This document shows positions 1-64,000 of a stretch of DNA of 64,000 nucleotides, in pieces. A program made the position numbers and the translations under genes. Numbering within the stretch: the first letter of the stretch is position 1; each line of letters starts with the position of its first letter. A model generated the notes under the pieces. That model saw only the letters and a list, made by a program, of their open reading frames with translations. It was not told the origin of the DNA and searched no databases. The stretch comes from Selaginella moellendorffii. Its lineage: Eukaryota; Plantae; Lycopodiophyta. The DNA lies in the NCBI RefSeq assembly GCF_000143415.4, contig NW_003314285.1, positions 1,433,412 to 1,497,411 of the forward strand. The letters are read 5' to 3'.

Positions 1-411
1 AACAGAGTTCTTCCACACAACCTGCGTGTAGTGTCCACAGACCTTCCCCGCCGCGCAAGTGTTTGACGCATAGTTGTAGTCGACTCGCTCGTTCACCCAG
101 GCAGCCACAGCGTCAGTGGCGGGAGGAGCAGGCAAGCCGGGACTTCCCCACCACTTCCACAGATTCTCGCCATATCTCCCACCCGAGTGGATCAGCGCGC
201 AGTTGTTTTGATCCCGGAGAGTTGCCGCCCAGCTTGATGCAAACGCGGCCACTGTATCGTCCCAAACCAGCCCCGAGACATTCACAGCCGACCGAGCTGC
301 GTTGTGTGCGCCGACAAGATCAATCTGCTGGCTTGCTTGAAGAACAACCAAAGCATCACAAAAGAAGATCGCCAGAGTTGCAAAGAGGAGAGGAGAGCAA
401 GGAGATTTCAT
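1..411 (-). CDS. PR1: Pathogenesis-related protein 1 (CAP/SCP domain), 3' end runs off the window
   Basis: Not in the ORF track. Manual minus-strand translation from the ATG at 411 gives a signal-peptide-like [17 protein letters not shown], then [67 protein letters not shown], which carries the CAP motifs. Confidence 0.95.
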
Positions 412-1430
412 GTTGCTGGGGCGATGTTCACAATCAAGAGCAAACTCCTACGTTTATATGCAAAGTCGTTGTTCTGATCGAGTTTTTCCACTTGTGGCGC
501 CGACTTAGCGCTTGCGATTGTATACGATTTTTTGCTGCGACGGTGACCCATGAATCGAGTACGTTTTAGTTTGGTGCTCCATGACTTTAGCCGCCTCTTT
601 TTCTTCCACAGCTCGAGGAGCTTCTCTTCTGGACACCCTCTGGATACAAATTCATGGATCTTTCTTTGGCAGTTTCCTCAAGCAACTTGAATCCTCCACA
701 TGAATCCATTACCAACACTTCAGTGTTTGCGTGAACTAACTGTATCCCACGCAAAGGATTCTATTTTGTATTCAAGGTGGTGGTGATGGTCTTTATCTTG
801 GGATTAAAGACTGCAAAATAAGCATACAAACCATGACAGACAGCAGTTGGTCCTTGTCAGCGATTTAAACAGCGAAGCAAACATTCCAGGCTCAGTAATC
901 TAGTCTAGTCCTCGAAACCAAAGAAAAAAAAAACAAAGAAAAAATTTCCGTGCAATCCCAAATCTCTCACTTGCACATGTTCTATCCACCCCAAAGGTTT
1001 TTGACACACTATATTACACTGGTTGGTGTGCCAACATCGCCAACTTTGAGAGATTTTAAGACACCCCAAAAGAGCAAATCACTCCATCGTCTCTTTTGAA
1101 TCCATCTTCACTTGAGTGGATCCCAAAGAGAGGAAAGAGAGAAATTACAGAATTGTGAGAAAATCTTATATAACACACCGGTGGGTAGTCCTGTCTTCTA
1201 CTCCCAAAAAATCTCCTTGTTCCCTAGTGGGGCTCGATCTGTACAGCTTTGTTTTTGTTCTTCCATTGTCACTCTCAAACTTTTCTCGAATCTCTTCCAG
1301 TGTGAAGCTTCACAAAACGAAAAAAAGAAGAATTACATTAGAGCCATCAATCCTAAATGCAAAGTAAGCCTCGACACGATCGATCCAAGTCACTGTTTGA
1401 TCCGATCTCGCGTAGTTTTTGCGTTTAATC

Positions 1431-2735
1431 TCAGCGCCCCTGCTTGCTACCACCCCTGCTCTTGTTAAAAGTCCTCAGCGGAGTTAGATAGAATCCCCAG
1501 TCACTGTTACCGTTACCGCTACCATGGGCCGTCGGATTTGCCAGGACGGACGACGGCGATTCGCTCCGTATCATCCGGCGCCACCCGCCCGTGCTCCGGC
1601 TCCTCTGCAGCACGGTCGGGCTGGCACACGTGGCGGCCGCGCACTTGCGGTCGATGTCCATCAAGGACGCCACGCTGGACCTCGGCCCCGCCACGTACGC
1701 GGCACCCCCGTCCCCGCTGTCCTCCACGTCATACGCCGCGTTGGTAATCACCTTGGTCATGTCCAGCGCGATGAGCGAGGCCACCCGGGGTTCGATTCCT
1801 TGCGCCGACGCCCTCGGGGGCTCCAAGGAGGAGGTCGCGGGGTCGATTCCAGTGGGCGCGCCGGGATGGTCGAGTGGAGGGTCCCCGAGAGGAGTGAAGC
1901 TCTTCTTGATCACGCGCCCCGAGGAGACCGATCGGCTGCGCCACAGGCGATCGCGATCGGCGTGCGCCCCGCGGTGGTGGAAATCGTCGTTCCAGGCCTC
2001 GGGAGGGAAGAAATTCGTCTCCACGGCGCCGTTGTGGCTGGACTTCTTCTTCCTCTTGCGCAGCCCAAAGAGGGAGGAGATCCAGGAGAGCTTGCCGCCG
2101 CCGCCGCTGTGGTGATGGGGATTCCTGGCGCCGCGATGATCCCTGTCAACGTGATGAGCCACGGGCGTGGCGGATGCCGATACCAGGGGACTGTGATAGG
2201 ATCCAGCGGCATTCTTGGAGTTCCGAGCGGAGGAGAATCCATCCGCTGGAAACCCTCCTTCCCCCCCATTTCTTGAATCGGGAGCGGCGAATCGCGCAAA
2301 CGCTGGATCCTTGGTGCTAGAGCTCCGCCGCGGCGGGTGCTGCTGCTGCCACTGCGAGAGAGATTTGGACCTGGGAAGACACGATGGAACGCTCTGCTCT
2401 ACCTCTTCGTCGTCCTCCTCGCCTACATCCCCCTCTTTCTCCTCGATTCGAGCCACTGCCTCCTCGCTATCGCTCTCCATGAGCGAGAAGATCGTGCCGA
2501 GCTTACCGACGACGCTGCCGCTGCCGCATTTGCCATTGCCGTTGCTGTCGTCGGTCTTGGAGCACGAGGAGGAATCGAAGGAGCTCCTGGAGGAGGAGGA
2601 ATTCGGGAGGAGCGTGTGGCTGCTGGAAGAATCGCCCGAGAGAGAGAGCCGGACGAGGCGATCCCGGAGGCACAAGTGACAAACCCCCACCGGCTGCCTC
2701 TTGCTGGGATGAACCAAGCACACCCCTGGATCCAT
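1431..2735 (-). CDS. DUF740 / OCTOPUS-like protein, intronless
   Basis: N-terminal C-x2-HP-x5-GVC-x2-CLRDRL motif followed by a long Ser-rich region. First ATG at 2735; the ORF track starts at an upstream TTG. Confidence 0.8.
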   Translation of the reverse strand: MDPGVCLVHPSKRQPVGVCHLCLRDRLVRLSLSGDSSSSHTLLPNSSSSRSSFDSSSCSKTDDSNGNGKCGSGSVVGKLGTIFSLMESDSEEAVARIEEKEGDVGEEDDEEVEQSVPSCLPRSKSLSQWQQQHPPRRSSSTKDPAFARFAAPDSRNGGEGGFPADGFSSARNSKNAAGSYHSPLVSASATPVAHHVDRDHRGARNPHHHSGGGGKLSWISSLFGLRKRKKKSSHNGAVETNFFPPEAWNDDFHHRGAHADRDRLWRSRSVSSGRVIKKSFTPLGDPPLDHPGAPTGIDPATSSLEPPRASAQGIEPRVASLIALDMTKVITNAAYDVEDSGDGGAAYVAGPRSSVASLMDIDRKCAAATCASPTVLQRSRSTGGWRRMIRSESPSSVLANPTAHGSGNGNSDWGFYLTPLRTFNKSRGGSKQGR

Positions 2736-4312
2736 CGCCAAATCGATCTAGTAGCAGCGAGCGCGAGAGGGAGAGAAGAAGAAGAATCGATCGATTGCTC
2801 CTGGAAATCCCGGCCAATTCGCGCAAGAACACGCCGCTAGGCTAGATCGTGGCGGTCAAGGCGAGTGAAATCCTCCAGAGAAGAAAATGGAGCCATCCAT
2901 CTTCACTAGCGTCTAAACCCTAAGCCAGCCGTTTTACACGCAATTAATCCTAACCCTCGCCCATTTAATTAACCGCGCGTGGATATTCGCTGCCGCCAGC
3001 GTCCATTCAATGCCAGATATTCGCTCCCGGGAGAAATCTGGGCCGTTGGGCCGCGAGTTTTAATTGCACCTCCTTTATACCTTGGCTGGGCGATGTGTAA
3101 ATCTCTTAAAAATTCGCTATTCTTCCGCCTGGCAGCGCTGCGCTGTTGTGGCGACTGTTTGAATGGATCTCCGCGAATTTCTTTTTGTCTGTTGATCCCG
3201 AATCGTCACTCGCCACTGCCGTTGATTGGTCGCTGTTGCTTTCAGCGGAAAAAAATGCTACTACCATCTTCGTCTTCCTTCCTGAGAGATTTGCAAAGAC
3301 GAGAGAGTGAGCGAGTGGCGGTCGAAGTCAGCTTAATAACAAAGTGAGTGGTGTGGACGAGCCAAAGTGATGATCGATCCAGAAAAACCAGCGGGGCGAG
3401 AGTGTAAATACCTTTGTGATTGATTGATCGATCCATCCATCGGTCGCTTCCCTGCTGTACCGCTGCAACGCCTGTCTTCCTCTTAGCAAGATCACGAGCG
3501 ATCACCACCTGTAAGCATGCCGTGCATAAAAACAACGGAGGAATTCTTTCTCCTGCTTTTCTGTTTGTACCTGTTCTCGATCCAGCGCTGCAGTGACATC
3601 ACGGACCAGCTGCAGCGAAACTGGCCATGGGTCTCCTCAAAATGCCTCTTGTTTGGATGCGCTCGCTTGTTTTCTTCTTTGCGGCTGATAAGTCAAGCAA
3701 AAAGATTAGTCAATGCGGAGAAAAGGAGACAAAGTATGCTGTGATGCTTACTTGAATATCATAAGTGGATTGGAGTCGGAGTGGTCCCGTAAAGGCCATC
3801 GTCACAGATGACAATCGCAGAAGAAATCCTTTTCCCCGCTCTCACTTCTCCCCTGCCGAAATCAAATCGAGCTCCCAAACCATGGAAACGTTTTCATGTG
3901 AGCGCAGCAGCTCCAGCACGTGAAAACCTTCAAGCGCTCCTGTCTGCGAGTGTGCAGTGCCCTTTCCTATACGTACCCAAATTCATGAACTAGAGATCCA
4001 AAAACAAATGCCAAGCGAGAGAGGTACTATACCGATGCGCAGAGAGAGAGCTAGAAATTTATTTCCCAGTGTTGGGTGTGGTCGCCTGCAAATGCCCTGT
4101 CCCTCGAGACGAGCATCTTTGGCAACCGCAATTTTCTGGCTACGCAACAACTGCCGTGAGTCGCATTTACAGGCCATACCGCAAAGCTTGACGCCTTTTG
4201 ATTCTCTCACCAGACATATCACTGTAAAGATACAAGAGAGAGGAAGGACCGTCAGCAAAGCTTGGTTGCTTTACTGAGAAACTTACGGAAATAGGAAAGA
4301 ACTGGCACTCCT

Positions 4313-4785
4313 TCATTCGATTTGGATCTCTTCGGGACCGCCATCGTCCTTGTCTGTGATCGTCTCCAGCTTCTCGTCAGCCTGGAGCTTCGCTGCCGTG
4401 GCAGTCTTTTCGATCCAGCCTTTGAGAGGCTCCTCGTTTAAGTCGAGGCGGAGCATTCCCGCAAAGACGCCACCGAGGAAAGCGATCGGTTCCTGTTAGA
4501 TAAAACACGCAGGCTTTCTTTCTCAGAGAGTTTTATATAACCAAAGCGTCATACCTTGAGAGCTTCCTTCACGATTGGATCCTCTCTGGGATCAAAAAAT
4601 GCCGCTACTTTGGTGGCTGGCCTTCTGCTTTGGCGGGCGAATTTTGGAGTACGAGAAAGATCGTGCTGGAATACTGGGAAAACTGCCTGGAACGTAGCAA
4701 AATCTTAGCATGAGATAGGAGAAAACCACCAGACAAATCTAAATACCTTGTTCATGAAGCAGCTGGAAGAAGATAGGAGAGCCAT
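4313..4785 (-). CDS. UPF0426-family chloroplast protein (At1g28150-like), 3 coding exons
   Basis: Spliced translation MALLSSSSCFMNK|AVFPVF..AFFDPREDPIVKEALK|EPIAFLGGVFAGMLRLDLNEEPLKGWIEKT..PEEIQIE*, with GT-AG introns and a transit-peptide-like N-terminus. Confidence 0.85.
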
Positions 4786-5017
4786 GACGATACCTGTCTA
4801 CCACAACACAAATATTTCGAGATTTAGATCAATTTTGCTAGAGAAAAACCATGTACATCGATCGGGCAATGCCAAAGCAAGCAAATCTCTGCTGCATTGG
4901 CTGGAAATCACATGCCCGATCGAGGCGGAGCTGCTATCGCTTCAATGGAACGAGCTAATCGGCACGAAATCTCGCCGGATAGCCAGAGAAGAAGCGTCAA
5001 TCGATCACATACCTTGT

Positions 5018-5093
5018 TAAACCCTAGTCGCGAGAAAGAATATCCACTCTCCTCTACTGGGAAGTTTTAATGCGTCTCTAGGGTTAGGGTTTA
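5018..5093. promoter_or_regulatory. Telo-box cluster in the divergent UPF0426/RID3 promoter
   Basis: AAACCCTA at about 5019 and TAGGGTTAGGGTTT at about 5078-5092. Telo-boxes are typical of ribosome-biogenesis and translation gene promoters. Confidence 0.55.
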
Positions 5094-5134
5094 TAGGGAG
5101 GAGAGAATTACGGCCTGGAGAGGGCCGTCCTTGG

Positions 5135-7083
5135 ATGGGGCAAGCTGGCGACGGTGAGAGAAGCTGTGATCGCCTGCTCCAATCTGGATGCTGGCGTGAC
5201 GGTGTGGGATTTGGCGTCGGGCGTGCCGCTGTCGCACCTCCGATCGTGCGCGGCGCCGCGCAATGCCTTGGCGTGTGTTGGACACCATTTCCTGGCGGCA
5301 TCGCAGATCCACAAGACTGCTAACAATGCCGGCGGCACGATCTTCTTCTGGACCTGGCACAAGGTGAGTGAGAGCAGGAATCGATCGATTTCTTCTTGCC
5401 AAAATCTCGAATTTGATCGGCCGTTTCATTCATTTTCTTTTCCTCTGCGTAGAACCAAGTGGCTTTCAAGAGCTATCCCGTGGAGCCGATCGAGCCTCTA
5501 GCTTGCACTGCCGATGGAGTTTACTTGGCGGGAGGAGGATCGTCGGGAAGAATTTATCTCTGGGAGGTGAGACTTCTCTTAACTTTGTGATTCACACCAT
5601 GACACGGGATTCTGGCAAAGGTCTCGAGTGGAAGATTGCTGCGAGTGTGGGCCGGGCACTACAAAGCCGTCAAGTGCCTCGTCTTCTCCGACGATGATTC
5701 GCTACTCATCTCTGGTGCCGAGGATGGACTCGTCAATGTCTATCCTCTCGTGAGGTAAGTTTGATCCGATCGATCGAGCTTTTCTCCTTGAAGCTTTCTT
5801 CTCATCCTTTCCGGCTTCCTTCCAGGGCCCTGGACAGCATCGAAGAAGCCGGGGAGACCCAGGTACCTTACATGCACAAATGGTCGGATCACACACTTCC
5901 AGTCACTGGATTGCTGGCCGGCTCTGGTGGTTCTAGCGCGATCATCGTCTCGTGCTCACTAGACCACACCTGCAAGGTACGTTTCTTTAGCTCTTCGCAG
6001 CAGCGTGTTAGTTTTTCCAGCTTACCGCGAGAGTTTGTATAGATATGGAGCTTGGCTCTCGGAGCTCTACTCCGGTCGATACTCTTCCCCACTCCCATCA
6101 ATGCTGTTGCACTTGATCCAGGGGAGTACGCGCTCTACGCCGGTGGAGTCGATGGCAGGATTTTTATCACGGCTCTAAACTTCGGTGTTCCATCGGGGTC
6201 TGGCTTGCATTCCGCGGATGGGCTACTCGGTGCTGACGGGATCGGCCACAGGTTGTGTGCTTTCTAAAGTTTTGTTGTTCCAATCCACCCGTCCGACTGC
6301 TTTTGACTAATCTGGAGTTGTTCTTGATAGAGCAGCCGTGCTATTACTGCTCTAGCATTTAGCATGGATGGGGTGTCGCTCGTCTCTGGCTCCGAGGACT
6401 GCACTGTCCGGTTGTGGGACACCGTGAGCCGCCAGGTTCTTCGGACGTTTTCTCACAGCAAAGGTGACCGACCAAAGTTTCTTTTTGTCTCTCCCAACGC
6501 AAAAGTTGCTTTGCTTTGCTGGTTTCTTGCAGGTCCTGTGAGCAGCCTTTTGGTGATACCACGGCCCTCGTCCCTGCTCAGCTCTACAGATCAGCAAGGC
6601 CGTCAAATCAACCGTCGCTTACCAACGCTTCCAGTGGTTCCGTTGAGCAAGTACGTAACAGTCGAGTCAGTGGCACAAGACTTCAAGCCTTGGGAAGGCC
6701 CCCCGGTTGTCCTTCCGTTAACTTGTCCTGCTGATGACGAGGATGCCGAGGGCTACTCTCACAGTATGGTCGCCATGGGAAGACAAATAAGAGAACTAGA
6801 GGTAAGAAAGAGTTTTTTGCCTGGATGAGAGACCGTTGACGGGTTTTGATGACAGCAACAAGGCTCCACGGCAGCGATGCAAATGGAGCTGGAGAGATTG
6901 CGATCGGAGCTCCGGCGGGCTCTTAACAATGGCCAGCAGTGGCAGCAATTGCACCAAGAACTTTACTGTTTCTGCGTGGACGAATTGATGGGTGGGAACC
7001 GGGACAGGGAAGACGACGGAGAGAACAAGGAAAGAACCAAGGGAAGAGCCAGCAAGCTGGGGGACAAGATGCGTGACAAGTAA
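5135..7083 (+). CDS. RID3: WD40 protein ROOT INITIATION DEFECTIVE 3 (Ipi3/WDR18 homolog), multi-exon; start codon out of frame as assembled
   Basis: Exons translate to AVIACSNLDAGVTVWDL..FLAASQ..GTIFFWTWHK|NQVAFKSYPVEPI..GGGSSGRIYLWE|..HYKAVKCLVFSDDDSLLISGAEDG..SLDHTCK..FPTPINAVALDPGE..VSGSEDCTVRLWD, with a C-terminal coiled coil ending at TAA 7083. Confidence 0.88.
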
Positions 7084-7102
7084 GCACAGATTTTGAGGAG
7101 GT

Positions 7103-9643
7103 TTAGGAGGTAGTGGATCGACTCAAACTACTGGTGAGAGACACTGCTTGATTAGAAGTTGTCAATTGTTGCACAGCCTATTATAACCAGACTTTGTGTT
7201 AGAGGACGAAGAACTGAGTTGATATATATACGTACTTGCATCGCAGCTAAGCGTCTTGCCACGCGCTTCTCTTCGTGCTCGCAGCAGCTGACGCGCTCAT
7301 TGTCGATCACAACATCGGCGCGTATGAAACCGTCCACCTCAGTGCACTGGATGTCGAGAGCAAGTCTTTGCTCTCTACACAAGGTCTCGAGCTGCTTGAC
7401 TGGATGGAGCATCACGTTTTCCGGAGTGGCGATTGGTTCTAAGAGCCTTTCATACACCTGAAGATGAGAGAAGTTACAAGAAAGTATACTCCAAAATATA
7501 CGACTTACCTTCCAAACGATATTTGGTTCGTATTCCGAGTCGATAAAAATTGAAGCTGCCAGTGTTTGAATCATGTCTCCAAGCAGCTGAAACAGAGAAT
7601 AAGCAGACAGGATCATTGGAGGACTTGGCTTACTTTTGGTGAGTTTAGTCTGGAAATGCCGAAAGTCGAGCATGCTTTCCCCCTTGCAAGCTCTTCGACA
7701 AGTGATTCTGCGAACTCGGCAATTTGAGGGACGAAGTGGACCTTCTGAAGATAGACGTGAAAGCCATGACGAATACTGACACAGGAATAGTGCTCCTTGT
7801 TGATCGTTGCCTGCTTTAAGGTGTTGAGGCGACCGGCCGACTGGTCCGGGAATGATCTGACCAAGTGCCGTGTCACGAGGTAGTCCAGCACTGCATCGCC
7901 GAGAAACTCTAGACGCCTGAAAGTGAAGTTGTCGTCATGAAAGCTCAGAGCAACTCGCAAGACCTGCTTGTTCCTGAACTGATAGCCGAGTTTCTCTTGT
8001 AGTTCGTTCAAATCATCGTCTGTTAATGATCCGCAGCCTGTGACTTCGAATCTGTGATGATCTTCGGCCCCAGGAGGAAACCGGACTGGTATCTGGAGCC
8101 AGTTCGCTGCTGCCATAGCGGCAGCAAGTTCCCCTTCCAGCACGCATGCCCCCAGAACGGCTTCTACCACGTCCGCCAGTGTCTTCGTCGAGAGCAGTTG
8201 TTCCGGAATCTCTGCCGCTGCTGGTATCATGCCCGGAGATATCCACTTCAGCGGCGAAAACATCTCCGCAAATACATACCGGTACAGATTCCGAGCTAGT
8301 GCCAAACTGGAAAGCGTGCTGTTGCAAACTATATTGTACAGCTCCAGGCCAAGCTCTTCACTGCCCATCGAAGGCGTCGTCGCGTAGACATACGTTCCAG
8401 CGACGATCTTCAGCACGCTGTCTCCTAACAGTTCTAGTGGCTCGTAAGATACATTGAAACAGCATGCTCTGGATGTCAAAGCCTCCAACAGCTAAAACCA
8501 CGTTTCAGTCCTCCAGAAAACAAACTTGCTACGAATTGTACCTTCAAAGCCGAGACCGGGACGTCCATTGCATCGCGCAGTTCTGCGGCTAGCAGTGCCA
8601 TCTCAAGCCTGTACATAACAGAAGGAAGCCGAAGAGCGCCTCTATGCAAGCTTCCCGGTAGTAAAGTTTTCGGAAGTACGCACTCCCTTCTTGAAAAGGT
8701 GACGGCTCTTAGCTTTTTCGTTAGTGTAGCATCTGGAAAGAAGAAACTCAGATCAAATGGTGATAGATAGTTAGAGTTTCATACCATTGTGTTTCGTGAG
8801 ATAGCTCAGTGCCCGGTGCGCCCTCACAGCAACAACTTCGTTCGAGTGTTTCGATAGAACGACGCACGATTTTCCAGCGCAAAGGATCAAGCTGTCAATC
8901 GCGATCTTCTCGTTCGAGGCCTGTGCTTCGGAAGCGATCATCGAGTCAGCGTAATGCAAACCTGAAGAAGTTGCAGCCGCCATCAAGTTCCAATCCACGG
9001 GCAGCTTAAACTCCTCTCTCCTCCATCGCCAAGTCTCTAGCAATGGAACGGCGTAGTAAAGCTTTGGACCTCTCGGTACTCCGATAGCCTCGCGTCTTGG
9101 GAGCGGCCCAGGACGAGATCGAAAAGCCATTTGGTAAATTCTTTGATCTTCACCACCTGGAATGAAAAGAGATCCAAGTAAGAAACTTCACACAAAGAGA
9201 GAGCATACTGTATAGTATACCTCGTCCGAGGGAACCAGCACTTCTCCAATCTCCTCTAGATGGGCACGGACTATGGAGTTTTCTTGGAGGAGCAATTCCA
9301 CTACCATCGCTGCCACGGCCGGATCGACTCTGGTGGGTAGAAGGATTGCAAACTCCGTGGCGTGCCGTTGCAATGGATCCTTGCCTTCCATCACAAGCTC
9401 ATAGCGTATGGCCACGGCATGGAACAAGATCCTGTCCGACGAATCGTCGACCCTTGGACTTGTCTGGACGACACCAGGAATGCCGCGCTCGTAGTGCCGT
9501 GGCGATGCAGTGAGCGGCGATTTGCCATCGCTAGGCGGCACAAGGGGATATTTCTTCTTGCCTGAATCTGGAGCAGCATTGCAATGGGAGATTTCCCCCA
9601 ATGCCGTGACAAGATCGTCGATCTTCTCCTCCAGGGCCTTCAT
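7103..9643 (-). CDS. Helicase-less DCL1-derived RNase III protein (platform, degenerate PAZ, connector, RNase IIIa, RNase IIIb, one dsRBD); 7 exons, 1-nt frameshift in exon 2
   Basis: Exons 9643-9221, 9156-8785, 8732-8542, 8491-7634, 7586-7509, 7457-7236, 7177-7103, all GT-AG. DCL1-like connector LPGSLHRGALRLPSVMYRLEMALLA. RIIIa YEPLELLGDSVLK..KTLADVVEA. RIIIb RLEFLGDAVLD..PKLLGDMIQT. dsRBD HPVKQLETLC..ARRLAA. May be a pseudogene. Confidence 0.8.
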
Positions 9644-10146
9644 CGCTCGCAAGAACGCGAATTTCCAGCTCCGATCGACTCGGAGAGCGAGAGAAAACCA
9701 GAAACCTCGAACAACAGGAGAAGATCCACCGATTCACCTCAGATACCTTCGGCGCTTGCAATCGCCGCCAAGGACGAGACTTTAGAGCTTGGATCGGCTC
9801 CGAGAGGGAAGGAAAGCTGGGCCAGCAACGCGATCGACCTCAAATCTTGCAGCGAGCTCCATGGAGGGAAAAACAATGCTGAAGAACAACCTAGTGATCC
9901 AACGGCTGGGATTAGCCGCGAGGTTTCATGGCTCCATATCCAAAAATTTGTTTCTGTAGAGACGATCTTTGGCTGCCACTCAAGCCTCTAGATTTAAATA
10001 CTATGGGAGAGAAACAAAGCCTCCATCTCGAATCTAGAACAAAGCATCTCTGCGACTAAAAAATATTCTTAGAAAGAACTTTGGCGATGGTAATTTAAGA
10101 TCATAGAAAGTGAAAAATCACGTTAATTCGCCTATGGTTTGTTTGT

Positions 10147-12286
10147 TTACTCGACCACATTGCGTATGAGTAGCCTGTAAGTGCCGAAGGAGTTCTTACT
10201 TTGCCATGCCCAGGGTATAAAAAACGCGCGGTGGAGACGAGGTGAGCTCTCATTGTCCAGGAACAAGCGTTTAGCCACGACCTGTTAGAAAAATACTCTT
10301 AGAGAATCTGGCAAGCGTAAACAAGCACGTACAGTCCATTTGGTTTGATTGTTTCCACGATACTCTACGCCCGGTCTGTCTAAGACTAGCTCCACCACAA
10401 AGTCACAGGAAGCGTCGCTTTGGAGCTGAGACAGGGATTTCGGAAGAGTGAGAACCTTCGAAAGAAAATAAGTAGCGAGATGAGATCTAACTTACAAATT
10501 GCTTTGGAGAAGCATTGTTATGCCTGTTGAAGTAGTCCGGAGCTGCTTTCGTTCCACCCAGCCTGCTGTCGAATGGAAACGGCATAAGTCCTCTAAAGCC
10601 ATCGTCGAGCCATCTCACTTGGTACTTGGCTGACGGCAGAAAGAACGAGGATGGGAAACGGTGCCACTCACTGCCAATGCAAACTGCATTGAAACGCAGG
10701 AGTTAAAGAGAATTGAAAATGCGAGGCTTGCCTGTGGAATTCTCGGTTGGATTAGTTGGAAGGTGTGTGTAAATCTGCATCGGTGCCGAGTAACCTTGAA
10801 GTAAAGACGTTGTTCGACTATACGATGCCACCAGGATGAAAGATAAGAGCAAAGGCCTCAGTTTCGTGAACAGACCATGCACGAAGCTCATTTTTCGTGG
10901 TACCAGACCTGGAATCCGCTCGATGCTAGCTGCCGCAGCTACGCAAATGAGGGGATAGATTGGATAGAGGAACCTGAAAAGAAAAAAAGCTGAGTGAACT
11001 AAGATAGAGAGCATAGTTTTGATACCTTTCTTCTTTGTGAGGTTGCAAGGACATGAATCCAAACCACAAATACAAAGGTGAGATTACCAGTAGGAGATGC
11101 TTGTCGGTACTTCGTCGCACGAAAAGCAGCAAAACAGGTAGCCCGAACGCCAACAACAACGCAAGATTGAAATTGTTGAGCCCATTCCGAAGATAAAACA
11201 AGGGTCCCTCCACACCGTATAAAATGCTGTCGCCACCTCCCACGACATTGTAGGTGACGAGGTTGAGAATAGAAAGCTTCCACTGACCGTAAAATAATCG
11301 ATCACATAGTGCTGACAGCGCCTGCATAAACAATCAAGTTGAGTTTCCAGGAGAATATCCACCAATTTATAAGAGAAAAGAGGAACTTACGATGAGAACG
11401 ACTGAGGATTTAACACCGGCCATGAAAACCTTGACGGAGCTACCATTCGCCAAAGAGTACACTACCACGGGAAGAACCGCAAGGCCCGAGAATGGCCAGC
11501 CAACAAGGACCCCCAAGGCAGCCACGGCGACGGCAGCTTCAAACTTATCGGCAAGCACAGCCGCTGATGCAAGGCTGATAGCGTACATTGAAAAGGTGCT
11601 CGGCAGAAAAGCTGAGAAAGGAGAAAAAAAAACAAGAAAAGTGAGTGAGAACAGCCTGAGAATTTTTCCTTACTTGTGCTAGCTGTGTAGCAACCACTGG
11701 CAAAGCAGAGTAAAACCAAAGTGTATGATGCCATCCTTTTTCCAAACCTTTCGGACACGGCTGCCACAAGAGCTCCATCGACGCCCGCAGACACCAAGGC
11801 GAATGCCAGTTTAATCAGATAGAAAACTTTCACCTGGAAAAGGAAGATAATTTCAATCCAAAAGAGAAACTTTCCTACCTTTGCGAGAATGTAAGAAGCT
11901 GGAGCTCCAATAACGGCATGAATCAGGATGTAAAGATACGATCGAAGAGCAAACTCCGAGCTAGTCCAGAGAAACGAAACTCCAATTATTTTAGCGAGAG
12001 AACAGACACTCTCTAAAGCTCTCACTCACCTGTACTCCCAAGTTTGAAATCCCGACCCATAGAGAAGAAAATGCAGCGGCTCCCAGTAATTGAAAACCTC
12101 GTCGCAGTCGTGTACGATGTTGGAGCTCGCGCTGAAGTAGCGAGTGATGAAGAGCGCGGCGAAAGCCGCAGCAAATCCGACATTCTTACTGACCTCCGGA
12201 AGATCCTTCTTCTTGGCATCCTCTTCTTCGCTGTTAATCTCCGCTGCCGAGGAGCGATCGTGCCTCCGCTGCCGGAGCTCAGCCAT
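10147..12286 (-). CDS. ALG9: Dol-P-Man alpha-1,2-mannosyltransferase ALG9 (GT22), multi-exon
   Basis: Motifs IVHDCDEVFNYWEPLHFLLYG..FQTWEYSSEFALRSY, LVGWPF, YGVEGPLFYLRN..NFN, QPHKEERFLYPIYPLI, CIGSEWHRFPSSFFLP; stop at 10147-10149. Confidence 0.93.
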
Positions 12287-12400
12287 GAACCCTAGATAAA
12301 TCACAAAACCCTAGAATGAATATTCTGCAAATCTTTTCAGGCAAAACATTTGAATTTCGAATATTCTTTGGGAATCACTCAAGAACCCTAAAACAGAGCT

Positions 12401-13009
12401 CTATTTCCACATCTTGAATATCTTGGGCGGATTTTTGGTGATCGAAGTGACGCCATCATAGCCTGAGACGAGAAATTCAAGGAATGAATCGAAGAGAATT
12501 CAAGCATTGAACCCACCAAGCGCTGGATCCATGTTTCGATTCTTGAGCTCCCGATATGTCTGGGCGATGGAGCAGCAGAGGCACCAGCATTCAGTGCAAA
12601 TATCGTTGCATGGTTCTGGCGGGAGGCCGAATTTGTTACGGATTTTACCGCGATAGAGGCAACTGTAGAGGCATCCCAATCCGGCCAGGCAGTGGAGCAA
12701 GCAAAACACTGTCCCTCCGGTACAGCACGCTGCGGTGAGATCGATCGATCGGTAAATTCACGCAATCTTGTCATCGATTCTATCCAGGAATCGAAAGAAC
12801 TTACAAGTGCTTCCTTGATCCAAGACATTGATGTTTCTTCCCACCACAACGCAGGGGCAGAGGCACGCACAGCAGCCTACATTCGATCGAATCACAAGAG
12901 CAAAAAAAATGTGATTGATCCGATCGATGGAAGAAAAAAATCTCTGTTGCTACTCACATGAATTAAAATCTTCAAAGCATCCACACAGACCAGTCGTCCA
13001 TTTTCCCAT
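12401..13009 (-). CDS. PLAC8 / plant cadmium resistance (PCR/CNR)-like Cys-rich protein, 4 exons
   Basis: Spliced MGKWTTGLCGCFEDFNS|CCCACLCPCVVVGRN..LDQGST|..CLYSCLYRGKIRNKFGLP..C..CCSIAQTYRELKNRNMDPAL|GYDG..*. Confidence 0.9.
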
Positions 13010-13610
13010 CTTTGTCCCTTCTTCTTTGGGCGTTCTTTCATTGTTTCTTGGCTAAGGTATTTAAATGGACCTTCTCTTCCGCGTTGCAAGGCTTGAGGTA
13101 ATCTCTAGGGCAATTATCGATAGGGCTCTCTTGGCGATGGCGATACGCCGGCGCCAAGGCGCTGTGGACGCGGCGCCTGCATTCCTTGTCGCAGTCCGCC
13201 ATGGCTCTGTCGATGCCGCCGGATTTGAGCTCCAGCTTGCCATGGCGCTATCGATGCCGCCGCATTTGAGCTCCAGGTAAGAGAACCCGATATCCTTCTT
13301 TTCTTGTTTTGGTTTTCTTTCTTTTGTTGCAGCAAATGCCAAGTGAAAGATAAGTATATAAATTGAAACGACCAGATACAATCGCGGTATGTAAGTTGTC
13401 TAGAACAAACGACGCGAGCATTCATGGTTTTCTCCGCAGATTTATGCGTAAAATCACGCTAGTACTCACAACTTCGTCCGTGCTATTGACGAGTTGCTGA
13501 AAGATAGAATAGATGCAAGAGAACACTGTTTATAGAAGTATATTTTTCTATCAACTATTGACTGGTTGCTGCTGCCAGAAGAATCTCATAGACGAGCGGG
13601 TGCTGCCTAC

Positions 13611-14765
13611 CTAGAGATGGAGCTGTTTTAGATTTGGCTCCAGCGAGAACCATTTGTGAGAGCTGTTGGATCGCAGCGACACTTGCTCGCAGCGTGGAAG
13701 CCACATCCAAGAGTTGCGAGGAATGCAATAGACGGCTGCCTGAGGGCAGGTGAGACACGAGAAACAGATCAAGTCCTGCTGCGCGGTGCTGCTTATCTGG
13801 TCGTAGTTGTGGAAACAGGTTGATACGAACTTTGCACAAATCTCACCAGGCATGGTGTCCACCTCCGTCCATCGCTTCGGGTTGTTGCCAAGCTTCCAGA
13901 TTCTCATCTTCTTGGTGATCCCGTGCTGCCCGTGTCCGCCGACCAAGTGAAGCACTCCTCGCTCACTCGCTACCGGGATGCAGTAAGTCAGTGACTCGGG
14001 AAGCGGTGCCTCTGACTTGGTCCATTTGCTCTGCTCCAGGTTGAGAGAGAACAGGAGCGGAGGATCGGAGCTAGTTGTGAAGTGGATTGTCTCTTCGCCG
14101 CAGCAGGCTGTCTCGGATCTGAAGTTGAAGGCCATTCCTGGAGCTTGGATCCTCCTCCACGATCCAGCAGCCGAGTCAAACACCTCCGTCACTCGCTCAC
14201 AGCTGCTCAGGTCGTCCAGGACTCGGGATCCAGCAACGACGACTTTGAAGGTGTTGGAAGTGGAGCTTTTGGTGGCGAGAAGGGTGATGACGGCTGCTCG
14301 GGCCATGTTGGAGGCCTTGAGCGGTGGGAGATCCCTCCAAGAGCTGAGCAGCGGGTTACAAACAATGAATTGGCCGGGATGGATGGTCTTGAAGCACAGG
14401 AGTCCTCCAGACGAGGCGGCTATGTCCGTGGCATAGGGAGGCAGGAAGGAGAGGGAAATGGCGAACCACTTGTTGCTGGATCGATCGAAAGCTCTCAGCA
14501 CTCTGGCAGCGCTATAGCTGTGACACTTGAACATGAGGATCCAGGGGAGCCTGGACGAGGGCGATGCTACTCGAGACTGCAGCCCTGCAAAGTTTAGAGA
14601 CGTGAGAGCCTTGTTCCACTCCTTGGAGACGCATCGCAGCCGGAGCAAGCTCTTGATTGGGAGGCACGCGAAGATCCGGAGGAGCAAATCGTGTGGGAGG
14701 CTACTCCATATCCGAGGGTCGAAGTGAGTGATCCTCCTCCAGCGATCGCTACTGCTGCTACTCAT
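13611..14765 (-). CDS. F-box protein with kelch-like/beta-propeller C-terminus, intronless, 384 aa
   Basis: F-box WSSLPHDLLLRIFACLPIKSLLRLRCVSKEWN, followed by AASSGGLLCF..VCNPL..W..LPP and FKVVVAG..TEVFDS..W motifs. Confidence 0.92.
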   Translation of the reverse strand: MSSSSSDRWRRITHFDPRIWSSLPHDLLLRIFACLPIKSLLRLRCVSKEWNKALTSLNFAGLQSRVASPSSRLPWILMFKCHSYSAARVLRAFDRSSNKWFAISLSFLPPYATDIAASSGGLLCFKTIHPGQFIVCNPLLSSWRDLPPLKASNMARAAVITLLATKSSTSNTFKVVVAGSRVLDDLSSCERVTEVFDSAAGSWRRIQAPGMAFNFRSETACCGEETIHFTTSSDPPLLFSLNLEQSKWTKSEAPLPESLTYCIPVASERGVLHLVGGHGQHGITKKMRIWKLGNNPKRWTEVDTMPGEICAKFVSTCFHNYDQISSTAQQDLICFSCLTCPQAAVYCIPRNSWMWLPRCEQVSLRSNSSHKWFSLEPNLKQLHL

Positions 14766-15147
14766 TTCTTTTCACCCGTTTCCTTCTCACGAGCTCTCCG
14801 ACTATATCTACATCAAGAACGACGTGAGATCCACGTAACGAAGAAGGAAAAATTCTCTTGCGCTTACTCGTTCCAAGCTTCGCTGGAATCTTCGATTGTT
14901 AACGATATTCCCCGGAAGGCGCGTCGTTGACTCTTGACTGGTCTAAGTCAAGTGATCCACTTTTAGGGCTATCTAAAATTGAATGACAACCGTTAGATGA
15001 TAGCATATCCGATGGTTTAGTTATCGCTAGGATTTGCAAGAGCGAGGAATGGCCGGCGCCATTCGGGCACAAGCAGGACGCCAATGAGGAGTTTCTTGCT
15101 GGGAAGGTACATTGCTCGTCGCGGTTGGTGTGACCAGGAGGATCTGA

Positions 15148-16257
15148 ATGGAGTTTTGTGCGTGCGTGAGAGCTAGCGAAGAAGTGGCGGCTATGTTTCC
15201 AAGAAGAGCTCTAGTAAAGATCAAGAAGCCTTTACTCACTGCCATCTTCATCAACGAGCGCTTCATCCAGCCATCGCTCGTGGTTGCTTTTCCAGACGAT
15301 GTCAGCTTCATTGTTGGCATGCTCTTAATCCAGCACCAGCAGCAGCGCGACACTAGTGTCTTGTCCAACATCTCTTCCCAGGTTCTTCTCTACATCGGGA
15401 TGGTGGACGCGCCGATTCAAGGCGCGAATGCAGCCCTGGACGGGGATAAGTTTCACGTCAAGAGTCTCTTCCGAAAGGCCAGTGCTTTGAAGGCCATTGG
15501 AGAGTATACTCAAGCCGTGGAGTGCTTCGAGCTGGCTTTGTCACGGTGAGAGGAGGACCCTGATGCTCTTAGCAATGCAAGGGATCGATGATGCTCTGGC
15601 TGAGTGCCGGCTCTTCCAGGAGCAGAGCGAGACAGGGGGGCCATACGACATCACCAGTTCTTCTCCGGTGGCTTGAAGCCACAGTTGGCGCCATGCTGAC
15701 TTTGTCGGTCCTGTGGAGATCAAAGCTAGCAAGCGTGGACGTGGTGGTTTCTTCCTGAAAGAAGACATGAAGATGGGCCAGGTTCTCGTTGTGAGCAATC
15801 CAATTGCGATGCTCTACTTCGCAGGCATAGAAGATGTAAAGGTAGAGGTCGTGAGAGCTTGCATGGGATCATCCAAGGCACTGGTACAGTTCAACTCACT
15901 CGCAGACTGTCTTGACAAAGTGCCAGAGATCCCAGATATGGATATCTTAAAGCCCAACGTCTCACATGCCAGCCTAGTCCCTCTTGCCCTGGCTTTCCCA
16001 ATACATCCTCCAAGAGAAACCAAAATGACCGAATGCTCGACCAATCTTCCAAAGGATCAATCTGATGCAGCTTCTCATTAGGCCAGTGGACTTCTGGGCT
16101 TCAAGTCTCTGGCTGCTTAGATGAAAGTTTGTTTACTTAACATCTCTCTTGGAAAGGTTTGGGTGGCACAAACGGTTGAAGACTTGAGTGTTGAAGAAGA
16201 GTTCATGTGGTCTTACTTCTACACTACTACCCTGCTCCACTACTATCAAGAGAGAAA
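15148..16257 (+). pseudogene. Disrupted TPR + SET-domain gene (ATXR1/SDG35-like)
   Basis: TPR-like AALDGDKFHVKSLFRKASALKAIGEYTQAVECFELAL ends in a stop at 15547. Another frame then gives the SET N-terminus ADFVGPVEIKASKRGRGGFF..GQVLVVS, and a degenerate SET C-terminus EEEFMWSYF follows. Several stops and frameshifts. Confidence 0.65.
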
Positions 16258-17298
16258 TGTAAGTACTTGAAAAATAATTTTTAATAATTTAAATATAAAA
16301 AGAAAAGGCTCATGAATGGTTAAAGGTTTTTTTTTTAGATCAAATATATGAAGAGATTTTATTTTGGGATTTACACAAATATGATTTGGCTAGAATTAAT
16401 GGTGTATACCCTTTTCCTTTTAAGATCATACGACAAAAGTAACCCAATCTAGTGTAAGATTAAAAATTGTGAATATACATATGACTGTTGGCCCTACCTT
16501 GACTTAGACTTGTTTCACATCAAATACATTCAAGTTCATAGAGGTCATTTTAAAGTTGATCTCTACTACTTTGAAGAAGTGTTGCTAGAATAAGTACTAC
16601 ATGGTTCTGGTGCACTAGTTGCCTTGAACTGATGATATCAATCAATAGTCAACAAACTCAAGTTCAAGAAACTCTCCCAAATTCAATGACCTATTGCGAA
16701 GTGTTATACAATACACCATTCAAGGGAATCAATCCTTCCATCGTATGGATCAATTATTCCATGTGAGAATTTATGCCATTTTCTTTGACTTTAAATTGGA
16801 AAAGGGATAATTGTTTTGAGAGAATTTTTAGTGACTATTTTATCCCTTAAAGTTTCAAAAATCCACGATAATAATATATTTAAATTTTATCTCATAATCA
16901 CATAGACTCTAATGCTTATTTCATGACAATGGTATTGATAGTTAAGTGGTTTAACAAGTTGAGGAACTCTTGGTTGAAGGGTTTAATCAATATATTCTAA
17001 TCAATCGCCATATAGTGAAGAAGGATGGCACGATGTGCCTTTAAACAAAGTGATGATAAAGAACATCTATGCCACAAACTGATGACATGTTGTATTGGCT
17101 TGCAAGGTTGATACTTCACCAAGATTGACTTAAGAGTATTATATTTAAGTATTATTAAAAATTTACTTGAGCAATATATCAATTACTAGTTGTGAATTAT
17201 TTGACTAAACTATATAATACTAACAAAGAACCCATTTCCACTAGGAAAGTAGCACTTGCAATTGTAATAATCCAACATTCTCTTTCTTTAATGCGGAA

Positions 17299-17314
17299 TC
17301 TCTCTCTCTCTCTC

Positions 17315-17369
<55 letters not shown>
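17299..17369. repeat. Compound (CT)n/(AT)n microsatellite
   Basis: A (TC) run followed by about 24 AT units. Confidence 0.95.
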
Positions 17370-17372
<3 letters not shown>

Positions 17373-18631
17373 ATGAGTAAATGTTAAAATTAGAATTTAG
17401 AAGGGTTAAAAGTTTAAACATTCAACTATATAAAAAGTCAAGTATCAATCATATCACATTTAATATATTTCTCAAAATATTATTTTTCTTTGCTTTAGAT
17501 TAAATTTAGTTTGATTATCCACATCAAATCAGGATTAGCTCAAAATCCTTAGTTTAGAGTGAGTGGTCCAAATTGAAATTAATTTAATGGCTATCAAAAT
17601 CCCAATATACTAATAATAATATATAGCATTATAGCTTTACATTTGGAGCTCATAACATAGAAGCATATAAGTTTTTATTTTTTAAAGTATTTAATATTTA
17701 TAATGAAAATTATTATTTATATAAAAGTAACCTCATCAAATAAACCTTTTTGTAAACTATAGAGTATATTTTTATGATTTTATTTATATTTATTTATATT
17801 GAGTTACCAAAACTACTTTGAATTGTATATAACACTGCTCAAATCAACTAAAAACTGGCTCATATAGAGTGTTGATGAGCTAATCTCATGCATCATCAGC
17901 AATGGAAAACCCATTTCTGTCATCTAATGTCTTCAATATAAATGTTATTTTTCTTCAGACGACTTGAAGGGCAATATCATCCATTGCCAATTTATCAAAT
18001 ATATAATGCCAGCATATGCATCATAATATGTCTTAAACAAGTAATATAGGTTATAATATTGCATATGCTTAACATATAAGCATATAGAATGCAAGTCTTC
18101 TGCCAACCAAAACCGCAGCAACCTTCTTCATGAATTTGGCTTTCTATAGCTTCCACAATAGTTATAACTATTAAATCCCTCACATCATCCTGATGTAATT
18201 ACGAATGGAATCAAAATGCCCATCAATAACCTCCTGCTTCATTGCTTTGCAAACCTCTTGCTTCATAGCCTTGTTAAAATGGTCACCCACAATATTCTAA
18301 AATCTCCTTCCTTCATAATATTTAATATTATTCTATTTATAGAAACTTCAAACCAGAAGTTTTACTTGATGTATTAAAATCCCATCTTCTGTCTTCTGGT
18401 TCTTCTAATTTTATCCTCACAGTATGATTGTTTTATGCCAGGAAGCTTGTAGTGCTAAGATTATTAGTATATCAGAGCTGTAAGACATTAATATACAGAA
18501 ATTGCTGAGATGAAAGAAGGACAAGAAATTAGTCACACGGTTGTTGAAATAGCACACTTCAACTTTTCGTAAATATAATATAACACGATTTAAATCAGAT
18601 GAGAATTGCAATTTTTGAACTATAGATTGGT

Positions 18632-19786
18632 TCATACGAATAACTCAAGATACGATTCCGCTGTGGTATACTCCACCTCTGGATACAGAACAGAAGCTTC
18701 CAAATCATCTGGTCCAAAGTCGAAATATAAATCTCCTCTATGAAATATCTCGTACATGTGTGCTGCTGCTGCTCTGGTCAACCAAGAGTGCTTCTCATCT
18801 GCCGTTCATTCACAAGCGTGTTGAGCATGACTAGCGTGCTACTCTTGAACGTTACCTTGTATGTACTTGGCAAATAGCTCCTTCTCACTCAAGTAGCTCT
18901 TCTTCAGTGCTTTGCCTATTTTGCTTTCCCATATGGCTACCTGCTCATTCATTGTCAATACGTTCTTGGGCGGCCGGAAGTAGACAGTCCTGTTCATTGT
19001 TCGGGGATCATCGATACTCTTCGCAGTGTAAGTTCCTATATCCTTTTCAGCCATCCAAACGACTAAAGAAATCCAGTCAGAATTGAGCTCAAGACACAAA
19101 ACTCTACACTTACTCTTCACGTTTCCATCGCCATGGATTACAACGCTATCCCTTGGAGGAAAAAACTTGGACAGAGGTTCTAGTTGAGCAAAACTGGCCA
19201 GAAAAAATCCCATGAAACAATTTGCTGAAATATAAGTGTAAGGTATTCCAAGAACCTCCACAGTTCTTCTGATTGCTACTTTGTCGGTGAATAACTTATC
19301 TCCGGGTGGTATGTGTGGGTTCCTGCCCACGTCCGTTCCAAACTCGGAAGGATAAAACTTCTGCAATAACAAAGGAAACAAGGAACTGGGGAGGCCGATA
19401 TGTGATTCATCTACCTTGATGTTTCCAGCCTCTTTAATCGCATTGATAAGTTTGTATTGTTCATCCAGATGGAAATGAGAGACTGTGCAGATGACAACAT
19501 CCACTTGTTTAAGTAGTTTCACAAGCTCATCGTGGTCATCTAAAGACACCTGCAAACACAAACATTCATGAGGCAAAACATGTTTCGGATCTGTTGCAAG
19601 ACTTACCCAAAATATCTTTGCTCCGGCTCTTCGAAAACTCAGGACAAGCTGCACCTTCTCGACATCCCTTGCAGCTTCCGGCCTAACTTGCACAAACGTT
19701 GGATGCCCCTGTTCTAAGCAGGCATTCACAATATGCCTGCCAATATAGCCAGTCGCGGAAACCACTAGAACCCTGTTTTCCCCCAT
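18632..19786 (-). CDS. NmrA-like isoflavone-reductase/PCBER/PLR-family (PIP) reductase, 5 exons
   Basis: RVLVVSATGYIGRHIV..GHPTF, LKQVDVVI, AIKEAGNIK|KFYPSEFG, GIPYTYISANCF, DIGTYT..IDDPRTMN, final exon EASVLYPEVEYTT..*; stop at 18632-18634. Confidence 0.93.
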
Positions 19787-19900
19787 AGAACACCGTAGAG
19801 GAAAGAAACTAGAAGAACGCTATCTATTAGGTGCAAGACAACTGGATCTTTACAAGTGGGCTACGGTCTACAAATTAGTTCACATGTCTGCAGTAAAGAA

Positions 19901-19963
19901 TTGACACAGGTTGACCAAGTGAAAGATACTTTTAAACAAACTAATGACGTAAGCATGACGGCC
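19901..19963. promoter_or_regulatory. W-box plus as-1-like double TGACG element in a 230-bp bidirectional promoter
   Basis: TTGACC at 19911-19916 and TGACGTAAGCATGACGG at 19945-19961. The TGACG spacing is 11 bp, against 12 in canonical as-1. Confidence 0.5.
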
Positions 19964-20016
19964 ACCAACAAGTTTTTTACACGCAGCAAATGCTGGTCAG
20001 TAGTCCTAATTTCATA

Positions 20017-20953
20017 ATGGTGCGTTTCGTCCTTGTCCATGGCGGTGGGGGAGGCGCTTGGTACTGGTTCAAGCTGGTCGATATGCTGCTCAGCTCCGGG
20101 CACGAAGTAGAGGCGCTCAACCTCGCGGCTTCGGGAATCGACACCAGGACTCCTGCGGATGTTTTCTCCTTAGACGACTACAATCAGCCGCTGCTGGAGT
20201 ACCTGGCCGCGCTGCCGGAGAATGACAAGGTTTAGTCTTGTGTGTGTGTGTATGTGTGTGTTTGCATTGCTGCTCCAAAGATGATCTTGTTGCTCTGGAA
20301 TATCAGGTGATTCTTGTGAGTCATAGCCTCGGAGGCAGGAGCGCGGCTTATGCGACTGAGCTTCATCCAGACAAGATCGCACTGGCTGTGTATCTGGCAG
20401 CTCCATTGTGCTCCAACCATCTAGGCCCTGAGGTTAAATTACTGGTCCAAGGCTGTAATCTTACTGATAAGCTTTGCATTTTACAGTTTTGGTATGAACA
20501 GATCAAAGACACTTCTGTGTATGATCTCTTTTACGAGCGTGGGAAGAACAATCTGCCTACAGCCGTCATGGAAAAAAAGAGCCTAGCTCCCGATAACACC
20601 CATCAACTGTGTTCGTCCGAGGTACATGTTTTTGACACTAGCCCGAGCTAGCGTTCTTCTGGTTCCAGGATCGGACGCTGAGCAGGATGCTTGACAGGGC
20701 AATTCCCACCGCGGCCCTGTTTGGAAGCTTCACAAACACGGAGGAGAAGTATGGGAGTGTCCCGGTGGTGTACATCAAAACGTTGCAGGATTTGGCGTGC
20801 CCTCCAGAAATGCAGGACAAGTGGATCGCGACTCATCCATTTGGAAACCTGAAAGAGGTTCTGACCATCGATTCGGATCATTGTGCAGCTTTGTCGGCTC
20901 CTTCCCGGCTGCACGACCTCCTCATTCAAGTCGTAGAAGCCCATGCCTCGTAA
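20017..20953 (+). CDS. Methylesterase (MES/SABP2-like alpha/beta hydrolase), 4 exons
   Basis: FVLVHGGGGGAWYWFKL..GHEVEALNLAASG, nucleophile elbow VILVSHSLGG, YGSVPVVYIKTLQD and DSDH. The Ser-Asp-His triad is intact. Confidence 0.93.
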
Positions 20954-21433
20954 GGTTTTGGAGCTCTAAACATGTTATAAGAATTTAATGTATATGCCAC
21001 TAGGCATTTTCATATAGGTTTCTTCTTCTTTTTTCAAATTGCCTTTAATTAAAATATTTTGAGCTACAGGATATGACTGATAAGTCTTCTTACAGGAAAC
21101 AGGCTTGAAAAGGCAAACCTTGATCCCAAGGACTGGACAATGGAGAGGTAGGTATATCCTTGTAATCAAGGCCTAAGATAAACAGCGCGCTAGAGGTGGA
21201 TTTAGAGTTTGATTCCAAACAGTGGCATAGAGTTTCTTGGTCGCAACCAAAGAAACAAAAATGGAATAAAATAAAATCACGCATCCATGTACCAGCCACT
21301 TTGTCGTTTTACATATCAAAGAATTCTAGTTAAGGAGATACTTTTATAACAGGCGTCTTTCCCTTTAAATTGGGGTACTTCTTTATAAAAGGACTTCTTC
21401 CATTTCTTGTAAAACCTATCGACTGCAAAGAGA

Positions 21434-22396
21434 ATGGAGAAGATCCAGACAATCGCGGGATGGGTGCAAGAGCTCGTCGCCGCTGGCCCGCGAAGTCCTG
21501 AGCAGCTGCTGGGCAAGAGGTGTAGCAGCTGCTCCAAGCGGGTGATGTCCTTCTGCATCACCTGCGAGGCCGTGGTCTGCAAGCGCTGCCACGGCGGGCG
21601 CCGCAGCAAGCACCATGTCCTGCGGATCGTCTTGACGTCGCGGGAGATGTCCGTCAAGGTCAAAGACATCGATCGCCTGGTGGACGTGAGCGACGTGCAC
21701 ATGTACTTCTTCAACGAGGCCTTCTCCGTCTTCCTCGACAGGCCGGCTCACAGGATGAAGCCCCGGGGGAGGCCCAAGCACTGCATCTTGTGTGGCCGCG
21801 AGCTCAAGATGGGCAGCGTGATTCACCGCACTGCCCCGCAGCTCATCGACTTCGAAAGCGGCAAGTACAAGTTCTGCGGCATCGGCTGCAAGATGCGATT
21901 CATCGAGCAGCACCCGCAGGATGGCTACACACTCTCTGTGAATGCCCATGAAAATGGCGATGTCCCACTGCCAGAATATCGAAGTGATGAAGACGAGGGC
22001 GATGAGAGCCAGCAAGACGAGAATGATCAAAGCGAAGAGAATGACGAGGAGGAGGACGAGTCAATGGAACTAGGGCAATCGAGTGCAAGCACCTCGTCCG
22101 GATCAAAGGTGGAGAAAGGGGTGAAGCTTGGGCCTTTGGCGAAAGGGACGTTGTCCAAGTTTAGGGACGGGAGGAACGTGGAGGGGATTGAGCTGAGCTT
22201 GTCGCTGCTTGGAGCTGGGAAGAGAAAAGTTGACAAGGGTCCTCTACCTCATGGGAAGCTTGCCAAGCTCAGGGATAGCCAGGATTTGGAGGAGATTCAG
22301 CTTAGTCTGGCTCCTCCATCAATGGCAAATGTGTATGAGACCAAGAGTTTTGTAGAGTTTTCTGATAATTGCAACCCATGGATAAATATATATTAG
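21434..22396 (+). CDS. Divergent PLATZ zinc-binding transcription factor, intronless, 320 aa
   Basis: FCITC..CKRC..HHVLRI..DIDRLVDVSDVHMYFFN..VFL..CILCGREL..KFCGIGCKM, followed by an acidic tract and a repeated C-terminal module. Confidence 0.82.
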   Translation: MEKIQTIAGWVQELVAAGPRSPEQLLGKRCSSCSKRVMSFCITCEAVVCKRCHGGRRSKHHVLRIVLTSREMSVKVKDIDRLVDVSDVHMYFFNEAFSVFLDRPAHRMKPRGRPKHCILCGRELKMGSVIHRTAPQLIDFESGKYKFCGIGCKMRFIEQHPQDGYTLSVNAHENGDVPLPEYRSDEDEGDESQQDENDQSEENDEEEDESMELGQSSASTSSGSKVEKGVKLGPLAKGTLSKFRDGRNVEGIELSLSLLGAGKRKVDKGPLPHGKLAKLRDSQDLEEIQLSLAPPSMANVYETKSFVEFSDNCNPWINIY

Positions 22397-22890
22397 TGTA
22401 TTCAACACATAACAAATATACACTGGTGTAATTCTTGCTCATTGTTTAACTATTAGGTTGAACTCGAATTATTTTGTCTATGTGTGTAACATAATACATT
22501 TGGTTGAAAATGCTTTAAAAATAATTTTTGATAGAATTCACCAAATTGCAAGAAAGGAATGTTTTAAATATATAATTTCTATTTTTACAATAGATGTTAA
22601 GAGATTAAACTACACTTGACCTTTCGAAATATAATTAATACAATATTTCCATCTGTTTTATCTTATATTCATAATCTTCATTCTTTATACCATTTATAAC
22701 ATTTGTTACATGATGAAATTATATTTAAATAGATAACATTTATAATTTGTGATATTACAAAATTGAAAAGCATATTGATTTAATGATTATATTACTAAAT
22801 ACAAAGTAGAGCAAATCAAATATAGCTTTACAGTTCCAATAAAAATTCATTAATATAACTTGTTATGTAAATTTAATTGAGGCCTTCCGA

Positions 22891-22990
22891 NNNNNNNNNN
22901 NNNNNNNNNNNNNNNNNNNNNNNNNNNNNNNNNNNNNNNNNNNNNNNNNNNNNNNNNNNNNNNNNNNNNNNNNNNNNNNNNNNNNNNNNN
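22891..22990. other. Assembly gap (100 N)
   Basis: Run of N. Confidence 1.
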
Positions 22991-25787
22991 TTCATTAGAT
23001 TGTATAAAGGGGACAAAATTAGGGTTAAATAAAATCATCCTTCATTAGAAATACAAACTTAGAATAATCAAAGTCATGATTAAGTCCACATAGCATTAAA
23101 AATAGAACAACATCATAGGAGTTTAAATTTAGAGTGGAACCAAATCTCTAAAGTAGCATCTTATATGTGGCTTGTAAAAATTTAGTTATAATCTTACAAA
23201 ATCTCTTTTCAATTGTATTGTTTCTCAAAGGAGAAACCCATCCCCTTTAGGAAACCTCATATTTAAAGGCATTTACTAGTGATATATAAGATTGCAATCA
23301 TGGAACATTTTCTAAAGAAGATTTGGCTTACTAGTGGTAACATAGTGGCATTAAACTTGTGTGAAATATCCCATAACTAACTGTTAGAAACATAGTTATC
23401 ATCTTTAATATAAACATGTTCTCCCTTGTATTTCTCCTTGAGAGTCTTATAATAATGGCTTCTAGGCAAATGGGGATCATCCTCAGGAGTTTCCTCATGA
23501 TATATAGTCATTCTGGAACACTTTCAATTTATGAAGAATGTTTAAACACAAAGGTTTTTCATAAGCTTGCAAATGCCATATTTGTAGTAAAGAAACTATA
23601 TTTTATTAACTTTATTGATCCTACAATAATTATGGTTAAGAAGGATTCACTAGTATTTATGTTGCATACTAGCCCTTACTGCCACATTCAATCTAGTTAA
23701 TATATATATAACACTTTTCAGTAACATGTTAATGCATAATTTCCAAATATGCAATGAAACTAATTGACCAAACTCATTAAATAGTATTTGTGATTAAATC
23801 CTCCAATACTATATGTAATAAAGCGAAACCTCAAAAGGCAATGAAGTCTTAAGGCATGGAATGAAGGGATGATTATTGAATCAAACATACATCCATTGAA
23901 ATATTCAAATATCTCCATGGATGATATTTGGTATAAAAGAGTGATGGAACATAGACTTATATAGGAGTTATATGGAAGGCTAAAACATCAAACAATTATA
24001 AGCAATGAAAAATAGCAACTTGAGAAAGATCATAGGATATAAATATATAAGGAAAGGACTTATAAATAATCTTTTTTCTTTTTAAATGATTTAGAATATT
24101 TTGGAAGTCAGGTGTTCCCTTTCTTATAAGCTAATAAGTTAGTTTACCTCTAGCTTCACAAGATGATATTATATATATAAAGTATTTTAGTATGGTGTTC
24201 TCTTTCCTACCTTTGCATGTGAACCCATGAGGTGGCACTTTTTTAGAGCCTACTATTAGCTTAAATTCACTTAAAATTTAGGGATGCAATAAACATGGTA
24301 AGGGGTGTCGCGAATATGACTTTGGGTATCGAAAGTTACCTGTCGGCCAATCTTTACAGATACTCTTTCCTTACTGCCACGATGGTAAAAGATCGGTATT
24401 GTTGGACCCTTTATCAACCCCTCTTGTTCAAGTGTTAGTAAACTGGGCTTTGCATCTGTATTTGGCCGGAAGAGCATAAGGACTGAATTTCTAAATATCT
24501 ATTTAGCCAAGCATACTTGGCTTAACTTTTTAATTCTCTTTTGCTCTGTCTTGCACTAGCTTGATAAGAACCCTCGTGTATTGAGACTAGTCCCTGAATA
24601 TCGCTAGATGATAACTTACTGTGTTTGCCAAACACCCTCGCTTTGTGTTAGTCTCATTTTGGTCCCAAATGCTATTTATGGAAAGTGTCTAGATTTGCTC
24701 ATTTGGCATATCTACCGTGTAGGGATTGGCTTGAACACAATAGTTTTCATCCTGTGTCCAAATTCACAATCTAGCGCTATTTCATATTTAGTAAGTTTTG
24801 AATTTGTCCCAGAGATTAACTCCTGATACTAAGGGAGGCTTGGGGTGAAAGCCCAGCATGTGTTCCACAAGGGGGGGCTGTGGGAGGTTCCAAATATATA
24901 GTAGGGATAGTGGGTAGGTCGGGCATGGCTGACCAACCTAAGGCATAGTCTAACTCCCACTTGCGTGGCTATTCTTGTTCTGCATTCATCTTGGGTCTAA
25001 ACCCAAGTTCCGCACCATGCTAGTTGGTGGAGTACCCATGTCCTCACATTACGCCACCGGTATGCTGAAATAGCGCTAGACTCCGTTTAGTTCCATTTTG
25101 CGTGTTGGTCTTGGCATTGAGATGTTGGATACTCTAGGACTGTTCCAAGTCGCTCCGAGCTCCTGTCCCTTCACTCCTTGGGCTATATACTTGGGAGTTG
25201 CTTCATGGTCCGGTTCCATCACTCCTTGGCTCCATGCTTGGGAGTTTGGCACCGTTCCTTCATTCAATGGCTCAAGGCCCTAAACCTCAAGTTCCACACC
25301 ACTGTCCTATGGACATGTGGCATATAACACGTGGCATATGGAGGGTTTAATTTCTACTTCGTGGTGTATAGTAAATCACCATAGGATAAAGGGTAAAAAC
25401 CATGTGTGTTACATTTGGTATCAAAGAATGAGTCTTAGCGAGTACTATACAATGAGATTGGGCAACTAGTCTTGTTACATACGCAGAGATGAAAACGATG
25501 ATCCGAGTGGGTACATGTTTGGGTGCAAAGGCTTCGCAGTTGTTCCCTCATACCCAAAGATGAAAACGATGATCTGAGTGGGTACACGTTTGGGTGCAAA
25601 GGCTTCACAGTTGTTCCTTGGGTATGGATTTGTTTACCTTTTTGTACCGCATTGTGTGAGCTTGCTCTTGGGCTCACAAGAGGGATTGAGTTGTTCTGTT
25701 TGCACGAGTTTGTGCTTGGGCTCGTGAGTGAGGCACATTAGCAACTCAAGGTTGCACTTTGAGTTGGTAGGATTAATGTTAGCCTAT

Positions 25788-26380
25788 TGTAAGCTCTTGA
25801 GTTTGGACTTCCCGGGATGTCATTCAGCCCAGTACTATTCAAACCCAAGGACGCTTAACTCCAACTATCCCAAAACCCTTAACCGATTGGAAAAGGGGGT
25901 GCACTCTTATTCATGGGCCCTTTCCTTCTATATTTGAACCCCATGAATCGTCTCTCAAGTCGTTCTCTTTAGTTGCTTACAATCCACCATGCTTCCCTGC
26001 AAGTTCATGCCCTCGTGAATGGAAGCTGAGAGCCACAGCTCTCCCGAGAGCCCCGCTCTCTTGACACCCTACCCCTTGGGTCGAGCTCAACAAGAGCAAA
26101 CTGGACCAGCCAGATGTCAATCAACATGTGGTGTGATTCCCTTAGCCAACTAACAGAGTCGGACTTGAGACCGCTCTAATACCAAATGTAAGCTCCTGAG
26201 TTTGGACTTCCCGGGATGTCACCCAGCCCAGTACTATTCAAACTTAAGGATGCTTAACTCCAACTATCCCAAGAACCTTAACCGATTGGAAAAGGGGGTA
26301 CACTTTTATTCATGGGCCCTTTCCCTGTATATTTGAACCCCATGGATCGTCTCTCAAGTCGTTCTCTTTGGTTGCTTACA
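25788..26380 (-). mobile_element. Cassandra TRIM (5S rRNA-derived LTRs), copy 1
   Basis: Two 194-bp TG..CA LTRs (25788-25981, 26187-26380), PBS on the minus strand, perfect 5-bp TSD CCTAT, and a 5S A/IE/C-box-like core in each LTR. Confidence 0.95.
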
Positions 26381-27594
26381 CCTATCAGTGGTTCCATGAG
26401 TTGTTCCTTGTACCATGGGTGAAAGTAAACCTTCCCTGGGTTTGCTATGAGTGGCAAATATGCTGGTCCGTAGTTGTTTAGCACGGCACTAGTGGATCCT
26501 TCTTAGGCATGATTACAAGTGCATCAACCAAGACTGTAGGGATTAGTCTTTTAATTCAAGTAATCATTGCCGTGCTCTTTTATAAACTTTTCTTGGACTA
26601 GACTGAAGGCAGTGTGAAAGCAAGCTTGAGGTTTGGTCAAAAATGAGACCGAAAAGAGAATTGTCAGGGACGAAGGATCAAACACGTAAATTATTTTCTC
26701 CACTTGGAGAGATGATTTGCAACGAAGTGTGACTCATTGCCTGTGTTCACATTATGCAATCAAGAGTCCCTACCTTGATGCATATTGGAAATGATAATCT
26801 TGCAAGCGGTGAGTCGTGGGATGAATAGCAATGAAGCGCTATACCATTTTGTCTAGGCTTGCTATTGGAAGACTTGGGTTACAATGCTCAATTCTTTTTC
26901 GGGGAACCTTGCTATTGCTCTTGAGTAGCTTGGTGTTAAATTAGTTTTGAGATTGGTCGGAAAGAGAGTGGCATAAGCATGTCCGTGTTGTGAACAAAAG
27001 CTAGTGGTGTTGGTTGTTATGAATCTCTATTGGTGGGGTGTGACATTTATGTTGCATTTTGTCGAATCGAGTTGGCACTTAATATTCACATAAACATTTG
27101 AAGTAATGACATAGGCATTGCTCGTAGTGTTGCTCAATGGATGATCAAGTCATTATGATTTTTATATCATGATAGTGAGCAATGTGTTCACAAAGTTGCT
27201 TAGTTAAATAATGAACAATCCCAAAGTGGTTAATAGTGAAGTTAGTCTACTTGCACGAAGTAACACTGTAGTAGCTTTGACTAGATTCTCGATAGTGGTC
27301 CATTATGCTAAGCTTAAGTTGGTTCTTTGTTCCTTGAAGGGTTTGCCCATAATGTGTTGGAAAGGGTTATAGCATTCACTTGCTATGGTTTGTTGGTTTA
27401 TCCGTTAGCACTTGGAGTAGATTGTTAGATAGAGAAAATGTGTGGTTGAGGCATTAATATCACTAACACTTGTGTTAGTGGAAGTGGCATTGTTATTTTG
27501 AGTGATAAGGAATTTTCCTTGGATCTTGATTTTCCATGTCATTTTCCTTATTAGTGTTTTGGCTTCACATTAGAGTTTGAAGGTGGTTGAAAAA

Positions 27595-28186
27595 TGTAAA
27601 CAACCAAAAGGAACGACTTGAGAGATGATCCATGGGGTTCAAATATAGAGGGAAAGGGCCTATGAATAAGAGTGCACCCCCTTTTCCAATCGGTTAAGGG
27701 TTTTGGGATAGTTGGAGTTAAGCGTCCTTGGGTTTGAATAGTACTGGGCTGGGTGACCTCCCGGGAAGTCCAAATTCAGGAGTTTACATTTGGTATCAGA
27801 GCGGTCTCAGGTCCGACTCTGTTGGTTGGCTAGGGAATCACACCACATATTGATTGACATCTGGCTGGTCCAGTTTGCTCCCACTGGGCTCGACCCGAGG
27901 GGTAAGGTGTCAAGAGAGCGGGGCTCTCGAGAGAGCTGCGGCTCTCAGCTTCCGTTCACGAGGGCGTGAACTTGCAGGGAAGCGTGGTGGATTGTAAGCA
28001 ACCAAAGGGAACGATTTGAGAGATGATCCAAGGGGTTCAAATATAGAGGGAAAGGGCCCATGAATAAGAGTGCACCCCCTTTTCCAATCGGTTAAGGGTC
28101 TTGGGATAGTTGGAGTTAAGCGTCCTTGGGTTTGAATAGTACTGGGCTGGGTGACCTCCCAGAAAGTCCAAATTCAAGAGTTTACA
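27595..28186 (+). mobile_element. Cassandra TRIM (5S rRNA-derived LTRs), copy 2
   Basis: LTRs at 27595-27788 and 27993-28186, PBS TGGTATCAGAGC at 27791, TSD AAAAA/AAGAA (the empty site at about 59213 reads AAGAA), 5S core AGTTAAGCGTCCTTGGG..TAGTACTGGGCTGGGTGACCTCCCGGGAAGTCC. Confidence 0.95.
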
Positions 28187-31100
28187 AAGAAGAGTGTTAA
28201 TGCAATTTGGATATCCGGAGATATGGTCTTCGTGATTGAATCTGGGATGTTCCTTTTGTATATTGTGAATGTCAGTGTTAGATATCGGAAAAATGGGCAA
28301 AAGATGTTTAATGCTTAAGCATGCTATTGGGTTATGAGAATTTGTGTTGAGGTGAATCTATGTGAAGTTGTTAGTAGAAGGAAGTTGATTAAATCTTGAA
28401 AGTTTGCATTCCTAGATTGAGAGTCATTCTTTCTCTAGAATGGAAAATTTTCTATAAATTTTCTTAGGCTTTTCTAATGGCTGATCTGTTGATCACTTTG
28501 TCTGAAAACCATTCCATTTTCATAAGCCAGTATAAACTAGTGAAAGGGTTAGAGTTGACTTCAGTTAGCTTAAACTTTAGTAGATAGTTTGTATGATGTA
28601 GCCCGAAAGGGATGCTAACTTTTGGGGCTAAAGCAATTGAGTTGGATAGAGTCTAGAGTTGGTATAGAAAAGTGGCTATTGTGCTTTTCTAAGAAATATG
28701 ACATTTGTGCCTTTCTTCTGTAGCGTTGTGCTTGGTGACAGATTACACCTTGCATTTCATTTAGACTCTATGAGAGTAATGAGCTTTCACTAATCTTGAT
28801 TTGGTCTTGGTGGTCTTGTGCCTTGGTTGAGAATGGTGATGTTCAACTTAGTTGTTTAAAGTTGAAATGTTGGTACCCGTACTATAGCTTTGTCTATAAG
28901 GAGGTTGTGTACCAATATGAGTCCATCTCATGGTTTTCACTTTAGTTTTGACTGAGTGTTGATTATGCATATCTAGCCTCTTCAAAAGGCATACTCAGAG
29001 CTATTGGCTAAACGTATTGATAAGCTTATTGCGATTGAGTTGGATTTGAGTGGTCATTTAGTTTGTGCTTGTCCATGAACCTTTACCTTATACCTGAGGT
29101 ATTATGTTCATGTTGGACAAATATATGACTCAATGGTACAAGTTTGGTGTTTGGTTCTTGTGAAGGTAAGTTGAAGAGTGATTGTTGGTTGTTTTGCAAT
29201 TAGTGATTGCTTGTAAACTTTGTCAAAGACTATTGACACTTACTTCACTCGATGAAGATTTATCAGTGATGGGTTTACTTTACTGGATGGTGTTGCAGAG
29301 GATCGTATCGTTAGTTTTACATGGGTTTTCCATGTTGTCATGCCGATTCTACCTCTGTCAATATCATTTGATTGTGTCTAGTTCATAGTGTTGGATTTTA
29401 TTGAGTTTTGGACATGGTGAATCACTCCTTGATGAAGTGTTATCTATAACTGAGTTTTGCTGAAGGATTTGTTTTGGATACTAGGTATAGTATCTTCGAC
29501 TTTGGTTAGCTTGGTTGCAAAAGAGTTATGAGTGGTGATTCACTCTTGCTTTCTTCTAGCTTTGTTTTGGTACCAATGGCATTGAAGTGATGTCTTGTTG
29601 TTGACATTATTGATGTTAAAATTTGAGTGAAATGAGATGTCTTTCCTTATGATTGATATTGATTTTCATTAGTCTCAATGAAGATAGTGTTGATGATTTG
29701 GCTGTAGCTTTGTGTTATTGGCATTTGGTGCATTTGCTAGTTAGCAACTGTATTGACATTCAAACGAATTGAGTGGCAAGTTTGAGTTAGTTCTGTTCTA
29801 GACATGATTGTTTAGTAAGGGTGAGTTTTGGCTTTTCCTTGAAAAGTGATTTAATCATGGACTATACTAACTTTACAAGAGGAAAAATTGGTGATTGATA
29901 TTGAAATATTTGAGTCCTTATTGGATTTGAGTTGGAATATATTGATCATTGATGATTCTTCTTGTGCTTGTTATGAAGTGAGTTACGTCTTACTATAGAT
30001 GGATTTATGGAGGATCGATTAGATAATCACTTGTTGAGCATAACTTCATTGTGCTTGGGTTTTGGATTGATGCAGAAATGCTCTTCATTAGTTTTGGTAT
30101 TATAAAGTTTGGTTTATGGATGTGTTAAGAAAGATATTATGGGTTGCATCATGATTTCTTCTTTAGCATTGAAGTTAGCTTCCATGAGACTCATGATCAT
30201 TATTAAGCAAGACTTGGCTATAAGCTTCTTCGAACTTTTGGTTCCTTGAGTTTTTTGCTTATTGTTCCATTTGTTAGAAGTTGTTGGGGAAGGCATTTTG
30301 GCTCCTAGCTTTGATGTTGAAGTTAGTATTTGCATCTAGCAATCATTAGTGATGATTAACTATCATCTAGGATAGTTAATTATCCTTATCAAAAGGTTTT
30401 GCTTGATTGTTATTGTTACAGAATGATTTGCCATTATTTGGGATGGTGGATTCCTTCTTAGACGATGATTCTGTATATATCATTTTGATGGGATAATTGA
30501 TGATTTTTCATGATGGTTAGTTGTTCTCTTTGATAGCTTATGGCTTTTCACAATACCACATGTTCTTTGTGGTATGCTTTGGATTGGTCTCTTGGGTTTG
30601 AGACATCAGTAGGATGTTGCCAACACTTGTTTGAGCAACTCTAGTTCCTTCCTGTTATTGACTAGGATTTATTTAAATTGGCTAGTGCAATATTTGGCAT
30701 AACTAAGTGTTTGTTGGTCTTACCACATTCATTCTGTTCTATTGATTGTTGCTCGAGCTAGTTTTGATAGATTAGAATGTTATATCCTTTGGATGATACA
30801 TTCGCGAGCATTATACTTGTTAGTTAATGATACTTTTTGTTCTTTGAGTTATCTTGGGTAAGTTGTTTGGCATACTGTCTGCAATCTTTGCTAGTAAAGT
30901 TTTATCATTGAGTTTCCTTGATGATATATTTGCTATTGAACTTTGTTAGATGGTCATTCCTATGTTTACCAAATATGATGATCTTGGTGGTTCCTATACT
31001 CTAATACTGGTTTATCTTAACTTACTTGGAATACTTTTGTGTTCTAATTTAAGCTTTATTCACTGATAATTAAATCTCTAAGATATCATTGTCTATGACT

Positions 31101-31984
31101 TTGATATAGTCCATATATTGATCTTTGAGTTTGGGCCAGTATAGACAGATTGGCTTTGGCACTTCATATGCATGGTGAAATCTCTAGTCATGGGGTAGCT
31201 ACTGTCGACTGGTCACCTAACCTGCCTCTCTATGGATGTTCCTTATTCCGTTAAAAGGGCGTGACCGTGTAAACAACTCTAACTACTTATTTACAGTAGT
31301 CTATCTAAACCTTACCGACGGGTTTGGTTTCTTTGTTCAAGAGGGTTGGGGCCTTTGGCTTCTCTCTCTATGTCCTTGCGGGCAGGGGCATATCACACTT
31401 TTGTAAGCTAGGTGACACCCATAGCAGTAAGGGTGGCTAACTCCGTTGGTCATTTCTTTGTCGACGACGGGGTAGGTCGGGCATGGCCGACCAACCTGAG
31501 GCATAGTCTAGCTCCCACTTGCGTGTTTGTCTTTGTTCTACATCTGGCTTGGGTCTAAGCCCAAGTTCCACACCATGCTAGCTGGTGGAGTATCCATGTC
31601 CTCATATTAGGCCACCGGTATACTGAAATATTGCCAGACTTCATTTGGCTCCGTTTTGCGTGTTAGTCCTAGCATTGAGATGCTAGATACTCTAGAACTG
31701 TTCTAAGTCACTCCGAGCTCCTATCCCTTTGCTCCTTAGGCTATATGTTCAGGAATTGCTCTGTGGTTCGGTTCCATCACTCCTTGGCTCCATGCTTGGG
31801 AGTTTGGCACCGTTCCTTTATTCAATGGCCCAAGGCCCTGAACCTCGGGTTCCACAGCACTGTCTTATGGACACGTGGCATGTGACACGTAGCATATGGA
31901 GGGTTTAGTTTCCGCTTCGTGGTGTTATCCTATGGTAAATCACCATAGGATAAAGGGTAAAAACCACGTGTGCTACAGGTGTTA

Positions 31985-32367
31985 ACTCTTTGCTCGTGTT
32001 CACGGTATACAATCAAGAGCCCTATCTTAATGCATATTGGAAATGATAGTCTTACAAATGGTGAGTTATGGGATGGATAGTGGTGAAGCACTATACCATT
32101 GTGTTTAAGCTCACTATTGAAAGACTTGGGTTGCAATGCTCAATTCTTTTCTGGGGAACCTTGCTATTGCTCCTTGAGTAGCTTGGTGTTGGATTAGTTT
32201 TGAGATTGGTCAGAAAGAGAGTGGTATGATCTTATCCTTGTTATGAACAAAAATTAGTGGCATTGGGTGTTGTAAATCTCTATTGGTGAAGTGTGGCATT
32301 TGTGTTGCAATTTATCGAATTGAGTTAGCACTTGATACTTACATAAACCTTATAGTAGTGACATGGG
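31985..32367 (+). mobile_element. Additional internal fragment of the same LTR family
   Basis: Near-repeat of about 26735-27115 and about 58360-58740. Confidence 0.8.
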
Positions 32368-32699
32368 TAAATGAATAACAACTGTTAGATAGTAGAATAT
32401 CCTAGAATATCCAAGCATATTCTAGGTATATTCATTACCAACAGGTTTGTTTAAGCAAACCAAAAATTAAAAATCTAGGTATCTCTTGTGAATGGAAGAG
32501 ACTAGAGAGCTACTCTTGGAACCTATAGTAGTGCCAGTTCAAGGAGTACTATGGAGCAATGGTAGGTAAGCAAGTTCAACTTTACTTTCAAGAATGATAG
32601 AACTTTTAAATTACACTGTGACCTTGGTATTAACAAGTGTAAGAGAGGATTTCCAGCATGGAAAAGAAGCCTTTATGAACCACCTAATGTTTGGTAGGC

Positions 32700-33100
32700 A
32701 ATTTTTAGTAGAAAATTGTAAACACTTGCAAGTTCGATGACAATGTCAATGTTGGAGAGGAGAGTTGGAAGATATTTATTTCACTAGGTGATGGTTAGAA
32801 GCTATTCGTGGAGGTGGTCATACACCCCACAATCATATAGGATATAGAAAACATCCTCAATCCATGCAAAACTACAATCTGACAGAGACAAAGGTGGTGA
32901 GGGATGTGAGGTCTAACTCACCAGCCCCATTTGAACATAGAGATGGTGATTACTGCATCTGTAGGCTGCAAGCTTAGCCACTCCAAAGCTTGTGATATCC
33001 ACCAGTTTTCTGAAATACCAACTCAAGGACAAGGCCAAGTTTAGTAGTCCATTTATTGAGTTCTACCCACCAACCTCCATCCTATTTTAACATAAGATTG
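32700..33100 (+). mobile_element. Possible Ty3/gypsy pol remnant (integrase zinc-finger-like)
   Basis: Frameshifted HTP..NHIGYRK..NY..VVRDVRS resembles the H2C2 integrase region; very decayed. Confidence 0.3.
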
Positions 33101-33243
33101 ATAGATTGTATAGAAAGCTTTATTTTCAGATTGCTGAGCCAATATTAGGTTTTTATATAGTTAATTGTTTATTTCCACAAAAGTAGCTTTAAGGGCCATA
33201 GATTAGACTCAAGCAAAATGATTAAGTATGACACATCCTTTGT

Positions 33244-34264
33244 TATAGCACACATGGTTTTCACCTTTTATCCTATAATGATTTACTATAGAATAACCAC
33301 GAAATGGAACCTCTATGTGATACCATATGCCATATGTCATGTGTCCCAAGAACAATGGAGTGGAACCTGAGCTTCAAAGCCTTGGGCCATTGAATGAAAG
33401 AACATAGCTAAACTCTCAAGCTTGCAACCAAGGAGTAAAAAAACTAGAGCACAGAGTGACTCTTGAGTTTTTAGCCTAAAGAGCGAAGAGACAAAAGCAC
33501 AGAGTGAATTGGAACAATCCTAGAGCATTAAACATCCCACTGTTAGGACTAGCATGCAAAATGGAGCCAAATGGAGTTTGGTGTTATTTCAATATATCAG
33601 TGGCCTAATGCGAGGATATGAGTATTCCACCATAGTATGGAACTTAAGTTTAGTCATAAGTTGAATGCAGAACAAAGACAGCCACACAAGCATGAACTAT
33701 GCCTTAGGTTGATCAACTATGCCTAACGTACCCACTATCTATAATATCTACAACCCATTGAGCAACACATGTTTTGGCCTTAGCCACCCTTAATACTAAG
33801 AGTTAGTCTATAGGACTAACTCGAAACTTATTAAATACTCTATAATCTGTAGATATGGCAAATTAGCAAATTTACACACTTTTCATAAATAGCTTTTGGA
33901 ACCAAATGGAACTAACACAATGTCTATAATAGCAAGGGTGTTTGGCAGAGATAATAAGTTATCATTTGGCAAATATTGAGGGACTAAACTCAATATTGCA
34001 AGAGTTTCTAATACTAGCAAGTGTAAGTTAACGAATGAGTTTCTCTAATCAGGTCAAGTATGCTTAACTAATAACACTTAGGAATTTCACCCTTATGTTC
34101 ATTTGGTCAAATGCAGATGCAAAGGTCAATTTCTCAACTAACTTAAATGGAGATTAAAAAAGGTCTAGCAATGCCAACCTCCTACCGTCGTGATAGTAAG
34201 GAAAGAATATTCGAAAGAACTAGCTGACAGATAACTTTTAATACCCACAATCACATTCGCAACA
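33244..34264 (-). mobile_element. Solo LTR of the 24306/62716 family
   Basis: Reverse complement matches the 24306-25413 LTR end to end; flanks TTTGT/CTTGT form a 1-mismatch TSD. Confidence 0.85.
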
Positions 34265-34299
34265 CTTGTATGGAGTTCCTCCATTTGATTTTAGAGAGT

Positions 34300-35140
34300 G
34301 TTGGTTATTTGTAGAGCTAACCTCTATTGCATACAAGGTAATTATGGAGACCTTGGCTATGAAGAATTTCCACTTTGCACTCTAGCTTATGACAAGAGCA
34401 TTGGCACAATCTAATTGAAGTGAAAAGTAAGTACCTTGTATTGCCACAATACAATTTGCAATCCCTGATTTCCAAGGATTGTTCTTGTGAAAAACATACC
34501 CCAAATATTTGTAACTCTCCACTTCCTGAAATGTAGTGCCACAATAATAGCATATCCTATCTTGCACTTGTCCTAACACCATGACCTGTGTCTTGGTGAG
34601 ATTAACTTCCATGCCGGTGGCATCACAAAACTTTGCTTAATGCACCAAGTGTGTTTTGCATTTAGCAGGCTGTAGTGCACCTTATCTCTCTCCCCTTAAT
34701 GTCCTCATTGACTATTGACTAACAACCCCTACTGAGCGCAATACTCCACACAAGAGGAAGGACGTACGCATGGATGCCCAATACGTACGATTTCAAATTT
34801 AGGGGTAGGAATATACCTTGCTCAAGGGTATATTATACTTTTAAGTAGCCACTAATCAATGGGAATCGAACCCGTGCCATTTGCTCCGATACCAACTGTA
34901 GCGCACCTTATCTCTCTCCCCTTAAGCCAACTGGAAAAGGGGCAATTGCTTGATAAGAGAGCCCTTAGTGGCTATTTTATCCCCATTTATCTCCAAAGGT
35001 TCCAAGGATCCATGGTGACAGTATATCTAAATCTCATCCCATGATCACATGCGCTACACAGGCTAAGGGAGCCAAACAAAGTATGTCATCTAGTGAATAC
35101 AGGCACATTCCCGAAAGTTGGTATGGCATTAGTGTTCTTC
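34300..35140 (-). mobile_element. LINE reverse-transcriptase remnant, interrupted by an insertion
   Basis: Degenerate LYSLDDILCLA (YxDD-like) at about 35070-35105, then FCDATGMEVNLTKTQVM..FQEVESYKYLGYVF, typical of the non-LTR RT C-terminal region. Confidence 0.7.
34671..35058 (-). mobile_element. Small TRIM-like LTR element (non-Cassandra), one LTR reduced to about 29 bp
   Basis: Perfect TSD CAGGC. LTR at 34897-35058 with termini TGTAGCGCA/TGCGCTACA. Minus-strand PBS TGGTATCGGAGC next to the LTR. The LTR end is repeated at 34671-34699. Confidence 0.8.
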
Positions 35141-35882
35141 CTTTGATCATGGATTCAATGCATCAAATAGCCAAATAGCCAAAAGCTTTGGCAACAAGGG
35201 GCAGCCATGCTGGACTCCAACCTGGTGGCCTATCAAAGATTTGTAGCCGCACAATTCTATAACAGCAGCAACAATTGGAGTGGGCATTTGAATTTCAAAC
35301 AATCTTTGAATAAGCAAATGTCACGCCACTTGATCAAAAGCTTTGACTAAATCGACATAGCCAAGGAAGACCACTCAATTGCATCTAGGTTAACACAAGA
35401 GTGGACATATTGGGCTTCAGCACAGCATTCATCCCACCACTCACAAATCCCCACAACTTGCCAACAAAAATACCCTAGATATCATGTCATTTAGGGTAAA
35501 AAGTGCTCTTCTATAGTGCGTTATAGCACCTAACCACAGTTCTACAGAAGCATATAAAGGTGGCCATTCATCCTAGTTGCAGACGTTGCCCTTGGTCATC
35601 CTCATCCACACAAATGGGGAGCGCCTAGGTCCTATGTGTTGTGTTTCTGTCTTTTATAGAATAGCCCAATAGCAAGTTCAGCTCAGCTGCACTGTGCCGA
35701 AATCTTCTTAGCCGCAAAAAAATCAAATTGATTTTTCTCAAAACCATGGCTACCAAGGCTTGTCCAAGGGAAACTTAGCTTAAAGTTTATTTACTTTGTA
35801 AAACACATCAAGACAAAAAGCATTAGAACCTTCACCCTAAAATGATTTATTTCTTATTTTTATTTTTACTGTTTTTGTTCAG

Positions 35883-37009
35883 ATGTTGCTCTTAATGCTA
35901 TTGATGTTGTTTTCTAATGGTACAACTTCTTTCAAGGATAACTTCACTGTAAGATTTAGATCTTTCTGTTAATCTTTCTAAAGATACAAACAGCTATCAC
36001 ATTATGAACTCCCCAAAACAAATATTGAGGTAAGTCTTGTAGCTTAAATAAAATCCTTGAAACATTGCATAATTTATTGCCTAGAAACTTGGTTTAGAGC
36101 AATTAAAAGGTATTCACAAGGTAATAGTTATAAGAAAGTAAAACTTTCACATGTTTATTAAATATATATTTATAGTATGCATTAGGAAGTTTGGTTGGAA
36201 ACTTTACTGGAGTGACCTCTACACTTAGTGTACAAAATCCCAAAGTTACAGGGGATGGACAATCTATATCACAAATATGGATTAGCGATAGTAGCAAAAG
36301 AGGAATTCTTGAGGTTGGATGGCACGTATGTGATGTTCTACATTTAGTAATTATAATATATTAAAGAACGTTTTCAGGTTTATCCAATGGTCAGCTCAGG
36401 ACATTGCCTGTTTATCTACTGGACGGTAATCCAGTTCTCTTTTTTAATTTTTTTGATAAATATGTTATTTGAAACAGGCTGATCGATATCAAAGCACTGG
36501 ATGTTTCAATCTCCAATGTAAAGGTTTTGTGCAAGTAGACACTAAAGTTGTTCTTGGAGGAGTGATATCTCAGAGAGAAATATCACTTGCCATCTCTCAG
36601 GTATTAAGGACAAAAATCTCTAGCTTTTAATGGAGTTTTCAATTTCTAGGACAAGAAAACCCAGAATTGGTGGCTCTTGGTGGATGGCAAGCGCATTGGT
36701 TACTGGCCTTCAGCACTACTAAAATCAATCCAACAAGGTGCAAGCTTTGTCGCAGCTGGAGGCGAGGTTGCAACATTGAATGGTAAAGCCATCTTGCAAA
36801 TGGGGAGTGGAAAGTTTCCAAGTTCTGGGAAGGGATTTGCTGCATACCATAGAAACATAAGAGTTTCGGATGCTAATCACGTTATCCATGATGCAAGGCT
36901 TCAGACAACACTGATCAACACAAATCAAGCTTGCTATGGTATTGGAAACATTCAGTATAATCCTCAGTGGGGGTCACATTTCTTCTTTGGTGGACCTGGC
37001 TGTTCTTAA
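35883..37009 (+). CDS. Neprosin-family glutamic peptidase (DUF239 catalytic domain) with a very short pro-region, about 7 exons
   Basis: Signal-like MLLLMLLMLFS, then SISQIWI..ILEVGWH|VYP..LFIYWT|ADRYQSTGCFNLQCKGFVQ..|NWWL..IGYWPS..GGEV..MGSGKFP..FFFGGPGC*. The N-terminal exons are less certain. Confidence 0.85.
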
Positions 37010-37049
37010 ACCCGCAAAATGTTGTTAAAATAATAATGCCATGGGAACT

Positions 37050-37350
37050 TAAATAAGAGAATGGCGGCATTTCTCATCAAATCTTACCCAATGCATGGGA
37101 GTTGCGCCAGTGAGCCAGAAGGAGTTCTATTGGATCGAGCAGCAGCTTCGATGGGCAGGTAACACTGGAGATTTGGGTCACGGCAGACGTCTCATCCATG
37201 GCACTGGCCTCCGATACAAGCTTTCTCTCCAATCTCATCATCCAGATGTACGGCAAGTGCCGGAGCATCAAAGACACTCCGATTGATTGCGCGCCTGGAT
37301 TTCTACTCGTACAACATCATGATCACTACATTTGCCTTGAGCGGGCATCT
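37050..37350 (+). pseudogene. Truncated duplicate of the 5' end of the PPR gene at 39749
   Basis: Near-identical to 39747-40080 but with several small deletions and ATA in place of the ATG. Confidence 0.9.
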
Positions 37351-37382
37351 GCGAGACTTGGCAACCTGATCTTCGCTTCTTA

Positions 37383-37820
37383 GGTGGTGGTGGTCATGGA
37401 CGATGCGTACAGAGATTCGTAGAAAAGCCTCAAATCTTCGTGGGCAACACTTGAATCTCCACAAATGGTCGACCGGATCGAGCTAGAGGGAGATCTTTCC
37501 TGCCATCGCCGCGGCTCTTCGCAATGGTTCTCCTGGGACTCTGGATGGACATCGGCCAGCCCAGGCTACGCTTGTACGCTGAGTCCATCCGCGGCAAATC
37601 GCCGGAGAAGCTCTCCAGCGGCCCTCACGTTGTTGAAAACATGATGATCGACCCCTCGGCGCGGATTGGGTCGGGGGCTTGATAGGGCCCGACGTAGCAG
37701 TAGGACCGGATTGCGTGATCGAGGAGGGGCGTGAGATTGTCTCGGTGCACGGTGATGCGAGGCGCCCAGATCCGGAAGCACTCGAGCGTGTCCGGGAGTA
37801 TTATCGGGTGGCACTCGAAT
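37383..37820 (+). pseudogene. Fragment of GDP-mannose pyrophosphorylase (VTC1/CYT1-like)
   Basis: Pieces across frames: VVVMD..FVEKPQIFVGN, EREIFPAIAA, MVLLGLWMDIGQPR, IGPDVAVGPDCVIEEG, RLSRCTVMRGAQIRKHSSVSGSIIGWHS. Deletions and frameshifts are present. Confidence 0.85.
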
Positions 37821-38430
37821 CAAAACCAGCATTTTCAAGCCCGAGATTGTCATGTAGTAGAGGAAGAACACACACCCGTATTGTGTGGTGATATCATGGT
37901 AACTTATAGCGATTTCGGCATTGGGATTTCAAGGGCTTAAAAAAGGATGCTTTGAGCTGACAGTGAAAGATTCATTGCTTGGAATCAAGTCTCAGAGCAA
38001 GAGACACAAACCATGGAACTTCTTTGTAGCTGTTAAGCTGTCTGTGTTGTGTCTGCGGACACGGTAGCTCAAGTGAAAGGCCAAAGAGAAATAACGAAGT
38101 TCTTGACCCAATTTTTTATTTTTTAAAATCTTTTTATCTTGTTTTGGTTTTTTCTGGTAGTACTAAGCTGTTGACAGCTTCTTTCAAAATCACAGCTTCA
38201 CCATAAGCCTGTGTGAGTATGAAAAGATCATCGTGAAAGACAGGGACAGCGACGGGGCTGAAGACGCAGATGTCGTTGCAGATCCAGCAATCTGAGCAGC
38301 ATTCCTAAACCTGTCGGTCTCATGAGGGAGATATATGAAACATTTTGATTTTTGGCAAAAACAAATTGATATTAAATGTTTTTGGGGTCTCATAATTACC
38401 TGTTGAAGTTCCCTGAATTTCTCCATCCTT

Positions 38431-39226
38431 TTATGGCTTCCTCCATAAAAGAAGCATTGGATTAGCAGCACTATATAACGAAATATGCCCACTATTTTCT
38501 ACAACGAAATTGGTAAAGAAAATGCAATGTGGTTGTGGCTGGCAATATATATTTGCAGAAAAAATACCCCATTCATTGTGTCCCAAAAGAACTAAATTTC
38601 CATCTTTTTGGAGTGTTAGTTTACATTCACTTCCACCACCTTTCCCAGCAGTATCACTCCACCATAGTACTTTCCATTCAAATCCATATAACACTAAGTT
38701 GCAATCATATTCCAAAACTAGTTGGTAAAAGCCATTTGGAGAAATTAGACGACTTCTCTTGTGACATTGTACAAAAGATCAGCTTGGAGGTTAGGGTTTT
38801 TGGTATTGTAATTAATATCCTGTATGGGAAGATAGTAAGCTGAATAATCAATCTCTATAATGCCCTTACAAAACCATAAAACCGCATAATCCTTGTAGCC
38901 ACGAAATCAAAAGCTAGTCTTAAGATATCACCAGATATTTGCGAAGGTGATGGACGGCTACAACGTCCACTAGTTTCTCTTGTATAGATACCAAGCCTTG
39001 AATAGCAATAAAAGTTTGGAGCAGATGGAAGATTGTGTTCCAGGTAAAATTTCAAGAGAAATTTGTGCTCTAATATTATGCTTGATAATGTCAGCATCAG
39101 TAGGACTTATCCTTCTGGACTATTTGTAGCAATGATTGTAACACTACTGCAATAATTTACTGAGAGTAACAAAAAAAACATCAATTTCCTGATGAACCCC
39201 GTTTTCTCGTGATATATATACTTCAT
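38431..39226 (-). pseudogene. Bulb-type (B) lectin-domain gene, probably disrupted
   Basis: LISPNGFYQLVLEYDCNLVLYG..LWWSDTAG..LTLQKDGNLVL at 38745-38431. An upstream signal-peptide-like ORF starts at 39226, but I could not join the two in frame. Confidence 0.55.
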
Positions 39227-39523
39227 AGCTGGCTCTAAAGAAAACCTTTCAATTAATAATGTTTAAATATTTTTTTCTTATACCTGTTGAAGAATTTTCA
39301 TACTTATTACTAAACGAAGTGAGACTATTTATAATAATCTTTGTTTGTTATGGGTAGTCAATATATATCATCTCTTACTATGTGTTTTTAGTCAATAAAT
39401 GACTTATTTTGTAGTACTGGATATTCTTTGGATTTAGATATGATTGGATATTCTTATATGATGCATTATGTTTAATTTATAACTGAAGTAAAAGTCTGTT
39501 TGGTTATCTTCTATATTTAGGCT

Positions 39524-39745
39524 GATAGAGATATCCCAGCTCTCTCAGGTATTACAAAAGTCTGGGAAGGGAATTGCTGTATACCATAGAATCATCAGAG
39601 TCTCGGATGCTCATCAGGTTATCCATGATGGAAGGCTTCAGACAAAACTGATCAACATCAATCAAGCGTGCTTTAGTATGGGAGGGGTCACATTTCTTCT
39701 TCAATGGACACAAAATGTTGTTAAAATACTAATGCCATGGGAACT
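39524..39745 (+). pseudogene. Deleted duplicate of the neprosin 3' end
   Basis: Matches about 36573-36606 and 36821-37050 with internal deletions. Confidence 0.85.
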
Positions 39746-39748
39746 TAA

Positions 39749-41881
39749 ATGAGAGAATGGCGGCATTTGGGGAATCCTTGTCAAATCTTTACCCGATGCA
39801 TGGGAGTTGCGCCAGTGAGCCAGGAGGAGCTCTATGGCATCGAGCAGCAGCTGCGATGGGCGGGCAACACTGGAGATTTGGCTCACGGCAGACGGATCCA
39901 TCGTGTCATTCTTGGCACCGGCCTCCGATACAACCGCTTTGTCTCCAATCTCCTCATCCAGATGTACGGCAAGTGCCGGAGCATCAAAGACGCGACCGAA
40001 GTCTTCAGATCGATTGCGCGCCCGGATTTCTACTCGTACAACATCATGATCACTACATTTGCCTTGAACGGGCATCTGGATGACGCCAATGCTCTCTTTC
40101 TTTCGATGCCCACCAAGGACTTGATATCTTGGAACACGGGGTTGGCATTGTATGGAAAATTGGGCCGGCCACACGATGTAAAGCGAATGCTTTTTTTTAT
40201 GCCCCAACACAGCGTTGCGTCCTGGACAAGTGTCGTGCATGCATATGCCCGCATTGGGCATCTTGACGAGGCACGAAGAATGTTTGACCGCATCCCTGAG
40301 GTCAACACCGTCGCGGCAAATGTGATGCTCTCGGCATATTCTCAGGCTGGAAGTTACAAGCAGGCGCTATCGCTGTTCCAGAGCATAGACCAACGAGATG
40401 TGATTTCGTGGAGTGGGATCTTGATGGCATATACCCAAGCTGGCAGCCTACGCGGCGCCAAAAGAATCTTTGATTTGATGCCCAAACGAGACTCTGCAGG
40501 GTGGAATATAATGGTCACTGCATATGCCCAGAATGGGCATATGTCGGAGGCAAAGGGGCTGTTCCATTCCGTGCCGGAATTGACGATTGTTACGTGGACG
40601 GCCATGATTGCTTTGTACAGCGAGTGTGGAAACCTCCGAGAGGCATCTTTCATGTTTGATTTAATGCCCAGCAGGAACATTATCAGCTGGAATGCAATCC
40701 TAGCCGCACACGCCCAAGACGAAAATTTCACGCTCCTAAAGTCCACCTTTGATTCCATGCCGGAACGCGATGCCGTTTCGTGGACGACCTTGATACAAGC
40801 ATACGGGATAAATGCTAAAGTCTTTCTAGCGGAGAATACGTATAGAAAAATGCCCCTCTGGGATCTAGTCTCAGGGACTGCTCTTTTGGCGGTATATGCC
40901 GAGAATAAGGATCCAGACAATGCGAGGATGCTATTCGATGAATTGCCGGAGCGCAACCTGCTGACGTGGAACAAAATGGTTGCTGCGGTGGCAGCCAGCA
41001 CGGAGCCAAAGGCAATCTCAGACAAGATGCCGGCCTATGACATGGCCACGTGGAACACCATGATTGAGGGATATGGAGGGAGCGGCAACCTTGCTGACGC
41101 GGAGGCCTTGTTCCAGAGCGTGAGACACGTCAGCGACTCGGTGATGTGGACGACAATGCTCCAGGCGTACGCGACATGTGGTGACGTGGAGAGAGCCGAG
41201 GGGACGTTCAATGACATGGCTGCCAGGGACGGGGTGACGTGGATCGTCATGCTGGCAGCGTACGGCACGAACGCGCGGCTGGCCGAGGCGGTCCGTACGT
41301 TTGAGGCGATGCCAAAGAGAAACGCACTGGCTTGGAACACGATAATGAGCGCTTGCATCACTCACGGCCTGGTGGATCGAGCAGCGGAGATCTTTGCAGC
41401 GATGCCGGAGCCCAATCTCGCGTCCTGGGCCGCGCTTTTTGGAGCTTTCGCTCACGAAGGAAACACCAACTTTGTCATCGAGTTCTACCGGGAGATGAAT
41501 CTCGCGGGAGAGAAACCCGACGAGAATGTGTTCTTGAGTATCCTCGCCGCCTTTAGCCACGCCGGGATGATCGACGAGAGCTTGAAACACTTCGAGTTCC
41601 TGTCGGATCACGGCCTCGCGGCGATCAAGGAGCACTACTGCTGCATCGTGGATGTTCTGTCCAGAGCCGGCCAGTTGAAAGAGGCTGAGAAGCTGATAGA
41701 GACCATGCCTTTCATTCCGGATCAATCAGCCCTGGGAGCACTGCTGTGTGCTTGCAAGACGCAGAGTGACATCGAGCGAGGATCGCGAGCAGCGAGGCTC
41801 GCGATCGATCTCGAGCCTGAAAGTTCCTGTGCACCACTGGTGGGAATCGTGAACATCTACTCTGAGAACCCTCTGAGTTAA
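39749..41881 (+). CDS. PLS-class pentatricopeptide repeat protein (many short S-type repeats, partial E domain, no DYW), 710 aa
   Basis: LIQMYGKC, about 31-aa repeats (SWN..AY.Q.G...A..FD.MP), KPDENVFLSILAAFSHAG, HYCCIVDVLSRAGQLKEAE..MPF.PD. Confidence 0.93.
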   Translation: MREWRHLGNPCQIFTRCMGVAPVSQEELYGIEQQLRWAGNTGDLAHGRRIHRVILGTGLRYNRFVSNLLIQMYGKCRSIKDATEVFRSIARPDFYSYNIMITTFALNGHLDDANALFLSMPTKDLISWNTGLALYGKLGRPHDVKRMLFFMPQHSVASWTSVVHAYARIGHLDEARRMFDRIPEVNTVAANVMLSAYSQAGSYKQALSLFQSIDQRDVISWSGILMAYTQAGSLRGAKRIFDLMPKRDSAGWNIMVTAYAQNGHMSEAKGLFHSVPELTIVTWTAMIALYSECGNLREASFMFDLMPSRNIISWNAILAAHAQDENFTLLKSTFDSMPERDAVSWTTLIQAYGINAKVFLAENTYRKMPLWDLVSGTALLAVYAENKDPDNARMLFDELPERNLLTWNKMVAAVAASTEPKAISDKMPAYDMATWNTMIEGYGGSGNLADAEALFQSVRHVSDSVMWTTMLQAYATCGDVERAEGTFNDMAARDGVTWIVMLAAYGTNARLAEAVRTFEAMPKRNALAWNTIMSACITHGLVDRAAEIFAAMPEPNLASWAALFGAFAHEGNTNFVIEFYREMNLAGEKPDENVFLSILAAFSHAGMIDESLKHFEFLSDHGLAAIKEHYCCIVDVLSRAGQLKEAEKLIETMPFIPDQSALGALLCACKTQSDIERGSRAARLAIDLEPESSCAPLVGIVNIYSENPLS

Positions 41882-42085
41882 ACGAAAAACACACTGACCT
41901 CTAGATGATCTTCTAAAAACTTGGAAGATCTTTACGTTTTCGATCATACAGTAAGTATTCATCTATATCCTGGAAGAACACTGATCATCCAAGAATGTCG
42001 ATCATATAAAAAGGATCATACCTTTCTCGCTGGAAAGAAATCGAAAGAAATCACGAGAGCCCAGGAGAAGGAACGATCAATGCTG

Positions 42086-42448
42086 CTATTTGTTGAGGCC
42101 ATACTTCTCTTGCATCCGGGAGAGCTCCTCCTCCTTCTTGCGCTGGTCGTTCTTCTTGGACATCTTGGCCTGCTGGTAGTAGAGAACGATGAGGTACCTG
42201 TTGGCGACATTGAATCCCGAGAGATGATCCACGGCGTTCTTGGCGTCATAGATGTCCTCGTAGACGACAAAGGCGGTGCCGCGCGTGTCCTTGTTGTTCC
42301 CCACCCTAATCTGCCGGATCGCGCCATACTTGCCGAAGATGTCATACATCTCCTCGGACGAGATGTTGAAGGGCAGATTGCGCACGTACAAGACCCGATT
42401 CACCTCCGGCGGAAGCCGCGTGTTGCCACGCCTCACCAGCGCTGCCAT
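42086..42448 (-). CDS. SF3B6: Splicing factor 3B subunit 6 (SF3b14a/p14)
   Basis: [79 protein letters not shown]. Confidence 0.98.
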
Positions 42449-43004
42449 TGCCCAAGAACCCTAATCCCAGAGCCCTAAAATCTAAAATCTCGTGAAATTT
42501 AAGTAGACTTCAAAATGGCAGTGCCCTAAAAGGCGAGCCCATCGCAGCCGTCCATCGGCCCATGTGCCCACCACGTGGCAGAGAAAACCGTCCACGTCAC
42601 TTGTCCGGCTGACCTACAGCGCTTCGTTCTCGGCTTTGTTATCCAACACATTTGGCTGTGACGCTTCCGGCAGGTGCGGCGCGATTGGCGGCGCTGATGC
42701 CGTGCTAGGGTTGCTCAATCGGCGCCGAGCCGGGATGCTCCACTCCGATTGGGGCCTCATTCGGCTGTGATCGACCGACACCGAAAAGAGGGGCCAGGGT
42801 TTAGGCGCCGGCGCGTCGCTGCTGCTGGCGCAAGATCTGGATCGTCATCTCCAAAGATTTCCTCGCGAATACCGGTATGGTCGTCCTCGATCCCAGGTAG
42901 GGGTTTCTAGCAGGGCAGGGCAGGGCAGTCGATCGATCGCTGATCGCCTACTTGCGGCTATGGCGGCATTCCTGTGAGCCAAATCGAGCGATCCTCGGGG
43001 GATA

Positions 43005-46000
43005 ATGTCCGCAGATGGAAATTCCGGGAGAGATCGGCTTCTTTCTCGGATGGGATCCTCAGGGCTGGCTGTTTTGCTCGACAGCGGCAGCAAGGAATCC
43101 CTGGTCACAGCTGCGGCGTGCATGGTAGACGAGTGCACGCGCTCCACGCTCGATCGATCCATCGCGTTCGTCCTAGATTACTCCAGCGAGGGGGTCGAGC
43201 AGCAGCCTCGGTTCGTCGTCGACGATAGCAAGATAGATTCCTCCAGCATCCAGCTCCACCTCCAGTCCCGCCTCGCCGCATTGGGTTCCAGTTCTAGCAC
43301 CGATGTCTCGGCCAGCTACAAGGATGGTGTTTTCATCGAAGGGAGTAGCGACCCTCTCTCGGGGGTCGTCAGGATGGACAAAGGGAGACCCTCTGGAGAT
43401 ATCAAGCTTTCCAAGAGCTCCTTGTTGCTGGAGAGTCAGGCCATCTTTAGCAGCGCTCGAGCAAACGCTTGCGTGTGGAGGGGGAAGTGGATGTACGAGG
43501 TGACCTTGGGCACTGCGGGGATCCAGCAGCTGGGATGGGCGACCATCTCTTGTCCCTTCACGGACTCCGAAGGCGTTGGAGACGCCAGTGACTCGTATGC
43601 TTACGATGGTCGACGAGTGAAAAAGTGGAGTGGGAAGAGCCAGACGTATGGCGAGCCTTGGGTGGTCGGGGACGTGATCGGCTGCTGCATCGATCTGGAA
43701 CAGGGGCAGATCTTCTTCTACCGGAATGGGACGTCGCTGGGGATGGCTTATGACTGTGTGAGGAGGATGGAGGCCAAGCAGGGGTACTATCCGGCTATCT
43801 CTCTCTCGCACGGAGAGCGCTGCGAGCTCAACTTTGGCGGTCGACCTTTTAGATATCCAATCGCGGGGTTCTTGCCGCTGCAAGCACCGCCGGTGGACAC
43901 TTCTGGCACCAACAAGCACGGCTCCGTGATCGTCAAAGCCAAGTATCTGTTTGGATGCTTGCAAAAGCTTGTCCAGCTTGGGAGCCCAGAGGTGGCGGCG
44001 GCCATGGCTCCCGCGGAAAGGCTGCGGAGGTTTACTCCACTTCCTGACGAGCAGTTTCGTGTTGTCGGCACTGAGATCTGCAAGATACTTTGCGAGCTGC
44101 TGCAGCAAAGCAGTAAAGCGGAGTACGTTGTCTGGGGAGCGCTGGTTCCTTTCCTCACGACAACTTACAGGCCTGGAGCACCGCACGACGGTCACAGTGT
44201 GGATCGAGCTCTTGACTTACTGATGCCGATGCTGGGGCAGACTTACTTTGGTACGATCGTTCTTCAGATCATCGAGTGCCTGGCGTATGGGTGCCGGACT
44301 TCGCCCCTGGTGTTGGCCGACTCTCCGTTTAGCGCCTCGTACTCGCATTTGGCACTGGCCTGTCATCTACTTCAGCGTGACGACTTCATGGTCATCTGGT
44401 GGAAATCTGACGACTTTGAGTCCTGCTTGGAGGGGCTGCTGACGAGAAAGGGGCCTAACAAGTGCGACTTGGAGAGCCTTATACCCACCGTATGGTGGCC
44501 GGGTTCCCGTGAAGAACATCCTTTTTCGGAGAGCAACATGAGGCAGATCGTCATTGCTTTATCTCGTGCAATATCCAGGGTAAGTCAGTAGCATGCATGG
44601 TTTTCTTGCTCCGGAACTAACGTGGCCATCACTTTTTTTTTTCTTTTCAGATCGAGGACTTGCACTTCGAGCTGTGTAACCGGCTGGTTGCTTTTGACAC
44701 GAAGTCGAATGCTACCGGTTCTATATTCAGAACGTTTTTGCAACACCTTGTTCTGAAGAACCGTGGGGCACACAGAAACATGCCACCGCCGGGTCTCTCC
44801 GACAACTCGGTCTTGGTTTCGGTGTACACTGTACTCTTGCGGTACCTTTCGGAGGGTCTCGACTCGACAGGGGATGGCCATGGAAGCTGCGTGCCGTTCC
44901 TGCACAAGGGAGGAAAGCGCAGCTTTCCGGTATCTCTGTTTGTGAGCTCGGACCCCTGCTTGAACGATTTCGCCCGCCTTGGTGGAACCTACAGCTATCT
45001 TACGAAGACATGTCCTCTCAGCTCAATCGAATGCGAAGAAGTTGAGTGGGAAGAAAGCAGTATGGACAAGCAGGAAACTAGATACGGACACGATGCTGGG
45101 TTGAAAAAGCCATGTTGCTGCATGGACGGTGGTGCAGGTTCCATCGACAGTGGTAACGGTAAGGCTCTATCGAAAGGCTTGGAAACACGCTTCAGTGGCT
45201 CCAGTAACAAAGTCAACGAGACTACATGTCCTTTGTCGCCAACTGACGCAGAGAGGAGCTATGATGGGGATATGGAAAGCAAGGCTAGCTCCAGTGGAAG
45301 GGTCGAGCCTGTTACCAGCACGTCCTCATTGCTACAGAAGGCCAAGAAGGTGTTCAAGTCGGTAAAGGAGCTGTCATCTGCGGTACGAGAGGAAGAGTTG
45401 CTGGATAAGATGGTGTTGCTCTATCATCTTGGAGTGACTCAGAATTTCAAGCAGGTCTGTTCTTGGTCCTTTTGGTTCTCATTCAAATGCTTTAATGTTT
45501 TTGTCTGCAGGCTTCTTATCACATGCAGCATCAGATACAACTGATGGCTCAGCTCGATGAGACGGATCGTCAAATCCGTAGCGATAAGACCTCCTCTGAG
45601 CAGACAAAGCGCTTGAAAGAAGCGAGAGGTATATTCAAAGAGGATCTTATTGACTATGTACGACAATGTACCTGGTATTTTGGCTTTCTCCCGAGTATAT
45701 GTGATTCCATTGCCTTTACGATCTTTCCAGTGACAAGTGCTTACAGTGCGTTTCTTTCGCAGGTACCGCGTCTGCTTGCTTTCTAAATGGAAGCAAAGGG
45801 GAATGTATGCGACTTGCATGTGGGTAGCACAGCTCCTCGTTACGATCAGCAAGAAAGATGCTTGCTTCAGCTATGTTCCAGAGTTTTACATAGAGACACT
45901 GGTGAGCATAACATGCTTTGACTTCGTGTGAGACTTATTTTGTTGATTCTGTTTTGGTTAGGTGGATTGCTTTCACGCGCTGCGAAGGAGCGACCCGCTT

Positions 46001-47637
46001 TATGTTCCTCCTTCATCCCTCCTTCAACATGGCTTGTCGTCGTTCGTAAGTATTTCCTTGTTTCTTTTGGAACAAATTTCTAACGAGAGCCTTCAGGTTA
46101 CGTTCCTCGTGACACATTTTCACGACTCCCGAATAGTGAATGCGGAGATAAGGGATTTTCTCCTCCAGTCTATTTCCGTTCTAGTACAGTTTAAGGAGTA
46201 TTTAGTAGCTATCGAAGCTTGCAAGGCAGCAGAGAACACGATGGCTGGCGCTCTTTTATCGGCCTTCGACAACAGGTTTTGGATTCCGGTGTCCAACATC
46301 CTGTTGCGCCTTTGTAAAGGCTCGGGTTTTGGAACTTCCAAGTCCAGCCACGGTGACTCTTGTTCTCCGTTCTTTCAGGTAGACACGTTTCGTTTGTTTT
46401 CCTGCCGATCTAAAGTTCTGGTGTGGCTTTGTTTCTGCAGCGGCTGTTGCGCGAGAAATGCTTGAAGGACGAGAAGCTGTTCGCCTCTTTCCTGAACCGC
46501 CTCTTTAATACATTGAATTGGACAGTCAGCGAGTTCTCCGTTTCTATCAAGGAGATGCACGACCATGACCACCGGCAGGTTACTCATACTAAAAGTTTTT
46601 GTTTTGTTCTTCTGGTGCAACTGATTAATTTGTCCGCTGTGACCAGGTTCCAGAATTTCAACAAAGAAAATGTGCAATAATGTTCGAGCTTTCGTGCAAC
46701 CTGGAAAGAATACTGGAGTTCTTTACGAAGGAGCTGCCACAAGTTTTCCTGGTTGGTCCGGAAATGAACATCATCCGGCTTTGTGAGCTGGTTCTATTTG
46801 TGCTCAACCACACCACCTCAAACACGGCAGGCGAGCTGTTCGACAGGTACGTTATCTCGCGTTTGCTCTCCTCGTGAGTTGTTCACCTCTGTGCGTCTCA
46901 TGCAGCACCATAAAGCAGCAGGGTCAGTCGCTAGAGAAGGTCAACCGCGCCACCATCCTCGCTCCCGTGGTGGGCATCGTGTTGAATCTCTCCGCCGCCA
47001 CAGACCCTGCTGGCCACAGAATGGAACACGATATCGCGCGGTCAATCGCCAGCGTCGATGTCTCCTCGGTCGCCACCAGGAACTTCCAGTATTTATTTGA
47101 CTACGATTGGGTAAGCTTTGCTCTTTTTTTTTTCTGTGTGTTTCCCTCGTCACAAGCTAATCGTGTGACCACTCCCACCACAGTTGAGCACGTTCAAGGG
47201 GGATCCTTCGCTCGCAAGGCTGTCGGACCTTAACATATTTATTGAGAAGCTTAAGACGGAGTACGCGGAGGCCAGGAAGCGAGCGTGCAAGGCCGAGGCG
47301 GAGCTCATCACCAGACACAGTAAAGGAGGTACTTTCCTCTCTGTTTTGCTCTTTCTTCTTGTTCACGGCCTTGATATGCACAGATGATTTCGAGCTTGGA
47401 AATGCAGACAAAGCCGGGGGCGGAGGAGAGCTGTGCAGCATTTGCTATGCGTGCGAGGAGAACGCCGTGTTCCTTCCCTGCAAGCACAGGTCATGCGTGC
47501 GCTGCGTCTCTCGTCACCTCCTAAACAACCAGCGCTGCTTCTTCTGCAACGCGGCCATCTGCGAAGTCTGCCCATACGAGGAGCCTTTGTCGCCTCTAAG
47601 CGGCGGCGGCCTCAAAGGTGGGGACGTGAATTCCTAG
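43005..47637 (+). CDS. RKP: E3 ubiquitin ligase RKP (KPC1/RNF123 homolog; SPRY + C-terminal RING), multi-exon
   Basis: SPRY FSSARANACVWRGKWMYEVTLGTAGIQQLGWAT, KNRGAHRNMPPPG, YVPEFYIETL|VDCFH, RING CSICYA..PCKHRSCVRCVSRHLLNNQRCFFCN. Confidence 0.95.
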
Positions 47638-47744
47638 CGATCAAATCGCTCGCTTCCTATAGGTGCCATTCTTGGAGAAACGCTGTAAATTATTCCTTTT
47701 GTCTCTCTGGTAGCAAAGCTCTGTAAATTCCAGCCTTGGTTTGC

Positions 47745-48677
47745 TCAGACGTTGTAGTTGTCGACGTACCACTTGTACGTCTCGGTCAGCCCCTCGCGGA
47801 GAGTGATCCTTGGCTTCCACCCCAGGGTCGCGAGCTTGGAGCTGTCCATGAGCTTCCGGGGAGTTCCATCCGGCTTGGAAGCATCCCACTTGAGCTCCCC
47901 TGGAAAGCCCACCACCTCTTTCACCATCTCCGCGAGCTCCTTGATGCTAACTTCCGAGCCACTGCCCATGTTGATGTGTGGAACGTCGCTGTACTTGTCC
48001 ATCAAGAACACGGCCGCGTCCGCGAGATCGTCGACGTGGAGAAACTCTCGCAGCGGCGATCCCGTCCCCCACACCACCACCTCCTTGGCTCCATTCACCT
48101 TGGCCTCGTGAAACCGGCGGATCAAGGCCGGAAGAACGTGAGAGTTCTCGGGATGGAAGTTGTCGTGAGGACCGTAGAGATTGGTCGGCATTCCAGAGAT
48201 GGCGTCCCACTTGTGCTGGATCCTGTAAGCCTGGCACATCTTGATTCCCGCGATCTTGGCCACCGCGTACCACTCGTTTGTCGGCTCCAGCGGACCCGTC
48301 AAGAGAGCTTCCTCGGTGATTGGCTGGGGAGCAAACTTTGGATAGATGCACGACGATCCCAGGAACAAGAGCTTGGCCACGCCGCTCCGGTACGCAGCAT
48401 CGATCACGTTGGTCTGGATCTGCAAGTTGATCCCGATGAAATCGGCCGGATACGTGTTGTTGGCGTGGATCCCTCCCACTTTGGCCGCGGCCACTATCAC
48501 ATACTTGGGCTTTTCCTTGTGGAAGAAATCCTCCACGGCCTCCTGTCTCGTGAGATCCAATTCCTTGTGGCTTCTCAGCAGCAGGCGGCTGAATCCTTCC
48601 TTCTCCAGCCGCCGGACGATCGCGGCTCCGACGAGACCGCGGTGGCCGGCAACGAAGATCTTCGCGTCCTTGTCCAT
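47745..48677 (-). CDS. GER1: GDP-L-fucose synthase (GDP-4-keto-6-deoxymannose epimerase/reductase), intronless
   Basis: [70 protein letters not shown]. Confidence 0.96.
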
Positions 48678-49119
48678 CGTCTTCTGGAAATGCGGCGTGA
48701 AATCTCTGGCGCTGCGATGGCGCTAGCTAGAGAAGAGAGGATTTTACCTGGGAAACAAGAGATCGCAGCTCCTGCCCGCGATCTAGACGCGCATTCTCTA
48801 GTTTCTCCTCCACAAGAAATTCCACGCCCTAAACTATAAAAAAAGTAGTTAAAACCTAACCCAGGGTTAAAGACTTATTGGACCCTTTGCTTTAATAGAA
48901 ATGGATGAAAACAAAGCTCAAAGAATAGAATTTTTTGTTCTTTTTTCTTTCGGTCACGTTCTATCTCGCTACAAGCTAAGCTGCGATAGTAAGAAGTGTC
49001 TCCCCTGATCAAAGAAATCGAAGCTCCAGACCTCTGGTATAACATATGTTTGTTCTTCGTGGTGTTGGGTGATGGCTATAGATAAAAGTTCCTGGCCTGG
49101 AGCTCGCGGCTTCTTTGGA

Positions 49120-50638
49120 TCAAAAGGATGGATTACTTGGCTGACTTACGGCGATTGGAGAGCCCTCCGACTTGACGAAGGCTCCCATGTAGTTGCCCCG
49201 CGGGATGAACTCGGGATGAGCTCCTGGCTGCTGCTGCTGCTGCGGCTGAGACGGTGGCGACCGCTGCGATTGCTGCTGCTGTTGGCTGTCGATCGCGTTC
49301 TGTGCCTGCTGCTGGAGCTGCTGGAGCTGCTGCATCTGGAAGTACTGCGCGTTGATCGACAGCTGCTGCTGCTGGCCCCCAGGGCCTGTAAGTTGGCCAG
49401 TGGCCAACTTCAGCCTTTGGACTTCCTCCTTGAGTGCATCGTTTAAAGCTGGAGGGAAAAACACACAAACTATCAGTTTATCTGCTGAAACATGGAATGT
49501 GCTTCCTACCGTCTCGGAGCTGTCCTTGTTGCTCCATGGCGGTTAGCCGAAGTTTCAGTTCGTTGTTCTCTGTGGTCAGCCCCGTTGTATCCCGCTGCCA
49601 CCACGAAGCGGAAGTGTGACAAGAGGAGAAGAAAGAAACAAGTTTTACCTGAAGCATCGTCAACTGAGCCGATAGTGTTGTGGCTTCTGTCTGGAGCGTT
49701 TGTACTTTACGCTCCAGCTCGGAGATGTAACGCATCTTGCGCTCCTTCGAGCGAGCAGCTGACTGCCGGTTTGCAAGTATTCTGCAGCACAGAAAGAGAA
49801 AGCAGCTTAGCCATGTGATCATTCTATGAAACGAGGAAAGACAGCTCTACCTTTTGGCTCGTTTTGGATCAATAAGAGCAAGCTCGGCAAGCTTGCTGGC
49901 CGCAAGAGCCTTCTTCGCCTCGGTGCTGTCCGACTCCGAGTTTAAAAAGTCACTTTTGAAAGAATCCATCGAGTTGCTGTGATGGTGTCTTGGACGACGC
50001 GGCTCCGAGTTGGAGTTGCTGCCAGCCGGCCCTCCGGCATTGAAAGAAGCAAGCACTCCATCCGTGGACAGGCTCCGAGAATGGTGGTGTTGGTGGCTGG
50101 ACCCATCCGACTTAGTGGGAGTTGCGGACGCGACGTTGAAGGAGTTGATCTTCTCCATGTCGATGTACATGTTGAAGAGATCCTCCCCGGCCTCGTCCGA
50201 GAGCGCAGGCATTGCCGGGCTCTGGAGTCCAAGCTCTCGCTCGAAGGACGCATCGTCGGGCAGACAAAACGTGATCTCCGACTGAGCCCGGCGATGGCCG
50301 CGAGGCCGAGGTGGAGCGTCCGGCATACGGTTCACATCCGTGCTGAAGCTGTGACCCGGGCTTGGAGCTTTAAGAGGACCACTCACGCTCGAGTTGCCGG
50401 GAGAAGTCACAGCGTCGTGCATGGTTACGTCTTTGGACACGGACACGAGCGAGGAGTCCGAGAGCGCCGGCGAGGTCTCCTGCTTGACCGAGAAGGCAGG
50501 ATTGTTTGAAGATGGGTAGCCCACATAGCGCGAGTGAGACGGCAGTGATGACCCAGAATTCCCATTCGCAGAGTTCTTGGCGAAATCCGACTGGAGCCGC
50601 TCTACAAATGCCTCATACCCATCGCCCAGCCCCTCCAT
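49120..50638 (-). CDS. Group I bZIP transcription factor (RF2a/VIP1-like), 4 exons
   Basis: [36 protein letters not shown]|[42 protein letters not shown], Gln-rich C-terminus. Confidence 0.95.
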
Positions 50639-53323
50639 TCCCCCTCCCCCTTGTGTCTCTTCCCTGTTCTTCCCTGTTCTTCCTGTTTATTTCCTGTTCT
50701 ACTCTAAAAAACTCTATTCCTTCGTTTAACACCTGGGAATCCGTCAAGACGGTCTAGCTTCCGTGCTCGGGGAGAAGGAAATCCACTCAGCCCTGCTTGA
50801 AATCGATGCTCCTGGCTCCTGGCACAGAATCTCCTGGAAGCAAAATGCCTGTTACTCCAAATTCCAAAGATCTACTCCATGCAAGGGCAATAGAATCAAG
50901 AATGCAGCTCCTGCCACGACCTAAATCCTCCCAGGCACGCCAGGAAAGCGCGAATGCGGCGCAAGGATGCACAGAACACTCGCAAATTCACTCCAAATAC
51001 CGCTTACCTGGCCGCTGGAATCCCCCGAGATGCATCGAGGAGGCCGGATTGGAGCCCAACCCTCCCGCAGCTTTTGCGCGATCGATCTGCCGCTCACACA
51101 ACACCCCTCCAAGGAGCCGCCGTGATGGAGATTATCACTGCCCTAAGCTATGCTCTAGATCCCTTGCTCTCTATGCTCTCGTAGTCGGGGGGGGGGCCGG
51201 CTGGCTATGGCGCTATCACAAAATGTTCTCTCTTTCTCTTGGCTAAAGCAAAATGTAAGCTATTGACGGGAAGGAGTTAATCTCGCCCGTCTATTACATG
51301 CATCCGACCGAGCAGTTTGAGCCACGTCAGAGAGGCCGTCAAGATTTTCAGTGGCCCAGATCCGTCCACGTTATCCATAACCAACCGTCTGATCTAGCCC
51401 AGGGCAGTAAAAGTCTTACGCGGAAAGTGCCAAGTGACGTGTCGCCATCATCTACGTCCGATGGGTATCGAACGAGATGCCGGTGGGCATATTCTGTCCG
51501 CGTCTCACCCAAATGGATGGTGTCACGTGGGTCGTCAGGGAATATTTCTTGTTTGTAGTTAGGATGCGGTTGGCTTCTCGACACGATGTTAAGGTAATGC
51601 CGCCACCTTTGATCCAATTTAGGGTTCTTACTTCTTCCGCCCAAGAACATTGACTGGATCATAATTCCATGCCCAGAAAAGTATTAATTTTTAACAATCG
51701 CTCGTGCATGCATGTGCCAAACGCCCCAGTGTCAACTCCCCTAGTAGAAAAATCCGGAAGTAAAGGTTTTAAATGGTCCCTAAGTCGAACAACGTTTTCT
51801 TCACTCAAAGCTTCATTTTATTGTTCTCAAATTCAAGAATGAATGCATAATCTAGCACTGCTATCTAGAAACCTTGCTTTTGGATTCCTTTTCAAGCAAG
51901 AAGAGCAAGGTGGAAAAAGACAAGGAATTTCTTCTCAAGCTGGTCATTTCACAAGATTTTAAGGGCATAAGTGGTTGTAAACACAATAATGTATGTAATT
52001 ATTCGTATTGTATCATGTCATAAATTATCAGTTCACTTCAAGTTCTTTTTTTTTTTTTGTCTAGTTAATGCAAAACCAAATGCTTTGTCACCAATTAAGA
52101 TTCACACATCCATAAACTTTAAGATCCAGGTGGACGCTGCAAGACCCTCAAAAACATGTATTATTATTCTTTGCCAAGGACTTCAAATCTTACAAGCTTG
52201 CATACATGACAATCTCTTTCTCATACTTGTACTTGAAAGGCTTGCACTATAGTAATACATGCACACCTAGAGGAGTTCATGAATGCCAAGAAAGAATAAA
52301 AGATTTTGGTGCTCTAGCTCCTCAAGCCACATTTTACTACATTATATTTGTTAAAAGCCACTTAATTAGTCATCCACAAAAAAGATAAAAGCCTAGAACA
52401 CATAGACATGTGGGTTTAGCTGAAGTATTGTTTATGAAGTTTATGAAGAATGCAATGAGAAGATGGAGGCATGAGACCATAATGCAATGGATGCAAATTG
52501 AAAATTTTATCACTTTTAGTCCCTTTAGTCTTTAGTTCTAGGTACTCACATCTTTTGCTAATACCAAAGCTACTTTTGCTTTTCCAATTGAACACTGAGA
52601 TATAAAACAATGGTGACTAATACCTCAATGATATTTTATAATTTTACTTTCATAAATGGAAATAATCAGGATCAAAAGAGTGAATTGAAATACTAAGATT
52701 TGAAAAAACGGAAAATAAAAAAACAAAAGAAATTAAACATAGGTAGAAGGAAATGAAATAGAAGTTAAAAACATGGAAGATGTAATAAGGGAGATAATTT
52801 AAAAGTGATCCAACTCTAAAGTTTATACCTTAATAATATAAATATAGAATTGATTTAACTTAGCACTATTGATAATCCTCATCTTGAAACCCATATTTCA
52901 ATCCATTACTAAACTTGATTTTGCTATGTGATGTAACTAAAAATTGTAATATACAATTAAAAACTTAAGCTTGTATTATATAAAATTTTACAAGATTTGC
53001 AAACAAGATTTGTAAACTAGAGCAAGCTAGAATATATGACTTTTCTCCTTTTATTTTGTGATCTAATTACAGTTTTGATGAGATTATAACATTTATTAGG
53101 TTGAGAATAATGACTATGTGCCATCTAAACTTCTAGAACAGTTTAGGCTTCAAAGTATATATTTACAAATTGATAAGGTACAAATTACAATTTATAAGGT
53201 TCTAAATGTACAAATGTAAAGTCTAGATGTATGGCTATAACGTTGTATACTATTATTAGTATAGTAGGATTTTGGTAGCCATTAGATTAGTTTCAATCTG
53301 GACCACTTGCTTTTGTATATAAG

Positions 53324-56300
53324 TGTGAGACACAAATCCTTAAGCCCCAAAGTGGAGCAAAAAGGGTGCCACATGGTAATGGTCAAAGCAGAAGTCTAAT
53401 AAGTGTAACATGTTTGAACCAAAGGCTCGGACTTGGAAAGTTGAGGGTGGGAGTGGAACTCCAAATGAAGTGCTTAAGGGATGAGCACAAAATAGTTGGT
53501 AAATGAGTCTCTAAAAAGGGATATAAAAAGGATTGACACATGATAAGTGCCATGACACATGAAAGTGTCAAGAATGAGTCCAAAAAAAAGTCTAAGAAGG
53601 AGTCTGAGATGGAGTCTGATATAGACCTAAGATGGAGTTTGAGATAGAGTTTGATATGAACCCGAGATGGACCTGATATGGACCCAAGATAGAACCCAAG
53701 ATGGAGTCCGAGATGGACTCGAGATGCAATCCAAGATGGACCTAAAATGGGGTCTAAGATGGACCTAAGATGGAATTTGAGATGGAGTCTAAGATGGACT
53801 AAAGATGGAGTTTGATATGGACCCAAGATGGAGTCCAAGATGGACCCGAAATGGAGTCTGAGGTTGAGGTCGAGAAAGAGACTGAGACTGAGATTGAGAC
53901 TGAGACTGAGTCTGAGACCAAGTCTGAAATTAAGTCCAAGACTGAGTTTGAAATTGAGCCCGAATCCGAATGTGAAAGCCCAAAGTGATTGTCTCCCAAA
54001 CCCTGGGAGGTTTGGTGAGCTCCAAAAGTATAGTAAGGGGAAAACTCTAGGAAAGCTAGTTTAGTCAAAGAAGGTTAGTGGGACCATACCTATGTGTTGG
54101 GTGATGATATAACTATTGAGGAGTCCAATACTAGAGTGAATATGAACAAACAAGTGGGGTAACTTAGTGAAGTGTTCAAGAGTTGACTCTAGCTTTAGGA
54201 TATTAAATAGTTGATGCTCCCAATCTAAGTATGGGTGGCACTACGTATTTGGATACCTAGCATGGCTCAATAGAACCTTGCTCTAGCCACTTGGCTAGGG
54301 CACATAAAAGTGGAAAGTGGGGAGAGTACCCATAAGGTCCGTGTAAGGCCATGATGTTTCGAAATATCATCCCAAAGTCCCAAACTGTGGAAAGGAAGAC
54401 GAGTAGTCCTCTAATGTAGTAACCAAGGATACAATCACAAGGTGAGGAAGTTTTAGAGGACAATAGGACTTAGTGGTTGAGTCTTTGGGTCACCCAATGG
54501 CAATGTTGGCGAGCATGGTCATGGATGAAGAGGGACTTGGCAGGGACGGAAGAAGGGACATTGAGGAAGGGTGTTACCCATGTCTTTAGGCATCCTAAGG
54601 GTGCTAAGGTGTGGTCAAAGGATGACCACTCATGGATAGATGACTCAGTCTTTGAGAGATGGGATGGTGATGCAAATGGTCTTGGAATACCAATATGACA
54701 AAGGTGAATGAGCATGGCTTTAACATAATAGGCTGATATGTCAGTGGTACCTTTGAATATTGGTTATGGGGTCAAATATGTGGAGCACTTGGACCAAGTG
54801 CAAAGGCTAAGTGGCATAAATGCCATTCACAGGGCTAACATGTCCCCTAATCCTAAATAGAACTTATGAAAATTGTTAATGAGACTCTTCCAATTAATAT
54901 ATACATTTTTGTATTCCATTTTTATTCCATGCAGTCAAAGAGTGTTGTCAAGGGTGGTTAAAGTAAATATATACACAAGTTCTACAATATCTTGATGAAG
55001 CGTTAACCACAACATTCCCAACTTAATCTACTTTAACATATTTGGCTTACACGAAGTAAGAGGCTTTAAAGACATGTAAAAAACTCATGCTAACACCCAA
55101 CATCACCTCAAGAATGATACATAAAGTGATTGAACCAATGGTATATATCATCCTTAAGATTCCTATGGAAGAACTTTAGCCAAACACGAGGATTAATAAC
55201 AAAAGTAGAAGGAGTTGTATTAGGTGCTATGAATGGTGCTATCAACTAAGTCTAATTTTTCAATTGCAACTACATAACATCAATCAATTATACCAAATGT
55301 TGCTCTAAAGTCAAAGAAGGAGGAAGTTGCCTCTAGCTTAAAGTTTAGCTTAAAGTAAAGCTTAAATATTACAAAGTTAAGTGATATTTAGATAATACAG
55401 AAGTTAAATTTAAACAAAAAGCACAAATCCAAGTACTTCTCAAAAACAATCAAAGTTGCCTCTCATTTCTATTAATGTAAGTGTATGGAATATAAAAATA
55501 AATTATAAGAATATACATATCAATTAAATATGAATGGCACAACATTATGAAACATCACCTATTGCATATACTTAAACTCCACTTCATGTGAGAGATGATC
55601 TAATTCTAATGGAAGAAGGGACAACTCAAAAAATGATTTATAAGGGTTTAAATATAAAGAGAAAAGGTCCATTAACAAGAGTGCCATTGTGCTTTTGGTT
55701 TAAATTTAACTTCTGCATTATTTAAATCTCACTTAACTTTATAATATTTCAATTTCTTCTTTTTTACTTTTATATGAGTGTAAGACACAAATTCTAAACC
55801 CCAAAGTGGAGCAAAAAGGGTGCCACATAGTAGTGGTCAAAATGGAAGTTTAACAAACATAACATGTTTGGACCAAAAGCTCTAACTTGGAAAGTCGAGA
55901 GCGGGAATAGAACTCTAAAAAAAGTGCTCGAGAAATAAGCATGAAGCAATTGGTGAATGAGTCTCTAAAAAAAAAAGGAACATGAGAAGAGCTAACACAT
56001 GGCAAGTGTCATGACACATGGAAGTGTTAGGAACAAATCCGAGAAGGAGTTTGAGATGGAGTCCAAGATGGAGTCCAAGATAGACCTAAGATAGACCCAA
56101 GATGGAGTCCAAGATGGAATCCGAGATAAACCCAAGATGGACCCAAGATGGAGTTTGAGATGGAGTCTGGTATGGATTTGAGATGAAGTCCAAGATGGAG
56201 TCCGATATGGACCCAAGATGGAGTCCGAAATGGATCCAAGATGGAATCCGAGATGGAGTCTGATATGGACCCGAAATGGACTTGAGATGGAGTCCAAGAT

Positions 56301-57130
56301 GGATCTAAGATGAAGTCTGAGGTCGAGTCCGAGATGGATATGAGATGGAGTCTGAGACCGAGACCGAGACCGAGACAAAGTTTGAGACCAAGTCCGAGAC
56401 CAAGACCGAGACCGAGATCAAGTCCGAGTCTGAGTCCGTGTATGAGTCTAAGTCACGATTCCGATGAGGGATTTTAGATCTGATGACTCATCTCCCAAAA
56501 CCCTAGAGGATTTAGTGAGCTCTAAAAATATAGTAAGAGGAGGACTTCAGTAGAGCCAATTTAGCCAAGAAAGGCTAATGTGACCAAGGAAGGCTATACC
56601 CACTTGTTGGGTGATGATATAACCATTGAGGAGTCTAAGATTAGAATGAATACAGATAGACACTATGAATGAAATGATCAAAATGAATGAGTTAATATTG
56701 AAATGAATTACAAACAAAGTGCTCGAAAAATGAGCACGAAGTGATCGATGAATGAGTTTCTAGAAAGGGACACAAGAAGGACTAACACATGGCAAGTGTC
56801 AGGACTGAGTCTAAGATGGAATCTGAGATGGAGTCTGAAATGGAGTCCAAGAAGGAGTTCGAGATGGAGTCCAAGATGGAGCCTAAAGTCAAGTCCAAGA
56901 TGGAGTTCAAGATGGAGCCTAAAGTCTCCAAGATGGAGATTGAGACCGAGTTTGAAATCAAGGGTAAGACCAAAATCGAGACTGAGAGCAAGTCCGAGTC
57001 CAAATACTAATGCAGGTCAATGGTGAAAGCCTAAAGAGATTTTCCCCTAGGGGGGGAGGGCTACAAAGGGTTCCAAAAGTATAGTAGGGAAAGTGTGGGG
57101 GTTGGACTCTATAGTGGAATCAGTTTAGTG
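53324..57130 (+). repeat. Three copies of an LTR-like module with degenerate 12-bp tandem repeats (GATGGAGTCCAA) and 6-bp GAGACC repeats
   Basis: Modules at about 53324-54140, 55779-56660 and 56715-57130 share flanks, with arrays at about 53600-53960, 56040-56440 and 56805-57000. Unrelated sequence lies between the modules. Confidence 0.8.
55364..55749. repeat. About 63-bp inverted repeat pair (foldback/MITE-like)
   Basis: 55364-55426 is the near-perfect reverse complement of 55687-55749. Confidence 0.8.
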
Positions 57131-60100
57131 GGGGGGTGGGTTGTTGGGGGTTTCAAATGTATAGTAGAGATAGTGGGTAGGTCAAGCATGGTTGACAAAC
57201 CTAAGACATAATATAGCTCTTGTTTACGTGTCTGTCCTTGTTTTGTGTCTAGCTTGGGTATAAACCCAAGTTCCACACCATGCTAGCTGGTGGAGTACCC
57301 ATATCCTCGTGTTATGCCACCAGTATACTGAAATAGCACTAGACTCCGTTTGGCTCTATTTTGTATGCTAGTCTTAGCATTGGGATGGTGAAAGCTCTAG
57401 GACTGTTGCAACATTGCTCAGTTCTTTTGTCTCTTCGCTCCTTGGGTTAAACACTCAAGAGTCACTTTATGCTTTAGTTCTTGGCTGTAAGCTTAGGAGT
57501 TTGGTTTTGTACCTTCATTCAAAGGCCCAAGGTTCTAAAACTTGGGTTCCACTCCATTGTCCTTGGGGATATGTGGCATATGGCACGTGGCATATGACAC
57601 ATGGTATATAAAGGGTTTAAGTTTTGCTTCGTGGTTATCCTATAGTAAATTACTATACGATAAAAGGTGAAAACCATATGTGCTACATTGGGTATCAGAG
57701 AATGAGTTTCAGTGAATACTATCCAATGAGATTGGGCAACTAGTCTCATTGCATATGCAAAGATGAGAGTGATGATCTAAGTGGGAATACATTTGGGTGC
57801 TAAGACTTTGTATTTGTTCCTTGAGTATGGATTTTAATTACCTTTTTGTACCATATTATGTGAGCTTGCACTTGGACTCATATGATGGATTGAGATGCAC
57901 CATTTACACGAGTTTAAGCTTGGGCTTGTGAGTGAGGCACATTAACAACTCAAGGTTACACTTTGAGTTGGCAGGATTAATATTAGCCTATTGGGGGGTT
58001 CCATGAGTTGTTCTAGTTGTTCCATGAGTTATTTCATGTATTGTGGGTTGAAATAAAACTCCCTTAGGTTTGCTATGGGTGGCAAATAAGCTGGTCCATA
58101 GCTGTTTAGCATGGCATTAGCAGATCCTTCCTAGGCATGATTATGAGTGGATCAATCAAGACTATAGGGATTAGTTTATTGGTTCAAGTACTCATTGCCA
58201 TGCTCTCTCATAAAAATTTTTTAGACTGAACTTAGGCAATGCTAATGCAAACTTAAGGTTTAGTCAAGTTAAGTTCAAAAATAAAGTTACTAGGGACGAA
58301 GGATCAAATACATAAATCATCTTCTCTTTTTTAAAAGATGATTTGTAACAAAGTATGACTCATTGCTTATGTTTACATTATGCAATCAAGAATCCCTATC
58401 TTGATGCATGTTGGTTATAATAGTCTTGCAATGGTGAGTTGTGGGATGGATAGCGGTGAAGCGCTAAACCATGTTATTGAGGCTTGTTATTGAAGAATTG
58501 GGTTACAATACTCAATTTTTTTCTTGAAAACTTTGCTATTGCTCCTTGAGTAGCTTGGTGTTGGATTAGTTTTGAGTTTGGTCAGAAAGAGAGTGGCATG
58601 AATTTATCTATGTTATGAACAAAGTTGATGGTATTGAGTGTTGTAAATTTTTATCAGTGGGGTGTGGCATTTATATTGCATTTTGTCGAATTGAGGTGGC
58701 ACTTAATACTCATATAAATCTTTGTAATAGTGACATGGGTGTTGCTCATGGTATTACTCAATTAATTATCAAGTTATTATGATTTTTATATTATATCCAT
58801 GTGATAGTGAGCAATGTGTTTACAAAATTGCTTGGTTAAACAATGATTAACCCAAAATAGTTGATAGTGAAGCTAGTCTACTTGCAAGTAATAACATTAA
58901 AGTAGTTTTGACTTAGTTCATAATAATGGTCCATTATGCTAAGCTTGAGTAGGTACTTTGGTTCTTGAGAGTTTACCTATTAAGGTTTTGAAAAGGGTTA
59001 TAACATTCACTTTCTATGGCTTGTTAGTTTATTTGTTAGCCTTAGAGTAAATAGTGAAAGTGTGAAGTTAAGGCATTGATATTGGCAACACTTGTGTTAA
59101 TGGAAGTGGTATTGTTGATTCGAATGATGTGGAGTTTTTCCTTAGAGCTTGATTTTCTATATCATTTTTTTTGTTAGTGTTTTAACTTCACATTAGATCT
59201 TGAAGGTGGTTAAAGAAGAGTGTTAATGCAATATAGATATCCATAGATATGGTCTTTGTGATCAAACCTTGGATGTTCATTTTGCATTTTGTGGATATCA
59301 ATGTTGGGCATTAGAAATATGAGCATGATGTTTGATAGTAAAACATATTGTTGGGTTATAAGAATTAGTGTTGAGGTGAAATTATGTGAAGTTGTTAATA
59401 ATAGAAAGTTGGTTGAGTCTTGAAAGTTTGTATTCCTAGACTGAGAGTTATTTTTTCTTTAGAATAGAAAATTTTCTATAAATTTTTTTAGACTTTTCCA
59501 ATAGCTAATTTATTGATCATTTTGCTTGAAAACCATTTCATTTTCGAAAGCCATTACAAACTAATGAAAGGGTTGGAGTTAATTTTGGTTCATTTAGACA
59601 TTAGTATATAGTTTGTATGATGCAGCTTAAAAGGGTTACTTACTGTTGGGGCTAAAGCAATTGAGTTAAATAAAGTCTAGAGTTAGTATCAAAAAGTAGC
59701 CATTGTGCCTTTCTTTATTAATGTTATATTATATGGAAGATTGCACCTTGTATTTCATAAACTCTATATGAGTAGTGAACTCTCACTAATTTTGACTTAA
59801 TCTTGGTAGCTTTGCATTTTAGCTGAGGATAGTGATGTCCAACTTAGTTGTTTGTGGTTGAAGTGTTAATTCTTGTATTATAGCTTTGTTTATCAAGAAG
59901 TTATATACCAATATGAGTTTATCTCATAGTCTTCACTTTAGTTTCAATTAAGTGTTGATCATGTATATTTAGCCTCTTCCAGGCATGCTCAAAGCTATTA
60001 GCTAGACGTGTTTGTGAGCTTATTGTGGTTCAATTAAATTTGGGTGGTCATTTGGTTTGTGTTTGTTATATTCCTATATTTAGTATATTGAGCATACCTT

Positions 60101-63100
60101 TCCGTTGGACAAATATATTACTTCATGATGTGAGTTTAGTGTTTAGGTCTTATGAAGGCAAGTTAAAGAGTGATTGTTAATTTCTTTACTGCTAATGATT
60201 GCTTGTAGACTTCATCAAGAACTTTTAACACTTGCTTCACTCAATGATGATTTAGTAGTGATGAGCTTGTGTTACTGGATGGTGTTGCAAAGGATTGTGT
60301 CATTAGCTTATATAGTTTTTCCATATTAGCGTGTCGACTCTACCTTTGTCAATATCATTTGGTTGCATTTAGTCTATGGTGTTGGATTTCATTAAGTCTT
60401 GGATGTAATGATTTATTTCTTAATGAAGTGTTATCTGTAATTGAGTTTTATTGAAGGTTTAAATTTCAGATACTAAGTAAGGTATCTTTGACTTTGGTTA
60501 GCTTAGTAGTTATAGAACTTTGAGTGATGATTCACTTTTGCTTTCTTTTAGCTTTATTTTGGTATTGATGGCATTGAAGTGAGTCTTGTTGTTGGCATTA
60601 TTGATATTAAGATTTGAGTGAAATGTGATATCTCTTTGTAAGATTGATAATAAGTTTTATTCGTTTTGATATGGTTAGTGTTGATGATTTGGTTATAGCT
60701 TTACATTATTAGTATTCATGCATTTGCTAGTTAGCAACTATGTTGGCATTCAAATGAGTTGAGTAGCAAGTTGAGTTAATTATGTTCTAGACAAGATTAT
60801 TTAATAGGGGTTGAGCTTTGGTTTTTCCTTGAAACATGATTTAATCATGGAGTATGCTAACTTTATAAAAGGAAAAATTAGTGATCAATATTAGAATTTT
60901 TAAATCTTTGTTAGATTTGAGTTGGGATATATCGATCATTGATGATTCTTCTTGTGTTTATTATGAAGTAACTTACATCTTGTTATAAAAGATGGATTCA
61001 TGGAGGATCAGTTTAATAATTACTTGCTAAACATAGCTTCATTATATTTGGTTTTTGGATTGATGCAAATATACTTTTTATTAACTTTGGCATTATAAAG
61101 TTTGGCTTCTGGATGTGTTAAGGAGGATGTTATGGTTGTATTTTGATTTCTTCTTTTCCATTAAAGTTAATTTATGCCAGACTTATAATTAGTATTAGGC
61201 GAAACTTGGCCATAAGCTTTTTTAAGATTTTGGTTTTTTTGAGTTTTCATATTCATTGTTCTATTTATTAAGAGTTGTTGGGAAAGGCATTTTGGCTCAT
61301 TAGTTTCAATGTTGAAGTTAGTATTTGCATCTAGCAATCATTAGTGATGATTGACTATCATTTATGACAGTTGATTATCTTTGTTAAAGGTTTTACTTAA
61401 TTATTGTTGTTATATAATGATTTGTCATTTTTTGGATGGTGGATTCTTTCTTTGACAATGATTATGCATCTCTCTTTTGATGGGATGATTAATAATATTT
61501 CATGATAGTTAGTTGTTCTCTTTGATGGTTTGTGGTTTTTCACATTACCATAAATTCTTTGTAGTTTACTTTAGATTGGTCTTTTGGGTTTGAAATATTA
61601 ATAGAATGTTGTTAATGCTTCCTTGAGAAACTCTAGTTCTTTGGTATTATTGATTGAGATCTATTTAGATTAGCTCATATGATAGCTGACATGAACAAAT
61701 GTTTGTTTTATTAATTATTACTATAGTTGATTCTAATAGATTGGATATTATTTCCTTTATACAATACATTTGTGAGTATTTTACTGAAAAAGTTGATGAT
61801 ACTTTATGTTCTTTGAGCTGTCTATTATAAGTTGTTTGGCACACTATCTACAATCTTTGGTAGTTAGGTTTTATTATTAAGGTTTTTTGATGATTTACTT
61901 GCTATTGAATTTTATTGGATGGTTAATTCTATGACTTTAACCTTTAAAAATCTTGGTGGTTCTTATACTCTAATACTGGTTTATCAAATGATAACTTATT
62001 TGGAATACTTTTGTGTTTTAATCTAAGATTTATTTACTGATAATTAAGTCTCTTAGATATCATTGTCTCTGACTTTGATATTGTTCATCTATTGACCTTT
62101 GGGTTTGGGCTAGTATAGGCAGATTAACTTCGGCATTTTGTATGTATGGTGAAATCTTTAGTCATAAGGTAGCTATTATTGATTGGTCACATCACCCACC
62201 TCTCTCTCAATGTTTCTTATTTCGTTAAAAAGGGCATGATTGTATAAATAACTTTAACTATCTATATACAATAGTTTATCTAAATCTTATTGACAGGTTT
62301 AGTTTTTTTGTTCATGAGGGTTGGGGCTTCTAGCTTCTCTCTCTATGCTACCAATAGGCAGGGGTATATCACACTTTTGTAAGTTGGATGACACCCAAAG
62401 TAACAAGGGTGGTAAACTTTGTTAGTTATTTCTTTGTCGGTGATAGCCAAAAGGTGTTTGAGTTGGTAGTGCATTTTCATTAGAGAAAGAGGTTACTTTA
62501 ACTCATTTAAGTTAGTGCATTTCTCACAAGATATCTTTAAACGTGCATTTGGATATGTTAACGATTGTGATGATGCCTTCTAACAATTGCATTGTCTTTG
62601 TCAAGGTTTATTTAAGTGTAAATATGGTAAACTTTTTCTAAAGTTGTTTCCTTAGTAGTGTTCTAGACTAGAGTATGCATCAACGAGGATGTCGATTTTT
62701 CCTAAGAGGGGGAGATTGCAAATATAACTTTGGGTATCAAAAGTTATTTGTTGACTAATACTTTTGAATATTCTTTTTTTACTGCCATGATGATAGAAGG
62801 TTAGTATTGTTGGACCCTTTATCAGTCCCTCTTGTACTAGTGGAGTTAACTAAGCATTTCAAGTGTATTTAAACTGGATGAGCATAAGGATGAAATTCTT
62901 ACATGTTATTAGCTAAGCATATTTAGCTTAGTTAGGAGTTCCCATCTCGTTATATCTTGCACTGGCTAGTGACAAGAACCCACATATTGAGATTAATCCC
63001 TCAATATCGCTAAATGATAGTTTATTTGGTTCCAAATATATAGTAGGGATAGTGGGTAGGTGGCCAACCAACTTGAGGCATAGTCTAACTTTGGTTTACA

Positions 63101-63567
63101 TGTTTGTCCTTGTTCTGTGTTTGACTTAGGTTTAAGCCCAAGTTCCACACCATGCTAGCTAGTGAAGTACCCATATCCCATATCCTCGCATTAAGCTACC
63201 AATATGCTGAAATAGTGCCAAACTCTATTGGCTCCATTTCACGTGTTGGTCCTGGCATTGGGATGCTGGAAGCTCTAAGATTGTTCCAACATTGCTTGAT
63301 GCTCCTAAACCCTAAACCCTTTGCTCCTTGGGCTAAATGTTCAAGAGTCACTTCATGCTTCAATTCTTTCACTCTTTGGTTACAAGCTTCGGAATTTAGC
63401 TCTGTACTTTCATTTAGTGGCCTAAGGCCCTAAAACTCAAGTTCCACTCTATTGTCCTTAGGGACATGTGGCATATGACATATGGTATATAGAGGGTTTA
63501 AGTTTCACTCATGGTTATCCTATAATAAATTACAATAGGATAAAGGATAAAAACCACATATACTACA
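57130..63567 (+). mobile_element. Decayed copia-like LTR retroelement, copy 2 (5' LTR truncated)
   Basis: LTR end GCTACA at 57687, then PBS GGTATCAGAG. PPT AAGAGGGGGA at about 62704-62713. 3' LTR at about 62714-63567 with an internal deletion. The internal region is collinear with copy 1 and lacks both Cassandra insertions. Confidence 0.85.
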
Positions 63568-63569
63568 AG

Positions 63570-64000
63570 AAAGCTTTTGTAGTCACTATTCATAAAAGGT
63601 GGTAATAGTCATACAATAAATTAGTTTTCTTCTCCAGCCTTTTTAACACCAAGAGGTTATATGAAACCACAGAATTCCAACCGAACCATCACCCAATACA
63701 ATCATGGCATCTTCCATGGTTAACACCATGAAACTCGTCCACCAGATTCATGATGACTTAAGTCACATTCCAAACTTTGGAGGCACTTCATTTAACATAT
63801 AAGAGCTCTCAACTTTATGACACAAAGCAAAGTTCTAGGTTTTTGCTTGAGGTCGCAACAATCCACCTCAATGCATCAAGATAACATCCAGCTCTAAAGG
63901 ATGATATAACTAGCCTTTAGCCTCTCTTCATCCACCTATTTAATAGCTCCTAATATCACTACCAACTCTTCTCACGATGACATCTTTTCTCTCTTCTTTG
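63570..64000 (-). mobile_element. Possible retroelement pol remnant
   Basis: Decayed LVDEFHGVNHG segment, reminiscent of an integrase zinc finger; many stops. Confidence 0.25.

Follow-up and report, generated by a model that had tools for sequence, protein, structure and literature searches.

The DNA that was analysed is a stretch of 64,000 nucleotides (here called the window) from contig NW_003314285.1 of Selaginella moellendorffii, and all positions are given in its own numbering. A Dicer-like gene with seven exons lies on the minus strand, each of its junctions being backed by RNA joints, and the resulting model has 739 codons when a frameshift in exon 2 is bridged by X (Table 1). All six introns are properly spliced in the RNA, and transcription is from the minus strand. 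The intron between exons 1 and 2 (9155-9218, GT..AG) has a length of 64 nt, and the intron 7587-7633 (GT..AG), which joins ..NSPK to LLGDMIQ, was recovered in two RNA-like contigs and one raw RNA-seq read. The gene is weakly expressed, with a depth of about 1-2 reads in 12% of a run. The upstream neighbour is an Alg9-like mannosyltransferase gene, and a WD40 gene in convergent orientation overlaps exon 7 with its 3′ end. The proteins nearest to the product are EFJ13346.1 of S. moellendorffii (97%) and an 805-aa protein of Diphasiastrum (48%).

Table 1. Features of the Dicer-like gene in the window, in the order of transcription
Feature	Position	Strand	Details and basis
Coding span of the mDCL-clade gene	7103..9643	minus	ATG 9643-9641, stop 7105-7103; gene model from RNA joints
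Exon 1, N-terminal platform-like region	9219..9643	minus	Joint 9154/9219 in RNA
Exon 2, platform and PAZ remnant	8783..9154	minus	Alignment, Pfam
Frameshift site, one G short	9068..9069	minus	GG in the window, GGG in RNA contig X1 (depth 36)
Premature TAG, codon 181 of the window's own frame	9037..9039	minus	Sequence read
Exon 3, connector helix (LHRGALRLPSVMYRLEMALLAAELRD)	8542..8730	minus	RNA joints, alignment
Exon 4, entire RNase IIIa and first two thirds of RNase IIIb	7634..8491	minus	Pfam, PDB matches to DCL3 and DCL1
RIIIa signature YEPLELLGD, intact (counterparts of E. coli E38, E41, D45)	8420..8446	minus	
RIIIa second motif LADVVEAV, intact (counterparts of E. coli D114, E117)	8156..8179	minus	
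RIIIb signature RRLEFLGD (counterparts of E. coli E41, D45 kept)	7895..7918	minus	
Exon 5, RIIIb second motif LLGDMIQTLAASIFIDS	7507..7586	minus	RNA joints, PDB alignment
CAA, Gln622 at the position of the catalytic Glu	7566..7568	minus	Direct codon read and ungapped alignment
Exon 6, C-terminal alpha-beta3-alpha domain (dsRBD fold)	7235..7455	minus	AF2 model of homologue, alignment
Exon 7, Ser/Thr-rich variable tail and stop codon	7103..7176	minus	RNA joints

The frameshift was found in one of two allelic forms, both of which are transcribed. The intact GGG allele reads ..SEYREGPKLYY.. and is open over 739 codons (X1), and the homologue L001 spans the same region in a single frame (DDGPKGYF). 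An assembly error may be the sole cause of the GG form in the window, but an RNA-like contig from a different study (X4) has the same GG form. The reading frame is cut at codon 181, and therefore the window's allele probably makes no nuclease, as its RNase III part cannot be made from the normal start. Past the frameshift, the window's copy is free of stops for about 560 codons, so the lesion is young. Splicing around the frameshift was considered and rejected, since every frame-restoring pair of donor and acceptor deletes the conserved VVKIKEFTKWLFDLVLGR and no extra exon 2 joint occurs in the RNA contigs. The listed allelic differences comprise 19 nonsynonymous and 13 synonymous changes (pN/pS about 0.46, the neutral expectation being 3.2:1). 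An earlier first-pass annotation of this DNA, made from its letters, mentions neither this upstream frameshift with its stop (9039-9037) nor the deletion of the PAZ core.

Pfam detected a tandem pair of RNase III domains within the chain (Ribonuclease_3, E 5e-31, two stretches), and the PDB matches of the Dicer-like exons are DCL3, DCL1 and DCL4. Neither a helicase nor a DUF283 is present upstream: the Pfam search returned no helicase match, and the open reading frame begins at 9643 with the platform-like region, the Alg9-like gene being the next one upstream. Pfam also gave no PAZ match in exons 2 and 3, the domain being found in the relatives P0002, P0158, P0197 and P0008. By alignment with relatives, a gap of about 75 residues falls in the PAZ core of the spikemoss protein; the core is kept in L001, and the deletion sets Selaginella apart from every other full-length relative. 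Measuring of 3′ ends by the usual pocket is therefore not expected of the Selaginella protein. The loss of the PAZ core, the frameshifted allele and the 19:13 allelic differences are signs of relaxed constraint in the Selaginella gene. The fold was judged on the AF2 model of the closest full-length homologue, Diphasiastrum P0002, a stand-in 48-49% identical to the window's protein (pLDDT 89.5, pTM 0.89). In this model the entire module superposes on Arabidopsis DCL3 in the dicing complex (TM 0.81), and RIIIa is packed against RIIIb within one chain, followed by an alpha-beta-beta-beta-alpha C-terminal domain taken as the dsRBD. The Pfam dsrm match is weak and occurs in P0158 only.

By sequence the RIIIa site is catalytically complete, as the counterparts of E41, D45, D114 and E117 are all acidic (ELLGD, ADVVE); the first-pass annotation had listed these residues as kept (LELLGD, ADVVE), and they proved invariant in the clade. 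Its reading of LEFLGD in RIIIb also holds, and the counterparts of E41, D45 and D114 are present there, but the set is incomplete, since the E117 counterpart is Gln. This change of Glu to Gln (GDMIQ), the central claim of that annotation, was confirmed by the codon read, the RNA splice and the ungapped PDB register. Exon 5 translates as LLGDMIQTL, with the codons CTG CTT GGA GAC ATG ATT CAA for LLGDMIQ, and its 26 residues align gap-free to mouse Dicer (MGDIFES), fly Dcr-1 (LGDVFES) and Arabidopsis DCL1 (LGDIVES, residues 1691-1715), which are its only three PDB matches. As the alignment of exon 4 to DCL1 extends as far as residue 1690, Gln622 is the counterpart of AtDCL1 E1696, and of human DICER1 E1813 and E. 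coli E117 as had been proposed. The Gln codon is invariant in the contigs X1, X4 and X10, from three RNA runs that hold more than one allele, and RNA editing at this codon was ruled out, no read or contig differing there. This substitution is known to be inactivating, from Aquifex RNase III E110Q, bound to uncut dsRNA (PDB 1yz9), and from the RIIIb hotspot E1813Q (PMC11180504). The replacement of the RIIIa motif EGxLT..R by SEELGLEL stands as annotated. The doubt about RIIIa activity that had been drawn from it is weakened, because the five RIIIa carboxylates are invariant and an acidic residue, one place along from the EGxL motif, is conserved clade-wide, [DE]xL replacing EGxL throughout.

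Homologue searches with the Diphasiastrum protein or the family alignment were dominated by canonical DCL2 and fungal Dicers, with a single new member among the results; when the search was limited to the C-terminal region, four further members came up, the moss Sphagnum among them. In the tree, the window's protein falls with 100/100 support in a clade of nine lineages whose topology matches the species tree, its partners at 100/100 being proteins of the same architecture from Marchantia paleacea, Riccia, Calypogeia, Sphagnum, Diphasiastrum and Ceratopteris. DCL1-type sequences form the sister group of the clade, moderately supported (82/73), and the stem branch of the clade is long, at 0.72 changes per site. 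A derivation from DCL3, as the best pairwise scores suggested, was rejected, since the tree sets the clade outside DCL2/3/4 (99/97) and beside the DCL1 types.

The MINIMAL DICER-LIKE (mDCL) of Physcomitrium patens is reportedly the subject of Coruh et al. 2015. We take the present land-plant clade to be this published mDCL family, on the basis of its Sphagnum and several liverwort orthologues and of the descriptions in the papers. In the alignment, the Sphagnum orthologue P0197 and the Marchantia paleacea protein represent the P. patens sequence. MpMDCL of Marchantia polymorpha is most similar to PpmDCL (PMC13738684), and a truncated S. moellendorffii DCL was previously reported as clustering with mDCL (PMC5144951). 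Moss mutants give mDCL a role in the accumulation of 23-nt heterochromatic siRNAs (PMC5144951, PMC10721683), and the full set of siRNAs was reported to require DCL3 in addition to mDCL (PMC5144951). The suggestion in the first-pass annotation that the protein competes with DCL1 is unsupported, as the genetic work in moss links mDCL with the heterochromatic siRNA pathway of DCL3 (PMC10721683, PMC5144951). The mDCL papers surveyed cover domain content and the 23-nt siRNA phenotype, and no description of a dead RIIIb site was found in them.

At the column of the catalytic Glu, 143 of the 146 canonical Dicer representatives have Glu, against none of the 11 mDCL-clade lineages and hence none of the ten homologous to Selaginella. 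Gln is carried by eight (Selaginella, Diphasiastrum, Marchantia paleacea, Riccia fluitans, Calypogeia, Sphagnum, L001 and L002), Lys by R. sorocarpa and Pro by Ceratopteris and P0007. A single base change turns a Gln codon into one for Pro or Lys, and two are needed to reach Pro from a Glu codon. Gln is apparently the ancestral state of the entire mDCL family since early land plants, as judged from this distribution. Further RIIIb carboxylates have been lost lineage by lineage (E41 to V, G, S, A or D; D45 to N; D114 to A or V), and none of the five RIIIa carboxylates varies among the nine named or full-length lineages of bryophytes, lycophytes and ferns. Over its whole length RIIIb is nearly as conserved in the clade as RIIIa (44% vs 49%), and the connector of exon 3 is the most conserved part, with 68% mean identity.

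We consider it probable, with some reserve, that the gene encodes a transcribed, helicase-less protein of the mDCL clade in which RIIIb is dead and RIIIa is live, and which cuts a single strand. We infer RIIIb inactivity, RIIIa activity and one-strand cutting each from sequence, and a protein with one active site is the best reading because Glu is absent clade-wide, the other RIIIb carboxylates decay and RIIIa is invariant. In such a protein the two RNase III domains would fold into the usual intramolecular pair, and only the RIIIa half would carry every metal-binding carboxylate. In the RIIIb half, Gln would have replaced the last catalytic Glu from the beginning of the clade, and this half would act as a structural partner that holds the RNA. 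Hydrolysis would be limited to the strand facing RIIIa, which is the 3′-arm strand in canonical Dicers, and the product would be a nicked, undiced duplex unless the second strand is cut by another nuclease. It is also possible that Gln retains trace activity, or that a neighbouring residue compensates.

The Selaginella copy may instead be a decaying gene that is becoming a pseudogene, so that Gln would have no present function here whatever its role in other plants, and we regard this as unlikely though deserving of attention. The frameshift with its stop at codon 181, present in RNA as well, the PAZ deletion that no other full-length relative has, the low expression and the pN/pS among the listed allelic variants may all be taken in its favour. 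That same ratio is below 1 (19:13 against the neutral 3.2:1), however, and the second allele is open over its whole length with six correctly spliced introns, the stop-free codons after the frameshift make the lesion a young one, and the RIIIa carboxylates are all kept.

Neither site may cut in vivo, the protein being a binder or decoy that sequesters dsRNA or hands it over, or that regulates another DCL by competition. Such a role would fit the presumably dead RIIIb, the altered EGxLT motif of RIIIa and the missing PAZ and helicase in Selaginella, and catalytically dead RNase III mutants do bind dsRNA (PDB 1yz9, by its title). We think it improbable, since the five RIIIa carboxylates are invariant in nine lineages while those of RIIIb drift, an asymmetry that selection for one working site predicts, and since the altered RIIIa motif retains a conserved acidic residue. 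A full dicer could also arise by dimerisation, if two molecules, or mDCL and another RNase III protein, bring two live sites to a duplex with RIIIb as scaffold. Class 1 RNase III and budding-yeast Dcr1 act as homodimers, and pairing through the RIIIa domains of two molecules could cut both strands; the dependence of moss mDCL on DCL3 (PMC5144951) also accords with this. Nevertheless, the homologue model pairs RIIIa with RIIIb in one chain in the manner of DCL3, and conservation is good in both the RIIIb fold and the connector, as is expected if the intramolecular pair is retained, which makes dimerisation very improbable.

A Dicer is by definition an enzyme whose two live RNase III sites cut both strands. 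Knocking out one of them is a classic device of the laboratory, and also a mechanism of human tumours. A family in which one site has apparently been dead since the origin of land plants and the other is guarded would be a natural one-strand cutter. More tentatively, and with considerable doubt, the mDCL family as a whole may be an ancient natural dsRNA nickase that cuts one strand of Pol IV/RDR-type duplexes, with DCL3 or another nuclease taking the other strand. If true, this would explain why only a single siRNA size class, that of 23 nt, needs mDCL in moss, and the retention of Gln in eight of the 11 lineages would mean that the uncut strand has to be held in a pocket resembling a catalytic one. 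One-strand cutting provides a concrete, testable mechanism for the unexplained effect of moss mDCL on a single siRNA size class. The spikemoss mDCL is stripped further by the absence of the PAZ core, and its transcribed frameshift and intact alleles provide a natural loss-of-function contrast.

The module of connector, RIIIa, RIIIb and dsRBD is shared with DCL1 and DCL3 (PDB 7eld, 7vg2) at 30-32% identity, but the spikemoss protein is without helicase, DUF283 and PAZ core, and has Gln in RIIIb where DCL1 has E1696. The papers on mDCL describe a PAZ domain, unlike the Selaginella protein, which has no PAZ core. Drosha resembles the Selaginella protein in its domain content, being without helicase and PAZ and having two RNase III domains and one dsRBD, but both of its sites are active. 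Kinship with Drosha was rejected from the weaker match of the homologue model (TM 0.53-0.57 and 17-19% identity, against 0.81 and 30% for DCL3) and from the tree position among plant DCLs.

In the trypanosome editing endonucleases, KREN1-3 are paired with the degenerate RNase III partners KREPB4/5, and the one live site is held to explain the nicking of a single strand of a duplex. These enzymes are an analogy of mechanism only, as they are intermolecular heterodimers of single-domain proteins from an unrelated lineage with an unrelated substrate, and have no sequence kinship with mDCL beyond the RNase III fold. Mutants of E. coli RNase III at E117 are said to keep RNA binding, according to Sun and Nicholson in 2001. 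Close parallels are DICER1 E1813Q and Aquifex E110Q, in which residue and substitution are identical to the spikemoss Gln. The Aquifex enzyme was crystallised with uncut dsRNA, and E1813Q is a DICER1 hotspot among the RIIIb mutations that deplete 5p strands, RNA binding being kept in such hotspot mutants and cutting lost for the 5p strand only (PMC11180504). These engineered and disease mutants are of laboratory or somatic origin, whereas the state of mDCL is evolutionarily fixed across a gene family.

The Dicer-like protein is encoded on the minus strand, where exons separated by short GT..AG introns can be read. Public runs were mapped onto window positions 7050-9750 for splice joints and variants. 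Six joints were recovered in two RNA-like contig sets (X1 and X4), and four of them were also seen in single raw RNA-seq reads (X22), whose coverage is low (about 1-2 deep after reading 12% of the run). Over the gene, first mates of X22 fall on the plus strand, as they would in common stranded library types if the RNA came from the minus strand. The open reading frame of exon 4 (291 residues) has 97% identity to S. moellendorffii EFJ13346.1. Two RNase III stretches were found by Pfam, and the coordinates of all features are collected in the table.

Features of the probable MINIMAL DICER-LIKE (mDCL) gene and its neighbours, in window positions
Feature	Position	Strand	Detail
Gene model	ATG 9643-9641, stop 7105-7103	minus	seven exons; 739 codons with one break read through as X
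Intron	9155-9218	minus	RNA joint
Intron	8731-8782	minus	RNA joint
Intron	8492-8541	minus	RNA joint
Intron	7587-7633	minus	RNA joint
Intron	7456-7506	minus	RNA joint
Intron	7177-7234	minus	RNA joint
RIIIa first motif	8446-8420	minus	YEPLELLGD
RIIIa second motif	8179-8156	minus	LADVVEAV
RIIIb first motif	7918-7895	minus	RRLEFLGD
RIIIb second motif	7586-7560	minus	LLGDMIQTL
Alg9-like mannosyltransferase gene	10.7-12.3 kb	minus	
PLAC8-family gene	12.5-12.7 kb	minus	
F-box/kelch gene	13.6-14.8 kb	minus	

Some further features of the locus were recorded. The joint 8783/8730, seen on the minus strand in both RNA-like contigs, has AT..AT borders instead of GT..AG; it equals the canonical splice 8784/8733 plus a G for A at 8732 (base 1 of exon 3; Asp to Gly), and may reflect either allelic variation or unusual splicing. 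A convergent WD40 gene on the plus strand has its reading frame end at about 7083, and opposite-strand RNA-seq reads enter the last mDCL exon (7103-7176), their depth across 7050-7230 dropping from 19 to 3, so that the 3′ ends of the two genes overlap as natural antisense. One transcript contig lacks 12 bases at 7121, that is four codons, in frame, of the Ser/Thr-rich C-terminal tail, and with two more nonsynonymous differences close by (7149 and 7168) this tail is variable. AT-rich blocks at 16000-40000 and 52000-64000 (33-43% G+C against about 50% in genic parts) are probably repeats or transposons; their GC skew is strong in two stretches, 28-32 kb and 56-60 kb.

Exon 5 begins CTG CTT GGA GAC ATG ATT CAA, and the alignment of exon 4 to Arabidopsis DCL1 extends to residue 1690 (..PKV). 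When the 26 residues of exon 5 alone were searched against PDB, three sequences and no others were matched, all ungapped and all at the RIIIb second motif: mouse Dicer (MGDIFES), fly Dcr-1 (LGDVFES) and DCL1 (LGDIVES, 1691-1715). The Gln is thereby the counterpart of AtDCL1 E1696, human E1813 and E. coli E117, and the first-pass annotation, which had read CAA at 7568-7566 in RIIIb where Dicers have Glu, agrees with this register. No variant at the Gln codon was present in any mapped contig, and all seven differences of a DNA contig (X10) within 7537-8050 fall outside it. Of the 146 canonical Dicer representatives in the alignment of HMMER matches, 143 carry Glu in this column. A second helicase-less Dicer-like protein of S. 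moellendorffii, encoded elsewhere in the genome (XP_002989272.2; 608 aa, in the DCL1 clade) and with two good dsRBD matches, has RIIIa Asp to Asn and RIIIb Glu to Gln, the sole other Gln at this site among the 146; its Diphasiastrum counterpart is P0181.

A set of short proteins ranked above all canonical DCLs in the full HMMER scan, namely Diphasiastrum (805 aa), Riccia fluitans (720 aa), Ceratopteris (906 aa), a truncated Ginkgo model and three further assemblies, and later searches added Marchantia paleacea, Calypogeia fissa, Riccia sorocarpa and the moss Sphagnum fallax. In the careful tree nine lineages form one clade with support 100/100 and a long stem, ordered inside as the species tree (liverworts, moss, lycophytes, ferns), with the window's protein beside Diphasiastrum. 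This clade falls outside DCL2/3/4 (99/97), and its neighbours are DCL1-type sequences, with moderate support (82/73).

Motif-by-motif comparison found the five RIIIa carboxylates invariant in 9/9 lineages. The E117 counterpart is Gln in Selaginella, Diphasiastrum, M. paleacea, R. fluitans, Calypogeia and Sphagnum, Lys in R. sorocarpa, and Pro in Ceratopteris and one other homologue (P0007); L001 and L002, genomic contigs from two plant assemblies (Logan SRR33208241 and SRR33208280) whose gene calls were truncated, carry Gln in the next exon. The substitution is thus shared by the family, Glu being found in 0/11 clade lineages. A Gln codon becomes Pro or Lys by a single base change, and a Glu codon needs two to become Pro, which fits a Gln ancestor. 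The mDCL-clade genes with Gln at this site occupy 1300-4420 of L001, whose introns are short as in Selaginella, and 650-1830 of L002. Losses of the other RIIIb carboxylates are scattered (E41 to V, G, S, A or D; the D45 counterpart to N in Sphagnum; D114 to A or V), while mean identity across the clade is about equal for RIIIb (44%) and RIIIa (49%). Such drift beside an invariant RIIIa is expected if RIIIb stopped cutting early; RIIIb would then have been retained as a fold and RIIIa as an enzyme. The earlier doubt about RIIIa, raised by its SEELGLEL stretch, is softened, since all members have an acidic residue, as [DE]xL, at the canonical EGxL place.

It may be argued that the gene is simply decaying in S. 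moellendorffii, and the window's copy has a lesion. Past the joint of exons 1 and 2, the homologous stretch VVKIKEFTKWLFDLVLGRSQDARLSEYRE and its continuation PKLYYAVPLLE..VDWNLM lie in different frames, and the window's own frame ends at TAG 9039-9037, codon 181. An X1 transcript contig (depth 36) has one extra base behind 9068, GGG against GG, which restores ..REGPKLYY.., and the L001 homologue has ..DDGPKGYF.. all in one frame; the GG form of the window recurs in the X4 contig (depth 10). Two RNA forms therefore exist and the window carries the broken one, with a small residual chance of an assembly slip common to the window and X4. No further stop occurs in about 560 downstream codons, so the lesion is young. 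The interval 8947-9068 is a cluster of allelic divergence in X1 (six substitutions and the one-base indel within about 105 bases), across which X10 contigs do not align at the 93% threshold. Decay is also favoured by the loss of about 75 residues of PAZ core, present by alignment in every other full-length member and kept in L001; Pfam gave no PAZ match in exons 2 and 3 and found PAZ in four relatives. The allelic differences listed are 19 nonsynonymous to 13 synonymous against a chance expectation of 3.2:1 (pN/pS about 0.46, with 15 more differences outside the count), so that constraint is relaxed though still present. Decay is opposed by an allele that is intact and spliced, and by the preservation of the RIIIa site.

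The invariance of RIIIa speaks against a non-cutting decoy, and a dimer restoring two-strand cutting is made less likely by the modelled RIIIa-RIIIb pair. AlphaFold2, given the closest full-length homologue (Diphasiastrum, residues 343-805) with a 50-row alignment, returned a model with pLDDT 89.5 and pTM 0.89 and an alpha-beta-beta-beta-alpha C-terminal domain. Superposition of the whole module gives TM 0.81 with Arabidopsis DCL3 in the dicing complex, TM 0.74 with dicing-state mammalian Dicer and far lower values with Drosha (TM 0.53-0.57), which supports a predicted intramolecular pair. E. coli E117 was reportedly found by Sun and Nicholson in 2001 to require the Glu side chain stringently, and Zhang et al. 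in 2004 are said to have assigned the 3′ arm to RIIIa and the 5′ arm to RIIIb. Aquifex RNase III E110Q was crystallised with bound dsRNA (PDB 1yz9, entry title), and human DICER1 E1813Q belongs to the somatic RIIIb hotspot mutations, which deplete 5p-strand miRNAs (PMC11180504). The protein is best read as a Dicer derivative in which one site would remain live and cut one strand. The role proposed at first, a competitor of DCL1, found no support; moss genetics links mDCL with DCL3 and heterochromatic siRNAs (PMC10721683, PMC5144951).

The gene family is already known and a truncated Selaginella member is already in print. Loss of the RIIIb Glu is not mentioned in the literature searched, which lay outside the founding mDCL paper. 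MINIMAL DICER-LIKE is described as without helicase and without the Dicer dimerisation domain (DUF283 of canonical DCLs) (PMC10721683); it groups near DCL1, with the truncated S. moellendorffii DCL beside it (PMC5144951), and Marchantia MpMDCL is closest to the moss gene, the family occurring in vascular plants (PMC13738684). Compared through these descriptions and not through the P. patens sequence, the identity of the window's clade with the published mDCL family is well supported, though indirectly: domain content and tree position both match what the papers describe.

What the first reader, a model, noticed from the sequence alone, without database searches (positions are those of the whole stretch)
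7103..9643. Helicase-less DCL1 derivative with Drosha-like architecture
The roughly 740-aa reconstructed protein begins at the platform region. TEFAILL..FTKWLFDLVL resembles DCL1 SEFAILF..FHVRLMSIVL, and the connector LPGSLHRGALRLPS resembles DCL1 GSL.RGAQRLPS. It has no helicase or DUF283, and ALG9 ends 500 bp upstream, so there is no room for them. The PAZ interval is shrunk to about 90 aa, followed by two RNase III domains and one dsRBD. Plants lack Drosha, and the RTL proteins I know do not keep platform and connector, so this may be an undescribed small-RNA enzyme class (inference).
Basis: partly seen in the sequence, partly recalled or inferred. Interest (0 to 1): 0.85.

Follow-up and report, generated by a model that had tools for sequence, protein, structure and literature searches.

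The report
Selaginella minimal Dicer-like gene (mDCL)
This is a real, expressed Selaginella gene for a Dicer-like enzyme with no helicase, but it belongs to the already described "minimal Dicer-like" (mDCL) family of land plants; this window's copy carries a one-base frameshift, and the gene has lost the core of its RNA-end-binding PAZ domain.

Summary
A 7-exon gene on the minus strand (ATG 9643, stop 7103) encodes about 740 aa: platform, a shrunken PAZ interval, connector, RNase IIIa, RNase IIIb and a dsRBD-like end. There is no helicase or DUF283, and an Alg9-like gene ends about 430 bp upstream. RNA-seq confirms all six introns.

Most reads and a transcript contig carry the extra base, so the other allele is intact.

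This is not an undescribed class. It groups (SH-aLRT 100) with helicase-less proteins that align with it end to end, from Diphasiastrum, four liverworts, two ferns and Ginkgo. This is the mDCL clade (Physcomitrium mDCL; Marchantia Mp6g09830, called MpMDCL or "MpDCL1b"). A Selaginella fragment was already placed beside mDCL in 2016.

A sister relationship to DCL1 is neither shown nor rejected (AU p = 0.46). The fold is that of a Dicer core, not Drosha.

The catalytic Glu of RNase IIIb (human E1813) is replaced in all 10 mDCL members checked, while RNase IIIa stays intact. Selaginella alone has lost 61 aa of the PAZ core.

The scan already reached the same reading on the other haplotype (s1-374860).

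The parts
7103..9643 (-). Coding region of the Selaginella mDCL gene. Seven exons: 9643-9221, 9156-8785, 8732-8542, 8491-7634, 7586-7509, 7457-7236, 7177-7103. About 740 aa once the frame is restored.
   Evidence: Reading of the sequence and translations. All six introns are confirmed by spliced reads or contigs (table 5).
9644..9900 (-). 5' UTR and approximate transcript start. An in-frame stop at 9736-9734 rules out an N-terminal extension.
   Evidence: RNA depth fades at about 9880-9920, the X1 contig spans 9349-9878, and no joint leads upstream. The sequence was read.
9068..9069 (-). Frameshift site in this window's allele. One base is missing here compared with the expressed intact allele. 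Without it the frame ends at ..TPFHC*, about residue 183.
   Evidence: Frame change in exon 2. The extra base ('put in behind 9068: C') is seen in 3/4 X17 reads and in the X1 contig. One X17 read and one X15 read lack it (table 4).
8987..9496 (-). Platform region (about residues 50-198, HYERG..PVDWN). Includes TEFAILL (9358-9338) and FTKWLFDLVL (9138-9109). Interrupted by intron 1 (9220-9157).
   Evidence: hhalign against the mDCL profile: probability 97.5%, E 7.6e-12. The family profile aligns to DCL1 947-1112. Coordinates.
8785..8986 (-). PAZ remnant (about residues 199-265). It lacks the equivalents of Diphasiastrum residues 207-233 and 253-286, including the SYxDY(Y/F) helix.
   Evidence: MAFFT gaps. 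No Pfam PAZ hit. hhalign aligns only the first 49 aa of this exon part. The orthologs do have Pfam PAZ hits.
8542..8732 (-). Exon 3: connector helix region, including LPGSLHRGALRLPS (8661-8620).
   Evidence: Alignment with orthologs and with DCL1 LSGSLIRGAQRLPS.
8070..8491 (-). RNase IIIa domain. Catalytic residues E346, E349, D353, D436 and E439 are all present.
   Evidence: Pfam Ribonuclease_3; motif table; residue numbering.
7509..8000 (-). RNase IIIb domain, split by the intron at 7633-7587. E524, D528 and D619 are present, but the fourth acidic residue is Gln622.
   Evidence: Pfam; motif table; coordinates.
7566..7568 (-). Codon CAA for Gln622. It aligns with Arabidopsis DCL1 E1696 and with human DICER1 E1813.
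   Evidence: No variant was reported at this place in the RNA reads (table 3).
7175..7406 (-). C-terminal dsRBD-like domain (about residues 659-716), crossing the last intron (7235-7178).
   Evidence: The family profile aligns to DCL1 dsRBD1, up to residue 1798. The ortholog model shows alpha-beta-beta-beta-alpha at P0002 729-790 with pLDDT above 90. Pfam dsrm is only weak in Diphasiastrum (E 0.006) and absent in Selaginella.

Best explanation
This is the Selaginella moellendorffii ortholog of the land-plant MINIMAL DICER-LIKE (mDCL) lineage. That lineage is old and lacks the helicase and DUF283. Its members start at the platform and carry PAZ, connector, RNase IIIa, RNase IIIb and one dsRBD-like domain.

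Shown here:
- The gene is transcribed at a low level and correctly spliced.
- This window's allele has a 1-nt frameshift, while another allele is intact.
- RNase IIIa keeps all five acidic catalytic residues.
- RNase IIIb has Gln in place of the last metal-binding Glu, and this replacement is shared by the whole clade.
- Selaginella alone has deleted 61 aa of the PAZ core.

Inferred mechanism: the protein binds dsRNA across the intramolecular RNase IIIa/IIIb dimer, the connector and the dsRBD. It cuts only the strand presented to RNase IIIa, or it acts as a half-active partner or modulator of a canonical DCL. In Physcomitrium, mDCL works together with DCL3 on heterochromatic 23/24-nt siRNAs. 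Without the PAZ 3'-end pocket, the Selaginella protein probably no longer measures length from a 3' end.

The confidence of 0.8 is for the identity as an mDCL-clade member. The single-strand-cutting mechanism on its own I rate at about 0.35-0.4.
For: Identity:
- The best hits of exon 4 are short proteins: Diphasiastrum KAJ7553121 (805 aa, 48% identity), Riccia, Ceratopteris, Ginkgo and the 219-aa Selaginella fragment EFJ13346 (97%). They score well above full-length DCLs.
- These proteins align with the Selaginella model along the whole length.
- The mDCL clade has SH-aLRT 100, Selaginella+Diphasiastrum 95 and the liverworts 100.
- In the literature, Mp6g09830 is MpMDCL, the gene most similar to Physcomitrium mDCL; it forms a fourth clade that is also present in vascular plants (PMC13738684). 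The helicase-less PAZ+2xRNase III class is described in PMC11799827.

Expression and splicing.

Catalytic pattern:
- RNase IIIa is intact in all mDCLs.
- The last Glu of RNase IIIb is Q, K or P in 8 of 8 proteins and Q in two further genomic loci.
- It is E in 34 of 35 other Dicers.
- Substitutions at human DICER1 E1813 stop cleavage of the 5p strand but not of the 3p strand (PMC4712775).

Fold: the Diphasiastrum ortholog model (pLDDT 86.9, pTM 0.88) matches the DCL3, DCL4 and mammalian Dicer cores over about 810 columns at TM 0.69-0.74.

Selection: allelic SNPs in the reads are 13 nonsynonymous to 10 synonymous, giving pN/pS about 0.41 (one-sided p = 0.03 against neutrality).
Against: - The Physcomitrium mDCL sequence itself could not be retrieved. 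Its link to this clade rests on published statements about the Marchantia gene and on my inference that M. paleacea P0160 is the ortholog of Mp6g09830.
- No biochemical data exist for any mDCL. Gln at this site might leave some residual activity, or the protein might be purely an RNA-binding factor.
- In Selaginella several signs point to relaxed constraint: the PAZ collapse, a frameshifted allele, 7 amino-acid differences per 200 residues between the haplotypes, and a terminal branch 1.6 times longer than that of Diphasiastrum.
- Expression is low, at about 1-5x depth against 15-40x for the neighbouring genes.
Confidence: 0.8

Rival explanations
1. The Selaginella copy is a decaying gene. The mDCL lineage is functional elsewhere, but in Selaginella it is being lost, and what is seen here is a transcribed pseudogene in the making.
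For: - Frameshift in this window's allele. One or two RNA reads agree with the window at that site, which suggests the deletion is real and not an assembly error.
- 61 aa of the PAZ core are deleted.
- The two haplotypes differ at 7 of 200 residues.
- Long terminal branch and low expression.
Against: - An intact allele is expressed, and all six introns are spliced precisely.
- All RNase IIIa catalytic residues, the conserved Gln of RNase IIIb, and the connector and dsRBD motifs are retained.
- pN/pS is about 0.41, below 1.
- There are no other stops or frameshifts in 2.2 kb of coding sequence.
Confidence: 0.2
2. One reading: a lineage-specific, previously undescribed truncation of DCL1 that created a new, Drosha-like class of plant small-RNA enzyme.
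For: - DCL1 is the most similar solved protein.
- A clade of mDCL plus DCL1 is not rejected (AU p = 0.46).
- The domain order resembles that of Drosha or Giardia Dicer.
Against: - Orthologs that align end to end exist in liverworts, another lycophyte, ferns and Ginkgo, so the truncation predates the split between bryophytes and vascular plants.
- The class is already published.
- The fold is closer to Dicer cores than to Drosha.
- RNase IIIb is not catalytically complete, unlike in Drosha.
Confidence: 0.05
3. A fully competent small Dicer that cuts both strands, as Giardia Dicer does. On this reading, Gln in RNase IIIb is tolerated or is compensated by a neighbouring residue.
For: - Physcomitrium mdcl mutants change 23/24-nt siRNA levels, as summarised in PMC5144951 and PMC10721683. 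This shows a role in siRNA biogenesis.
- Three of the four acidic residues of RNase IIIb remain in Selaginella, Diphasiastrum and Marchantia.
Against: - The equivalent Glu is a metal-binding residue, and its substitution in human DICER1 abolishes cutting by RNase IIIb.
- Several mDCLs have also lost the first-motif Glu of RNase IIIb: V, G or A, or Asp in Ginkgo.
- The ferns have Pro at the position.
- Selaginella lacks the PAZ pocket needed for measuring length.
Confidence: 0.12

Closest known systems
MINIMAL DICER-LIKE (mDCL) of Physcomitrium patens, and Marchantia polymorpha Mp6g09830 (MpMDCL; called 'MpDCL1b' in Csicsely et al. 2025)
   Same: No helicase or DUF283; platform/PAZ region, connector and two RNase III domains. 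It falls in the same clade as the liverwort orthologs (SH-aLRT 100) and aligns with them end to end. It shares their replacement of the last catalytic Glu of RNase IIIb.
   Different: Selaginella has lost 61 aa of the PAZ core, and neither Pfam nor hhalign detects a PAZ domain. This window's allele is frameshifted. The Physcomitrium sequence itself was not compared.
Arabidopsis DCL1 (PDB 7ELD)
   Same: It is the best sequence match among solved structures: 534 bits, covering DCL1 947-1112 and 1192-1798, that is, platform through dsRBD1. A sister relationship is not rejected.
   Different: No helicase, DUF283 or second dsRBD. RNase IIIb has Gln where DCL1 has E1696. mDCL forms a clade of its own.
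Drosha (PDB 5B16, 6V5B, 9ASM)
   Same: General domain order: platform-like and PAZ-like region, connector, two RNase III domains, one dsRBD, and no helicase.
   Different: Only the RNase III domains match in sequence (about 60-63 bits). TM is 0.45-0.54, against 0.69-0.74 for Dicer cores. Both Drosha RNase III sites are active, from established knowledge.
Giardia intestinalis Dicer (PDB 2FFL)
   Same: A 'minimal' Dicer of platform, PAZ, connector and two RNase III domains, without a helicase.
   Different: The structural match is weak (TM about 0.35). Giardia Dicer has a working PAZ ruler, two active sites and no dsRBD, from established knowledge.
Human DICER1 RNase IIIb hotspot mutants (E1813Q and others)
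   Same: The same residue of the RNase IIIb metal site is replaced, and E1813Q is the very same substitution. In human Dicer this leaves cutting by RNase IIIa intact and abolishes cutting by RNase IIIb (PMC4712775).
   Different: Those are somatic disease mutations in a full-length Dicer. Here the substitution is the conserved wild-type state of a whole plant clade.
Plant RNASE THREE-LIKE proteins (RTL1-3)
   Same: Short plant proteins made of RNase III and dsRBD domains, without a helicase.
   Different: RTLs have no platform or connector, from established knowledge. This protein's N-terminal half is homologous to the DCL1 platform/PAZ/connector. RTL sequences were not put in the tree.

Membership tests
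mDCL (minimal Dicer-like) clade | No helicase or DUF283; the protein starts at the platform | tested here: met
   ATG at 9643 with an in-frame stop at 9736-9734. The transcript starts at about 9900 and has no upstream joint. An Alg9-like gene lies directly upstream. The N-terminus aligns with the N-termini of the orthologs.
mDCL (minimal Dicer-like) clade | Two tandem RNase III domains after a Dicer-type connector | tested here: met
   Pfam finds two Ribonuclease_3 stretches, E 5e-31. The connector LPGSLHRGALRLPS is aligned.
mDCL (minimal Dicer-like) clade | PAZ domain present | tested here: not met
   No Pfam PAZ hit. hhalign aligns only the part before the PAZ core. The equivalents of Diphasiastrum residues 207-233 and 253-286 are deleted. 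The orthologs have Pfam PAZ hits at or near the curated cut-off (29.8, 29.8, 28.7 and 19.1 bits against 28.8). So Selaginella carries a derived form without the PAZ core.
mDCL (minimal Dicer-like) clade | Phylogenetic placement with known mDCL genes | tested here: met
   It forms a clade with the M. paleacea, Riccia and Calypogeia proteins, which have the architecture of Mp6g09830 (SH-aLRT 100).
mDCL (minimal Dicer-like) clade | Role in 23/24-nt heterochromatic siRNA accumulation (the Physcomitrium phenotype) | not testable with these tools
   It needs mutants and small-RNA sequencing. It is known only from the literature.
DCL1 | [quoted passage not shown] | tested here: not met
   Only the part equivalent to DCL1 947-1798 is present.
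DCL1 | Placement inside, or as sister to, the DCL1 clade | tested here: inconclusive
   The quick IQ-TREE tree leaves mDCL, DCL1 and DCL2+3+4 unresolved. The AU test does not reject mDCL+DCL1 (difference in log-likelihood 1.34, p = 0.46). Only two DCL1 sequences were sampled.
Drosha | Sequence and fold closer to Drosha than to Dicer; two active RNase III sites | tested here: not met
   63 bits and RNase III only against Drosha, compared with 534 bits against DCL1. TM 0.45-0.54 for Drosha against 0.69-0.74 for Dicer cores. RNase IIIb lacks a catalytic Glu.
RTL1-3 (RNASE THREE-LIKE) | RNase III and dsRBD domains only, with no Dicer platform or connector | tested here: not met
   The platform and connector are homologous to those of DCL1. 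RTL sequences were not included in a tree.

The most novel reading that the evidence does not exclude
mDCL proteins are Dicers that naturally cut only one strand. On this reading the RNase IIIb metal site has been disabled (Glu to Gln, Lys or Pro) since before bryophytes and vascular plants split, while RNase IIIa stays intact. They would then nick dsRNA, or act as half-active partners of DCL3 that shift siRNA length. The Selaginella copy, having also lost the PAZ 3'-end pocket, would be a helicase-less dsRNA nickase or decoy with no way of measuring length. No plant enzyme of that type has been characterised biochemically.
Probability: 0.3. Interest if true: 0.7.

Novelty: new variant of a known kind. 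Interest (0 to 1): 0.4.

Why it matters
The headline claim of a new plant small-RNA enzyme class does not hold, because the mDCL class has been in the literature since 2015.

What remains useful:
- It gives a complete, RNA-supported gene model for the Selaginella mDCL. Public annotation has only a 219-aa fragment. One paper counts four DCLs in Selaginella and says this type occurs only in mosses and ferns.
- The whole clade has given up one of its two cutting sites. This yields a concrete, testable idea of why mDCL affects 23-nt and 24-nt siRNAs differently in moss.
- Selaginella offers a natural version without the PAZ core, plus a segregating frameshift allele. These bear on whether the lineage is being lost in vascular plants.

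Tried and rejected
- A 53-nt GT..AG "intron" (GTCCTG..CAAAG) inside exon 2 could have bypassed the frameshift. No junction reads support it, whereas reads show an extra base. Rejected.
- An alternative acceptor for intron 1 would drop the conserved FTKWLFDLVL segment. Rejected.
- The other haplotype's DNA could not be fetched through EFJ13346/P0001: no record.
- Three homolog searches found liverwort, lycophyte and Ginkgo members but not the moss mDCL. Coruh 2015 and Liu 2012 are not held, and a search for the DCL1 E1696Q mutant found nothing. The statement that engineered DCL1 E-to-Q mutants are semi-active therefore rests on my memory alone and is not used as evidence.
- The AlphaFold model built from a 5-sequence alignment was unusable (pLDDT 39.8). 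A 50-sequence alignment gave pLDDT 86.9.
- The "careful" IQ-TREE run did not finish in two attempts, so the quick tree and one AU test were used.
- Pfam on ORF pieces that read into introns missed the dsRBD.
- The joined spliced protein, with X at the frameshift, was assembled only inside local scripts for alignment and trees. It was not sent to any database or structure tool. Searches used single exons by reference, or the Diphasiastrum ortholog.
Full report
WHAT IS THERE

The finding lies on the minus strand. Reading the sequence, locating splice motifs and translating the pieces gives seven exons: 9643-9221, 9156-8785, 8732-8542, 8491-7634, 7586-7509, 7457-7236 and 7177-7103.

I laid two 2026 RNA-seq runs (X15, X17) and two sets of older transcript contigs (X1, X7) on 6900-11400. 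All six introns (47-64 nt, CT..AC on the plus strand, so GT..AG on the gene's strand) are confirmed by spliced reads or contigs. The read direction is the same as for the upstream minus-strand gene. Depth is low, about 1-5x against 15-40x for the neighbours.

Coverage fades at about 9880-9920, and no joint leads further upstream. An in-frame stop lies at 9736-9734. The upstream gene is an Alg9-like mannosyltransferase (Pfam Glyco_transf_22), and its transcript ends near 10071. Downstream, a WD40 gene on the plus strand converges on this gene, and their 3' ends overlap.

Exon 2 is not one frame in the window. The frame that reads VVKIKEFTKWLFDLVLGRSQDARLSEYRE runs into a stop, and the rest (PKLYYAVPLLE..) is in another frame.

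Three of 4 X17 reads and the X1 transcript contig carry one extra base behind plus-strand 9068, which restores the frame. The counts at the neighbouring SNPs 9043 and 9053 are also 3 of 4, which suggests these are the same reads and that they come from the other haplotype. One X17 read and one X15 read lack the extra base, which agrees with the window (tables 3 and 4).

So an intact allele is expressed. The window's allele most likely carries a real 1-nt deletion, although this rests on only one or two reads. An earlier follow-up in this scan studied the other haplotype as an "intact" copy (s1-374860), which fits.

Across the coding sequence the reads show 13 nonsynonymous and 10 synonymous differences. 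This gives pN/pS of about 0.41, with a one-sided p of 0.03 against neutrality.

WHAT IT IS

Pfam finds two RNase III domains in exon 4. An exhaustive phmmer search with exon 4 returned the following top hits:
- a 219-aa Selaginella moellendorffii fragment model (EFJ13346.1, 97% identity; this identifies the organism and represents the other haplotype);
- a set of short proteins: Diphasiastrum complanatum KAJ7553121 (805 aa, 48% identity), Riccia fluitans (720 aa), Ceratopteris richardii (906 aa), Ginkgo Gb_37867 (595 aa), and unnamed transcriptome proteins.

Full-length DCLs score far lower. Further searches added Marchantia paleacea (819 aa), Calypogeia fissa and Riccia sorocarpa.

All of these proteins lack a helicase. 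They align with the Selaginella model from the HY(E/D)R motif near the N-terminus to the C-terminal dsRBD-like domain. No full-length Selaginella model turned up in a library of 15 billion proteins.

A profile of the family matches Arabidopsis DCL1 (7eld_A) with E 4.5e-159. Profile positions 38-193 align to DCL1 947-1112 (platform), and positions 221-800 align to DCL1 1192-1798 (PAZ, connector, RNase IIIa and IIIb, dsRBD1). DCL3 scores 368 bits and DCL4 284 bits. Drosha matches only in the RNase III domains, at about 60 bits. Selaginella exon 1 on its own matches the family profile at 97.5% probability.

An AlphaFold model of the Diphasiastrum ortholog, built from a 50-sequence alignment, reached pLDDT 86.9 and pTM 0.88. 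It superposes over about 810 columns on the cores of DCL3, DCL4 and mammalian Dicer in the dicing state (TM 0.69-0.74). It superposes less well on Drosha (0.45-0.54) and on Giardia Dicer (about 0.35). Its C-terminus folds as alpha-beta-beta-beta-alpha, which is a dsRBD.

PHYLOGENY

I built a 44-row IQ-TREE tree with the quick search and the LG+C20 PMSF model.
- The nine helicase-less proteins form one clade (SH-aLRT 100).
- Inside it, Selaginella+Diphasiastrum has support 95, the liverworts 100, and ferns+Ginkgo 82. The gene tree therefore follows the species tree, and the lineage predates the split between bryophytes and vascular plants.
- DCL2+DCL3+DCL4 form a clade (98) that excludes both mDCL and DCL1.
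- The order among mDCL, DCL1 and that clade is unresolved.
- An AU test does not reject mDCL+DCL1 (p = 0.46).

"DCL1 derivative" is therefore possible but not shown. Only two DCL1 sequences were available.

WHAT IS ALREADY KNOWN

The class is already known from several papers.
- Physcomitrium mDCL (Coruh 2015) lacks the helicase and affects 23/24-nt heterochromatic siRNAs together with DCL3, as summarised in PMC5144951 and PMC10721683.
[quoted passage not shown] This description fits EFJ13346, which has a single Pfam RNase III stretch.
- PMC11799827 (2025) characterised Marchantia Mp6g09830, under the name "MpDCL1b", as a new minimal DCL class. [quoted passage not shown] It counted four DCLs in Selaginella.
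- PMC13738684 (2026) renames the same gene MpMDCL, describes it as most similar to Physcomitrium mDCL, treats it as a fourth DCL clade and says it is present in vascular plants.

1. Catalytic residues. RNase IIIa keeps E..E..D and D..E in every mDCL. In RNase IIIb the last Glu (LGDxxE; DCL1 E1696 by the numbering; human E1813 by the conserved G-D-x-x-E motif) is replaced in every member:
   - Gln in Selaginella (Q622, codon 7568-7566), Diphasiastrum, M. paleacea, Calypogeia and R. fluitans;
   - Lys in R. sorocarpa;
   - Pro in the two ferns;
   - Gln again in two further unannotated genomic loci (L001, L002).
   That makes 10 of 10 members, against Glu in 34 of 35 canonical and outgroup Dicers. 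Several members have also changed the first-motif Glu of RNase IIIb. Substitutions at human E1813, including E1813Q, abolish cutting by RNase IIIb while cutting by RNase IIIa continues (PMC4712775). None of the three mDCL papers I could read mentions this pattern (for PMC11799827). I could not read Coruh 2015. Two other first-stage notes on this stretch proposed a nickase for Selaginella, and the follow-up on the other haplotype also called the substitution a family trait.
2. The PAZ core is gone in Selaginella only. The equivalents of Diphasiastrum residues 207-233 and 253-286 are missing. These correspond to strands 221-230, half of the hairpin 247-258 and the SYxDY(Y/F) helix 274-281 in the model. 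Pfam PAZ is not detected, and hhalign cannot align the region. The introns here are confirmed by RNA, so this is not a missed exon.

HOW IT MOST LIKELY WORKS

The following is inference. The protein has a Dicer core without a helicase. It would bind dsRNA along the RNase IIIa/IIIb pseudo-dimer, the connector and the dsRBD. Only RNase IIIa is chemically complete. The protein would therefore nick one strand, or act as a half-active partner or competitor of a canonical DCL, which fits the genetic dependence of mDCL on DCL3 in moss. The Selaginella protein lacks the 3'-end pocket, so it should not measure length from a 3' end.

The main rival is that the Selaginella copy is decaying. Evidence for that reading is the frameshift allele, the PAZ loss, 7 amino-acid differences per 200 residues between the haplotypes, and a long branch. 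Evidence against it is the intact expressed allele, the precise splicing, the retained motifs and pN/pS of about 0.4.

LIMITS

- The joined spliced protein has no reference and was not sent to any search or fold tool. It was used only in local scripts, with X at the frameshift.
- The structure shown is that of the Diphasiastrum ortholog.
- The moss mDCL sequence was not obtained.
- The tree comes from a quick search.
- RTL proteins were excluded on architecture, not by a tree.

VERDICT

It is a variant without the PAZ core, and it shares the family-wide half-dead catalytic centre.

Noticed in passing
P0043 (XP_002989272.2; not in this window): A second short Selaginella Dicer-like protein (608 aa, named 'endoribonuclease Dicer homolog 1'; two RNase III domains plus dsRBDs). 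It groups with DCL1 (SH-aLRT 99). It has Asn in place of the RNase IIIa motif-2 Asp, and Gln in place of the last Glu of RNase IIIb. It is the only non-mDCL protein in the set with that change.
   Followed up: partly
window 6900-7200: The plus-strand WD40 gene and the minus-strand mDCL gene converge, and their 3' ends overlap. Reads of both orientations cover this stretch, and one X1 contig runs across both genes (tables 2 and 8). The overlap could form a natural antisense pair.
   Followed up: no
window 7011: A 3-nt insertion polymorphism (GAC) at the 3' end of the WD40 gene, seen in about a third to a half of the reads and in both contig sets (table 4).
   Followed up: no
window 10684-10731: An intron of the Alg9-like gene has CT..GC ends on the plus strand, so it is a GC-AG intron on the gene's strand. 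It is well supported by reads (table 5).
   Followed up: no
L001:2343-5414 and L002:654-1824: Two further unannotated mDCL-type genes on assembled contigs of SRA runs SRR33208241 and SRR33208280 (organisms unknown). Both have LGDxxQT in RNase IIIb. L001 keeps a full PAZ (MSYWEYYDEK). L002 has Val in place of the first-motif Glu of RNase IIIb.
   Followed up: partly
P0005 (Ginkgo biloba Gb_37867): A Ginkgo protein, from a poor gene model, falls inside the mDCL clade beside the ferns (SH-aLRT 82). This suggests that seed plants, or at least gymnosperms, retain the lineage, contrary to the statement in PMC11799827 that the type is absent from seed plants.
   Followed up: partly
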